A stretch of 29,994 nt of DNA, taken from Stellaceae bacterium (lineage in GTDB: Bacteria; Pseudomonadota; Alphaproteobacteria; ATCC43930; CGMCC-115725). The DNA is taken from assembly GCA_035533695.1 (NCBI GenBank), contig DATLTH010000649.1, forward strand, positions 1 to 29,994. Direction: 5' to 3'. Shown here piece by piece: positions 1 to 29,994 of the stretch. How positions within the stretch are numbered: position 1 is the first letter of the stretch; each line of letters opens with the position of its first letter. A program made the translations under genes and the position numbers. A model generated the notes under the pieces. That model did not search any database, was not told the DNA's origin, and worked only from the letters and a program-made list of their open reading frames with translations.

Positions 1-446
1 CAGGCCACCACCAGCACGAATATCGTCACCGCGTGGTCGATGATGGTGGTGAACCCGACCAGCGATCCGGCCTGCTGCAACAAGGGCCACGCCGCCTGGA
101 AGCCGATGCCGGCGAGCTTGCCCGGGCGCAGCAGGTCCTGGGCGCCCAGGCCGTTGTTGGTGGCCGCGAGGCCGAGCGCGGCGAAGGAATCGTAGATCGC
201 GGTGGAGAGCGTCTCGAAATTGTTGAGGATGAGGGCGAAGGCGCCGACATAGAGCACCTTCTTGAGGAGGCTGGCGAGCACGTCGGTGCCGCCGTCGAGC
301 GCCCAGAACAGGCCGGCGAGCGTGACATCGATGCCGATCAGGATCGTGGTGAGATGGGCGACATCGCCGCCCAGGAGACCGAAGCCGCCATCGATGTAGC
401 GGATGAAGGTCTGCAGGAACTGGTCGATGACTCCGAGATTGTTCAT
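1..446 (-). CDS. trbL: P-type conjugative transfer protein TrbL (VirB6-like), 5' part; runs off the window
   Basis: Manual translation from ATG at 446: MNNLGVIDQFLQTFIRYIDGGFGLLGGDVAHLTTILIGIDVTLAGLFWA, a typical TrbL N-terminus. Lies directly after trbJ. Confidence 0.9.
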   Translation of the reverse strand, partial: MNNLGVIDQFLQTFIRYIDGGFGLLGGDVAHLTTILIGIDVTLAGLFWALDGGTDVLASLLKKVLYVGAFALILNNFETLSTAIYDSFAALGLAATNNGLGAQDLLRPGKLAGIGFQAAWPLLQQAGSLVGFTTIIDHAVTIFVLVVA

Positions 447-448
447 CG

Positions 449-1183
449 CTACTGGGCCGTGTACGCGTTGCTGCCGCCGATGAAGCGGCTGAACTCGGCC
501 TGGGCCTCCTCCTCGGCTTCGGCATTGCGGGCCGATTCGAGTGCCACGGCGCGGTCCTGCGCCGCCATCAGGCTCTCGCTCTGGAGCTGCTGCTTGATGG
601 CAAGCGCCCGCAGCTGGTTGGCGATCTGGGCGACCTGCAGATTGCCGGTCGCGCCCTGCGAGGCTTCGACCAGGGTGCCAAGCGTGCCGGTATCGGCCTG
701 GACGTTCTGCGCCACCTGGGCCTGCACCGTCAGCGTCTGGCCGAAGGCGTCCATCGCCTGCTGCCAGCGCTGATGCGCATCCGCAACCAACTGGGCGGTA
801 TTGACCGACGGCGCATATTGCTGCGGGTAGTACTGATCAAAGGCCGCCCGGGTGGCGCTCACATTGAAGGCGATGCCCTGGGCCTGGTTCATCAGGCTGC
901 CGATCTGGTTGAGGTCGGCGACCATCGACCCGAGCTGCGAGACATTGAGGCTCGCCAAGTTGCGCGCCATGTTCTCGAGCATCAGCGCCTGGTTCTGCAG
1001 CGCCTGGATCTGGTTGTCGATCTGCTGCAGCAAGCGCGCCGCCTCGATCACGTTCTGGGCGTAGACCGCGGCGTCGAACACCGCCCATTGGGCACCTGCC
1101 CCACCCGGCATGAGGCAAGCAACCAAGACGGCGAGGACGGACGCTGTCCGAGCCCAGCAACGGGAGGCGGTTGGGCCGCTCAT
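449..1183 (-). CDS. trbJ: P-type conjugative transfer protein TrbJ (VirB5-like), 244 aa
   Basis: Signal-peptide-like N-terminus, then VFDAAVYAQNV and QIDNQIQALQNQALML. ATG at 1183 overlaps the trbE stop (ATGA). Confidence 0.9.
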   Translation of the reverse strand: MSGPTASRCWARTASVLAVLVACLMPGGAGAQWAVFDAAVYAQNVIEAARLLQQIDNQIQALQNQALMLENMARNLASLNVSQLGSMVADLNQIGSLMNQAQGIAFNVSATRAAFDQYYPQQYAPSVNTAQLVADAHQRWQQAMDAFGQTLTVQAQVAQNVQADTGTLGTLVEASQGATGNLQVAQIANQLRALAIKQQLQSESLMAAQDRAVALESARNAEAEEEAQAEFSRFIGGSNAYTAQ

Positions 1184-3621
1184 GGCTTGGATGCCCCTGG
1201 ATATTGCGCCAGCAGATCGGCGGCCCAGTCGAGGCCGCGGGCGCGCAGGAACGCGGACGCAAATTCCCCGCCCTCGGCTACAACGCGGTCGATCAGCGCC
1301 TGGCTCGCGGGATCGGAGGCGCCGCACATCGCCAGCGCGATCGGGCCCAATCCCAGCTCGAACAGGCGGTTGCCGCGGCGCGATTGCAGGTAGTACTGCC
1401 GCTTGGGCACGGCACGGGAGATCAGCTCGATCTGGCGCTCGTTGAGGCCGAAGCGCTCATAGGCGGCCCGTGCCTGCGGCTCGATGGCGCGGTCGTTGGG
1501 CAGGAAGATCCGCTGCGGACAGCTTTCGATGATCGCTGGCGCGATCGAACTTTCAGCGATGTCCGCCAGCGACTGGGTCGCGAACACCACGGGGACGTTC
1601 TTCTTGCGCAGCACCTTGAGCCATTCGCGGATGCGGGTGGCGAACAGCGGGTGATCGAGATAAACCCAGGCCTCGTCGAGGATGAGCAAGGTCGGGGACC
1701 CATCGAACCGCTCTTCAAGCCGATGGAAGAGATAGGTCAGCACCGGCAGGACCACGCCGGTCTCGTGCATCAGCGTCTCGGTCTCGAAGCATTGGACATC
1801 GCTGAGCGCGAGCCGGTCCTCGGCGGCGTCGAGCAGCCGGCCGAAGGGGCCGTCGAGGGTGTATGGCAGCAACGCCGCTTTGAGGGCATTCGACTGCAGC
1901 AGGACCGAGAGGCCGGTGAGCGTCCGCTCCGGTGCCGGCGCCGAAGCGAGGCTGTTGAGCGCCGACCACACCAGCTCCTTGACCTCGGGCGTGACCGTGA
2001 CCTTCTCGTGTGCCAGCAGGCCAGTAAGCCACTCCGCAGCCCAGCTGCGCTCGGCCGGGTTATCGATTCCGCGTAGTGGTTGGAAAGCTAGAGATCCGTC
2101 CGAGCCCAGGCGGTGATGCACGCCGCCGAGGGCGAGGACCGCCGCCCGCGACGAGTTGCCCTTGTCGAAGAGGGTAACCCGGGCGCCGGGATAGCGGCGG
2201 AACTGCAACGCCATCAGCGCCAGCAGCACCGACTTGCCGGCGCCCGTTGGGCCGACGATCAGCGCATGGCCAACGTCGCCGACATGGAGGGCAAAGCGGA
2301 ACGGCGTCGCGCCGCTGGTCTCGGCATGGAAGAGCGGCGGGCCATTGAGATGCGCATCGCGCTCCGGGCCCGCCCAAACGGCTGACACCGGCACAAGGTG
2401 CGCGAGGTTGAGGGTATGGACGATGGGCTGGCGGACATTGGCGTAGACCTGCCCCGGCAGCGACCCGAGCCAGGCCTCGACCGCATTGACGCTCTCGCGG
2501 ATGGTGGTGAAGCCAGCGCCGTGGATGGCGCGCTCGACCGCCCGCAGCTTCTCGTCAACCCGCCGCCGGTCGGGATCGAGCACCGTGACGGTGGCCGTCA
2601 GATACCCGAACGCGACATGGTCGCCGCCCAGGGCCTGGAGCGCTTCGTCGGCATCCGCCGCCTTGTTGGCGGCATCCGAGTCGAGGAGCTGGACCGGCTC
2701 GTTGGTGAGCACCTCGCGCAGCAGTATGGTGATCGACTTGCGCTTGGCGAACCATTGCCGCCGCAGCCGGGTCAGGACTTTGGTCGCCTCGGTCTTGTCG
2801 AGGGCCATGAACCGCGTTACCCAGCGATAGGCAAAGCCCAGATGATTGAGCGCATCGAGCAAGCCGGGCCGCGTCAGGCTGGGGAAGCCCAGCACCGAGA
2901 GCGTGCGGAGATGGTGGTCGCCGAGCATCGGCTCGAGCCCGCCGCTCAAGGGCTCGTCCACCAGCACGGCATCGAGATACATCGGCGTCTCCGGCACCGC
3001 GATCGGATGCCGCCGGGTCGAGATCGTGCCGTGCAAGTAGGTGAGCGTCTGCGCATCGTCGAGCGCCGCGATCTCGGGCATGAAGCCTTCGAGCAGATCG
3101 CGTACGCGCTCGGTCTCGGCGATGAAGGCCGCGAGCTCGTAGCGCCAATCGCGGTCCGCCTGGGCGGTCTCGACCAGGGCGCGCTCGGCCCGGCTCACCG
3201 GGTCGGCCGGCGGCAGAGTGAGCAGCGTCAGATGATAGGCGCTCTCGTAGGGATCGCGCACTGCCGGGGATTCGGGACCTAAGCCTTCGCCCGGCGCGAA
3301 GGCGGCGCGGCGTTCGCGATCGACCAGCCATGATACTGCCTCGGGGAATGTGGATTCGGAATAGCCCGGCGCGGCAAAGCGCTCGGCGTCGAAGAACAGC
3401 GCCCAGCCCGAGCCGAAGCGCCGCAGCACGTTGTTGAGCCGGGCGCAGGTCGCAATGAGTTCGGCCTCGGTGGCGCTCTCGAGATCGGGCCCGCGGAAGC
3501 GGAAGCTACGCTGGAAGCTGCCGTCCTTGTTGAGCACCACGCCCGGAGCGACCAACGCCGCCCAGGGCAGATGGTCGGCCAGCCGGTCGGCCCGGCGGCG
3601 GTATTCGGCGAGGTTCAGCAT
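1180..3621 (-). CDS. trbE: Conjugal transfer ATPase TrbE (VirB4 family), 813 aa
   Basis: Starts MLNLAEYRRRADRLADHLPWAALV. Walker A GPTGAGKS, Walker B LLILDEAW, FATQSLAD motif. Confidence 0.95.
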   Translation of the reverse strand: MLNLAEYRRRADRLADHLPWAALVAPGVVLNKDGSFQRSFRFRGPDLESATEAELIATCARLNNVLRRFGSGWALFFDAERFAAPGYSESTFPEAVSWLVDRERRAAFAPGEGLGPESPAVRDPYESAYHLTLLTLPPADPVSRAERALVETAQADRDWRYELAAFIAETERVRDLLEGFMPEIAALDDAQTLTYLHGTISTRRHPIAVPETPMYLDAVLVDEPLSGGLEPMLGDHHLRTLSVLGFPSLTRPGLLDALNHLGFAYRWVTRFMALDKTEATKVLTRLRRQWFAKRKSITILLREVLTNEPVQLLDSDAANKAADADEALQALGGDHVAFGYLTATVTVLDPDRRRVDEKLRAVERAIHGAGFTTIRESVNAVEAWLGSLPGQVYANVRQPIVHTLNLAHLVPVSAVWAGPERDAHLNGPPLFHAETSGATPFRFALHVGDVGHALIVGPTGAGKSVLLALMALQFRRYPGARVTLFDKGNSSRAAVLALGGVHHRLGSDGSLAFQPLRGIDNPAERSWAAEWLTGLLAHEKVTVTPEVKELVWSALNSLASAPAPERTLTGLSVLLQSNALKAALLPYTLDGPFGRLLDAAEDRLALSDVQCFETETLMHETGVVLPVLTYLFHRLEERFDGSPTLLILDEAWVYLDHPLFATRIREWLKVLRKKNVPVVFATQSLADIAESSIAPAIIESCPQRIFLPNDRAIEPQARAAYERFGLNERQIELISRAVPKRQYYLQSRRGNRLFELGLGPIALAMCGASDPASQALIDRVVAEGGEFASAFLRARGLDWAADLLAQYPGASKP

Positions 3622-3869
3622 GCGAGATGCGACCGCTGCCGCAGATGGCGCGCCAGCACTTCGGCGAAGCGCGGATCGCGCCGCGCCGCGAACACCGCCA
3701 GCGAATGCCCGAGCGCCCAGAGCGCGAGGCCGGCCAGCCAGAGATGAAGCCCGAGGCCGAGTGCCGCCGCGACCGTGCCGTTGACAATGGCGATCGAGCG
3801 CGGCGCGCCGCCGAGCAAGATGGGTTCGGTGAGCGCGCGGTGCAGCGGCACTTCGAGACCGGGAGTCAT
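3615..3869 (-). CDS. trbD: Conjugal transfer protein TrbD (VirB3 family), 84 aa
   Basis: EVPLHRALTEPILLGGAPR motif, hydrophobic core, ATGA overlap with the trbC stop. Confidence 0.9.
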   Translation of the reverse strand: MTPGLEVPLHRALTEPILLGGAPRSIAIVNGTVAAALGLGLHLWLAGLALWALGHSLAVFAARRDPRFAEVLARHLRQRSHLAC

Positions 3870-4177
3870 ACCAGCGCCCCACCGGCGAAGGAGAAGAACG
3901 ACAGGAAGAAGCTCGACGCGGCGAAGGCGATCGAGATGCCGAACACGATCTGGATCAGGCGGCGGAATCCGCCTGAGGTCTCGCCGAAGGCGAGGCTCAG
4001 CCCGGTGATAATGATGATGATGACGGCGATGATCTTGGCGACCGGCCCCTGCACCGAATCGAGGATCTGCTGCAGCGGCTGCTCCCACGGCATGTTAGAG
4101 CCCGCGGCATAGGCTGGGGCAGCAAGGGCCAGGACGGCGAGGCTGGCGAGAGTCCTATATATAAGGTGTCGGCGCAT
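3866..4177 (-). CDS. trbC: Pilin TrbC (VirB2 family), 103 aa
   Basis: Signal peptide, then MPWEQPLQQILDSVQGPVAK and two hydrophobic helices. AAGGAG SD upstream. Confidence 0.92.
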   Translation of the reverse strand: MRRHLIYRTLASLAVLALAAPAYAAGSNMPWEQPLQQILDSVQGPVAKIIAVIIIIITGLSLAFGETSGGFRRLIQIVFGISIAFAASSFFLSFFSFAGGALV

Positions 4178-4194
4178 TCGTGTTCTCCTTTGGT

Positions 4195-5148
4195 TCAGGC
4201 GGCGCGCGGGGCGAGATCGGCCAGCGCGTAGTCGCCGTCGGCACCGAGACCGGTGACCTCGGCGATGGTGTCGACCAGACGCGAAGGGCCGCGCCCACGA
4301 ATGAACACGACGCAGTCGATCGCCTCGGCAATGAGCCGGCGCGGCACGGTGACGACGGATTCCTGGATCAGCTGCTCGAGCCGGTAGAGCGCGGCGCGCG
4401 CCGAGTTGGCATGGACCGTCGAGATGCCGCCGGGATGACCGGTGTTCCAGGCCTTGAGTAACTCCAGCGCCTCGCCGCCGCGGACCTCGCCGACGACGAT
4501 CCGGTCGGGCCGCAGCCGCAAGGTCACCCGCACCAGATCGGCGAGGCTCACCCCGGGCTTGGTGCGCAGCGCGACGCAATCGGGCGCCGCGCATTGCAGT
4601 TCCCTTGTATCCTCGATCAGGATCACCCGCTCGTCGGCGATCTCCGCCAAGAGCGCATTGGCGAGCGTGGTCTTGCCCGAGCTGGTGCCGCCCGCGACCA
4701 GGACGTTCTGTCGCTCCGTCACCGCGCGCTTCAGCGTCTCTGCCTGCAAAGGCGAGAGGATGCGGTCAGCGACGTAGTCGCTCAGCCGGTAGACCTTCAC
4801 GGCCGGCTTGCGGATGGCAAAGCACGGCGCCGCCGTCACCGGCGGCAGCACGCCCTGGAAGCGCTCGCCGGTCTCGGGCAGCTCGGCGCTGACCAATGGA
4901 TTGCCGGCATGGGCCTCGAGCCGGACATGCGAGGCAACGAGGCGAATGATCCGCTCGGCCGCGGCGGCGCTGAGATGGGTGTTGGTTGCGACCCTCCCCT
5001 CGCCCAGCCGGTCGAGCCGCAGCCGCCCGTCGGGATTAACCATGACCTCGAACACCGCCGGATCGGCGAGCGCCGCCGCGATCTCCGGTCCCATCGCGGT
5101 GCGCAGCATGGCGCGCCGCCGGCCACGGGTTTCGGGATGCTCCGTCAT
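4195..5148 (-). CDS. trbB: P-type conjugative transfer ATPase TrbB (VirB11 family), 317 aa
   Basis: EVMVNPDG, Walker A GGTSSGKTT, LRLRPDRIVVGEVRG, WNTGHPGG. Confidence 0.95.
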   Translation of the reverse strand: MTEHPETRGRRRAMLRTAMGPEIAAALADPAVFEVMVNPDGRLRLDRLGEGRVATNTHLSAAAAERIIRLVASHVRLEAHAGNPLVSAELPETGERFQGVLPPVTAAPCFAIRKPAVKVYRLSDYVADRILSPLQAETLKRAVTERQNVLVAGGTSSGKTTLANALLAEIADERVILIEDTRELQCAAPDCVALRTKPGVSLADLVRVTLRLRPDRIVVGEVRGGEALELLKAWNTGHPGGISTVHANSARAALYRLEQLIQESVVTVPRRLIAEAIDCVVFIRGRGPSRLVDTIAEVTGLGADGDYALADLAPRAA

Positions 5149-5861
5149 GGTGCCACTCCGCGACGGTCGCGTCCCCAAGGCAGATCGATCTGGCGCTCGG
5201 CGTCGGTCAGTCGCCGGCAGGCGAGCGTGAAGGAGTCCGGATCGCGCTCGATGCCGACGAACCTGCGACCGAGCTGTCGACACGCGAGTCCCGTGGTGCC
5301 CGATCCCATGAAGGGATCGACGATGGCTGCATCTCGCGTCTTGGCGATGAGCCAGAGCATCACCGCCAAGGGTTTCTGGTAAGGATGCCCCACCGCCTCG
5401 GCGTCGCGGCCCAGGCGCGGCACCGTGGTATCGATCACATCGGTGCCGCCATAAAGCTGGAACCCTAGCTGCGACAGCACCGCGATGGGCTCGACCGACC
5501 AGGCGGTGCGGCCAGCCACCGACGGCCGGGGATCGCGCTTGCGCATATAGAGGAACCGGGTCTTGGCGTAGCCGGCGGCGTGCGCTGCGGCCAAGAGCTG
5601 CGGCATGTGCTGCGGCGGCCAGAAGGTCAGCACCGGCGCGCCGCGGCAGAGTGTTAGCCAAGCGAGGTCGCCATCGTCCCACGGCTCGCGCACCAGCGCG
5701 GCGCTCGGATCGCGGCCCTGCCCCGATGCCGTGCGACGCCAGCCACCGGTGCCGTAAGGCGGATCGGTCACGATGAGCTCGATACCCTCCAGGTGCGGCA
5801 AGATCTCGCGGCAATCGGCGCGATAGAGCACGGCCTCGCCGATCACGACCTTGCCGTTCAT
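5145..5861 (-). CDS. Orphan N6-adenine/N4-cytosine DNA methyltransferase (beta class), 238 aa
   Basis: Catalytic DPPY near the N-terminus, HPYQKP, SAM-binding DPFMGSGTT, FVGIERD. ATGA overlaps with copG upstream and trbB downstream. Confidence 0.88.
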   Translation of the reverse strand: MNGKVVIGEAVLYRADCREILPHLEGIELIVTDPPYGTGGWRRTASGQGRDPSAALVREPWDDGDLAWLTLCRGAPVLTFWPPQHMPQLLAAAHAAGYAKTRFLYMRKRDPRPSVAGRTAWSVEPIAVLSQLGFQLYGGTDVIDTTVPRLGRDAEAVGHPYQKPLAVMLWLIAKTRDAAIVDPFMGSGTTGLACRQLGRRFVGIERDPDSFTLACRRLTDAERQIDLPWGRDRRGVAP

Positions 5862-6247
5862 GGCGGCAGCACCTCGGCGGCGAGGCTCTTGCCGCCGGCA
5901 ACCCGGCGGCCGACCTCGGCGATGAAGGCCTTGAAGCGGTCCTGCCCGATGAGCTGCGCCGTCCGATCGGGCTCGACCTGGGCATAGACCGTGAACTGGA
6001 AGCGGATGAAGAGCGCCAGTGTCTCGGCGATCACCTGCTGGTCGCGCTCGATGCGGCCCAATTGCAGCGACAGCTTGTCGAGCCGCACCTTGAAGCGCTC
6101 CTCGAGCTCGCCCGCGCCGCGCCGGTCGAGCCAGGCTTTGAGGGCATCGGTCATGATCGCGGTCTTGCTCGCACCGGGCTTCGCCACCAAGTCCGCCAGG
6201 CGCTCCGAGAGCGCTCGATCGAGGGTGAACTCGTGCCGCTGTCTCAT
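5858..6247 (-). CDS. CopG/ribbon-helix-helix protein (msi031-like), 129 aa
   Basis: N-terminal RHH pattern (KPGASKTAIMTDALKAWL) and the RLDKLS...IERD...ETLALFIR coiled region. Usual position between traG and trbB. Confidence 0.8.
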   Translation of the reverse strand: MRQRHEFTLDRALSERLADLVAKPGASKTAIMTDALKAWLDRRGAGELEERFKVRLDKLSLQLGRIERDQQVIAETLALFIRFQFTVYAQVEPDRTAQLIGQDRFKAFIAEVGRRVAGGKSLAAEVLPP

Positions 6248-6254
6248 CGGGGCC

Positions 6255-8270
6255 TCAGAACGACGGCAACAGGTCGTCGCGGCGGTCGCCTTCGTTCATC
6301 GCATGGGCGCGGCCAACCGCCTGGTCGAGGGCCAGCGACTCCGCCGGATCGTCGCCGTCGTCCGCGACACCCGATTCCACATCGGGCTCTGGTGCACGCT
6401 GCACTACCGCGGCCTCGGGCAACCCGAGATGCCGCAAGCGCCGCAATCCGCCCTCATCAGCCTCGCCGTCGAGCTCGCGCGCGACCGCGGCCTGGAGCCG
6501 CAGGTCCGTGCCGCGCACTCGCCCGGTCCAATCATCGGGGCGCGGCGGCGGCCGGTCGCGATAGCCGTCGGCCGCCAACTCCGGCGGCAGCATCCTGCGT
6601 CCGGCAAAGTTCTCGTCCTCGTAGTAGCGCAGCTTGCGGGCGCGGATCGGCGGTAGGCCCGAGACCAGGACTAGCTCTTCGTGCGGCGGCAGCTGCATGA
6701 CCTCGCCTGGGGTCAGCAGCGGCCGGGCCGACTCCTGACGTGAAACCATGACGTGGCTGAGCCACGGCGCCAGGCGATGTCCGGCATAGTTGCGCTGCAG
6801 CCGCAGCTCGGTCGCGGTCCCGAGCGCATCCGAGATACGCTTGGCGGTGCGCTCGTCATTGGCCGCAAAGGCGATGCGGACATGGCAGTTGTCGAGGATG
6901 GCGTTGTTTTCGCCATAGGCCTTGGCGATCTGGTTGAGGGACTGGGCGATCAAGTAGGCCCGGATGCCGTAGCCGGCCATGAAGGCAAGCGCGGTCTCGA
7001 AGAAGTCGAGCCGCCCCAAAGCCGGAAGCTCGTCGAGCATCATCAGCAGCCGGTGCCGCCGCACCTTGGCGGGGTCGCCCTCGAGCTGCTCGGTGAGCCT
7101 GCGGCCGATCTGATTCAGCACCAGCCGCACCAGCGGCTTGGTGCGGGAGATATCCGAGGGCGGGATGACCAGATAGAGCGTCACCGGCCGCTCGGCGTCC
7201 ATCAGATCGGCAATCCGCCAGTCGCAGGCGGTCGTGGTCTGGGCGATGACCGGGTCGCGGTAGAGCCCGAGGAATGACATCGCGGTCGACAGCACGCCCG
7301 AGCGCTCGTTCTCCGACTTGTTGAGCACCTCGCGCGCCGCTGAAGCCACCACCGGATGGACGGCCGGATGATCGGACGTGCCGAGATGGTTGGTCGCCAT
7401 CATCCGGCGCAGCGTGTGCTCGAACGACCGCTGTGGGTCGGAGAGGACCGTCGCGACTCGGGCGAGGGTCTTGTCTTGCTCGGCGTAGAGCACGTGCAGG
7501 ATCACGCCGACCAGCAACGCGTGGCTGGTCTTCTCCCAGTGATTGCGGCGGTCAAGCGCCCCTTCGGGATCGACCAGGATGTCGGCGATGTTCTGGACAT
7601 CGCGCACCTCGTGCGGCCCCTGGCGCACCTCGAGCAGCGGGTTGTAGCGCGCCGAGCGCGGATCGGTCGGATTGAACAGCAGGCAGTGCGAGAAGCGCGA
7701 CCGCCAGCCTGCCGTCAGCTGCCAGTTCTCGCCTTTGATGTCGTGGACCACGGCGCTCTCGGTCCACGACAGCAGGGTCGGGATGACAAGGCCCACCCCC
7801 TTGCCGCTGCGGGTCGGCGCAAAGGCGATGACGTGCTCCGGCCCGTCATGGCGCAGATAGCGGTCCTGCCAGCGCCCCAGGAACACGCCCGCCGGCTCGA
7901 ACAGCCCGGCGCGCTCGATCTCCTGACGATTGGCCCACCGCGCCGAGCCGTAGGTGGTGACGAGCCGGCTCTGCCGCGCCCGCCACAGCGAGCCGATCAC
8001 CGCGACGACGATCCCGGCGAACCCACCGGAAGCCGCGATAACCCCCGCCTCATTGAACAGCGCCGGGGCATAGCCGTCGTAGACGTACCACCACTCGAAG
8101 AGCCGCCAGGGGTAATAGACCGGCCACGACAGCAGCACGAACCACGGCGCCCCAAGCGGCGGCTGGTAGCCGAGCTGCGCCGCGGCCCACTGTGTCGCCA
8201 GCCACAGCCCGCCGATGACGATGGCAAAGACGACGGCGATCTGGCCGAGGAGGAACTTGGTGGGCGTCAT
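6255..8270 (-). CDS. traG: Type IV coupling protein TraG (VirD4 family), 671 aa
   Basis: MTPTKFLLGQI start, YGSARWA, Walker A APTRSGKG, DIKGENW, LMLDELPALG, QSLNQI. Confidence 0.95.
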   Translation of the reverse strand: MTPTKFLLGQIAVVFAIVIGGLWLATQWAAAQLGYQPPLGAPWFVLLSWPVYYPWRLFEWWYVYDGYAPALFNEAGVIAASGGFAGIVVAVIGSLWRARQSRLVTTYGSARWANRQEIERAGLFEPAGVFLGRWQDRYLRHDGPEHVIAFAPTRSGKGVGLVIPTLLSWTESAVVHDIKGENWQLTAGWRSRFSHCLLFNPTDPRSARYNPLLEVRQGPHEVRDVQNIADILVDPEGALDRRNHWEKTSHALLVGVILHVLYAEQDKTLARVATVLSDPQRSFEHTLRRMMATNHLGTSDHPAVHPVVASAAREVLNKSENERSGVLSTAMSFLGLYRDPVIAQTTTACDWRIADLMDAERPVTLYLVIPPSDISRTKPLVRLVLNQIGRRLTEQLEGDPAKVRRHRLLMMLDELPALGRLDFFETALAFMAGYGIRAYLIAQSLNQIAKAYGENNAILDNCHVRIAFAANDERTAKRISDALGTATELRLQRNYAGHRLAPWLSHVMVSRQESARPLLTPGEVMQLPPHEELVLVSGLPPIRARKLRYYEDENFAGRRMLPPELAADGYRDRPPPRPDDWTGRVRGTDLRLQAAVARELDGEADEGGLRRLRHLGLPEAAVVQRAPEPDVESGVADDGDDPAESLALDQAVGRAHAMNEGDRRDDLLPSF

Positions 8271-8303
8271 GCCGGCACGCGCAAAAACATGCCAACAGGA
8301 ATC

Positions 8304-8334
8304 AACGGCGGCCCCCAAAAGGCCAATCGCCGTT
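8304..8334. promoter_or_regulatory. Inverted repeat AACGGCG-N17-CGCCGTT in the divergent traG / membrane-gene intergenic region
   Basis: 7-bp perfect arms at 8304-8310 and 8328-8334, 34-64 bp upstream of the traG ATG. Binding protein unknown. Confidence 0.3.
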
Positions 8335-8459
8335 ATCTACGCCATAACGCGACGGTCCACGATCACGCCGCCGTCACAGGAAGAAATGCTGAAGCGAGCG
8401 CGACAGACTCTGGCGCTGCCGATTCCAACGACGGTAGACTCACGGCGTTGGAGGTGCCG

Positions 8460-8930
8460 ATGCTTGCAGTGATTCTGTTGTTCGTTGGCCTCGGTGCGGC
8501 CTGTGTCGCGCTGTACCAATTCGCCGTGTTCGCGTTGCCGGTCTATTTGGGCTTTGCCGCCGGCTTCTGGGCGATCCATACTGGCGCCGGTGCGATGGGT
8601 GGCATTCTGGTCGGCTTCATCGCCGGCGCGCTGGTGTTCGTCGTCGGCCAGCTTGTGTTCGCCAGCGCTCGATCGCCGATCCTCCGCATCCTGATGGCGC
8701 TGCTCTTCGCAGTCCCGGCGACTTATGCCGGCTACAGCATCGTCCAGCAGGTCTGGGCGCTCAGCATGCCGCCAAATGCATGGCGATACGTGTTCGGGGT
8801 CGTGGCGGCAATGATCACGGGTGGTACGGCTCTTGCGCGCCTTTCTGCGCCGCTGCAATCAGCGGCCGTGCGGCGCGAATCAGTTCACAAACGGACTGCG
8901 AACAAGGCGCCGAGCCAGTTTGCCGCTTGA
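8460..8930 (+). CDS. Multi-pass membrane protein of unknown function, divergent from traG, 156 aa
   Basis: GGAGG SD before ATG 8460. About 5 hydrophobic segments. Resembles, from recall, the conserved membrane gene next to traG in alphaproteobacterial ICEs. Confidence 0.75.
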   Translation: MLAVILLFVGLGAACVALYQFAVFALPVYLGFAAGFWAIHTGAGAMGGILVGFIAGALVFVVGQLVFASARSPILRILMALLFAVPATYAGYSIVQQVWALSMPPNAWRYVFGVVAAMITGGTALARLSAPLQSAAVRRESVHKRTANKAPSQFAA

Positions 8931-8984
8931 GGAGCGCCCTGAGGCTCGCGAACAGAACCGGGCGTGGTTGCCGATCACCCGCCG

Positions 8985-9176
8985 TCACGCTGGCTGCCTC
9001 GCATTCGCCGGATGCTGATGCACAAGGCGAGCACCGTCCCACAGTTCAAAACCCGCGAACTCTGCTTTGCGGTTCTCGAATAATTGCGAGGCGTGTTCGA
9101 TTCCCGTTTCATCGGTCGTGCAGCGCACGACGTCGACCGCTCTGATGACACCATTCTTGAGGAAGTAGCAGCGCAT
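8985..9176 (-). CDS. Small hypothetical protein, 63 aa (MRCYFLKNGVIRAVDVV...FAGFELWDGARLV)
   Basis: C-terminal part of the listed 165-aa ORF. Protein-like composition with a GFELWD motif; GAAGG precedes ATG 9176. Confidence 0.55.
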   Translation of the reverse strand: MRCYFLKNGVIRAVDVVRCTTDETGIEHASQLFENRKAEFAGFELWDGARLVHQHPANARQPA

Positions 9177-9542
9177 CGCCTTCATTCCGACCACACTCCG
9201 ATTGCACAAGAGATCACGAAGGGGTGCGGACGCTATCGACCGATTGTGAAGACATCGTGGCGTGATCGCGTGGATCGCATGAAATTCTTCACACGTTCGC
9301 GCGACGCGAATTCGTGATTGAGCAAGGTCGTGGGCGTTTGTGCCCATCCCTGATTCTAACGAGTGAGGACATTCCGAATGAGCAGAGCGATGAGTGACGC
9401 CGGTTCGGTTTTCGACGACCAGCCGTATCAGTAATTCGTTGTCCGTTTTGGCGTGAACCGACGGTGTGGCATCGCGCTTCATGGCGCGCTCCCCGCAGAA
9501 CGCCCCGGTGAATCGCTAACGGCTGGAAGCGAGTGACAACTC

Positions 9543-9866
9543 CTATGCCGCCTTCACCGTATGCGCCTGAATCTCGACCCTGAGCTTCTTGCGCACGACA
9601 CGGAGGATCGCCGCGAGATTGTCCATGGTCGGATTGCCGTTCTTCGACAGCATGCGGTGCAAGCTCTTCGCCGGCATGCCCGTGGCAGCGGCAAGCGTTT
9701 CAAAGCCGACGGCCGCATTGACGAGGTCGCGCAGCACAAGGCGCGCCGTGTCCGCCTCGCCGTTGAGGAACAGCGTGGCAGCCTCATCGAGCATTGCTTT
9801 GGCAAAGGCCGGATCGCGTCGAACCCGCTCGACGATCGTCTCTTTGAAATCCCGGGTCAGCGCCAT
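9543..9866 (-). CDS. HTH antitoxin of a toxin-first type II addiction module, 107 aa
   Basis: MALTRDFKETIVERVRRDPAFA, then HTH GFETLAAATGMPAKSLHRMLSKNGNPTMDNL. Starts 5 nt after the toxin stop. Confidence 0.85.
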   Translation of the reverse strand: MALTRDFKETIVERVRRDPAFAKAMLDEAATLFLNGEADTARLVLRDLVNAAVGFETLAAATGMPAKSLHRMLSKNGNPTMDNLAAILRVVRKKLRVEIQAHTVKAA

Positions 9867-9871
9867 GCCAT

Positions 9872-10219
9872 TCACCTCTTGCCTTTCGCCTTTGCCGCCG
9901 CCTTGCGGGCTTTGTATTCGGCCCACATCGCCTTCGCCCGCTCGATGTCCACCTGCTGACGCTGCTTGGTACCGCCACCGAGCAGGATGATCAGCGACTC
10001 GCCGTCTTTCCCGAGATAGATCCGATAGCCCGGCCCCCAATCGATACGGCACTCGCCGATGGTACCGATCCATTTCACCCGCGAGGTGTTGCCCAGCTCC
10101 AGCCGCTCCACGGCCGTGGCAACCTTCGCAGCCGCCTGAGCATGCAGGCTATCGAACCAAGCCCGGTACGGACTCGATCCATCTTCCCGAATGTATTCGA
10201 CGACGGTCAGCGTGCCCAT
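9872..10219 (-). CDS. RelE/ParE-superfamily (HigB/Gp49-like) toxin, 115 aa
   Basis: WFDSL, IGECRIDWGPGYRIY, IILLGGGTKQRQQVDIERAK are typical of addiction-module killer proteins. Confidence 0.88.
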   Translation of the reverse strand: MGTLTVVEYIREDGSSPYRAWFDSLHAQAAAKVATAVERLELGNTSRVKWIGTIGECRIDWGPGYRIYLGKDGESLIILLGGGTKQRQQVDIERAKAMWAEYKARKAAAKAKGKR

Positions 10220-10222
10220 ATA

Positions 10223-10238
10223 GTCACATATACGTTAC
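10223..10238. promoter_or_regulatory. Candidate TA operator, imperfect palindrome GTCACATATACGTTAC
   Basis: 12/16 self-complementary, in an AT-rich patch 3 nt upstream of the toxin ATG. A TTGATT hexamer lies just upstream on the minus strand. Confidence 0.45.
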
Positions 10239-10290
10239 CATTAATCAAGGTCCAGTTCTATGATGACATCGCGGTCGTGGGCCAGTTCCG

Positions 10291-10318
10291 ATTTCGGCTT
10301 TGGGTGGAAAGCGGACAT
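10291..10318 (+). repeat. 28-bp 11-6-11 site A: ATTTCGGCTTT-GGGTGG-AAAGCGGACAT
   Basis: Inverted 11-bp arms (9/11 complementary) around an asymmetric 6-bp core. Related to site B. Confidence 0.7.
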
Positions 10319-10389
10319 AAGGTCCTTCGCTGATGATCTTCGCTTCAGCGCGCCTGCTGGGGAGCCGCGCGTTCTCCTGACCGCCGGTC

Positions 10390-10974
10390 TCAGCCGTGCA
10401 CTGTCTCGTGGCGCTCAAGCATGCCGATGAAACCGGCGATCTTCCGCGCTCGCGTCTCTGGCTTCTTCACCGTTTCTATCCGGTAGAGTATCGCGTAGCG
10501 ATTGGCTCCGGTCAGCGTTGCGAAGAAGGCTGCGGCCTCTGGGCTCTGATCGAGTGCTGCTTGAAAATCGGGCGGCACCTGGGCCTTGCTTGCAGGTGCA
10601 TATGCAGCGTCCCACCTGCCGTCTGCCCGAGCAGCCTCGATTTGCGCCAGTCCACGTGGGCGCACTCGACCAGCCGCGAGCAGTTCTTCTGCACGCGCCC
10701 GGTTCACCTGCGACCATTTGCTACGAACCTTCCGAGGCGTGAAGCGAATGAGCCAGGACGCATCGTCATACTTATCGAGCTGGCCATCGATCCAGCCGTG
10801 GCAAAGCGCCGCATCGATGGCCTCAGTCTTCGTCACGCTCTCGATGCCAGAGTGCGCCTTCGCTAACTTAATCCAGAGCCCTGGCGAGTTGGCGGGCTGC
10901 GCCTCCAGCCAGCGTTCCAGAGCCGCAAGATCGTTGAAGGCGATAATCGGTAGGCCGGCGCGTTCTTCGGTCAT
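10390..10974 (-). CDS. YdeI/OmpD-associated family protein, 194 aa
   Basis: EAIDAALCHGWIDG, RFTPRK.RS.WS..N, DGRWDAAY, VPPDFQAAL, YAILYRI...KKPETRARKI. Confidence 0.85.
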   Translation of the reverse strand: MTEERAGLPIIAFNDLAALERWLEAQPANSPGLWIKLAKAHSGIESVTKTEAIDAALCHGWIDGQLDKYDDASWLIRFTPRKVRSKWSQVNRARAEELLAAGRVRPRGLAQIEAARADGRWDAAYAPASKAQVPPDFQAALDQSPEAAAFFATLTGANRYAILYRIETVKKPETRARKIAGFIGMLERHETVHG

Positions 10975-11024
10975 GCAACAGTTCCATGGAAGCCTCGTAT
11001 CAGCGGCGATCGAGGATTCGCTTC

Positions 11025-11052
11025 ATGTCCGCAATGGGTCGAGAGCCGAGAT
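11025..11052 (+). repeat. 28-bp 11-6-11 site B: ATGTCCGCAAT-GGGTCG-AGAGCCGAGAT
   Basis: Same architecture and core orientation as site A, 734 bp apart. Its left arm is complementary to the right arm of A (9/11, including ATGTCCGC). Confidence 0.7.
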
Positions 11053-11080
11053 TCATACTAACCCACTACCCATCACGCCG

Positions 11081-13051
11081 TCATGAAATCTCCCGCCCCT
11101 TGCGCTCGCGGCCGAGCGCCCAGGAAATCGACTCGCCACGCGCGACCCCGGAGACGTGCTTGCCGAGGTTCCTCTCCAGCACCGGACGCCACGGCACCAG
11201 GGTAAACTCCCGGCCTCTTTCGACGAGCGCGAACCGGCCACTCGCGAGATCGACCCGACGCCGATAGACGCCCTCGATGCGCCGGCCGGGCCGAAGTTCG
11301 GTGTAGTCGAGCCCGAGTTCGTCCGAGAGCTGCGCGCCGATGCGAGCCAGCTCGCGCCGGCGGAGCAGACTGAGCAAGTTCACCCGATAGACGATCCGAT
11401 CTTGTTCGGTTTCAGCAAGATCTTGCTCGATGAGCCATCGCCGACGCCGTGCGAGCGCCTCACGCACTTCGTTCCCGAATCCCCTGTCACTGACGGCGGC
11501 GGGCTTCTCAGCCATGAGTTCGCGATCAAGCCAGGTGGCACCGTCGGCTCGGATCTGGCGATCGAGCGGCAGTGTCGACAGCGCCTCCACCAGCACTGGT
11601 GTCATCCGAGCCTGTGCACGCTCGTAGGCGGCGGTACGCTCGAGATGATCGGGCGCGATGATCCAGGTGCCATCGGGCTGCCGCTCGACGCCCACCTTGG
11701 CGCGGCGCATCGCTTCGAGCCGGCGCACGTGGGTTTCCGCCAATGCCGCCGTTGCCGACGGATCATGCCGCAGATGGATGTCGACGCTATAGCGGCCCCG
11801 CGTTGCAGCCGCGATCTCAGCAACGGTGCGGTCGACACGGCGTGGCGCCACCGGCTTGGGCTCGATGGCGACGATGGCGCCTTCTGGAGTCGGCTCGAGG
11901 GCATCGGCCCTGCCGATGTCGACGTAATGCGCGCGGCCATCCACGCCAGCGACGATGAGGTAATGGTGATCGTTAAGCTCGTCTGAGAGGCCGCGTCGGA
12001 TGACCCGTCCGACCAGCCGCTCAGGCTTCGGATCGGCCGGATCGTAGATCGCGATGTCCGGCATCAGAGGCGGCCTGCCCTTACCTGCCAGTTCGTGATG
12101 GAGCGCCTTGATGATGTCGCCGCGCTCGCCCATGCGGCGGAGCACCGGTTCGAGGTCCGCTGCAAGACGCCAGCGCGATGGCGCAATCTCCTCGACCAGG
12201 CCGAGCCGCTTCAACTTCTGCAGCCGTCCTGCCCTGAGAGTCTGGTGAAAGGCGTCATCGGCAACCGTTCCGGAGCGGACGATCCCGTCCGCGTCCGCTT
12301 CGCGCAACAGCCCGCGGTCGAGGCTGGTGAAACGCTCCTGCTCGATCTCGGCACGGAGCCTGGCTTCGATCTGCCGGTTCGTGCGTGGGCCGAGGTCGAG
12401 TGTCACGACCTCGGCGGCACGCTCCCGCATGCCTTGGGTCAGGTACTCGCGCGCAATGATCAGATCCTTGGCGCGCTCGTCTTTACCCCTGAGCACGACA
12501 TGGGTGTGCGGATGACCGGTGTTGTAGTGGTCGACGGCGACCCAATCGAGCTTGGTGCCGAGGTCCGCCTCCATCTGCCGCATGAGCCGCCGGGTGAAGC
12601 CCTTGAGATCGTCATATTCGATCGCATCCTCCGCCGAGACGATGAATCGGAATTGATGCCGGTCGCCGTCGCAACGCTCGAGAAAAGCCGGACCATTGGC
12701 GCGATCATGCTGAGCGTCATAGAGGTCGCCGGGCAGCCCATCGCGGGTAACGCCGTCGCGCTGCAAGTAGCGGAGATGGACCTGGGCACCCTTCAAGCCA
12801 CGGCCGGCGAGTTTGATGAGCCGAGCCTTTACAATCACACGCCGGGTCCGGAAGGCAGCATAACGGTCACGGGATCCGAGTACCCGGCCGACGCCAGCGC
12901 CGCGGCCGATCCGGCTACCACTGAAACGACTCCGACGTCGTCGGCCACCGGCCGCCGCGACGCCCCGCTTCACCGCGCGCAGATAGGAACTGCGCAGCTG
13001 GCGATTGCCGATGCGACCGAGCCTTGGCTCGAAGTCATCATCGCGGCTCAT
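11081..13051 (-). CDS. rlxS: Relaxase RlxS/VirD2-like (MOBP type with DUF3363-like C-terminus), 656 aa
   Basis: HLRYLQRDGV (motif I Tyr), HQFRFIVSAED, DWVAVDHYNTGHPHTH (HUH), C-terminal LVPWRPVLERNLG. Confidence 0.92.
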   Translation of the reverse strand: MSRDDDFEPRLGRIGNRQLRSSYLRAVKRGVAAAGGRRRRSRFSGSRIGRGAGVGRVLGSRDRYAAFRTRRVIVKARLIKLAGRGLKGAQVHLRYLQRDGVTRDGLPGDLYDAQHDRANGPAFLERCDGDRHQFRFIVSAEDAIEYDDLKGFTRRLMRQMEADLGTKLDWVAVDHYNTGHPHTHVVLRGKDERAKDLIIAREYLTQGMRERAAEVVTLDLGPRTNRQIEARLRAEIEQERFTSLDRGLLREADADGIVRSGTVADDAFHQTLRAGRLQKLKRLGLVEEIAPSRWRLAADLEPVLRRMGERGDIIKALHHELAGKGRPPLMPDIAIYDPADPKPERLVGRVIRRGLSDELNDHHYLIVAGVDGRAHYVDIGRADALEPTPEGAIVAIEPKPVAPRRVDRTVAEIAAATRGRYSVDIHLRHDPSATAALAETHVRRLEAMRRAKVGVERQPDGTWIIAPDHLERTAAYERAQARMTPVLVEALSTLPLDRQIRADGATWLDRELMAEKPAAVSDRGFGNEVREALARRRRWLIEQDLAETEQDRIVYRVNLLSLLRRRELARIGAQLSDELGLDYTELRPGRRIEGVYRRRVDLASGRFALVERGREFTLVPWRPVLERNLGKHVSGVARGESISWALGRERKGREIS

Positions 13052-13155
13052 GGCGATGCCCCGTGTTCAAGCTGCGGCCGACAACGCGGCGTAATGGAGC
13101 GGCGCCGACGCCGGAGGGATCGAGTTCGCAGCAGATCAACGGCTTGCACACTGGT

Positions 13156-13281
13156 TGGAGGGAAATGCGTGCGTTCCCTCCACCGATTCCGATGTGCAGA
13201 CCGAGCGATACCCGACGGTAGGAGGGTTTCTTTTATCTTGCTCTCCGCGGCCCCGAAGACCCCTGCCGCTCGTGTCTGCAC
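13156..13281 (+). other. Candidate oriT upstream of the relaxase
   Basis: TATCTTGC at 13234-13241 is one mismatch from the IncP nick consensus YATCCTG^Y. It is enclosed by a 14-bp bulged inverted repeat (13194-13207 / 13267-13281). A separate 9-bp IR lies at 13156-13182. Confidence 0.55.
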
Positions 13282-13308
13282 TGACATGCGTTCTGTTGCT
13301 CGCTCGAC

Positions 13309-14082
13309 TTAGAAGTGATTCCGCGCTAACGGCACGAAGAGACGGCCCGCGGATTGACTTTCTGAGTGTGTGCCTGCGCCGTTGCGCACGACAAACAGTG
13401 TTCCGCTTGGACCATGATGGGCGCCCGCTCTGAGGGAATCGTTTGGCGGCCCAGAGCTATGTGCGTGCCCCTTCCGATTGACGAAAAACACTGCTCTCCG
13501 CGACGTAAAATCGGCCCTCTCCGACGTATCAGTATTGGCAACTTGAGCGCCTTCCGACGCGCTCGGCGCCTGCATCGCGAGCGCATCAGAACCGATGCGC
13601 GCGAGGTATCGGACCGTCTCGGAGGGCAGCGGCGTGCCGTCCTCAAGGTAGCGCTCGAACCGTTCCGGCCCCGCGTTGTAGGCCGCAAACAGGCCCGGAT
13701 AGCCGTAGCGTTGGTACATGTCCGCGAGGTAGGCGGTGCCGGCAAGAACGTTGTCGCGCGGGGCGTAGGGATCGGGTCCCAAGCCAAGATGCAGCTGCAT
13801 CGAGAGGTACGTTTGGGGCATGACTTGCATGAGGCCCATGGCTCCGGCCGGTGATGTGATCGGCACGCCATCGCGCGTCGTCCGACCGCCGCTCTCGGCT
13901 TTCATGACGGTTCGGATCCACGATTGCGGCAGTCCGAAGCGCTGCGCCGCTTCGGCAATGAGCGGCTGCCAGCGGTCCATGGTATGTGCTGCAACCGCGG
14001 TGATGCGCGGTTGCCATTCGGCATTCGGCAGGACATGCGTGCGCGCGCCGAACGCGAGTTGGCACACTGCGAGCAGGGTCAC
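13309..14082 (-). CDS. Lytic transglycosylase (msi107-like), about 257 aa
   Basis: WIRTVMKAESGG (catalytic Glu), SPAGAMGLMQVMP, DNVLAGTAYL, AAYNAGP. GTG start overlaps the traF stop (GTGA). Confidence 0.88.
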   Translation of the reverse strand: MTLLAVCQLAFGARTHVLPNAEWQPRITAVAAHTMDRWQPLIAEAAQRFGLPQSWIRTVMKAESGGRTTRDGVPITSPAGAMGLMQVMPQTYLSMQLHLGLGPDPYAPRDNVLAGTAYLADMYQRYGYPGLFAAYNAGPERFERYLEDGTPLPSETVRYLARIGSDALAMQAPSASEGAQVANTDTSERADFTSRRAVFFVNRKGHAHSSGPPNDSLRAGAHHGPSGTLFVVRNGAGTHSESQSAGRLFVPLARNHF

Positions 14083-14645
14083 CGTGTCCAAATCGCCACC
14101 AGCCTGCCGATGATCGCGCGCCGCGTGACCGGCCCGAAATAGCGGCTGTCGAAGGAGTCCGGGACGGCGGCGTTGAGCAGGAACACCTGGCCCCGGCGTA
14201 GCGTCTGGCAACCGTGCCACGCCGGCAGCTTGCGCCCGCGCGTGTCGGCCAAAAGCCGTTTGGCGACGGGGTGGCCGTTGATTGTGATAACCCTGCCGCG
14301 GCTGCACACGGTGTCGCCCGCGAGCGCGGCGACATGCTTCGCGATGGGAGTGCCGGCGGGCAAATAATCGCGCGCGGCAGCCAGCGTGCGCGCGGCCAGC
14401 GGCAGCTTCGCCAGCACCAGTTCACCCCGCGTGATGGGGGCGTGCGACACGACACCATAGAGGCCAGTGGGCGCACTGGCGCTCGCGTTCCAGACCAATC
14501 GCGGGATCGGACGCAAGACCGCCGAGAGTCCGAGCATCGCCAGACCGAATGCGGCGCATTCGAGCGTCGTGCACTCACCGCGGCGCTTGGGCTTTGGCAC
14601 GTGTGCGATGACGCCGGAGAGTGTCAGCAGACGAAACCTACGCAT
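14079..14645 (-). CDS. traF: TraF / S26-family pilin-processing peptidase, 188 aa
   Basis: WNASASAPTGLY, PIAKHVAALAGDTVC, DSFDSRYFGPV. Confidence 0.9.
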   Translation of the reverse strand: MRRFRLLTLSGVIAHVPKPKRRGECTTLECAAFGLAMLGLSAVLRPIPRLVWNASASAPTGLYGVVSHAPITRGELVLAKLPLAARTLAAARDYLPAGTPIAKHVAALAGDTVCSRGRVITINGHPVAKRLLADTRGRKLPAWHGCQTLRRGQVFLLNAAVPDSFDSRYFGPVTRRAIIGRLVAIWTR

Positions 14646-14865
14646 CGACCGTCCGGGTCTTGGCGCGTGAATCCGACCAGGCGTCGAGCTCGGCGATGTG
14701 ATAGCGGACGTAGCGGCCGTGCTTGCGGTAGCGCGGTCCCTCGCCGGTGCGGCGCATGCGCTCGAGGGTGCGCGGCGACAGGCTGATGTAGTGCGCCGCC
14801 TGTTTGGTCGAAAGGAACGGGCTGCCCTTCTTGGCATTGGCCGCCCGTGTCGCATCGTCATCCAT
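14638..14865 (-). CDS. rdfS: Recombination directionality factor RdfS (MerR-like HTH excisionase), 75 aa
   Basis: FLSTKQAAHYISLSPRTLERMRRTGEGPRYRKHGRYVRY. GAGG SD. First gene of the rdfS-traF-SLT-rlxS block as in ICEMlSymR7A. Confidence 0.88.
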   Translation of the reverse strand: MDDDATRAANAKKGSPFLSTKQAAHYISLSPRTLERMRRTGEGPRYRKHGRYVRYHIAELDAWSDSRAKTRTVDA

Positions 14866-14939
14866 GGAGCACCTCGCCAGATGCACGCAGATCGCATCCA
14901 CATGGGCGAGAGTGAGCGCGCGGCGGACGGCGCGGGACT

Positions 14940-14967
14940 GGCGAATACTCGGATGCGAGAATTCGCC
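14940..14967. promoter_or_regulatory. FseA-binding inverted repeat of PrdfS, GGCGAA-N16-TTCGCC
   Basis: Exact match to the repeat I recall for the ICEMlSymR7A rdfS promoter. Arms extend to TGGCGAAT/ATTCGCCA. 75-102 bp upstream of the rdfS ATG. Confidence 0.8.
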
Positions 14968-15053
14968 ACCCGGGACGAACAGCAAAAGCGGCGCAACGCG
15001 GCGCGAAAGTGCGGTCAATCAGCCGGAGCGACCGCGACCATGGATAGCCGCGC

Positions 15054-15089
15054 AAAAAAGATACGGGCGGCGGTATGAACCGCCGCCCG
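15054..15089 (-). terminator. Rho-independent terminator after parB
   Basis: 11-bp perfect stem CGGGCGGCGGT/ACCGCCGCCCG with a 4-nt loop, followed on the minus strand by TATCTTTTTT. Confidence 0.8.
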
Positions 15090-15097
15090 CGAGAGGC

Positions 15098-16819
15098 TCA
15101 GGCCGATGCCGGGAACAGGCCTGCGACGGTGGCGGTGGCCTCGCCGATGGTGCTCGGCTGCTCGCCATAGGCCTGGAACGGGAAGCGCACCAGGCCGGGC
15201 AGCCAGCCCTCGACCTTGGTGCGGCCGTTGGTGCCGGCAAGATGATCGCGGATGATCTGCTTCTGGGTCTTGGCGCGTTCCGCGACATTGCCGTCGGCCA
15301 CCTCCTTGCCGGCGATATCGGCCAGGATGGCGTTGAGCGTGGCACGGTCGCGGACGAGCTCGAAGAAGGCGTCATCCGGCTGCCAATGCGTCCGGGCATC
15401 GACCCGATGATGGATGCCGACCGCCTCGACGACGGGGCTTCCGGCCGCCAGCGTCTCGGCCATGACGCAGGCTGCAACCCGCAGCACCTCGTCATCCGAG
15501 AGGGTCAGCAAGCGGGCGAACACGGCCGCCGTCTGATACGCGTCCCCGCTCGGCCACGCCACCGTGCCGTAATCATCGGGCCGGTCGAGAAGCGCTACGA
15601 CCTGCTCGCGCTCCGTCCGAAACGCCTGCTGCGCGGGGCTGGCCGCGACGCTCTTGCGGATCGCTTCGCCGCGCGCCGCTTGCGGCTCGGCCTTGACCTG
15701 CCAGTGGCCCGAGGCGGCCACGGCATGGGCGACCAACAGCCGCAACGCGGTGCCCGGATGCGCCAGCAGCGCCAGCCGCACGACCGCATGGCGATGCAGT
15801 TCGAGATAGTTCTGCACGCCCTTGCTCATCGGCGGCTGCGTGGACGCGGCCTTGCTCCCCCTCTCACCCGAAGCCTTTCGCTTGGCGTTGCGCCGAGCCT
15901 CCTTGGCCGAAAGCCAGCCTTCGTGGAACTCGACATCGCCGCGCGGCGAGACGGCGATGAACACCTTGCCGCCCTTCTTCTTGGGCGTCTTGACGTGCTC
16001 CCAGGTGGCGAAGGACCGGCCCGGTTCGAGGATCACGACCTCGGACCAGCCGGCTTCCAGCAGGGCGTCGCGCTTGGCGGCGATGGCCTGGTTCTGCAAC
16101 GCCCAGAACTTGGCCGGATCGGCAAAGTAAGCGTCCTCGCCGAATAGGTCGGTGACGATCTGGCCGGGATATTGGTCGAGTGGGAACAGCGCCACCTTGG
16201 TCGCGACCGACTGGCCGCCGAACAGCCACTGCTTCAACTGATACCCGGTCGGGGCGTAGCTCTCCGGGTCCTCGAACAGCTTGAGCCACTCCTTCTGCTG
16301 CGCCTTCGAGGCCAGCGTCAGATGCCGGATCGACTCGGCGTCGATCTCGTCCTTGCGGTAGGCCTCCCTGATCTTGGGCAACAGGTTGCCGAGGGCGAGA
16401 CGCTGCTCGACCAGCCGGTCGGTCAGGCCAAAGGTGGTGGCGATCTCGGCCACCGACTTGCCGGCCTTGGTCAGCCGGACGAAGGTCTCGTACTGGGTCA
16501 TCGCGTCGGCGTCGAGCCGGGCGACATTCTCGATCAGCGAGGCTTCGAGCGCCGCCGCGTCGTCGCCCGGCGCCATCACCGCGCAGGGCAGCGGCGCGAT
16601 GCTCACCTGCTCCGCCGCCACCACCTTGGCGGCGAAGTAGCGCCGCCGGCCGGCGACGATCTCGAATTCCGCGCCGTCGGGCCGCACCAGCAAGGGCTGC
16701 AGGATGCCGCGCGCCCGGACGCTCGGCACCAGATCGGCGACATCCGGCTCCTTGCGGCCATGGCGCATGTTGACAGGGGAGATTTTGAGTTTCGTCAGAT
16801 CGATATGCTGTAGGTCCAT
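15098..16819 (-). CDS. ParB/Spo0J-family N-terminal-domain protein of the ICE leading region, 573 aa
   Basis: LVPSVRARGILQPLLVR, EIVAGRRRY, ASLIENVAR, HTH GKSVAEIATTFG. GGAG SD before ATG 16819. Confidence 0.88.
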   Translation of the reverse strand: MDLQHIDLTKLKISPVNMRHGRKEPDVADLVPSVRARGILQPLLVRPDGAEFEIVAGRRRYFAAKVVAAEQVSIAPLPCAVMAPGDDAAALEASLIENVARLDADAMTQYETFVRLTKAGKSVAEIATTFGLTDRLVEQRLALGNLLPKIREAYRKDEIDAESIRHLTLASKAQQKEWLKLFEDPESYAPTGYQLKQWLFGGQSVATKVALFPLDQYPGQIVTDLFGEDAYFADPAKFWALQNQAIAAKRDALLEAGWSEVVILEPGRSFATWEHVKTPKKKGGKVFIAVSPRGDVEFHEGWLSAKEARRNAKRKASGERGSKAASTQPPMSKGVQNYLELHRHAVVRLALLAHPGTALRLLVAHAVAASGHWQVKAEPQAARGEAIRKSVAASPAQQAFRTEREQVVALLDRPDDYGTVAWPSGDAYQTAAVFARLLTLSDDEVLRVAACVMAETLAAGSPVVEAVGIHHRVDARTHWQPDDAFFELVRDRATLNAILADIAGKEVADGNVAERAKTQKQIIRDHLAGTNGRTKVEGWLPGLVRFPFQAYGEQPSTIGEATATVAGLFPASA

Positions 16820-16872
16820 GATGGTCTCCACGGGTTACAAGGCCGGCGCCGCGACAACGGCGCCGGGCGCTT

Positions 16873-17325
16873 TCAGCGCTCCTGATCCGCTCGCAGCGGA
16901 AATTCCGTCCAGGTGATGCGCGCGTAGCGCGCGCCGTTCTCATCAGTGGTGATGGCGGGATCGTCCGGATCGGCGCCGTCGAGGTCGTAATCGCGCACCT
17001 CGACGCGCACCGGGCCGTTCTCGACGCGGGTGTGCTCGACGGCACCGCTGCGGACGATAACCGTGACCGACGGCGGCTCACCCTGCTCGGTGAAGCGGGC
17101 CGGGACCGGCAGCGAGGATTGCAATCCGTCGAACGGGTCCCACACGTCGCCTTCGGCGACGGCATCGACAAAGGTCGGGCCGCAAGCGTCGAGCGGCCGC
17201 CAGCCGAGATCGCTGTTGGCTTCCGCGATGGCCTTCTCAAGCGCTTCGTCCAGGGTCGGCGCCTGCACGACCACGGTGTTGGAATAATAGGCGGCGTAGG
17301 TGCACTGCACGGTCCAGGTCTTCAT
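16873..17325 (-). CDS. Hypothetical protein, 150 aa
   Basis: GGAG SD, co-oriented in the ardC-parB operon, protein-like composition (VTVIVRSG...VEVRDYDLDG). Confidence 0.7.
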   Translation of the reverse strand: MKTWTVQCTYAAYYSNTVVVQAPTLDEALEKAIAEANSDLGWRPLDACGPTFVDAVAEGDVWDPFDGLQSSLPVPARFTEQGEPPSVTVIVRSGAVEHTRVENGPVRVEVRDYDLDGADPDDPAITTDENGARYARITWTEFPLRADQER

Positions 17326-17337
17326 CGCTTGTCTCCG

Positions 17338-17538
17338 TCAGAACAGGCTCAGCTGGTTGCGCGCGTCCTCGTCGAACAGGCCGATGTTCAAGGGCTTCTG
17401 GGTGCTGCGCGGTGCCAGGGGCGCGTCCATCAACCGCTCCAGCCGCGCGCGCAGGCTCACCGGCCGGACGCCGGGAATGAGGAACTGCTCGCCCTCGGGC
17501 GTCGGCTCGGTGGCGGGCGGCTGGTCGGGCGCGCTCAT
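17338..17538 (-). CDS. Small protein, 66 aa, ending in QLSLF
   Basis: ATGA overlap with the ardC stop. Sequence MSAPDQPPATEPTPEGEQFLIPGVRPV...IGLFDEDARNQLSLF. Confidence 0.75.
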   Translation of the reverse strand: MSAPDQPPATEPTPEGEQFLIPGVRPVSLRARLERLMDAPLAPRSTQKPLNIGLFDEDARNQLSLF

Positions 17539-18449
17539 ACCGCGGCTCCGGTGGCGCGGAACGCGAGCAGGTAATCCGCCGCCTTGGAAGCGGCGCTGGC
17601 AGCGCGGAAGATGGCGCGGTTGTCCTCCCGCAGGACTTCCAGCCATGACCCGAGGTAGTCGGCATGGCGGACGGTCGGCACGATGCCGAGCGCGGCGCAG
17701 ACAAAGGCGCTCGCCATCTCGGCGACCAGTTCCTCGCGGGCATAGAGCGCCGAGCCGAAAGGGCCCGACTGGTCGCGGCCAAGCCGGGATTTATGCCCCG
17801 TCCAGTGCCCCAATTCGTGAAAGCACGTGCGGTAGTAGTCGATGGGCTGGAAGAAGGCGGCTTGCGGCGGCACGCGGATGGTATCGCCGCTCGGAAAATA
17901 GACCGCTTCCCCACCCCCAACCCGAAAATCCGCCCCCGTCGCCGCGATCAGCGCTTCGGCCTGCGGCACGACGTCAGGCTCGGGCAGGACCACCGGGCTG
18001 CCGAGCACATGATCCGGCAGGCCGTCGCATTGGGCGACGTTGAATACGGTGAAGCGCTTGAGGAACGGCACCGCTTCGGGTTCCTCGCCCGCCTCGGCCG
18101 CGCGCTCTCGCTCAGCCTGCGGCACAAAGCGGTCGGCATAGAACACGGTCGTACCGCGCTCGCCGTGGCGCACATGACCGCCGAGCCCGAGCGCCTGCCG
18201 ATAGGTGAGCCACTGCTGGGTGGCAAAACCTCGGGCGACGGCCGCATCCCACAGGATCAGAATGTTGATCCCGGTGTAGTGCCGGCCGGTGGCGGCATTC
18301 TGCGGCAGGCCCAAGGCGGTCTTGACCTGACCCCAGGGCTGGACCCAGGGCACCCGTCCCTGCTCCAGCTCGGCGACGATCCGGTTGGTGATCTCCTGAT
18401 AGAAGCTGGTCCGCTGGGCACGGCTGCCCGACTGTTGGTCTCGCTGCAT
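17535..18449 (-). CDS. ardC: Antirestriction protein ArdC (DUF1738 plus zincin-like domain), 304 aa
   Basis: YQEITNRIVAELEQGRVPWVQPW, YTGINILILW, WLTYRQA, HELGHWTGH, YAREELVAE. GGAGG SD. Confidence 0.92.
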   Translation of the reverse strand: MQRDQQSGSRAQRTSFYQEITNRIVAELEQGRVPWVQPWGQVKTALGLPQNAATGRHYTGINILILWDAAVARGFATQQWLTYRQALGLGGHVRHGERGTTVFYADRFVPQAERERAAEAGEEPEAVPFLKRFTVFNVAQCDGLPDHVLGSPVVLPEPDVVPQAEALIAATGADFRVGGGEAVYFPSGDTIRVPPQAAFFQPIDYYRTCFHELGHWTGHKSRLGRDQSGPFGSALYAREELVAEMASAFVCAALGIVPTVRHADYLGSWLEVLREDNRAIFRAASAASKAADYLLAFRATGAAV

Positions 18450-18477
18450 CGCTGGCCCTCCGCTCGAAACCCCGCGC

Positions 18478-18810
18478 GCCTTTCCCCGGAAGCGGGGTGG
18501 GCGGCGAGAAGCGACCGGAAGGCCCGCCGGCGGAGGCGGGCCGCACCCGGAGGGCCGGAACGAAGAGGAGGACCGAGCGCGGCGAGGTTGCGGCACGCCG
18601 CGGCGGGCCTAGACGGGCGCGCCGCCCACCCCGCGCCACCGGGAAAGGCCAACGAACAAGTTCATCGCGCGCACGCGCGATGGCCGCTGCCGCCCGCCCT
18701 GCGGGCGCCGCGCCAGGGAGCGAAGCCTGCAGGGCCGAGACGTCCTGAGCTCTGGCGAAGGACGGCTCGGTTCACGAGCGCCCGGCGCGCGCCGTCAGGC
18801 GCGCGGGCGC
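18478..18810. repeat. Array of nested inverted repeats upstream of ardC
   Basis: 15-bp perfect IR at 18492-18506 / 18620-18634, extended by a 9-bp IR at 18478-18486 / 18641-18649. Further hairpins at 18521-18542, 18663-18682 and 18778-18810. Confidence 0.75.
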
Positions 18811-18940
18811 CCACACAACAGCACGGGAAACGAGATGTCAGCACCGGCGCGCCGATCGATGCCGAGATCAGCCGGCGTCGCCAGTTACATCCGTGCGGTT
18901 ATGGATTTCTCGATTGATCGAACGCCGTCATGACGTTCGC

Positions 18941-19198
18941 TCAGTCGACGGAACGGGTATGCGGCGCTGTTTTCGGCCGCGTGCGTTTGGTCGGATGCCG
19001 GAGCAAGTCGCTGGCCTCGACGCCCAGCACTTTCGCCAGCTTGTCGACCATGTCGATGGTGGCGCCGTAGACGCCGCGCTCGAGCGCACTGATATAGGTG
19101 CGGTCGACATCCGCCTCATAGGCCAGCGCCTCCTGCGACAAGCCGCGCGCGTTGCGCGCCTGGCGCAGATTGCGGGCGAACACCTCCCGAATCTCCAT
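18941..19198 (-). CDS. XRE-family HTH regulator (QseC/QseC2-like), 85 aa
   Basis: FARNLRQARNARGLSQEALAYEADVDRTYISALERG. Divergent from qseM; no SD. Confidence 0.85.
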   Translation of the reverse strand: MEIREVFARNLRQARNARGLSQEALAYEADVDRTYISALERGVYGATIDMVDKLAKVLGVEASDLLRHPTKRTRPKTAPHTRSVD

Positions 19199-19594
19199 GC
19201 CCAAGAGGCGAGCGCGTTGCGGTGGAATTCACCACGGAGTATCCTCGACAACCGGCGTGACGCCCGAAAGCGGCTCGATTGCTGTTTGCGACCCGGGTCC
19301 GAAGCGACGGCCATGCCGAAGACCGTGCCAACGCCGGCGCGCGCGGTGACCGAAACGACACTTGCGATGGAATTCGCAGCTTGCGATTCTACGAGCCGGA
19401 GCAGCGATCCGCTCGGGGGTTTTTACAGTTGCACGTCGGGCCAAGGTCCAAGCGACACCTTGTCCACCCTGCCGGCCAAAGGCGCCGTGCCATTGCGGGC
19501 GACGTTTAGGTTATAGGCGTCCAGCGGTCGGTTGGACCAGCCAGAACCGGAAGCGCGAACTGGCCAAGACGGCAGCAAGCGAGGGAATTCACGG

Positions 19595-19867
19595 ATGACG
19601 AGATCGCGCGTCGATCTCAATCCCACGATTGCCGACGACGTGCCGTGGTCGGACACGATCACCGCTTACGACGAAGCTCATTTCGTGGTCTATCTCCGCC
19701 TGCTCGACGCGAGTGCCGATGGGGCGAGCGATGAAGAGATGGCGCGAATCGTGCTGGGAATCGATCCCCGGCGCGAGCCTGAGCGCGCGCGCCGGGCGCT
19801 GGAAAGTCATCTCCGGCGTGCGCGCTGGATGACGGAAACGGGATATCGCCATCTGCTCCGCGACTGA
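19595..19867 (+). CDS. qseM: Antiactivator QseM-like (DUF2285), 90 aa
   Basis: ITAYDEAHFVVYLRLLDASADGA...IVLGIDP...HLRRARWMTETGYRHLL. GAGGG SD. Convergent with fseA. Confidence 0.85.
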   Translation: MTRSRVDLNPTIADDVPWSDTITAYDEAHFVVYLRLLDASADGASDEEMARIVLGIDPRREPERARRALESHLRRARWMTETGYRHLLRD

Positions 19868-19958
19868 GCGATCGGCGGGCCGTTTTTAATGTGGCACCGA
19901 TCCTATTTACCGCACTGATCGGTTTGCGTCTGTCGCTGCACGGATTCCGGGCGAAAGA

Positions 19959-20748
19959 TCAGTGCAGGAATTGCCGGTAACCACCCACCATCAGCGCCCG
20001 CCCGCGGGCGACGGCGCGCCGGACCCGATCCAGCAGGTGACGGCGCGGGTCGGTCCAGTCGGTCGCGACGCGCTTAGCACCGAAGACCGCCACGGCAATC
20101 TCGCGATACGAGGCATCGGCGAGCCAGCCATCGAGCGCTTGCAGAACGACGCTCAATCGGCGCCCGCGCGGATCGGGTGGAAAGTACTGCGGTCGTAGCC
20201 TGCCGTGGTGATAGAGGTCGCTGAGACACGCCAGCAGCCTGTGCTGCGCACGGCGATCTGTCTGCGACGGGAGCGCATCAGCCAGGAGGTGAACCGGGTG
20301 TAGGACGCTGGCGCCGGTAACCGCCAGTTGCAGCGAGCGGCCTCCGTCCCGGAACAGAAGATGTTGTGTTCCGTCCGGCGCCAGCAGAAGTGTCGCGGGG
20401 CACGGAATCGCCGCCAACCGAAATGCGCTCAGCCGCGCAAATGAATTAGCCGGCAGCGCGATCATGCGGAGCACATATCGGCAGACGTCCGGATCCCACG
20501 ACACGGAGGCTGCAGTCGCATCGATCGCTGGTGCGTCGGCGAAACATCAATCCCCACTCGCGCAGGCGGCCGTTGTGCGGGGTCGTTATGATCGTTAACG
20601 CGCGCAGCGATGCGTCGGTGACGGTTCGGCTCGATGTGTCGAGCCAGGCGCCGTGAAAGTCCGGGTTGCGGCGGAGAAACTCCCACGCCCAGCCCTTGCG
20701 CGGCAGCGCGTCGATCGGGTCGTAGGTTTCGCGGCGGCGCCAATCCAT
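19959..20748 (-). CDS. fseA: FseA transcriptional activator encoded by msi172/msi171-like ORFs joined by a +1 programmed frameshift, predicted 262 aa
   Basis: ORF1 has WAWEFLRRN (DUF6499-like). Slippery motif GAG.TGG.GGA.TTG.ATG.TTT.CGC at 20559-20539. The +1 frame is open into the DUF2285 ORF (LQALDGWLADASYREIAVAVFG...GYRQFL). Confidence 0.88.
20539..20559 (-). promoter_or_regulatory. +1 programmed ribosomal frameshift site
   Basis: Matches the msi172 consensus SRV.TGG.GGN.NTN.NNN.TTT.CSY at every position. Confidence 0.88.
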
Positions 20749-20855
20749 GGCCGCGGCCTCCCAAATCCAATGCGGTGTCCTTCGTCATTGGCCGCTGCAC
20801 CCCCTCGAGCGTTGGCCCATCCAGAAAAGCAGTCCGCTACGGGCGGAACGCGAGT

Positions 20856-21488
20856 TTAGGCCGCCTCAACGATCACCGGCGCCCAGAGCGCCGGACTCGT
20901 GATTCCGCCCCCGTTGCGTATGCGCAGGAGCGCTGCGGTCGAGACCTCGAGGTAGCCCGCAACCGCCAGGGTGTTGCCGATCGCCCGGGGCTCCGCGATC
21001 CGGCGCAGCGGCCAGCCGGCACGGCGCAGGATGCGTTCCATGCGGGCGTCGGTCACGGTGACAATATCGGTGAGCCGCCGCGACAGGCCGAACTCGATCA
21101 TGCCGGCAAAGAGCTCGAAGGTCGCGACCGCGATACCGGTCTCCGCCTTACGCGCCTCGGGCGGCAGGTCGAGCGCGAACCGGCTGCTCTCCCAGAGCGA
21201 CGCAACAGCCGGCACTTGGCTACTGCCCAACAGCGATGGGAACACGTCGCGCAGCATGGTCGGCCCGGTCGATGGGAGGAGGCGGACACAGCCTTGGAAC
21301 GACCCATCCGCGCCGCGTTGCAAGAGATACGCCGGGTGCAGCGCGTCGAATTCGTCGATCTCGAGATCGCCGCTGACTTGGACGTCCCAGTGGAGACGGT
21401 CCTTGAAGACGCGGTAGCGCAGTCGGTGCATCGCAGCGAGCTCGTTGACAAACTCGCCGTAAAGCTCCGACGTAATGAGCTGCATCAT
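20856..21488 (-). CDS. traI: Acyl-homoserine lactone synthase (LuxI family), 210 aa
   Basis: MHRLRYRVFKDRLHW, EIDEFD, GCVRLLP, WESSRF. AGGAGG SD. Confidence 0.95.
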   Translation of the reverse strand: MMQLITSELYGEFVNELAAMHRLRYRVFKDRLHWDVQVSGDLEIDEFDALHPAYLLQRGADGSFQGCVRLLPSTGPTMLRDVFPSLLGSSQVPAVASLWESSRFALDLPPEARKAETGIAVATFELFAGMIEFGLSRRLTDIVTVTDARMERILRRAGWPLRRIAEPRAIGNTLAVAGYLEVSTAALLRIRNGGGITSPALWAPVIVEAA

Positions 21489-21547
21489 CGCCGTCCTCCT
21501 GCCACGAATCGAATGCCCGTATTGCAGTCGAACGGACCAACGGACGT

Positions 21548-21569
21548 ATCCTGTACAACTGCACAGGAT
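21548..21569. promoter_or_regulatory. tra box upstream of traI (minus strand ATCCTGTGCAGTTGTACAGGAT)
   Basis: 7-bp perfect arms ATCCTGT/ACAGGAT. The 18-bp core shares TGTGCAG with the Agrobacterium tra box. About 60-80 bp upstream of traI. Confidence 0.8.
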
Positions 21570-21581
21570 GCCGACGGACCG

Positions 21582-22304
21582 CTAGCAACCTAGCGGCTGC
21601 GATGCGGCGAAGCGGGCGACGGCCTGGCAGACCGACCGAACGCCGAGTTTGGCCTTCGCATTCTCGAGGTGAAAGGCGGCGGTCCGCCGTGAGACGCCGA
21701 TAATCTGCCCGATCTCCCAGGCGGATTTGCCGCGGGCCGCCCAAGCGAGACATTCGTACTCGCGCGGCGACAGCGCGACGCCATCGACGACACGTTCCGA
21801 TGCGAGTTTACGCCGGGCATGCGCATGGAAGTACATCGCCATCAGCTGCAAGGTGGGGCCTTGCTTCTCGATCGCGTGCCGAAAGGCGGCGTGCGGCACA
21901 TCCGCGGCGAAGGTGACGGCGGCAACCGGACCACGAGAGTCATGGATCGGTACGGTGAAGCCACAGCGAATGCCAAAAGCGGCAGCCTCCTCGAACAGCT
22001 GTCGCTGGGTGGGAGACCCGTTGAGCGCGACCTCCCTGCCCCATTCGAACGGCTCAGTGGCCCGTAGCGCCGCAACAATGACCGGATCGAACCGCTCGTA
22101 GTGCTGCTTCAAATAATGCGCCGTCCACGCGGGCGGGTACGTCGAAATCAGCTGTGGCGCGCCGCGCAAACGGCTCGGCAAGGCGAGGTAGGCAAAGCAC
22201 GGCACATCGAGCCGTGTCGCTGCCGCCACGATGGTGGCGCGCAGCGATGCGGCATCGGTGCTATTCGCAAGCCCATCGATGAACGACTGGAAGATCTGAT
22301 GCAT
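21582..22304 (-). CDS. traR: LuxR-family quorum-sensing activator TraR, 240 aa
   Basis: AHL-pocket residues in YPPAW, HY, FDPV, FEW. C-terminal HTH LSPREYECLAWAARGKSAWEIG. Confidence 0.93.
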   Translation of the reverse strand: MHQIFQSFIDGLANSTDAASLRATIVAAATRLDVPCFAYLALPSRLRGAPQLISTYPPAWTAHYLKQHYERFDPVIVAALRATEPFEWGREVALNGSPTQRQLFEEAAAFGIRCGFTVPIHDSRGPVAAVTFAADVPHAAFRHAIEKQGPTLQLMAMYFHAHARRKLASERVVDGVALSPREYECLAWAARGKSAWEIGQIIGVSRRTAAFHLENAKAKLGVRSVCQAVARFAASQPLGC

Positions 22305-23009
22305 GGCTCGGCCTGAACTTAGCGCCGGACAATGGTGTCGGAACCGTTCTCTGCGGCGGTGCCAACACGGCTGGGGCAGAAGGTCAACAATTCAGTGACG
22401 GGCTCACAGTGCGGGTCCGGCGTCACGTGATGGTGTCGCGCCGAAGCTCGGCAAGGCGAGCTGAGGAGAATAGTGCATAAAGGCACCACCCCCCGCCGCA
22501 GGCGGCTATCGATCAAACATGCAGCGGCCACCCGAACCGCCGTTTCGGGAATCTCATGATGGTTCACCATGTCGGCGCCATTGGGCATGCAGAGCGGCGC
22601 CAGGGCGTGCCGATTACCCGATACGCGGGCGCGCTCAGGCCGGCAGTGAGCTCTTGTCCCCGACGAGTCCGTTGACGCCGCAGCGGCGAGCCTACTCAAG
22701 GTACAATCCAAGGTAGATGAATATTGTTACCGAACATCGACGGGGAAGTCGGTGACTTTTCGGGGGCTAACCCTCGATCGATCCCATGTTGGTAACCGAA
22801 CGCTGCGTTCGCGGTCGTCCGCAGCCCGCCCTCGACTTTATGCGGCGGCGCGCACGAGCGATCCAATCACCGTGATTTTCGCCGCGTCGGCAGACGGGGA
22901 ACGCGGGCGCGACGTGGCCGGGCACGGAGTGCAGAGCCCACGGTTTCAGACCCTTACAGCATGCCCGAGAGGTATTCCGCGCCGGCTTTTTATACACCCG
23001 GGGTCCTGC

Positions 23010-23189
23010 CTAATCGCACGGCACGGTGACGTGAAAACCGTCAGGTCCTTCGAATCGCTGCACCGAGCCGGTAACGATCTCGTGCATAAGACGATCGAGG
23101 CTCATTCCGAGAATCCGCGCGACGTCCGCCCATGATCCGGCGGAGCCGATCTCCTTCCCATTCAGAAAGACCGGCTTTTCACGCGCCAT
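23010..23189 (-). CDS. Small hypothetical protein, 59 aa (below the ORF-track cutoff)
   Basis: GGAG SD 7 nt before ATG 23189. MAREKPVFLNGKEIGSAGSWADVARILGMSLDRLMHEIVTGSVQRFEGPDGFHVTVPCD. Confidence 0.6.
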   Translation of the reverse strand: MAREKPVFLNGKEIGSAGSWADVARILGMSLDRLMHEIVTGSVQRFEGPDGFHVTVPCD

Positions 23190-23302
23190 ATTTTGGCTCC
23201 CGTTCGAGCATCGTCACGGGCCTGTCCCGCGCGTACAGGCGACGATTCCAAGGTTCCCGCCTTTCCCCATACCGCGAAATTATAGCGCACCGCTCTACGA
23301 AT

Positions 23303-23318
23303 AGGAACTATCGTTCCT
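23303..23318. promoter_or_regulatory. Palindromic operator candidate AGGAAC-TATC-GTTCCT upstream of the XRE pseudogene
   Basis: 6-bp perfect arms about 35 bp upstream of GTG 23353, between two divergent genes. Confidence 0.5.
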
Positions 23319-23352
23319 GGAAACATCGTTCTCCATCGGCTGCCATCGCGCC

Positions 23353-23573
23353 GTGGACCTCAAAGAGGCGCTGGCGATCAATGTGCGTCACGTTCGCCAT
23401 GGCCAGAAAGTGACGCAAGAGGAGCTCGCCGACCGAGCTGGACCAGCGCTCGCTATGTCGGTTCAATCGAGCGCGGCGCGGTATCAGCAAGCGTCAGCGT
23501 GTTGGGGCGGCTCGCCAAGGCATTGGACGTTGACCCATGCCAGTTGATCCGTGTCCCGCAGCGTCGTCGATAA
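23353..23573 (+). pseudogene. XRE-family HTH regulator with an apparent 1-nt deletion near 23443
   Basis: Frame 1 reads MDLKEALAINVRHVRHGQKVTQEELADRAG. After GGA-CC the HTH continues in another frame as SARYVGSIERGAVSASVSVLGRLAKALDVDPCQLIR, ending at TAA 23571-23573. Confidence 0.8.
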
Positions 23574-23574
23574 G

Positions 23575-23856
23575 CTTTCCCGTGGCTGTTAAGAGCTTGA
23601 GATCGTCGAGATAGTCAGCCCACCACTGCATCATCTTGACACGCTAGTCCCAAAATTCGCCGCGGGCGTAGGCGCGGCGGACATCGTTGATCTCAATATG
23701 TGCCAGTTGGCGCTCGATGGCGTCGGGATGCCATTTCCCGCATTCGTTCAGCAGGCTCGACGCCGTTGCTCGGAAGCCATGAGCCGTAACCTCGTCCTTG
23801 CCGTAACCAAGCCGTCGGAGCGAAGCATTAAGCGTGTTGTCGGAAATCGGTCGTGC
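23575..23856 (-). pseudogene. 3' remnant of a P4-like/IntS-type tyrosine integrase with an in-frame TAG
   Basis: RPISDNTLNASLRRLGY..EVTAHGFRATASSLLNE..WHPDAIERQLAH..VRRAYARGEFWD*RVKMMQWWADYLD. TAG at 23644-23646; the 5' part of the gene is missing. Left coordinate approximate. Confidence 0.85.
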
Positions 23857-24083
23857 GCCAAGACACTCAAGCCGATCCTCAAGGCCCAAGTTGATGAACG
23901 TTCCTATCTGATGACGGATGATGGTGGTGAATTTCGGAAACTCAAACTTGGCGACAATTTCGGCGGTCGCGGCACCGTCAACCACAGCGCGGGTGAATAT
24001 GTCCGTACTGGCGGTTTCCATCACACAAACACGATTGAAAACTATTTCAGCATCTTCAAGCGCGGAATTACCGGCACCTATCG
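23857..24083 (+). mobile_element. Internal fragment of an IS1595-family transposase
   Basis: AKTLKPILKAQVD..YLMTD..GTVNHSAGEYVR..HTNTIENYFSIFKRGITGTY. Truncated at both ends; boundaries approximate. Confidence 0.8.
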
Positions 24084-24154
24084 CCGACACCACGATCCGC
24101 AACACGGCGAGCCCGCTCGACCGGTTGCGGCTGGAGGTCGTGCCGCCCGCCTGA
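24084..24154 (+). pseudogene. C-terminal tail of an XerD-like recombinase of the type paired with IS91-like transposases
   Basis: TTIRNTASPLDRLRLEVVPPA*, ending 9 nt before the IS91-like ATG. Assignment is from recall of such gene pairs. Confidence 0.55.
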
Positions 24155-24163
24155 TCGGCCACC

Positions 24164-24451
24164 ATGGCGCCCGCGCTGGAGGTGGCGGAGATCTTCCGCC
24201 ACCATGGTGATGCCTATCGCCGCGCGCATGCCGGACGCCTCGGGCGCGTCGAGCGCTGCGTCATAAGCGCGGTCGCGGCGTGCCGGACGGCGTCCCTCGG
24301 CGGCCATGTCGAGCGGTGCGAGGAATGCGGCTTGGTCCGCGTCGCCTACAACTCCTGCCGCAATCGGCATTGTCCCAAGTGCCAAGGCCTGGCTCGCGCC
24401 GAATGGCTCGCCGAGCGCCAGGCCGAGCTGCTGCCGGTGCCCTACTTCCAC
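24164..24451 (+). mobile_element. 5' fragment of an IS91-family transposase (zinc-binding domain)
   Basis: LEVAEIFR, CRTASLGGHVERC..C, YNSCRNRHCPKCQ, LLPVPYFH, then an abrupt loss of similarity where VVFTLP is expected. Confidence 0.85.
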
Positions 24452-24519
24452 CTCGATGATAGCGCGATTTGGTCCTGGCCGAGACTCTTGAACAACGCCC
24501 GCCGGGGTGGCGAGGCGCG

Positions 24520-26232
24520 CTATGGCGCGATGTCGCGCAGGAAGCCGAAATCGCATCCCTGGTCGGCCTGCAGCACCGTATCGAGATAAAGCTTGCGGTA
24601 GCCGCGGCGAGCCTGCGGCGGAGCGGGCTGCCACGCGGCCCGACGACGTTTGAGCTCGGCTGGCTCGACCAGCAGATCGAGCTGGCGCGCGGCAACGCTG
24701 AGGCGGATGCGATCGCCGTTCCGCACCAGGGCAAGCGGGCCTCCCAAAGCTGCCTCCGGCGTCACATGCAGGATGACGGTGCCGAAGGCCGTGCCGCTCA
24801 TTCGCGCGTCGGAGATGCGAACCATGTCCTTGACGCCGGCGCGCGCTAGTTTCGCCGGGATCGGCAGGTAGCCCGCCTCGGGCATGCCGAACTTGCTCGT
24901 CGGGCCGGCATTCTGGAGCACCAGGAAATCCTCGGGTGCTACGTCGAGCGCCGGATCGTCAATGCGACGGGCAAGATCCTCCAGCGAGGAAAACACCACC
25001 GCCCGCCCCTCGCGCTCGAAGAGGCTCTGGTCAGCAGCCGAGCGCTTGAGAATGGCGCCGCGCGGCGCTAGCGTACCGAACAGTGCAACCAATCCGCCGA
25101 CCGGCTCGATGGGCTCGTCAGCGCCGCGAATGACCCGGCGATCGACGAAGACGTTGGTCTCGGCGTCGAGCCTCTCGGCCAGGGTCTCGCCAGTCACCGT
25201 GATGCAATCGAGGTGGAGCTTGGGACGGAGCGCGCGGAGCACCGCCCCCACGCCGCCTGCAGCGAAGAAATCCTCCATGTAATGCGCACCGGTCGGTTTC
25301 AAATTCACCAGAACCGGCGTGGTTTCGGAGAGCTCGTTAAGCCACGCGAGCGAGATTTCGATGCCGAGCCGGCCGGCGATCGCGGTGAGTTGGATGATGG
25401 CGTTGGTCGATCCGCCAACGGCGAGCATGATGCGGAGCGCGTTTTCGACCGCGTTCCGAGTGACGATGCGTCGCGGCGTCAGCTTGCTGGTAGCGGCGCG
25501 CAGTGCTTGGGCACCAGTCGCTTCGGCCGCCCGCAATCGGTCGGCGTGAACCGCAGGAATCGCCGCCGTTCCTGGCAGCGACATGCCGAGGGCCTCGACG
25601 ATGCAGGCCATCGTGCTGGCGGTCCCCATGACGGCGCAGGTGCCCGCTGTCGTAGCCAGATTCTTCTCGATGGCCTCGATCTCCTTAAGTCCGATTTCTC
25701 CGGCGCGATAGCGCGCCCAGAAGCGTCGGCAGTCGGTGCAGGCGCCGAGCCGCTCGCCCTCGTAGCGCCCCGTCATCATCGGACCCGCCACGAGCTGGAT
25801 GGCCGGTATATCGGCTGAAGCCGCCCCCATGAGCTGCGCCGGCACCGTCTTGTCGCAACCGCCCATCAGCACCACGGCGTCCATGGGCTGCGCACCGATC
25901 ATCTCCTCGACGTCCATCGACATGAGGTTGCGGAACATTAAGCTCGTGGGGCTGAGAAAGACCTCGCCGAGCGAGATCGTGGGAAACTCGAGCGGCAGGC
26001 CGCCTGCCGCCAGAACGCCGCGCTTCACTGCTTCGAGCAAGTCGGGAAAGTGCCGGTGACAGTTGTTGAAGCCGCTGGGGGTATAGGCGATCCCAATCAC
26101 CGGGCGCGCCAGTATGTCGCGCGAATACCCCATAGACGCAGCGAATGAGCGCCGCAGATAGAGCGAAAAATCGCGATCGCCGTAATCGGTCAGGCCGCGC
26201 GCTAGCCCGCGCCGGCCCTCATCCTCGGCCAT
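24520..26232 (-). CDS. IlvD/Edd-family dehydratase (sugar-acid-type subgroup), 570 aa
   Basis: FNNCH, GGCDKT, GTCAVMGTAST, GGSTNA, GMPEAG, DMVRISDARMSGT. Confidence 0.92.
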   Translation of the reverse strand: MAEDEGRRGLARGLTDYGDRDFSLYLRRSFAASMGYSRDILARPVIGIAYTPSGFNNCHRHFPDLLEAVKRGVLAAGGLPLEFPTISLGEVFLSPTSLMFRNLMSMDVEEMIGAQPMDAVVLMGGCDKTVPAQLMGAASADIPAIQLVAGPMMTGRYEGERLGACTDCRRFWARYRAGEIGLKEIEAIEKNLATTAGTCAVMGTASTMACIVEALGMSLPGTAAIPAVHADRLRAAEATGAQALRAATSKLTPRRIVTRNAVENALRIMLAVGGSTNAIIQLTAIAGRLGIEISLAWLNELSETTPVLVNLKPTGAHYMEDFFAAGGVGAVLRALRPKLHLDCITVTGETLAERLDAETNVFVDRRVIRGADEPIEPVGGLVALFGTLAPRGAILKRSAADQSLFEREGRAVVFSSLEDLARRIDDPALDVAPEDFLVLQNAGPTSKFGMPEAGYLPIPAKLARAGVKDMVRISDARMSGTAFGTVILHVTPEAALGGPLALVRNGDRIRLSVAARQLDLLVEPAELKRRRAAWQPAPPQARRGYRKLYLDTVLQADQGCDFGFLRDIAP

Positions 26233-26240
26233 GCGCGCGC

Positions 26241-27677
26241 TCAGAGCCGGTATTTGACGTATTTGGGCTCAAGATAGTCCTTGATGCCGAGCATCCCGCC
26301 CTCACGGCCCATGCCGCTTTCCTTGACGCCGCCGAACGGCGCCTCGGCGGTTGCCAGCAGCATCTCGTTAACGCCGACCATGCCGACCTCGAGCGCCTCG
26401 GACGCGAGTATCGCCCGGCGCAACGAGTTGGTGAAGACGTAGCCCGCAAGACCAAACGGCACATTGTTGGCGCGCGCGATAACGTCGTCGAATTCCGTGA
26501 AGCCGGCGATTGGCGCGACCGGCACGAACGGCTCTTCCGTCATGACGCGTGCATCGTCCGGCACATTGCCGAGCACGGTCGGCTCGAAGAAATAGCCGCG
26601 ATTGCTGTCGGGCGGCGGCCCGCCGCCGGCGAGAACGCAGGCGCCGCGTCGCTTGGCATCGTCGACCAGCGCCTTGGCATGATCGAGGCCGCGTCGATTG
26701 GCGAGCGGCCCGACCGTGATGCCCTCGTGCAACCCATGGCCGATCTTGAGGCTCTTGGCGAGCGCGGCGAAGGCGGCGCTGAACGGCTCGCGGATACTCT
26801 CATGGACGTAGAATCGGCTGGGCGAGATGCAGACTTGGCCGCAATTGCGGAACTTCGCAGTACCGGCGGCGTGCGCGGCGGCGACCGGATCGGCGTCCTC
26901 GAAGACGATAACCGGGGCGTGGCCGCCCAATTCCATCGATACCTTCTTGACGCCATCCGCGCAAAGCCGGAGCAGACGCTTGCCGACCGGGACCGAGCCG
27001 GTGAACGAGACCTTGCGCACGATGGGCGAGGCGATTAGGTGAGAGGCGATTGGATCGGAGCTGCCGGTCACCAAGTTAACAACCCCGGCGGGTATGCCCG
27101 CGTCGTGACACGCCTCGATCAACGCCATGCATGAACCCGGCGATTCACTCGCGGGCTTAACGATGATCGAACAGCCGGCCGCGAGTGCCGCCGCGATCTT
27201 GCGCGCCGGCAGCAGAGCCGGGAAATTCCAGGCCGAGAATGCGGCGACCACGCCGACCGGCTGGTAGATGACCGCCAGGCGATTCTCCGGCGTGCGCCCC
27301 TCGATTGTCTGGCCATAGATGCGCTTGGTCTCCTCGGCATACCATTCGAACTGGTCGGCGGCGGCGTTAGTCTCGCCTTGCGATTCCGCAAGCGGCTTTC
27401 CTGTCTCCACCGTCATCATGCCGGCGATGGAGCCGACGCGCTGGCGGACGAGATCGGCTACCCGGCGCATGTGCAACGAGCGCTCCCACGGCGAGGTGGC
27501 GCGCCAAACCTTCAGCCCGTTTCGCGCGGCATCGAGCGCGGCATCGAGATCCGCTGCATCGGCGGCGGGAATCGCGCCGACCGTTTCCTCCGTCGCCGGA
27601 TCGACCACCAGGAGCGTTTTGCCGTCTCGTGCCTGGCGCCAATAACCGTCGATATAAAGCCCGTAGTTCTCGTACAT
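26241..27677 (-). CDS. NAD(P)-dependent aldehyde dehydrogenase (succinate-semialdehyde dehydrogenase-like), 478 aa
   Basis: AWNFP, FTGSVPVGK, MELGGHAP, NCGQVCISP, APFGGVKESGMGREGG. AAGGAAG SD before ATG 27677. Confidence 0.92.
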   Translation of the reverse strand: MYENYGLYIDGYWRQARDGKTLLVVDPATEETVGAIPAADAADLDAALDAARNGLKVWRATSPWERSLHMRRVADLVRQRVGSIAGMMTVETGKPLAESQGETNAAADQFEWYAEETKRIYGQTIEGRTPENRLAVIYQPVGVVAAFSAWNFPALLPARKIAAALAAGCSIIVKPASESPGSCMALIEACHDAGIPAGVVNLVTGSSDPIASHLIASPIVRKVSFTGSVPVGKRLLRLCADGVKKVSMELGGHAPVIVFEDADPVAAAHAAGTAKFRNCGQVCISPSRFYVHESIREPFSAAFAALAKSLKIGHGLHEGITVGPLANRRGLDHAKALVDDAKRRGACVLAGGGPPPDSNRGYFFEPTVLGNVPDDARVMTEEPFVPVAPIAGFTEFDDVIARANNVPFGLAGYVFTNSLRRAILASEALEVGMVGVNEMLLATAEAPFGGVKESGMGREGGMLGIKDYLEPKYVKYRL

Positions 27678-27706
27678 CTTCCTTACCTTGCCCCCAATCG
27701 TCTCCG

Positions 27707-29659
27707 CTAGATGTCCTGCCCGTGATAACGGTCCTGAACCTCGGTGCACCAATTGCCCACGTTCCACGCGCCGTAAGCGCCCATGCCGCCGCGTGGATCT
27801 GGACCCGCATAGACCGGCACGTGGACCACCGAAAGCCCGGCATGCTGATGCGCGGCGCGGAGCGCGGCCTGGAGTTCGCCGACGGTGGTGCCACCGAATA
27901 TGGCCTGCACACCGTTCACCGCAGAAGCCAACCGCACATAGTCGACGGCAACGGAATCGTTGGTGCGGAAATCGTGGCCGTATTGCGCTTCTTGAAGGCC
28001 GGTGATGGCGGCCATGCGACGGTTGTCGAAAATCACCACCATACCCCGCGCCCCAAACTCCACGGCGTCGATCAGGATTTGCGGATTCATCATGAAGGAG
28101 CCGTCGCCGCAGAAGGCGATGCCGTATTCGGGTGCATCGGCGAGGCCGGCCGCGGCGATGGCGCTAGGAGCGAAGCCCATATAGGAGGCGCCGGTCTCGG
28201 TGAATGTGCGCCGCGGGCGGTCGTCCTCTATGATTTGGAAGCCGTTGGCCTGCACGTCGCCCGCGTCGAAATACTTGACTGCGTCGATCGACTTGGCGAA
28301 ATCGGCCACGGTCTTGATGGCAACCGGCTGGGTTAGCACGGGCCGGCCCCATGCGGCGTCGGCCAGCGGCGGCGTCGCGTAACGCTGCTCCTTGAATAGC
28401 CGCCACTCGGCTTTCTTGATCCGGCAAGCATCGAGCCATCCTCGCTGCGTGTCGAGCTTGACACCGCCGTTGCGCTCCAGCGCCGCCAGAAGGCGCGCAA
28501 GGTTGGCGCCGATGTCACCAGGCAGCGCCAGCGTCTTGTTGTAATGGTCGACATCGGCGAGATCGCCGTTGAGATTGATCACCGCCTCGGCCTTCTCGTA
28601 GCCGATGCCGGAGCAATCGGCTTGGCACACGCCGCGCGAGCCGATGATGATTGCGAGGTCGCCATTGGCCATCGCGTAGTTGCCGCTGATCGAGCCCTTG
28701 CTGCCGCCGACATGCATGTTATGCGGATGGGCATCGGGCAGGACGCCGAGAGCGCCGGGCGACAGCACCACTGCGCCGCCGACCCTCTCCGCGAGCTGCC
28801 TGATCGCCGGTCCGAAGTCGCGGCTGCCGCCGCCAACTTTGATGACGACGCGGCGGTGCCGGCGGATACGGTCGGCGGCCGCGTCGAAGACAGCCTCATC
28901 GACCACGCCCATCCTGGGCAAGGACCGGCATGACGGCAATGCGGCGAGATTGAGTCCGGCAATCGGCGCCGGCTGCATATTGATCGGCAGCAAGAGATAA
29001 AACGGCCCAGGCCGGTAGGGATGGCCGACGCGCAGCGCGCCGCGCCGCAACGCGTCGCGCAGGGCGTCGGGCGTGTGCAGCACATAGGACTCGCCCATGA
29101 GCGCAGTGATGCGGCCGAAGAGCTCCTGTTCGGGCTTCGGCACCTGCTGCATGTTGTAACCTTCGCCGTGCGTCGTCTCGTCACCGTAGATGTGATAGAC
29201 GCCGACCCCGTTAGACGCCGCCGCGAGCGAGCCAGCCATCGCCTGCATTGCACCGGGGCCGATCGAAGTCACCACCGCGCAAAGCTCGCCGAATTGCCAG
29301 CGCAACACGCTGGCGACGTGCGCCATCTCCACCTCGTTACGGAAATTGTAGGTGAAGGTGGCGCCCTCTTCCTGGTAGACCCGCAGCACTTCGGCGAGAT
29401 CGGTCGAACCATGACCGAAGATCGCGAGATACTTGCGCACGCCCTGCTTGAGGAGGCCGAGCACCACGCCCTCGGAGAGGGTCACGTCGACGCGCGCCGG
29501 AAGTTCGCCGGCGGCGACTGCTGCGTCGATCCCGCCAGCGCAGGCGATGGCACGCGCCCGCCGACGCATGGCGAGAGGTGCCGGCACCGCCGGCGTGCCG
29601 ACACGTGCCGTCGGATCCCGCGTGGGCGCGCCGCCGACGATTTTCGCGTCGATGCTCAC
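27707..29659 (-). CDS. ThDP-dependent enzyme, divergent IolD/acetolactate-synthase-like, about 650 aa
   Basis: IFGHGS, RNEVEMAH (catalytic Glu), TSIGPGA, GDGSFMM..N ThDP motif. GTG start overlaps the MFS stop. Confidence 0.85.
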   Translation of the reverse strand: MSIDAKIVGGAPTRDPTARVGTPAVPAPLAMRRRARAIACAGGIDAAVAAGELPARVDVTLSEGVVLGLLKQGVRKYLAIFGHGSTDLAEVLRVYQEEGATFTYNFRNEVEMAHVASVLRWQFGELCAVVTSIGPGAMQAMAGSLAAASNGVGVYHIYGDETTHGEGYNMQQVPKPEQELFGRITALMGESYVLHTPDALRDALRRGALRVGHPYRPGPFYLLLPINMQPAPIAGLNLAALPSCRSLPRMGVVDEAVFDAAADRIRRHRRVVIKVGGGSRDFGPAIRQLAERVGGAVVLSPGALGVLPDAHPHNMHVGGSKGSISGNYAMANGDLAIIIGSRGVCQADCSGIGYEKAEAVINLNGDLADVDHYNKTLALPGDIGANLARLLAALERNGGVKLDTQRGWLDACRIKKAEWRLFKEQRYATPPLADAAWGRPVLTQPVAIKTVADFAKSIDAVKYFDAGDVQANGFQIIEDDRPRRTFTETGASYMGFAPSAIAAAGLADAPEYGIAFCGDGSFMMNPQILIDAVEFGARGMVVIFDNRRMAAITGLQEAQYGHDFRTNDSVAVDYVRLASAVNGVQAIFGGTTVGELQAALRAAHQHAGLSVVHVPVYAGPDPRGGMGAYGAWNVGNWCTEVQDRYHGQDI

Positions 29660-29994
29660 GCCGAGGTCCTCTCCTTCGCCACCCGGTCGCTCGTCCGCAT
29701 ACTCGGCTCCTCCCAGACCGGCGGGCTGAACTTCAGCGGAATGATCATGAGACCGGCGACGATCGCCATGATGCCGGCGACGCTGATGGCGAAGGTGAAT
29801 CCGTGCTCGAGGATAAGCACCGTCGACAGGATGCCGCCATAGATCCCACCCGAACCTTTGGCGACCGCATAGAGGAATCCGTAATTCCCGCCGGCGGCCG
29901 CCTCGCCGAAATAGTGGCCGATGGTGATCGGAAAGAGCGAGAAGAGCGATGCCCAGAAAAAGATCGCCAGGATCGCCGCGACGACGAACAGAGT
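29656..29994 (-). CDS. MFS transporter, oxalate/formate antiporter (OFA)-like, 3' part
   Basis: Manual translation: ...FFWASLFSLFPITIGHYFGEAAAGGNYGFLYAVAKGSGGIYGG...; NYG.LY.AKG is typical of the OFA family. Confidence 0.75.
   Translation of the reverse strand, partial: TLFVVAAILAIFFWASLFSLFPITIGHYFGEAAAGGNYGFLYAVAKGSGGIYGGILSTVLILEHGFTFAISVAGIMAIVAGLMIIPLKFSPPVWEEPSMRTSDRVAKERTSA

Follow-up and report, generated by a model that had tools for sequence, protein, structure and literature searches.

A phage-type orphan DNA methyltransferase at the RHH-trbB junction of an ICE transfer operon, with a proposed role in donor-side pre-methylation

An intact orphan beta-class DNA methyltransferase (MTase), probably an N6-adenine enzyme, is encoded exactly between an RHH gene and trbB in the transfer operon of an ICE (P0001, 238 aa; 5145..5861, reverse strand), within the window, the whole stretch of 29,994 nucleotides that was analyzed. 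The enzyme is best read, with moderate confidence, as functional, phage-derived and built into the transfer operon so as to pre-methylate DNA in the donor; its anti-restriction role in the donor, its co-transcription with the transfer genes and its target base are all inferred.

The P0001 reading frame translates without an internal stop and matches both the Pfam profile PF01555 (N6_N4_Mtase; 58 bits against a cut-off of 26.7) and the PHROG family phrog_67 (E = 1.2e-37), which bears out the first-pass annotation of an intact beta-class MTase with DPPY and FMGSGTT motifs. Motif IV (DPPY, residues 33-36; 5754..5765, reverse strand) lies N-terminal to motif I, which forms the SAM-binding loop (FMGSGTT, residues 184-190; 5292..5312, reverse strand), the circularly permuted order of the beta class; D33 and Y36 are invariant across 117 P0001 homologs, and conservation among them reaches at least 90% at P34, P35, F184, S187 and G188. 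The AF2 model (pLDDT 89.7, pTM 0.87) has its best PDB matches in Foldseek to M1.HpyAVI, CcrM and M.BceJIV (E 1e-13 to 1e-15, TM 0.63-0.74), and the predicted fold agrees with the solved N6A/N4C members of this class. Profile and fold matches extend mainly over the SAM-binding half, and P0001 has no close characterized relative; since only this half resembles characterized enzymes, the target sequence cannot be predicted. The DPPY motif and the N6A enzymes among the top structural matches make adenine (N6A) the most likely target base. An identification as CcrM was considered and rejected; the NF050803 match, at 53.5 bits, falls far short of the cut-off of 830 and covers residues 149-223 only, and the 238 residues hold no extra C-terminal domain.

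The host element has the ICEMlSymR7A/Tn4371-type backbone, with the relaxase RlxS that defines the ICE type (11081..13051, reverse strand; NF041267, 988.9 bits against a cut-off of 850), an IncP-type TraG, an msi031-like gene and the trbBCDE... gene order; for the Mesorhizobium ICE, the backbone is listed as "msi031, trbBCDEJLFGI" (PMC8627217). The MTase gene lies within the traG-RHH-trbB segment, downstream of rlxS and in the same orientation, and ArdC and ParB_N are encoded across rlxS on the other side. The anti-restriction gene ardC (17535..18596, reverse strand; PF08401 and PF18818) and the quorum-sensing control genes for a LuxI-type AHL synthase and a LuxR-type regulator (20856..22304, reverse strand; PF00765, PF03472 and PF00196) are both present, as the earlier reading had implied. 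The spacer upstream of rlxS lacks an RP4-type nic consensus and holds nested inverted repeats only (13140-13203); from MOBP-type elements we infer the polarity of transfer, and hence a late entry of the MTase gene into the recipient. Pfam, NCBIfam and PADLOC recognized no restriction endonuclease or other defense nuclease among the tested ORFs of the window, in line with the first-pass annotation; the ICE is incomplete, as the contig breaks off within the trb operon. Within the window the MTase is an orphan, flanked by the RHH protein and TrbB, an arrangement that recurs in the related ICE locus L004.

The genes of this segment are tightly packed on the reverse strand. The stop codon of the coupling protein gene traG (6255..8318; NF010450, 1139 bits against a cut-off of 674) lies 7 nt before the start of the RHH gene (P0002, 129 aa; 5858..6247), an msi031-like (CopG-like) backbone gene with a weak RHH_1 match (17.9 bits, under the cut-off). 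The RHH stop codon TGA overlaps the MTase start codon in an ATGA junction (5858..5861) with GAGG 10 nt upstream of the ATG, and the MTase stop codon overlaps the trbB start in a second ATGA junction (5145..5148) with GGAG 7 nt upstream, so that the ATGA overlaps originally noticed on either side of the gene are confirmed. The operon continues with trbB, a P-type conjugative ATPase (P0003; 4195..5148; TIGR02782, 401 bits against a cut-off of 304.55), the pilin gene trbC (3866..4198; PF04956, above its curated cut-off), trbD (about 3615-3869) and trbE (1180..3630, start approximate; NF010447, 1360 bits against a cut-off of 1020), an order shared with L004. On the operon strand, the stretch from 3800 to 8800 showed nothing resembling a promoter or terminator. 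The 7-nt gap between traG and the RHH gene, the double ATGA coupling, the Shine-Dalgarno-like sites before both start codons and the lack of promoter- or terminator-like sites together strongly suggest, by architecture, that the MTase is co-expressed with the transfer genes, as had been proposed initially.

Occupation of this slot is rare. A survey of MTase frequency at this position, proposed in the first-pass annotation, found none in the 80 nearest trbB loci and none in 29 more distant ones (0 of 109 related loci overall). RHH homologs lie directly upstream of trbB in all 80 of the nearest loci, which upholds the original statement that the RHH gene normally abuts trbB and agrees with the published backbone (PMC8627217). 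Wherever the junction could be read (for example in L016, L022 and L027), the two genes meet directly in an ATGA, and RHH-ATGA-trbB, as in these loci, is on this comparison the ancestral state; cargo in related ICEs sits between traG and the RHH gene, not between the RHH gene and trbB. The occupied slot is known from the window, from a second contig of the same MAG (C340) and from three other metagenomic sources; judging by the loci surveyed, the insertion is limited to one narrow ICE lineage from soil metagenomes, within which the MTases share 89-92% amino acid identity and the flanking genes have diverged to a similar degree. A metagenome scan with P0001 returned 13 loci, with trb context only for two, at 89-90% identity. 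Among 400 genomes sampled from the same class, P0001 had no match at E <= 1e-30 beyond the window's own MAG; in this sample the MTase family is essentially metagenomic or phage-borne. A literature search found no paper describing an MTase between copG/msi031 and trbB.

The next relatives of the ICE MTases share 66% identity or less, and the genomic contexts examined for homologs at 54-63% identity were phage or prophage early regions in six of six cases (with RusA, terminase, P22 portal or CI repressor genes). The ICE MTases form a monophyletic clade (100/100 support) on a long stem (0.9 substitutions per site) inside this phage-type radiation; the phage homologs, too, are often coupled to their neighbors by [AG]TGA overlaps. 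On phylogeny and gene context, the MTase is of phage-type ancestry. This ancestry bears on the alternative that the enzyme is an epigenetic regulator, whereby methylated promoter or oriT sites of the ICE would set or lock the transfer-competent state of a bistable subpopulation. A parallel is the influence of Dam methylation on transfer genes in certain plasmids. The position of the MTase directly after an RHH DNA-binding protein, inside the transfer operon, would permit a feedback loop, the gene is under strong selection (see below), and there is a precedent for methylation regulating transfer, in that one plasmid transferred 10-fold less from a dcm donor although no restriction was involved (PMC11602122). 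Yet the relatives are phage early-operon orphan MTases, usually read as devices of self-protection; the empty slot in all 109 related trb loci puts the enzyme outside any conserved circuit, and no candidate target sites were identified, so that a regulatory role appears unlikely.

Across four distinct ICE variants, the dN/dS of the MTase gene ranges from 0.08 to 0.19 (at dS 0.43-0.87) with all catalytic motifs intact; since these values are as low as those of trbB (0.11-0.18), the gene is under selection, and its placement in the slot is, from these substitution patterns, kept by selection. Purifying selection marks the gene as useful and says nothing on what the use is. The same values speak against a neutral passenger without benefit to the ICE, a reading that the narrow lineage and the empty slots of the related trb loci would accommodate, but that is already disfavored and has very little probability. 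The composition of the MTase gene (GC 0.685, GC3 0.82) matches its neighbors and gives no sign of recent acquisition. Such long-term residence would also fit a general protection that is not timed to transfer: with basal expression, the enzyme would methylate ICE and host DNA against invading or lost RM systems of the same specificity, and its position in the operon would be fortuitous. Orphan MTases can shield genomes from post-segregational RM attack (Takahashi et al., 2002, as cited in PMC11541004 and PMC11602122). A fortuitous position is difficult to reconcile with the seamless insertion and its two-sided coupling, with the cargo of related ICEs that enters between traG and the RHH gene instead, and with the MTase/trbB overlap, which occurs within the ICE lineage in a 4-nt and an 8-nt form; a downstream junction re-made in two ways, combined with coupling on both sides, argues for selection on expression within the operon, and general protection is accordingly an improbable account of the gene.

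The C-terminus of P0001 carries a family-conserved, beta-clamp-binding-peptide-like motif, QIDLPW (residues 224-229; 5175..5192, reverse strand). It fits the loose hexapeptide form of the clamp-binding consensus (the QL(S/D)LF pentapeptide or the QLxLxL hexapeptide). Peptides that bind the beta clamp (DnaN) are accessible and usually terminal or located in a disordered tail; the P0001 motif sits beyond the fold end of its solved relatives, in a protein with a 20-residue tail past the end of M1.HpyAVI, and the AF2 pLDDT drops from 97 to 74 at QIDLPW. The phage homologs have the form Q-x-D-L-F or Q-E-V-L-P-L, often with a second copy further along the tail, and the ICE clade has Q-[ITA]-[DN]-L-P-W; by family conservation, QIDLPW is the ICE clade's version of a motif conserved throughout the phage-type family. 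A clamp-like motif stands at this fixed offset in about 85-93% of the family compared to about 10% of shuffled tails, although members of one family do not count as independent evidence; the weak clamp-motif likeness noted at first sight was thus understated. A literature search for clamp-binding motifs in DNA MTases of bacteria or phages found none. Tentatively, and with more doubt than confidence, the tail motif may be a clamp-binding peptide, by which phage orphan MTases would ride the host sliding clamp and methylate DNA during its synthesis; the ICE would then have recruited an MTase of this kind to let methylation follow the replacement-strand synthesis of conjugative transfer. The conserved clamp-like motif offers a starting point for asking how orphan MTases keep up with DNA that replicates rapidly.

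The residues beyond this motif bear on the suggestion, made in the first-pass annotation, that the MTase is a T4SS substrate, delivered with the DNA and methylating the incoming ICE in the recipient. The predicted co-expression with the channel and the Arg-rich end of the window copy (RDRRGVAP) would suit an exported protein, but the tail after LPWGR varies among ICE variants (RDRLGAAP in C340; RLALPGPRHE in L004 and L092, a frameshift-like difference), the MTase has no recognizable relaxase-like or known translocation signal, and its phage relatives have no need for export. The extreme C-terminus being non-conserved, its interpretation as a T4SS signal was rejected; the suggestion finds no support here, and delivery of the enzyme is highly improbable.

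Donor-side pre-methylation, the preferred reading, would have evolved as follows. The ancestor of a narrow ICEMlSym/Tn4371-type lineage would have captured an MTase from a family otherwise found in phage early operons; the capture would have placed it exactly at the RHH-trbB ATGA junction, leaving ATGA coupling on both sides, and the traG-RHH-trb message would supply the enzyme at the same time as the mating channel. Once a donor cell turns transfer on (the ICE has LuxI/LuxR), the MTase would methylate its short target sites in ICE and host DNA, and the transferred strand would retain the methyl marks; second-strand synthesis in the recipient would produce a hemimethylated ICE, which should therefore resist restriction systems of shared specificity. 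Pre-methylation in the donor would in this way complement ArdC. By analogy the proposal is plausible: donor and plasmid MTases protect conjugating plasmids against restriction (PMC11602122), and conjugative elements are enriched in orphan MTases (PMC11541004). As a caveat, the analogy is incomplete, in that the known plasmid anti-restriction MTases belong to the leading region and act early in the recipient whereas P0001 belongs to the mating-pair operon; the protection would extend only to restriction systems of matching specificity, and a cognate nuclease could lie elsewhere on the ICE, which is incomplete at the contig end. Orphan MTases are well known from mobile elements, where descriptions place them in the leading region, with action in the recipient; the operon position found here points to a different timing. 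If the proposal is correct, the donor readies its DNA before exit and only when transfer is on, a donor-side layer of ICE anti-restriction; the locus would also provide a clean natural example of seamless gene insertion at a 4-nt coupling junction.

Among known systems, the orphan MTases in the leading regions of conjugative plasmids lie beside oriT, enter the recipient first and are expressed there early (Samuel et al., 2024; PMC11541004); the ssDNA MTases of pESBL also belong to this comparison (Fomenkov et al., 2020, as cited in PMC11541004). They are likewise solitary, carried on a conjugative element and presumed to blunt restriction in the recipient, and the ICE bears ArdC as well; P0001, in contrast, is encoded between the RHH gene and trbB, with rlxS separating it from the ArdC/ParB cluster, and is not among the first genes to enter next to oriT, given the polarity of MOBP-type elements. 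An MTase in the mating-pair operon, across rlxS from ArdC/ParB, should act in the donor. In a tblastn search of a plasmid database, the best MTases were at most 33% identical and occurred in leading-region-like clusters with ParB_N or Lar; none of these distant matches was located beside trb genes. Bacteriophage orphan MTases (Murphy et al., 2013, as cited in PMC11541004) and phrog_67 represent the same protein family as P0001, which is 54-63% identical to phage early-operon genes; P0001 differs in residing in an ICE transfer operon and in the change of its C-terminal motif from Q-x-D-L-F to Q-x-[DN]-L-P-W. M1.HpyAVI (5hfj), CcrM (6pbd) and M.BceJIV (8urk) share with P0001 the common fold, the DPPY and FxGxG motifs and the SAM-binding half, at identities of only 22-25% and with a target-recognition region that fails to align; CcrM has, in addition, a C-terminal domain absent from P0001. 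In eukaryotes, DNMT1 is tethered to PCNA (PMC9690074); this is an analogy only, as the clamp and the motif class differ, yet the logic would be the same if the motif binds the clamp, an MTase on a sliding clamp that methylates new DNA. The cytosine MTase of plasmid pKAZ3 and the donor's Dcm, finally, have been shown experimentally to protect during conjugation (PMC11602122); they are encoded outside the Mpf operon and are of another MTase class, but donor-side methylation that leads to resistance against the matching restriction system is the very mechanism proposed here for P0001.

The 238-residue protein P0001, encoded on the minus strand at 5145-5861 between the gene of a ribbon-helix-helix (RHH) protein and trbB, is a beta-class DNA methyltransferase (MTase): in its translation, motif IV (DPPY, residues 33-36) precedes motif I (FMGSGTT, residues 184-190). 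The stop-free reading frame, these motifs, a Pfam N6_N4_Mtase match (58 bits; cut-off 26.7) and the ATGA overlaps read on the minus strand at 5858-5861 (RHH stop and MTase start) and 5145-5148 (MTase stop and trbB start) bear out the first-pass annotation of an intact beta-class enzyme with ATGA junctions on either side. P0001 also matches the phage family phrog_67 (E = 1e-37) and the PADLOC Type II and orphan MTase models. Its AlphaFold2 model, built from 117 homologues, is confident (pLDDT 89.7, pTM 0.87), and in the PDB it most resembles the N6-adenine enzymes M1.HpyAVI, CcrM and M.BceJIV, ahead of N4-cytosine enzymes. Assignment as CcrM itself was rejected (53.5 bits against an equivalog cut-off of 830).

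The transfer backbone of the window is of the ICEMlSymR7A/Tn4371 type, with an RlxS relaxase (profile score 988.9 bits vs 850), an IncP-type TraG (1139 vs 674), a 129-aa RHH-like protein between TraG and the MTase, TrbB (401 vs 304.55), and then TrbC and TrbE (the latter 1360 vs 1020); on the opposite side of rlxS lie genes for an SLT transglycosylase, an HTH protein, a 577-aa ParB_N protein and ArdC, with a LuxI/LuxR pair farther out. The traG stop and the RHH start are 7 nt apart, and a scan of the operon strand from 3800 to 8800 revealed neither promoter- nor terminator-like sites; this suggests that traG, RHH, MTase and trb genes share one transcript. The roughly 650 bp upstream of traG (8337-8984) contain no recognisable gene, apart from a 173-aa ORF (8337-8858) without a family match, and are likely the promoter and regulatory region of this unit. 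Nested inverted repeats in the spacer upstream of rlxS (13140-13203; 11-nt arms around perfect 9-nt arms) are a candidate oriT hairpin, with no RP4-type nic consensus nearby. The element is incomplete, since the contig stops within the trb operon; none of the ORFs tested in this truncated ICE was recognised as a restriction nuclease, in agreement, for these ORFs, with the earlier reading that the window has no restriction endonuclease.

The position of the MTase gene is rare. Among the 80 closest TrbB loci in GTDB species representatives (69-81% identity; Mesorhizobium, Sphingomonas, Caulobacter, Bradyrhizobium, Rhodospirillales and others), all 80 have an RHH homologue whose end immediately precedes trbB, as the first-pass annotation had expected, and a P0001-like gene occurs in none; a survey of Mesorhizobium ICEs likewise treats "msi031, trbBCDEJLFGI" as a single conserved cluster (PMC8627217). 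Nor was an MTase found upstream of trbB at 29 further loci (53-78% identity) taken from 400 genomes across the phylum, so that the survey proposed in that annotation yields 0 of 109 loci. At some of the more distant trb loci (L128 738-1473; L121, L122, L127, L130), 250-750 bp separate the RHH homologue from the trbB gene downstream of it, and no MTase motif was found in these gaps. In several relatives (e.g., L016, L022 and L027) one ATGA contains both the RHH stop and the trbB start, which is the ancestral state; the MTase gene has thus been inserted precisely at a point of translational coupling, with ATGA re-created on both of its sides. With GAGG 10 nt ahead of the MTase ATG and GGAG 7 nt ahead of the trbB ATG, the MTase has taken over the original Shine-Dalgarno sequence in the RHH 3' end and provides a new one for trbB. 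A few related ICEs carry 2-3 kb of cargo between traG and RHH (L042 2336-5581, with an AraC regulator, a class II aldolase and an alpha/beta hydrolase; L087 3036-5605, with a 690-aa DUF4238 protein; L031 3413-5599), and this spacer, not the RHH-trbB junction, is the usual insertion point.

The same arrangement recurs within one ICE lineage. A second contig of the same metagenome-assembled genome (MAG), C340, carries an MTase with 92% amino acid identity to P0001 in the same position, in a 6.3-kb segment (L104 9297-15610) that is 89% identical in nucleotides to window positions 1-6314; the two segments come either from a pair of related ICEs in one genome or from two strains that were binned as one. 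The homologue P0004 (89% identity) is found in this arrangement on one JGI contig, two ENA contigs and a Logan contig, and a second JGI contig has an MTase of 90% identity; the runs with this ICE DNA are soil metagenomes. Since the flanking genes have diverged about as much (TraG 88%, RHH 90%, TrbB 93% identity), the pattern is consistent with one capture, after which MTase and backbone diverged together, and the GC and GC3 contents of the MTase gene resemble those of its neighbours. Pairwise dN/dS values of 0.08-0.19 for the MTase (dS 0.43-0.87), next to 0.11-0.18 for trbB and 0.09-0.23 for RHH, indicate purifying selection on the MTase in its operon position; by evolutionary criteria, the gene is functional.

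Beyond this clade MTase identity falls to 66% or less, and all six homologue contexts examined (54-63% identity) were phage or prophage early regions, marked by RusA, P22-like proteins, an AAA_25 primase-helicase, terminase with P22 portal, CI repressor or multi-MTase phage modules. Maximum-likelihood analysis recovers the ICE sequences as a monophyletic group (100/100) that branches, by a long stem of 0.9 substitutions per site, from inside the radiation of phage-context sequences; from the breadth of the latter we infer transfer from phage to ICE. The family is large, with more than 7,000 clusters at the 90% level (E <= 0.001, among 8,000 candidates scored); few clusters at the 50% level, about a dozen, exceed about 245 bits, and the 400 genomes sampled from the class contained no match at E <= 1e-30 outside the MAG of the window. 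Phage homologues are frequently [AG]TGA-coupled with adjoining genes. Their contigs often carry extra MTases, such as a C5 MTase with an HNH insert and a second N6_N4 MTase (L110 7409-9646 and 10022-10717; L008 7284-8501), and so form anti-restriction modules of several MTases. Overall, gene comparisons describe a rare, seamless placement of an MTase of phage-type ancestry.

The C-terminal QIDLPW, previously noted as a weak beta-clamp motif, was understated: homologue tails show it to be P0001's version of a feature that the family conserves. M1.HpyAVI ends 3 residues, and M.BceJIV within about 10 residues, past the equivalent of L218, and P0001 residues 219-238 (5148-5207, minus strand) thus extend past the core fold, with model confidence dropping along them from 97 to 74 to 53. 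Directly after the last core helix, homologues have Q-x-D-L-F, Q-x-x-M-F or Q-E-V-L-P-L (or -A-L, -D-F), starting at a fixed 14 or 18 residues after the G-[IV]-E strand and in many cases forming the very C-terminus. A permissive clamp-motif pattern matched 99 of the 107 close homologues and, among representatives at 50% identity, 104 of 122 (about 11 with shuffled tails), so that about 85-93% of the phage-type family (P0004-P0271) carry a clamp-like motif (QxDLF or QEVLPL); 10-16 members per set have a second copy farther along the tail, including the canonical-looking QLSLL and QLTLF. The motif of E. coli Hda is QLSLPL, and the Hda-like protein of the MAG starts MTQLAINL. The consensus in the literature, QL(S/D)LF, is acknowledged to vary (PMC9690074). 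A beta-clamp-binding role for the tail is suggestive only; the conservation comes from one family and is hence not independent, and the helix end could be structural. In the literature searched, no DNA MTase of bacteria or phages was described as having a clamp motif, and this lead is the part that could prove more than ordinary. Immediately downstream of ardC, a 66-aa ORF (17338-17538, minus strand) that contains NIGLF and ends in the canonical QLSLF encodes a second candidate clamp-binding protein of the same ICE. The extreme C-terminus also bears on the earlier proposal that the MTase is exported by the type IV secretion system: its last 9-11 residues vary among ICE variants in a frameshift-like manner (RDRRGVAP, RDRLGAAP, RLALPGPRHE), which speaks against export and makes it the weakest of the explanations considered.

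Judging from sequence and from analogy, a donor-side anti-restriction role is most likely: a phage-derived orphan MTase, made alongside the mating apparatus, would methylate ICE DNA in the donor, the T-strand would reach the recipient already marked, and the hemimethylated duplex would withstand restriction systems of matching specificity, complementing ArdC. Rival explanations are an epigenetic switch for transfer, or an untimed immunisation against restriction-modification systems. Precedents come from conjugating plasmids, which gain measurable protection from donor Dcm and a plasmid-borne cytosine MTase (PMC11602122), and whose leading regions include orphan MTases among their most prominent gene families (PMC11541004). 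In contrast to these leading-region enzymes, P0001 is encoded in the mating-channel operon, and its timing therefore differs; it is a variant of a familiar theme, the orphan MTases of mobile elements.

Follow-up and report, generated by a model that had tools for sequence, protein, structure and literature searches.

The 740-bp stretch that extends from centre to centre between two 28-bp sites in our DNA is probably a promoterless, single-gene mobile cassette, which would have been inserted by site-specific recombination into a 28-bp palindrome. It lies in the variable region of an ICE carried by a Stellaceae bacterium, and our results on the recurrence of this cassette point to an undescribed gene-capture system in Alphaproteobacteria.

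Two 28-bp sites around a single YdeI/OmdA-family gene

The stretch that was analysed (29,994 nucleotides, hereafter the window) belongs to a MAG of 700 contigs, 3.56 Mb and 67% G+C that is 75% complete. On the gene (minus) strand, the order is rlxS, site 2, the YdeI/OmdA gene, site 1, the toxin-antitoxin genes and traG, with the following features (coordinates of the window; the sites and their parts are given without strand):

6255-8318, minus strand: traG, coupling protein (PF02534, E 5e-104), at the far end of the variable interval
9543-10219, minus strand: RelE/ParE-type toxin and antitoxin (toxin at 9872-10219), ICE backbone
10291-10318: site 1, 3′ of ydeI, hybrid, with the ‘A’ centre (CCACCC on the gene strand)
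10291-10301: outer arm of site 1 (ATTTCGGCTTT), assigned to the ICE target
10302-10307: centre of site 1
10308-10318: inner arm of site 1, assigned to the cassette
10319-10389, minus strand: non-coding 3′ tail of the cassette, from the ydeI stop codon to site 1 (71 nt)
10390-10974, minus strand: cassette cargo, YdeI/OmdA-family gene of 194 aa (PF13376, E 6.8e-22)
10975-11024, minus strand: 5′ leader of the cassette (50 nt)
11025-11052: site 2, 5′ of ydeI, hybrid, with the ‘B’ centre (CGACCC on the gene strand)
11025-11035: inner arm of site 2, assigned to the cassette
11036-11041: centre of site 2
11042-11052: outer arm of site 2, assigned to the ICE backbone
11081-13051, minus strand: rlxS, DUF3363 relaxase of the ICE (PF11843, E 5e-145)

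An initial annotation of the letters alone had placed the gene in an ICE variable region, and the profile matches to the DUF3363 relaxase and to TraG on its two sides agree with this setting. The toxin is named after homologues that carry the source names RelE/ParE toxin, and its partner gene is a weak match to PF21716. On the plus strand, site 1 reads ATTTCGGCTTT-GGGTGG-AAAGCGGACAT and site 2 reads ATGTCCGCAAT-GGGTCG-AGAGCCGAGAT. The two 28-mers were recovered with the positions and letters first reported for them, their starts being 734 bp apart and their GGGTGG and GGGTCG centres co-oriented, and a recount by hand returned the same arm complementarity, i.e., 9/11 and 7/11 within the sites, and 9/11 and 9/11 when the arms are swapped.

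With up to three mismatches allowed, a degenerate pattern of the site family matches the 30-kb window in exactly two places, which are sites 1 and 2. The chance expectation for this pattern is 0.01 per window, and two matches were obtained in none of 100 shuffles. Both sites are also the only true family copies in the 3.56-Mb host genome (700 contigs, 75% complete). An apparent extra site on contig C697 of this genome (G000) was rejected, since it falls within conserved coding sequence. Two unrelated terminator-like palindromes, or ordinary hairpins, that stand beside a gene by chance would agree with the location of both sites downstream of coding-strand genes (rlxS and ydeI); however, such an explanation is hardly credible given the low expectation per window, hybrid sites that fold no better than shuffled sequences and are followed by no T-run (none was found after site 1 or site 2), and the movement of the same sites with the gene elsewhere.

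The same unit in unrelated contexts

Close homologues of the cargo protein (91–97% amino acid identity) occur on long metagenome contigs in unrelated neighbourhoods (L009, L010 and L011/L012/L013), and the cassette is present in at least four unrelated assembled contexts, namely the window, L009, L010 and L011 (with L012 and L013). When the assembled contexts are compared in pairs, the similarity is limited to the cassette, i.e., 653–746 bp with 89–94% identity from centre to centre, and the DNA identity of the cassette is 89–100% once contigs from soil runs are included. At the upstream end, the centre and inner arm (CGACCC-ATTGCGGACAT) are invariant in all cassette copies (five compared) and the 5′ leader is kept in every copy, while the upstream outer arm reads ATCTCGGCTCT in the window, GGCTGCGCTAT in L009, ATGTTCGCTTT in L010 and ATGGCAGCTTT in L011. 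At the downstream end, ATGTyCGCTTT-CCAyCC-A is common to the copies, which then diverge into AAGCCGAAAT, TAGCGCACGT or TTCCGGTCAT; the inner arm and centre of site 1 are kept with the gene in L010, L011 and the soil contigs, and the outer arm is different in every context. The 3′ tail also remains with the gene in L010, L011, L012, L013 and the soil contig X4-16; L009 has no 3′ tail and has lost the downstream site. A promoter scan of the minus (gene) strand yielded no promoter-like site.

Logan contigs from four soil runs were mapped onto positions 9900-11500 of the window. For the runs X4, X7 and X11, which come from three other studies, only positions 10278-11087 are covered, with 90–100% identity, and the contigs exit the window at 10299-10302 and at 11035-11048, with four or more different flanks on the left and five or more on the right. 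The same borders are found in at least 10 independent contexts, and they fall within ~ 10 nt around the centres. Since the similarity stops at the centres and the flanks vary, the mobile unit runs from centre to centre, with the inner arms as its own and the outer arms as those of the context. More distant YdeI homologues (with at most 90% amino acid identity) have either no sites or decayed ones, none being intact, so that this gene does not always take the form of a cassette. Judging from these sequences, an ordinary gene has given rise to the cassette form in one young lineage. Note that the sources assign the closest cassette copies to Sphingomonadales or Caulobacterales.

An ICE target rebuilt from related elements

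The relaxases closest to that of the window share 84–88% amino acid identity with it, including two ICE relatives, L227 and L228 (85–86%). In L227, the homology goes through rlxS, its stop codon and ATTTCGGCTTT-CGACCC, where 1.75 kb of unrelated DNA begins (with a DUF6119 gene), and it restarts at GAACTGrCCCACGACC, 2 nt past site 1 of the window, to continue via the toxin-antitoxin genes to traG. L228 displays both breakpoints as in L227, with 5.2 kb of a different cargo after A-ACCTGGCTTT-CGACCC, and the toxin-antitoxin stretch of the window is 90–92% identical to both elements from position 10288/10289. In two other relatives (L224 and L226), divergence begins immediately after the rlxS stop codon. 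Since the homology with L227 and L228 spans the outer arm and the centre of site 2, these parts are ICE backbone.

In addition, the L227 arm ATTTCGGCTTT is the exact complement of the other outer arm of the window, AAAGCCGAAAT, and it was absent from the 398 arms of 199 family sites collected elsewhere. This complementarity indicates that the ancestral ICE held a perfect palindrome, ATTTCGGCTTT-CSACCC-AAAGCCGAAAT, which was later split by the cassette; the reconstructed target starts 29 bp after the rlxS stop codon. It should be noted that the L227 and L228 cargos have no recognisable inner arm at their start, so that those events may be of another kind.

The alignment of rlxS-traG intervals from related ICEs, which the initial annotation had recommended as a search for an empty allele, showed L227 and L228 to hold other cargo at the same breakpoints and to keep the half-site, and no intact empty allele was found. 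An intact empty site (pattern with up to three mismatches) was absent from 243 other genomes of this order. The PLSDB plasmids contained nothing closely related to the interval, their rlxS being at most 68% identical at the DNA level, and a class-wide sample of RlxS loci (at most 72% RlxS identity) contained no sites. The homologues of the TA toxin led to non-ICE contexts only, and for the L011 context, rsmE neighbourhoods in 150 genomes from the family of G452 were at most 73% identical, which is too distant to reveal an empty allele. Neither a circle nor an excision joint was seen in the soil-run Logan contigs (contigs and not raw reads), and this counts, with the missing empty allele, against our main reading. 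Joints that skip about 706 in these contigs have sides of only 21–22 nt and possibly belong to other units; they were not counted as excision.

Arm pairing and the proposed route of entry

The present hybrid sites fold no better than shuffled sequences (−2.0 kcal/mol with z −1.8 for site 1, and −1.0 kcal/mol with z +0.7 for site 2), and swapping the arms restores the palindromes: the reconstituted cassette site reaches −7.6 kcal/mol (z −5.8), the reconstituted target reaches −5.2 kcal/mol (z −3.2) with the window's own arms and −9.7 kcal/mol (z −5.1) with the L227 arm. With their mismatches, the two hybrid sites can no longer form palindromes. The initial annotation had read them as attL/attR-like hybrids left by the integration of a ~ 734-bp cassette, and this reading gains support from the recurrent cassette, the breakpoints at the centres, the ICE-backbone outer arm, the complementary arm of L227, the restored palindromes and the abundance of the repeat family in some Alphaproteobacteria. 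Among 123 distinct sites, arm-arm covariation beyond the consensus is absent (935 Watson-Crick pairs compared to 942.5 ± 8.4 in shuffles), which suggests upkeep by a protein that reads two inverted half-sites, rather than by hairpin formation. The arms would then be maintained by their consensus, which fits protein-binding half-sites.

In the scheme that we propose, the cassette would consist of an inner arm, the 50-nt leader, the YdeI/OmdA gene, the 71-nt tail and the other inner arm, and it would earlier have been a circle bearing a single site, ATGTCCGCTTT-CCACCC-ATTGCGGACAT. This circle may have recombined with the ICE target ATTTCGGCTTT-CGACCC-AAAGCCGAAAT, a pre-existing palindrome of the same family, through a reciprocal exchange inside the 6-bp centre or at one of its borders. 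The products would be two hybrid sites that each combine an ICE arm with a cassette arm, and the palindromes would be lost. The process would most likely be a conservative site-specific recombination with an enzyme that acts in trans and is not encoded in the window, for which our best guess is a tyrosine recombinase with strand exchange at one border, because two inverted 11-bp half-sites flank a 6-bp centre. If CGACCC, as found in L227 and L228, is ancestral, each centre kept its left arm, and the exchange would have taken place at a single border of the centre; such an outcome would fit either a one-strand exchange resolved by replication (as for integrons and CTX phage) or a nick-and-join enzyme. 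For cassette entry, the circular intermediate is inferred, as are the class of the enzyme and the exact points of cleavage.

The two centres differ at position 2 (G versus C), and classical two-strand tyrosine exchange would tolerate such a difference poorly, which speaks against our main reading.

The host genome has no other sites, and thus the cassette was probably loaded while the ICE resided in another host and is now stranded, its closest copies being in Sphingomonadales-like soil bacteria.

Dispersed copies of the site and a possible recombination among repeats

The family consensus (ATGTCCGCTTT-NNNNNN-AWWGCGGACAT) was searched with up to three mismatches, the reversed pattern serving as a control. 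About 19, 32 and 50 sites per genome were found in the alphaproteobacterial genomes G081, G122 and G254, respectively, compared to 0 for the control. The initial annotation had mentioned similar repeats as abundant in alphaproteobacterial genomes; the family does exist and is abundant in some of them, i.e., in these three. In an even sample of the class, most genomes contain no family site with at most one mismatch, and genomes of the window's genus have 0–6 core matches each, compared to 0–2 for the control. The sites are dispersed, mostly intergenic, imperfect palindromes in G081, G122 and G254, but not in the window's own genome. Neither Rfam, which holds nothing on the sites, nor full-text literature searches for the arm sequences, which returned primers and unrelated matches only, provided a description.

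Two centre types, CGACCC upstream and CCACCC downstream, are found in the YdeI contexts and in a single-ORF unit of an Allosphingosinicella MAG, where other single ORFs are bracketed likewise, while G122 and G254 have the centre pair TGACCC and TGGCTA. In G122, the sites form a 73-bp A-17 nt-B inverted doublet with a conserved spacer. Inverted A-spacer-B doublets occur at 29 loci (28 in G122 and one in G254), and the sites of the window are singlets. The G122 units are arranged in co-oriented rows 1–4 kb apart, as an example in a tRNA-adjacent island, and the genes between them lie in both directions, many being paralogous cyclase/TPR genes. The 73-bp doublet resembles a REPIN-type repeat that spreads by itself, an observation that counts against the main reading.

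The stretch common to all sites is ~ 12 nt around the centre (12–17 nt between copies). It is the only possible microhomology, and breakpoints in this stretch alone are no proof of an enzyme.

The main rival to the cassette reading dispenses with a dedicated enzyme: the sites would be REP/REPIN-like palindromes, and rare homologous, microhomology-mediated or template-switch recombination between copies would have moved the cassette. Such an origin would account for a dispersed, intergenic family with 19–50 copies in three genomes, for REPIN-like inverted doublets with a conserved spacer in G122, for breakpoints that coincide with the sole stretch conserved among all copies, and for the failure of the PF00589 and PF01797 surveys to find an enzyme. 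However, this stretch is very short for a RecA-type exchange, yet the same borders recur in at least 10 contexts; the B centre is always upstream and the A centre downstream, an order that random exchange would not preserve; and the cassette sits on an ICE, with no further copies in the present host. The short stretch, the recurrent borders and the fixed order of the centres weaken this rival, which we regard as unlikely.

Candidates for an enzyme

No consistent enzyme candidate emerged from the PF00589 and PF01797 surveys, from both RAYT loci or from the 193-aa recombinase of G122. Genes with PF00589 are present everywhere and, in our survey, are not tied to site arrays. The initial annotation had proposed to check whether sites bracket single genes and co-occur with a recombinase family: single genes are bracketed in the YdeI contexts and in the Allosphingosinicella MAG, and no tie between PF00589 genes and the arrays was seen. 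The absence of a recombinase gene linked to the sites in the surveyed genomes is a further observation against the main reading.

Three candidates were tried and rejected: the other site-rich genomes lack an orthologue of the 193-aa recombinase of G122; the only PF00589 signal of the window (25.9 bits, below the cut-off) is the 173-aa C-terminal remnant of an ordinary integrase, located 12.6 kb away at the ICE end; and the recurrent large genes beside the sites in G122 and G254 are cyclase/TPR cargo.

A single-strand transposition by HUH/Y1 enzymes (RAYT- or IS200/IS605-like) was also considered, in which a non-autonomous element with a passenger gene would have the B site as its left-end hairpin and the A site as its right-end hairpin. 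Two distinct end types in a fixed order around the cargo, apparent cargo-free B|A units in soil contigs, the hairpin folding of the reconstituted sites and the single Y1_Tnp (PF01797) gene found in each of G122 and G452 would suit it. However, the outer hairpin arm does not move with the element, whereas IS200/IS605 ends hold the whole hairpin. PF01797 has no match in G081 (92% complete), in G254 or in the host genome G000, and the G122 and G452 genes have no site within 3.5 kb and no flanking hairpin of at least 8 bp. Together with the absent covariation between arms, this makes the transposition hypothesis quite improbable, and a trans-acting site-specific recombinase remains our preferred reading.

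Relation to known mobile systems

The sites had been called dif-like in the initial annotation, and this holds for their 11-6-11 geometry but not for their arms and centre. Indeed, dif sites of Alphaproteobacteria are AT-rich (G+C 0.18–0.39), with conserved inner ...ATAA / TTATG... positions (PMC2731167, Table 1), whereas the arms and centre of the cassette sites are dissimilar to dif and pdif sites and both arms follow one consensus.

The two sites of dif modules have their arms in inverted order. Like the pdif modules of Acinetobacter plasmids and other Xer-dependent elements (IMEX), our cassette has 28-bp 11-6-11 sites, carries one or few genes in varied contexts and contains no recombinase gene of its own; unlike pdif sites, its centres are directly repeated and of two fixed types. 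A Xer-driven module similar to these pdif modules, with XerC/XerD of the host acting on the 11-6-11 sites as on dif, would explain this geometry and a single gene between sites with arms in inverted order (outer-inner, inner-outer). We nevertheless consider it very unlikely, because the sites are GC-rich (ATGTCCGCTTT-CSACCC-AWWGCGGACAT) with none of the conserved dif positions, and a single consensus for both arms leaves no separate XerC and XerD arms.

From the cassette and its sites, we infer, as did the initial annotation, an integron-like gene-capture system. As for integron cassettes, the unit is a promoterless single gene with short recombination sites that recurs in different contexts and arrays, its insertion follows the direction of the upstream gene, the cassette and target sites are of two types, each centre seems to stay with one arm after insertion, as in a one-strand exchange, and the cassette is loaded onto a conjugative element. 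In contrast, attC sites are 57–141 bp long with R''-L''...L'-R' boxes and a GTTRRRY core, whereas here the site is a 28-bp 11-6-11 palindrome without GTTRRRY that leaves a half-site on each side of the gene after insertion. In addition, and unlike an integron, there is no intI, attI or Pc platform near the cassette of the window.

The family shares with REP, BIME and REPIN sequences the nature of short, imperfect, intergenic palindromes in multiple copies, with lineage-specific abundance and, in G122, inverted doublets. However, the REP superfamilies that carry a GTAG or CGTC tag are characterised by a CCA tail, stems of 8–9 bp and loops of 4–5 nt (Di Nocera et al. 2013, PMC3733652), and our sites have neither such a tag, nor stems and loops of these sizes, nor a CCA tail. 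Unlike in REP/RAYT systems, the sites have no cognate RAYT beside them; here a gene-carrying insert interrupts the repeats, whose halves move with the gene.

In Neisseria, NIMEs and dRS3 are short palindromic repeats that flank small exchangeable units and act as integration targets, and dRS3 is the target of the Piv/IS110-type enzyme of Nf prophages. Our sites belong to another sequence family in another taxon, and no Piv/IS110-type link was seen here; dRS3 itself has been equated with CGTC-1 REPs (PMC3733652). By its sequence, the family would thus be neither dif, nor attC, nor a described REP class.

Implications for gene capture in Alphaproteobacteria

Integrons are reportedly absent from Alphaproteobacteria. 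It is conceivable, at somewhat less than even chances, that this class has a gene-capture system of its own, in which a trans-acting recombinase puts promoterless cassettes with one centre type into dispersed palindromes of a second type, some of which are located on ICEs. The window provides an unusually clean case, since related ICEs allow the target to be reconstructed, the cassette is found in many contexts and both products are preserved, and defined substrates are available, i.e., the cassette site, the target site and the two hybrids. The case further reveals how single chromosomal genes reach conjugative elements. If driven by an enzyme, this process would mean that integron-style gene capture was invented a second time, independently, with a minimal 28-bp site and without a linked integrase, in a large class where no integrons had been found. 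If the proposed system is true, ICEs could take up single genes and carry them into hosts without such a system.

Differing cargo at one ICE position

The breakpoints of the YdeI cassette in the window are exactly those of differing cargo in two related ICEs, carried on contigs L227 and L228, and the toxin-antitoxin pair beside the cassette occupies a single ICE position that is kept across the three ICEs with 90-92% DNA identity. This pair is also frequent in chromosomal non-ICE contexts. A clear inner arm (the cassette-side arm of a family site) was found in neither the L227 nor the L228 cargo.

window 9543-10219, minus strand; L227 9838-10514; L228 12020-12673: RelE/ParE-type toxin-antitoxin pair
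L227 8014-9765: cargo, a DUF6119 gene
L228 6722-11945: cargo, ORFs of 84 aa, 209 aa and 1375 aa, the longest of which contains an HTH

Family sites outside the ICE

Two metagenome contigs carrying YdeI cassette copies in another context share chromosomal stretches that are 97.5% identical (L012 1390-2170 versus L011 2143) and diverge exactly at a family site, both arms of which differ between the two; L012 has a DUF559 gene between sites, plus an A-B doublet of the two centre types, where L011 has a hydrolase gene. A lone family site in G018, from the genus of the window's genome, matches window 10292-10314 at 23/23 bases, including the unusual GCCGAAA arm, and its flanks are unrelated.

L002 1497-1524 (G018): lone site ACGGCCGCTTT-CCACCC-AAAGCCGAAAA

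In the site-rich alphaproteobacterial genome G122, the sites form 73-bp units (L229-L237) made of a TGGCTA-centre site, a 17-nt spacer (often CAGAATCGTGAAAATTG) and a TGACCC-centre site. These units lie in rows, all co-oriented and spaced 1-4 kb apart (e.g., L230 7226-14855, a row that comes after a tRNA gene), with paralogous adenylate-cyclase/TPR genes as much of the cargo. In the soil runs X4, X7 and X11, some short contigs have the two inner arms abutting without cargo (centre-arm|arm-centre), and others have B-7..9 nt-A doublets; either arrangement may be an empty unit, an array junction or a scar left by excision.

G122 also encodes a tyrosine recombinase made up of the catalytic domain alone, with a family site 0.8 kb from its gene; it has no orthologue in G254, G081 (both site-rich), G452 (which has a Y1_Tnp gene) or the window's own genome (G000).

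L264 1975-2556 (G122:C22), plus strand: 193-aa tyrosine recombinase (PF00589, 79 bits)

Probable ICE end and LuxI/LuxR-type genes

window 23644-24165, minus strand: 173-aa ORF, PF00589 match of 25.9 bits, below cut-off
window 24520-26232: ilvD, adjoining this ORF
window 20856-21488, minus strand: LuxI-type autoinducer synthase
window 21582-22304, minus strand: LuxR-type regulator
window 19959-20504: RovC-like DNA-binding protein

The final ~70 residues of the 173-aa ORF (HGFR...LAH...VRRAY) are tyrosine integrase sequence from the protein's C-terminus, and the N-terminal part of the ORF is unrelated; the ORF is probably a decayed integrase that marks the ICE end. Within the ICE, the LuxI-type and LuxR-type genes are adjacent, and through them and the nearby RovC-like protein, ICE transfer may be under quorum-sensing control.
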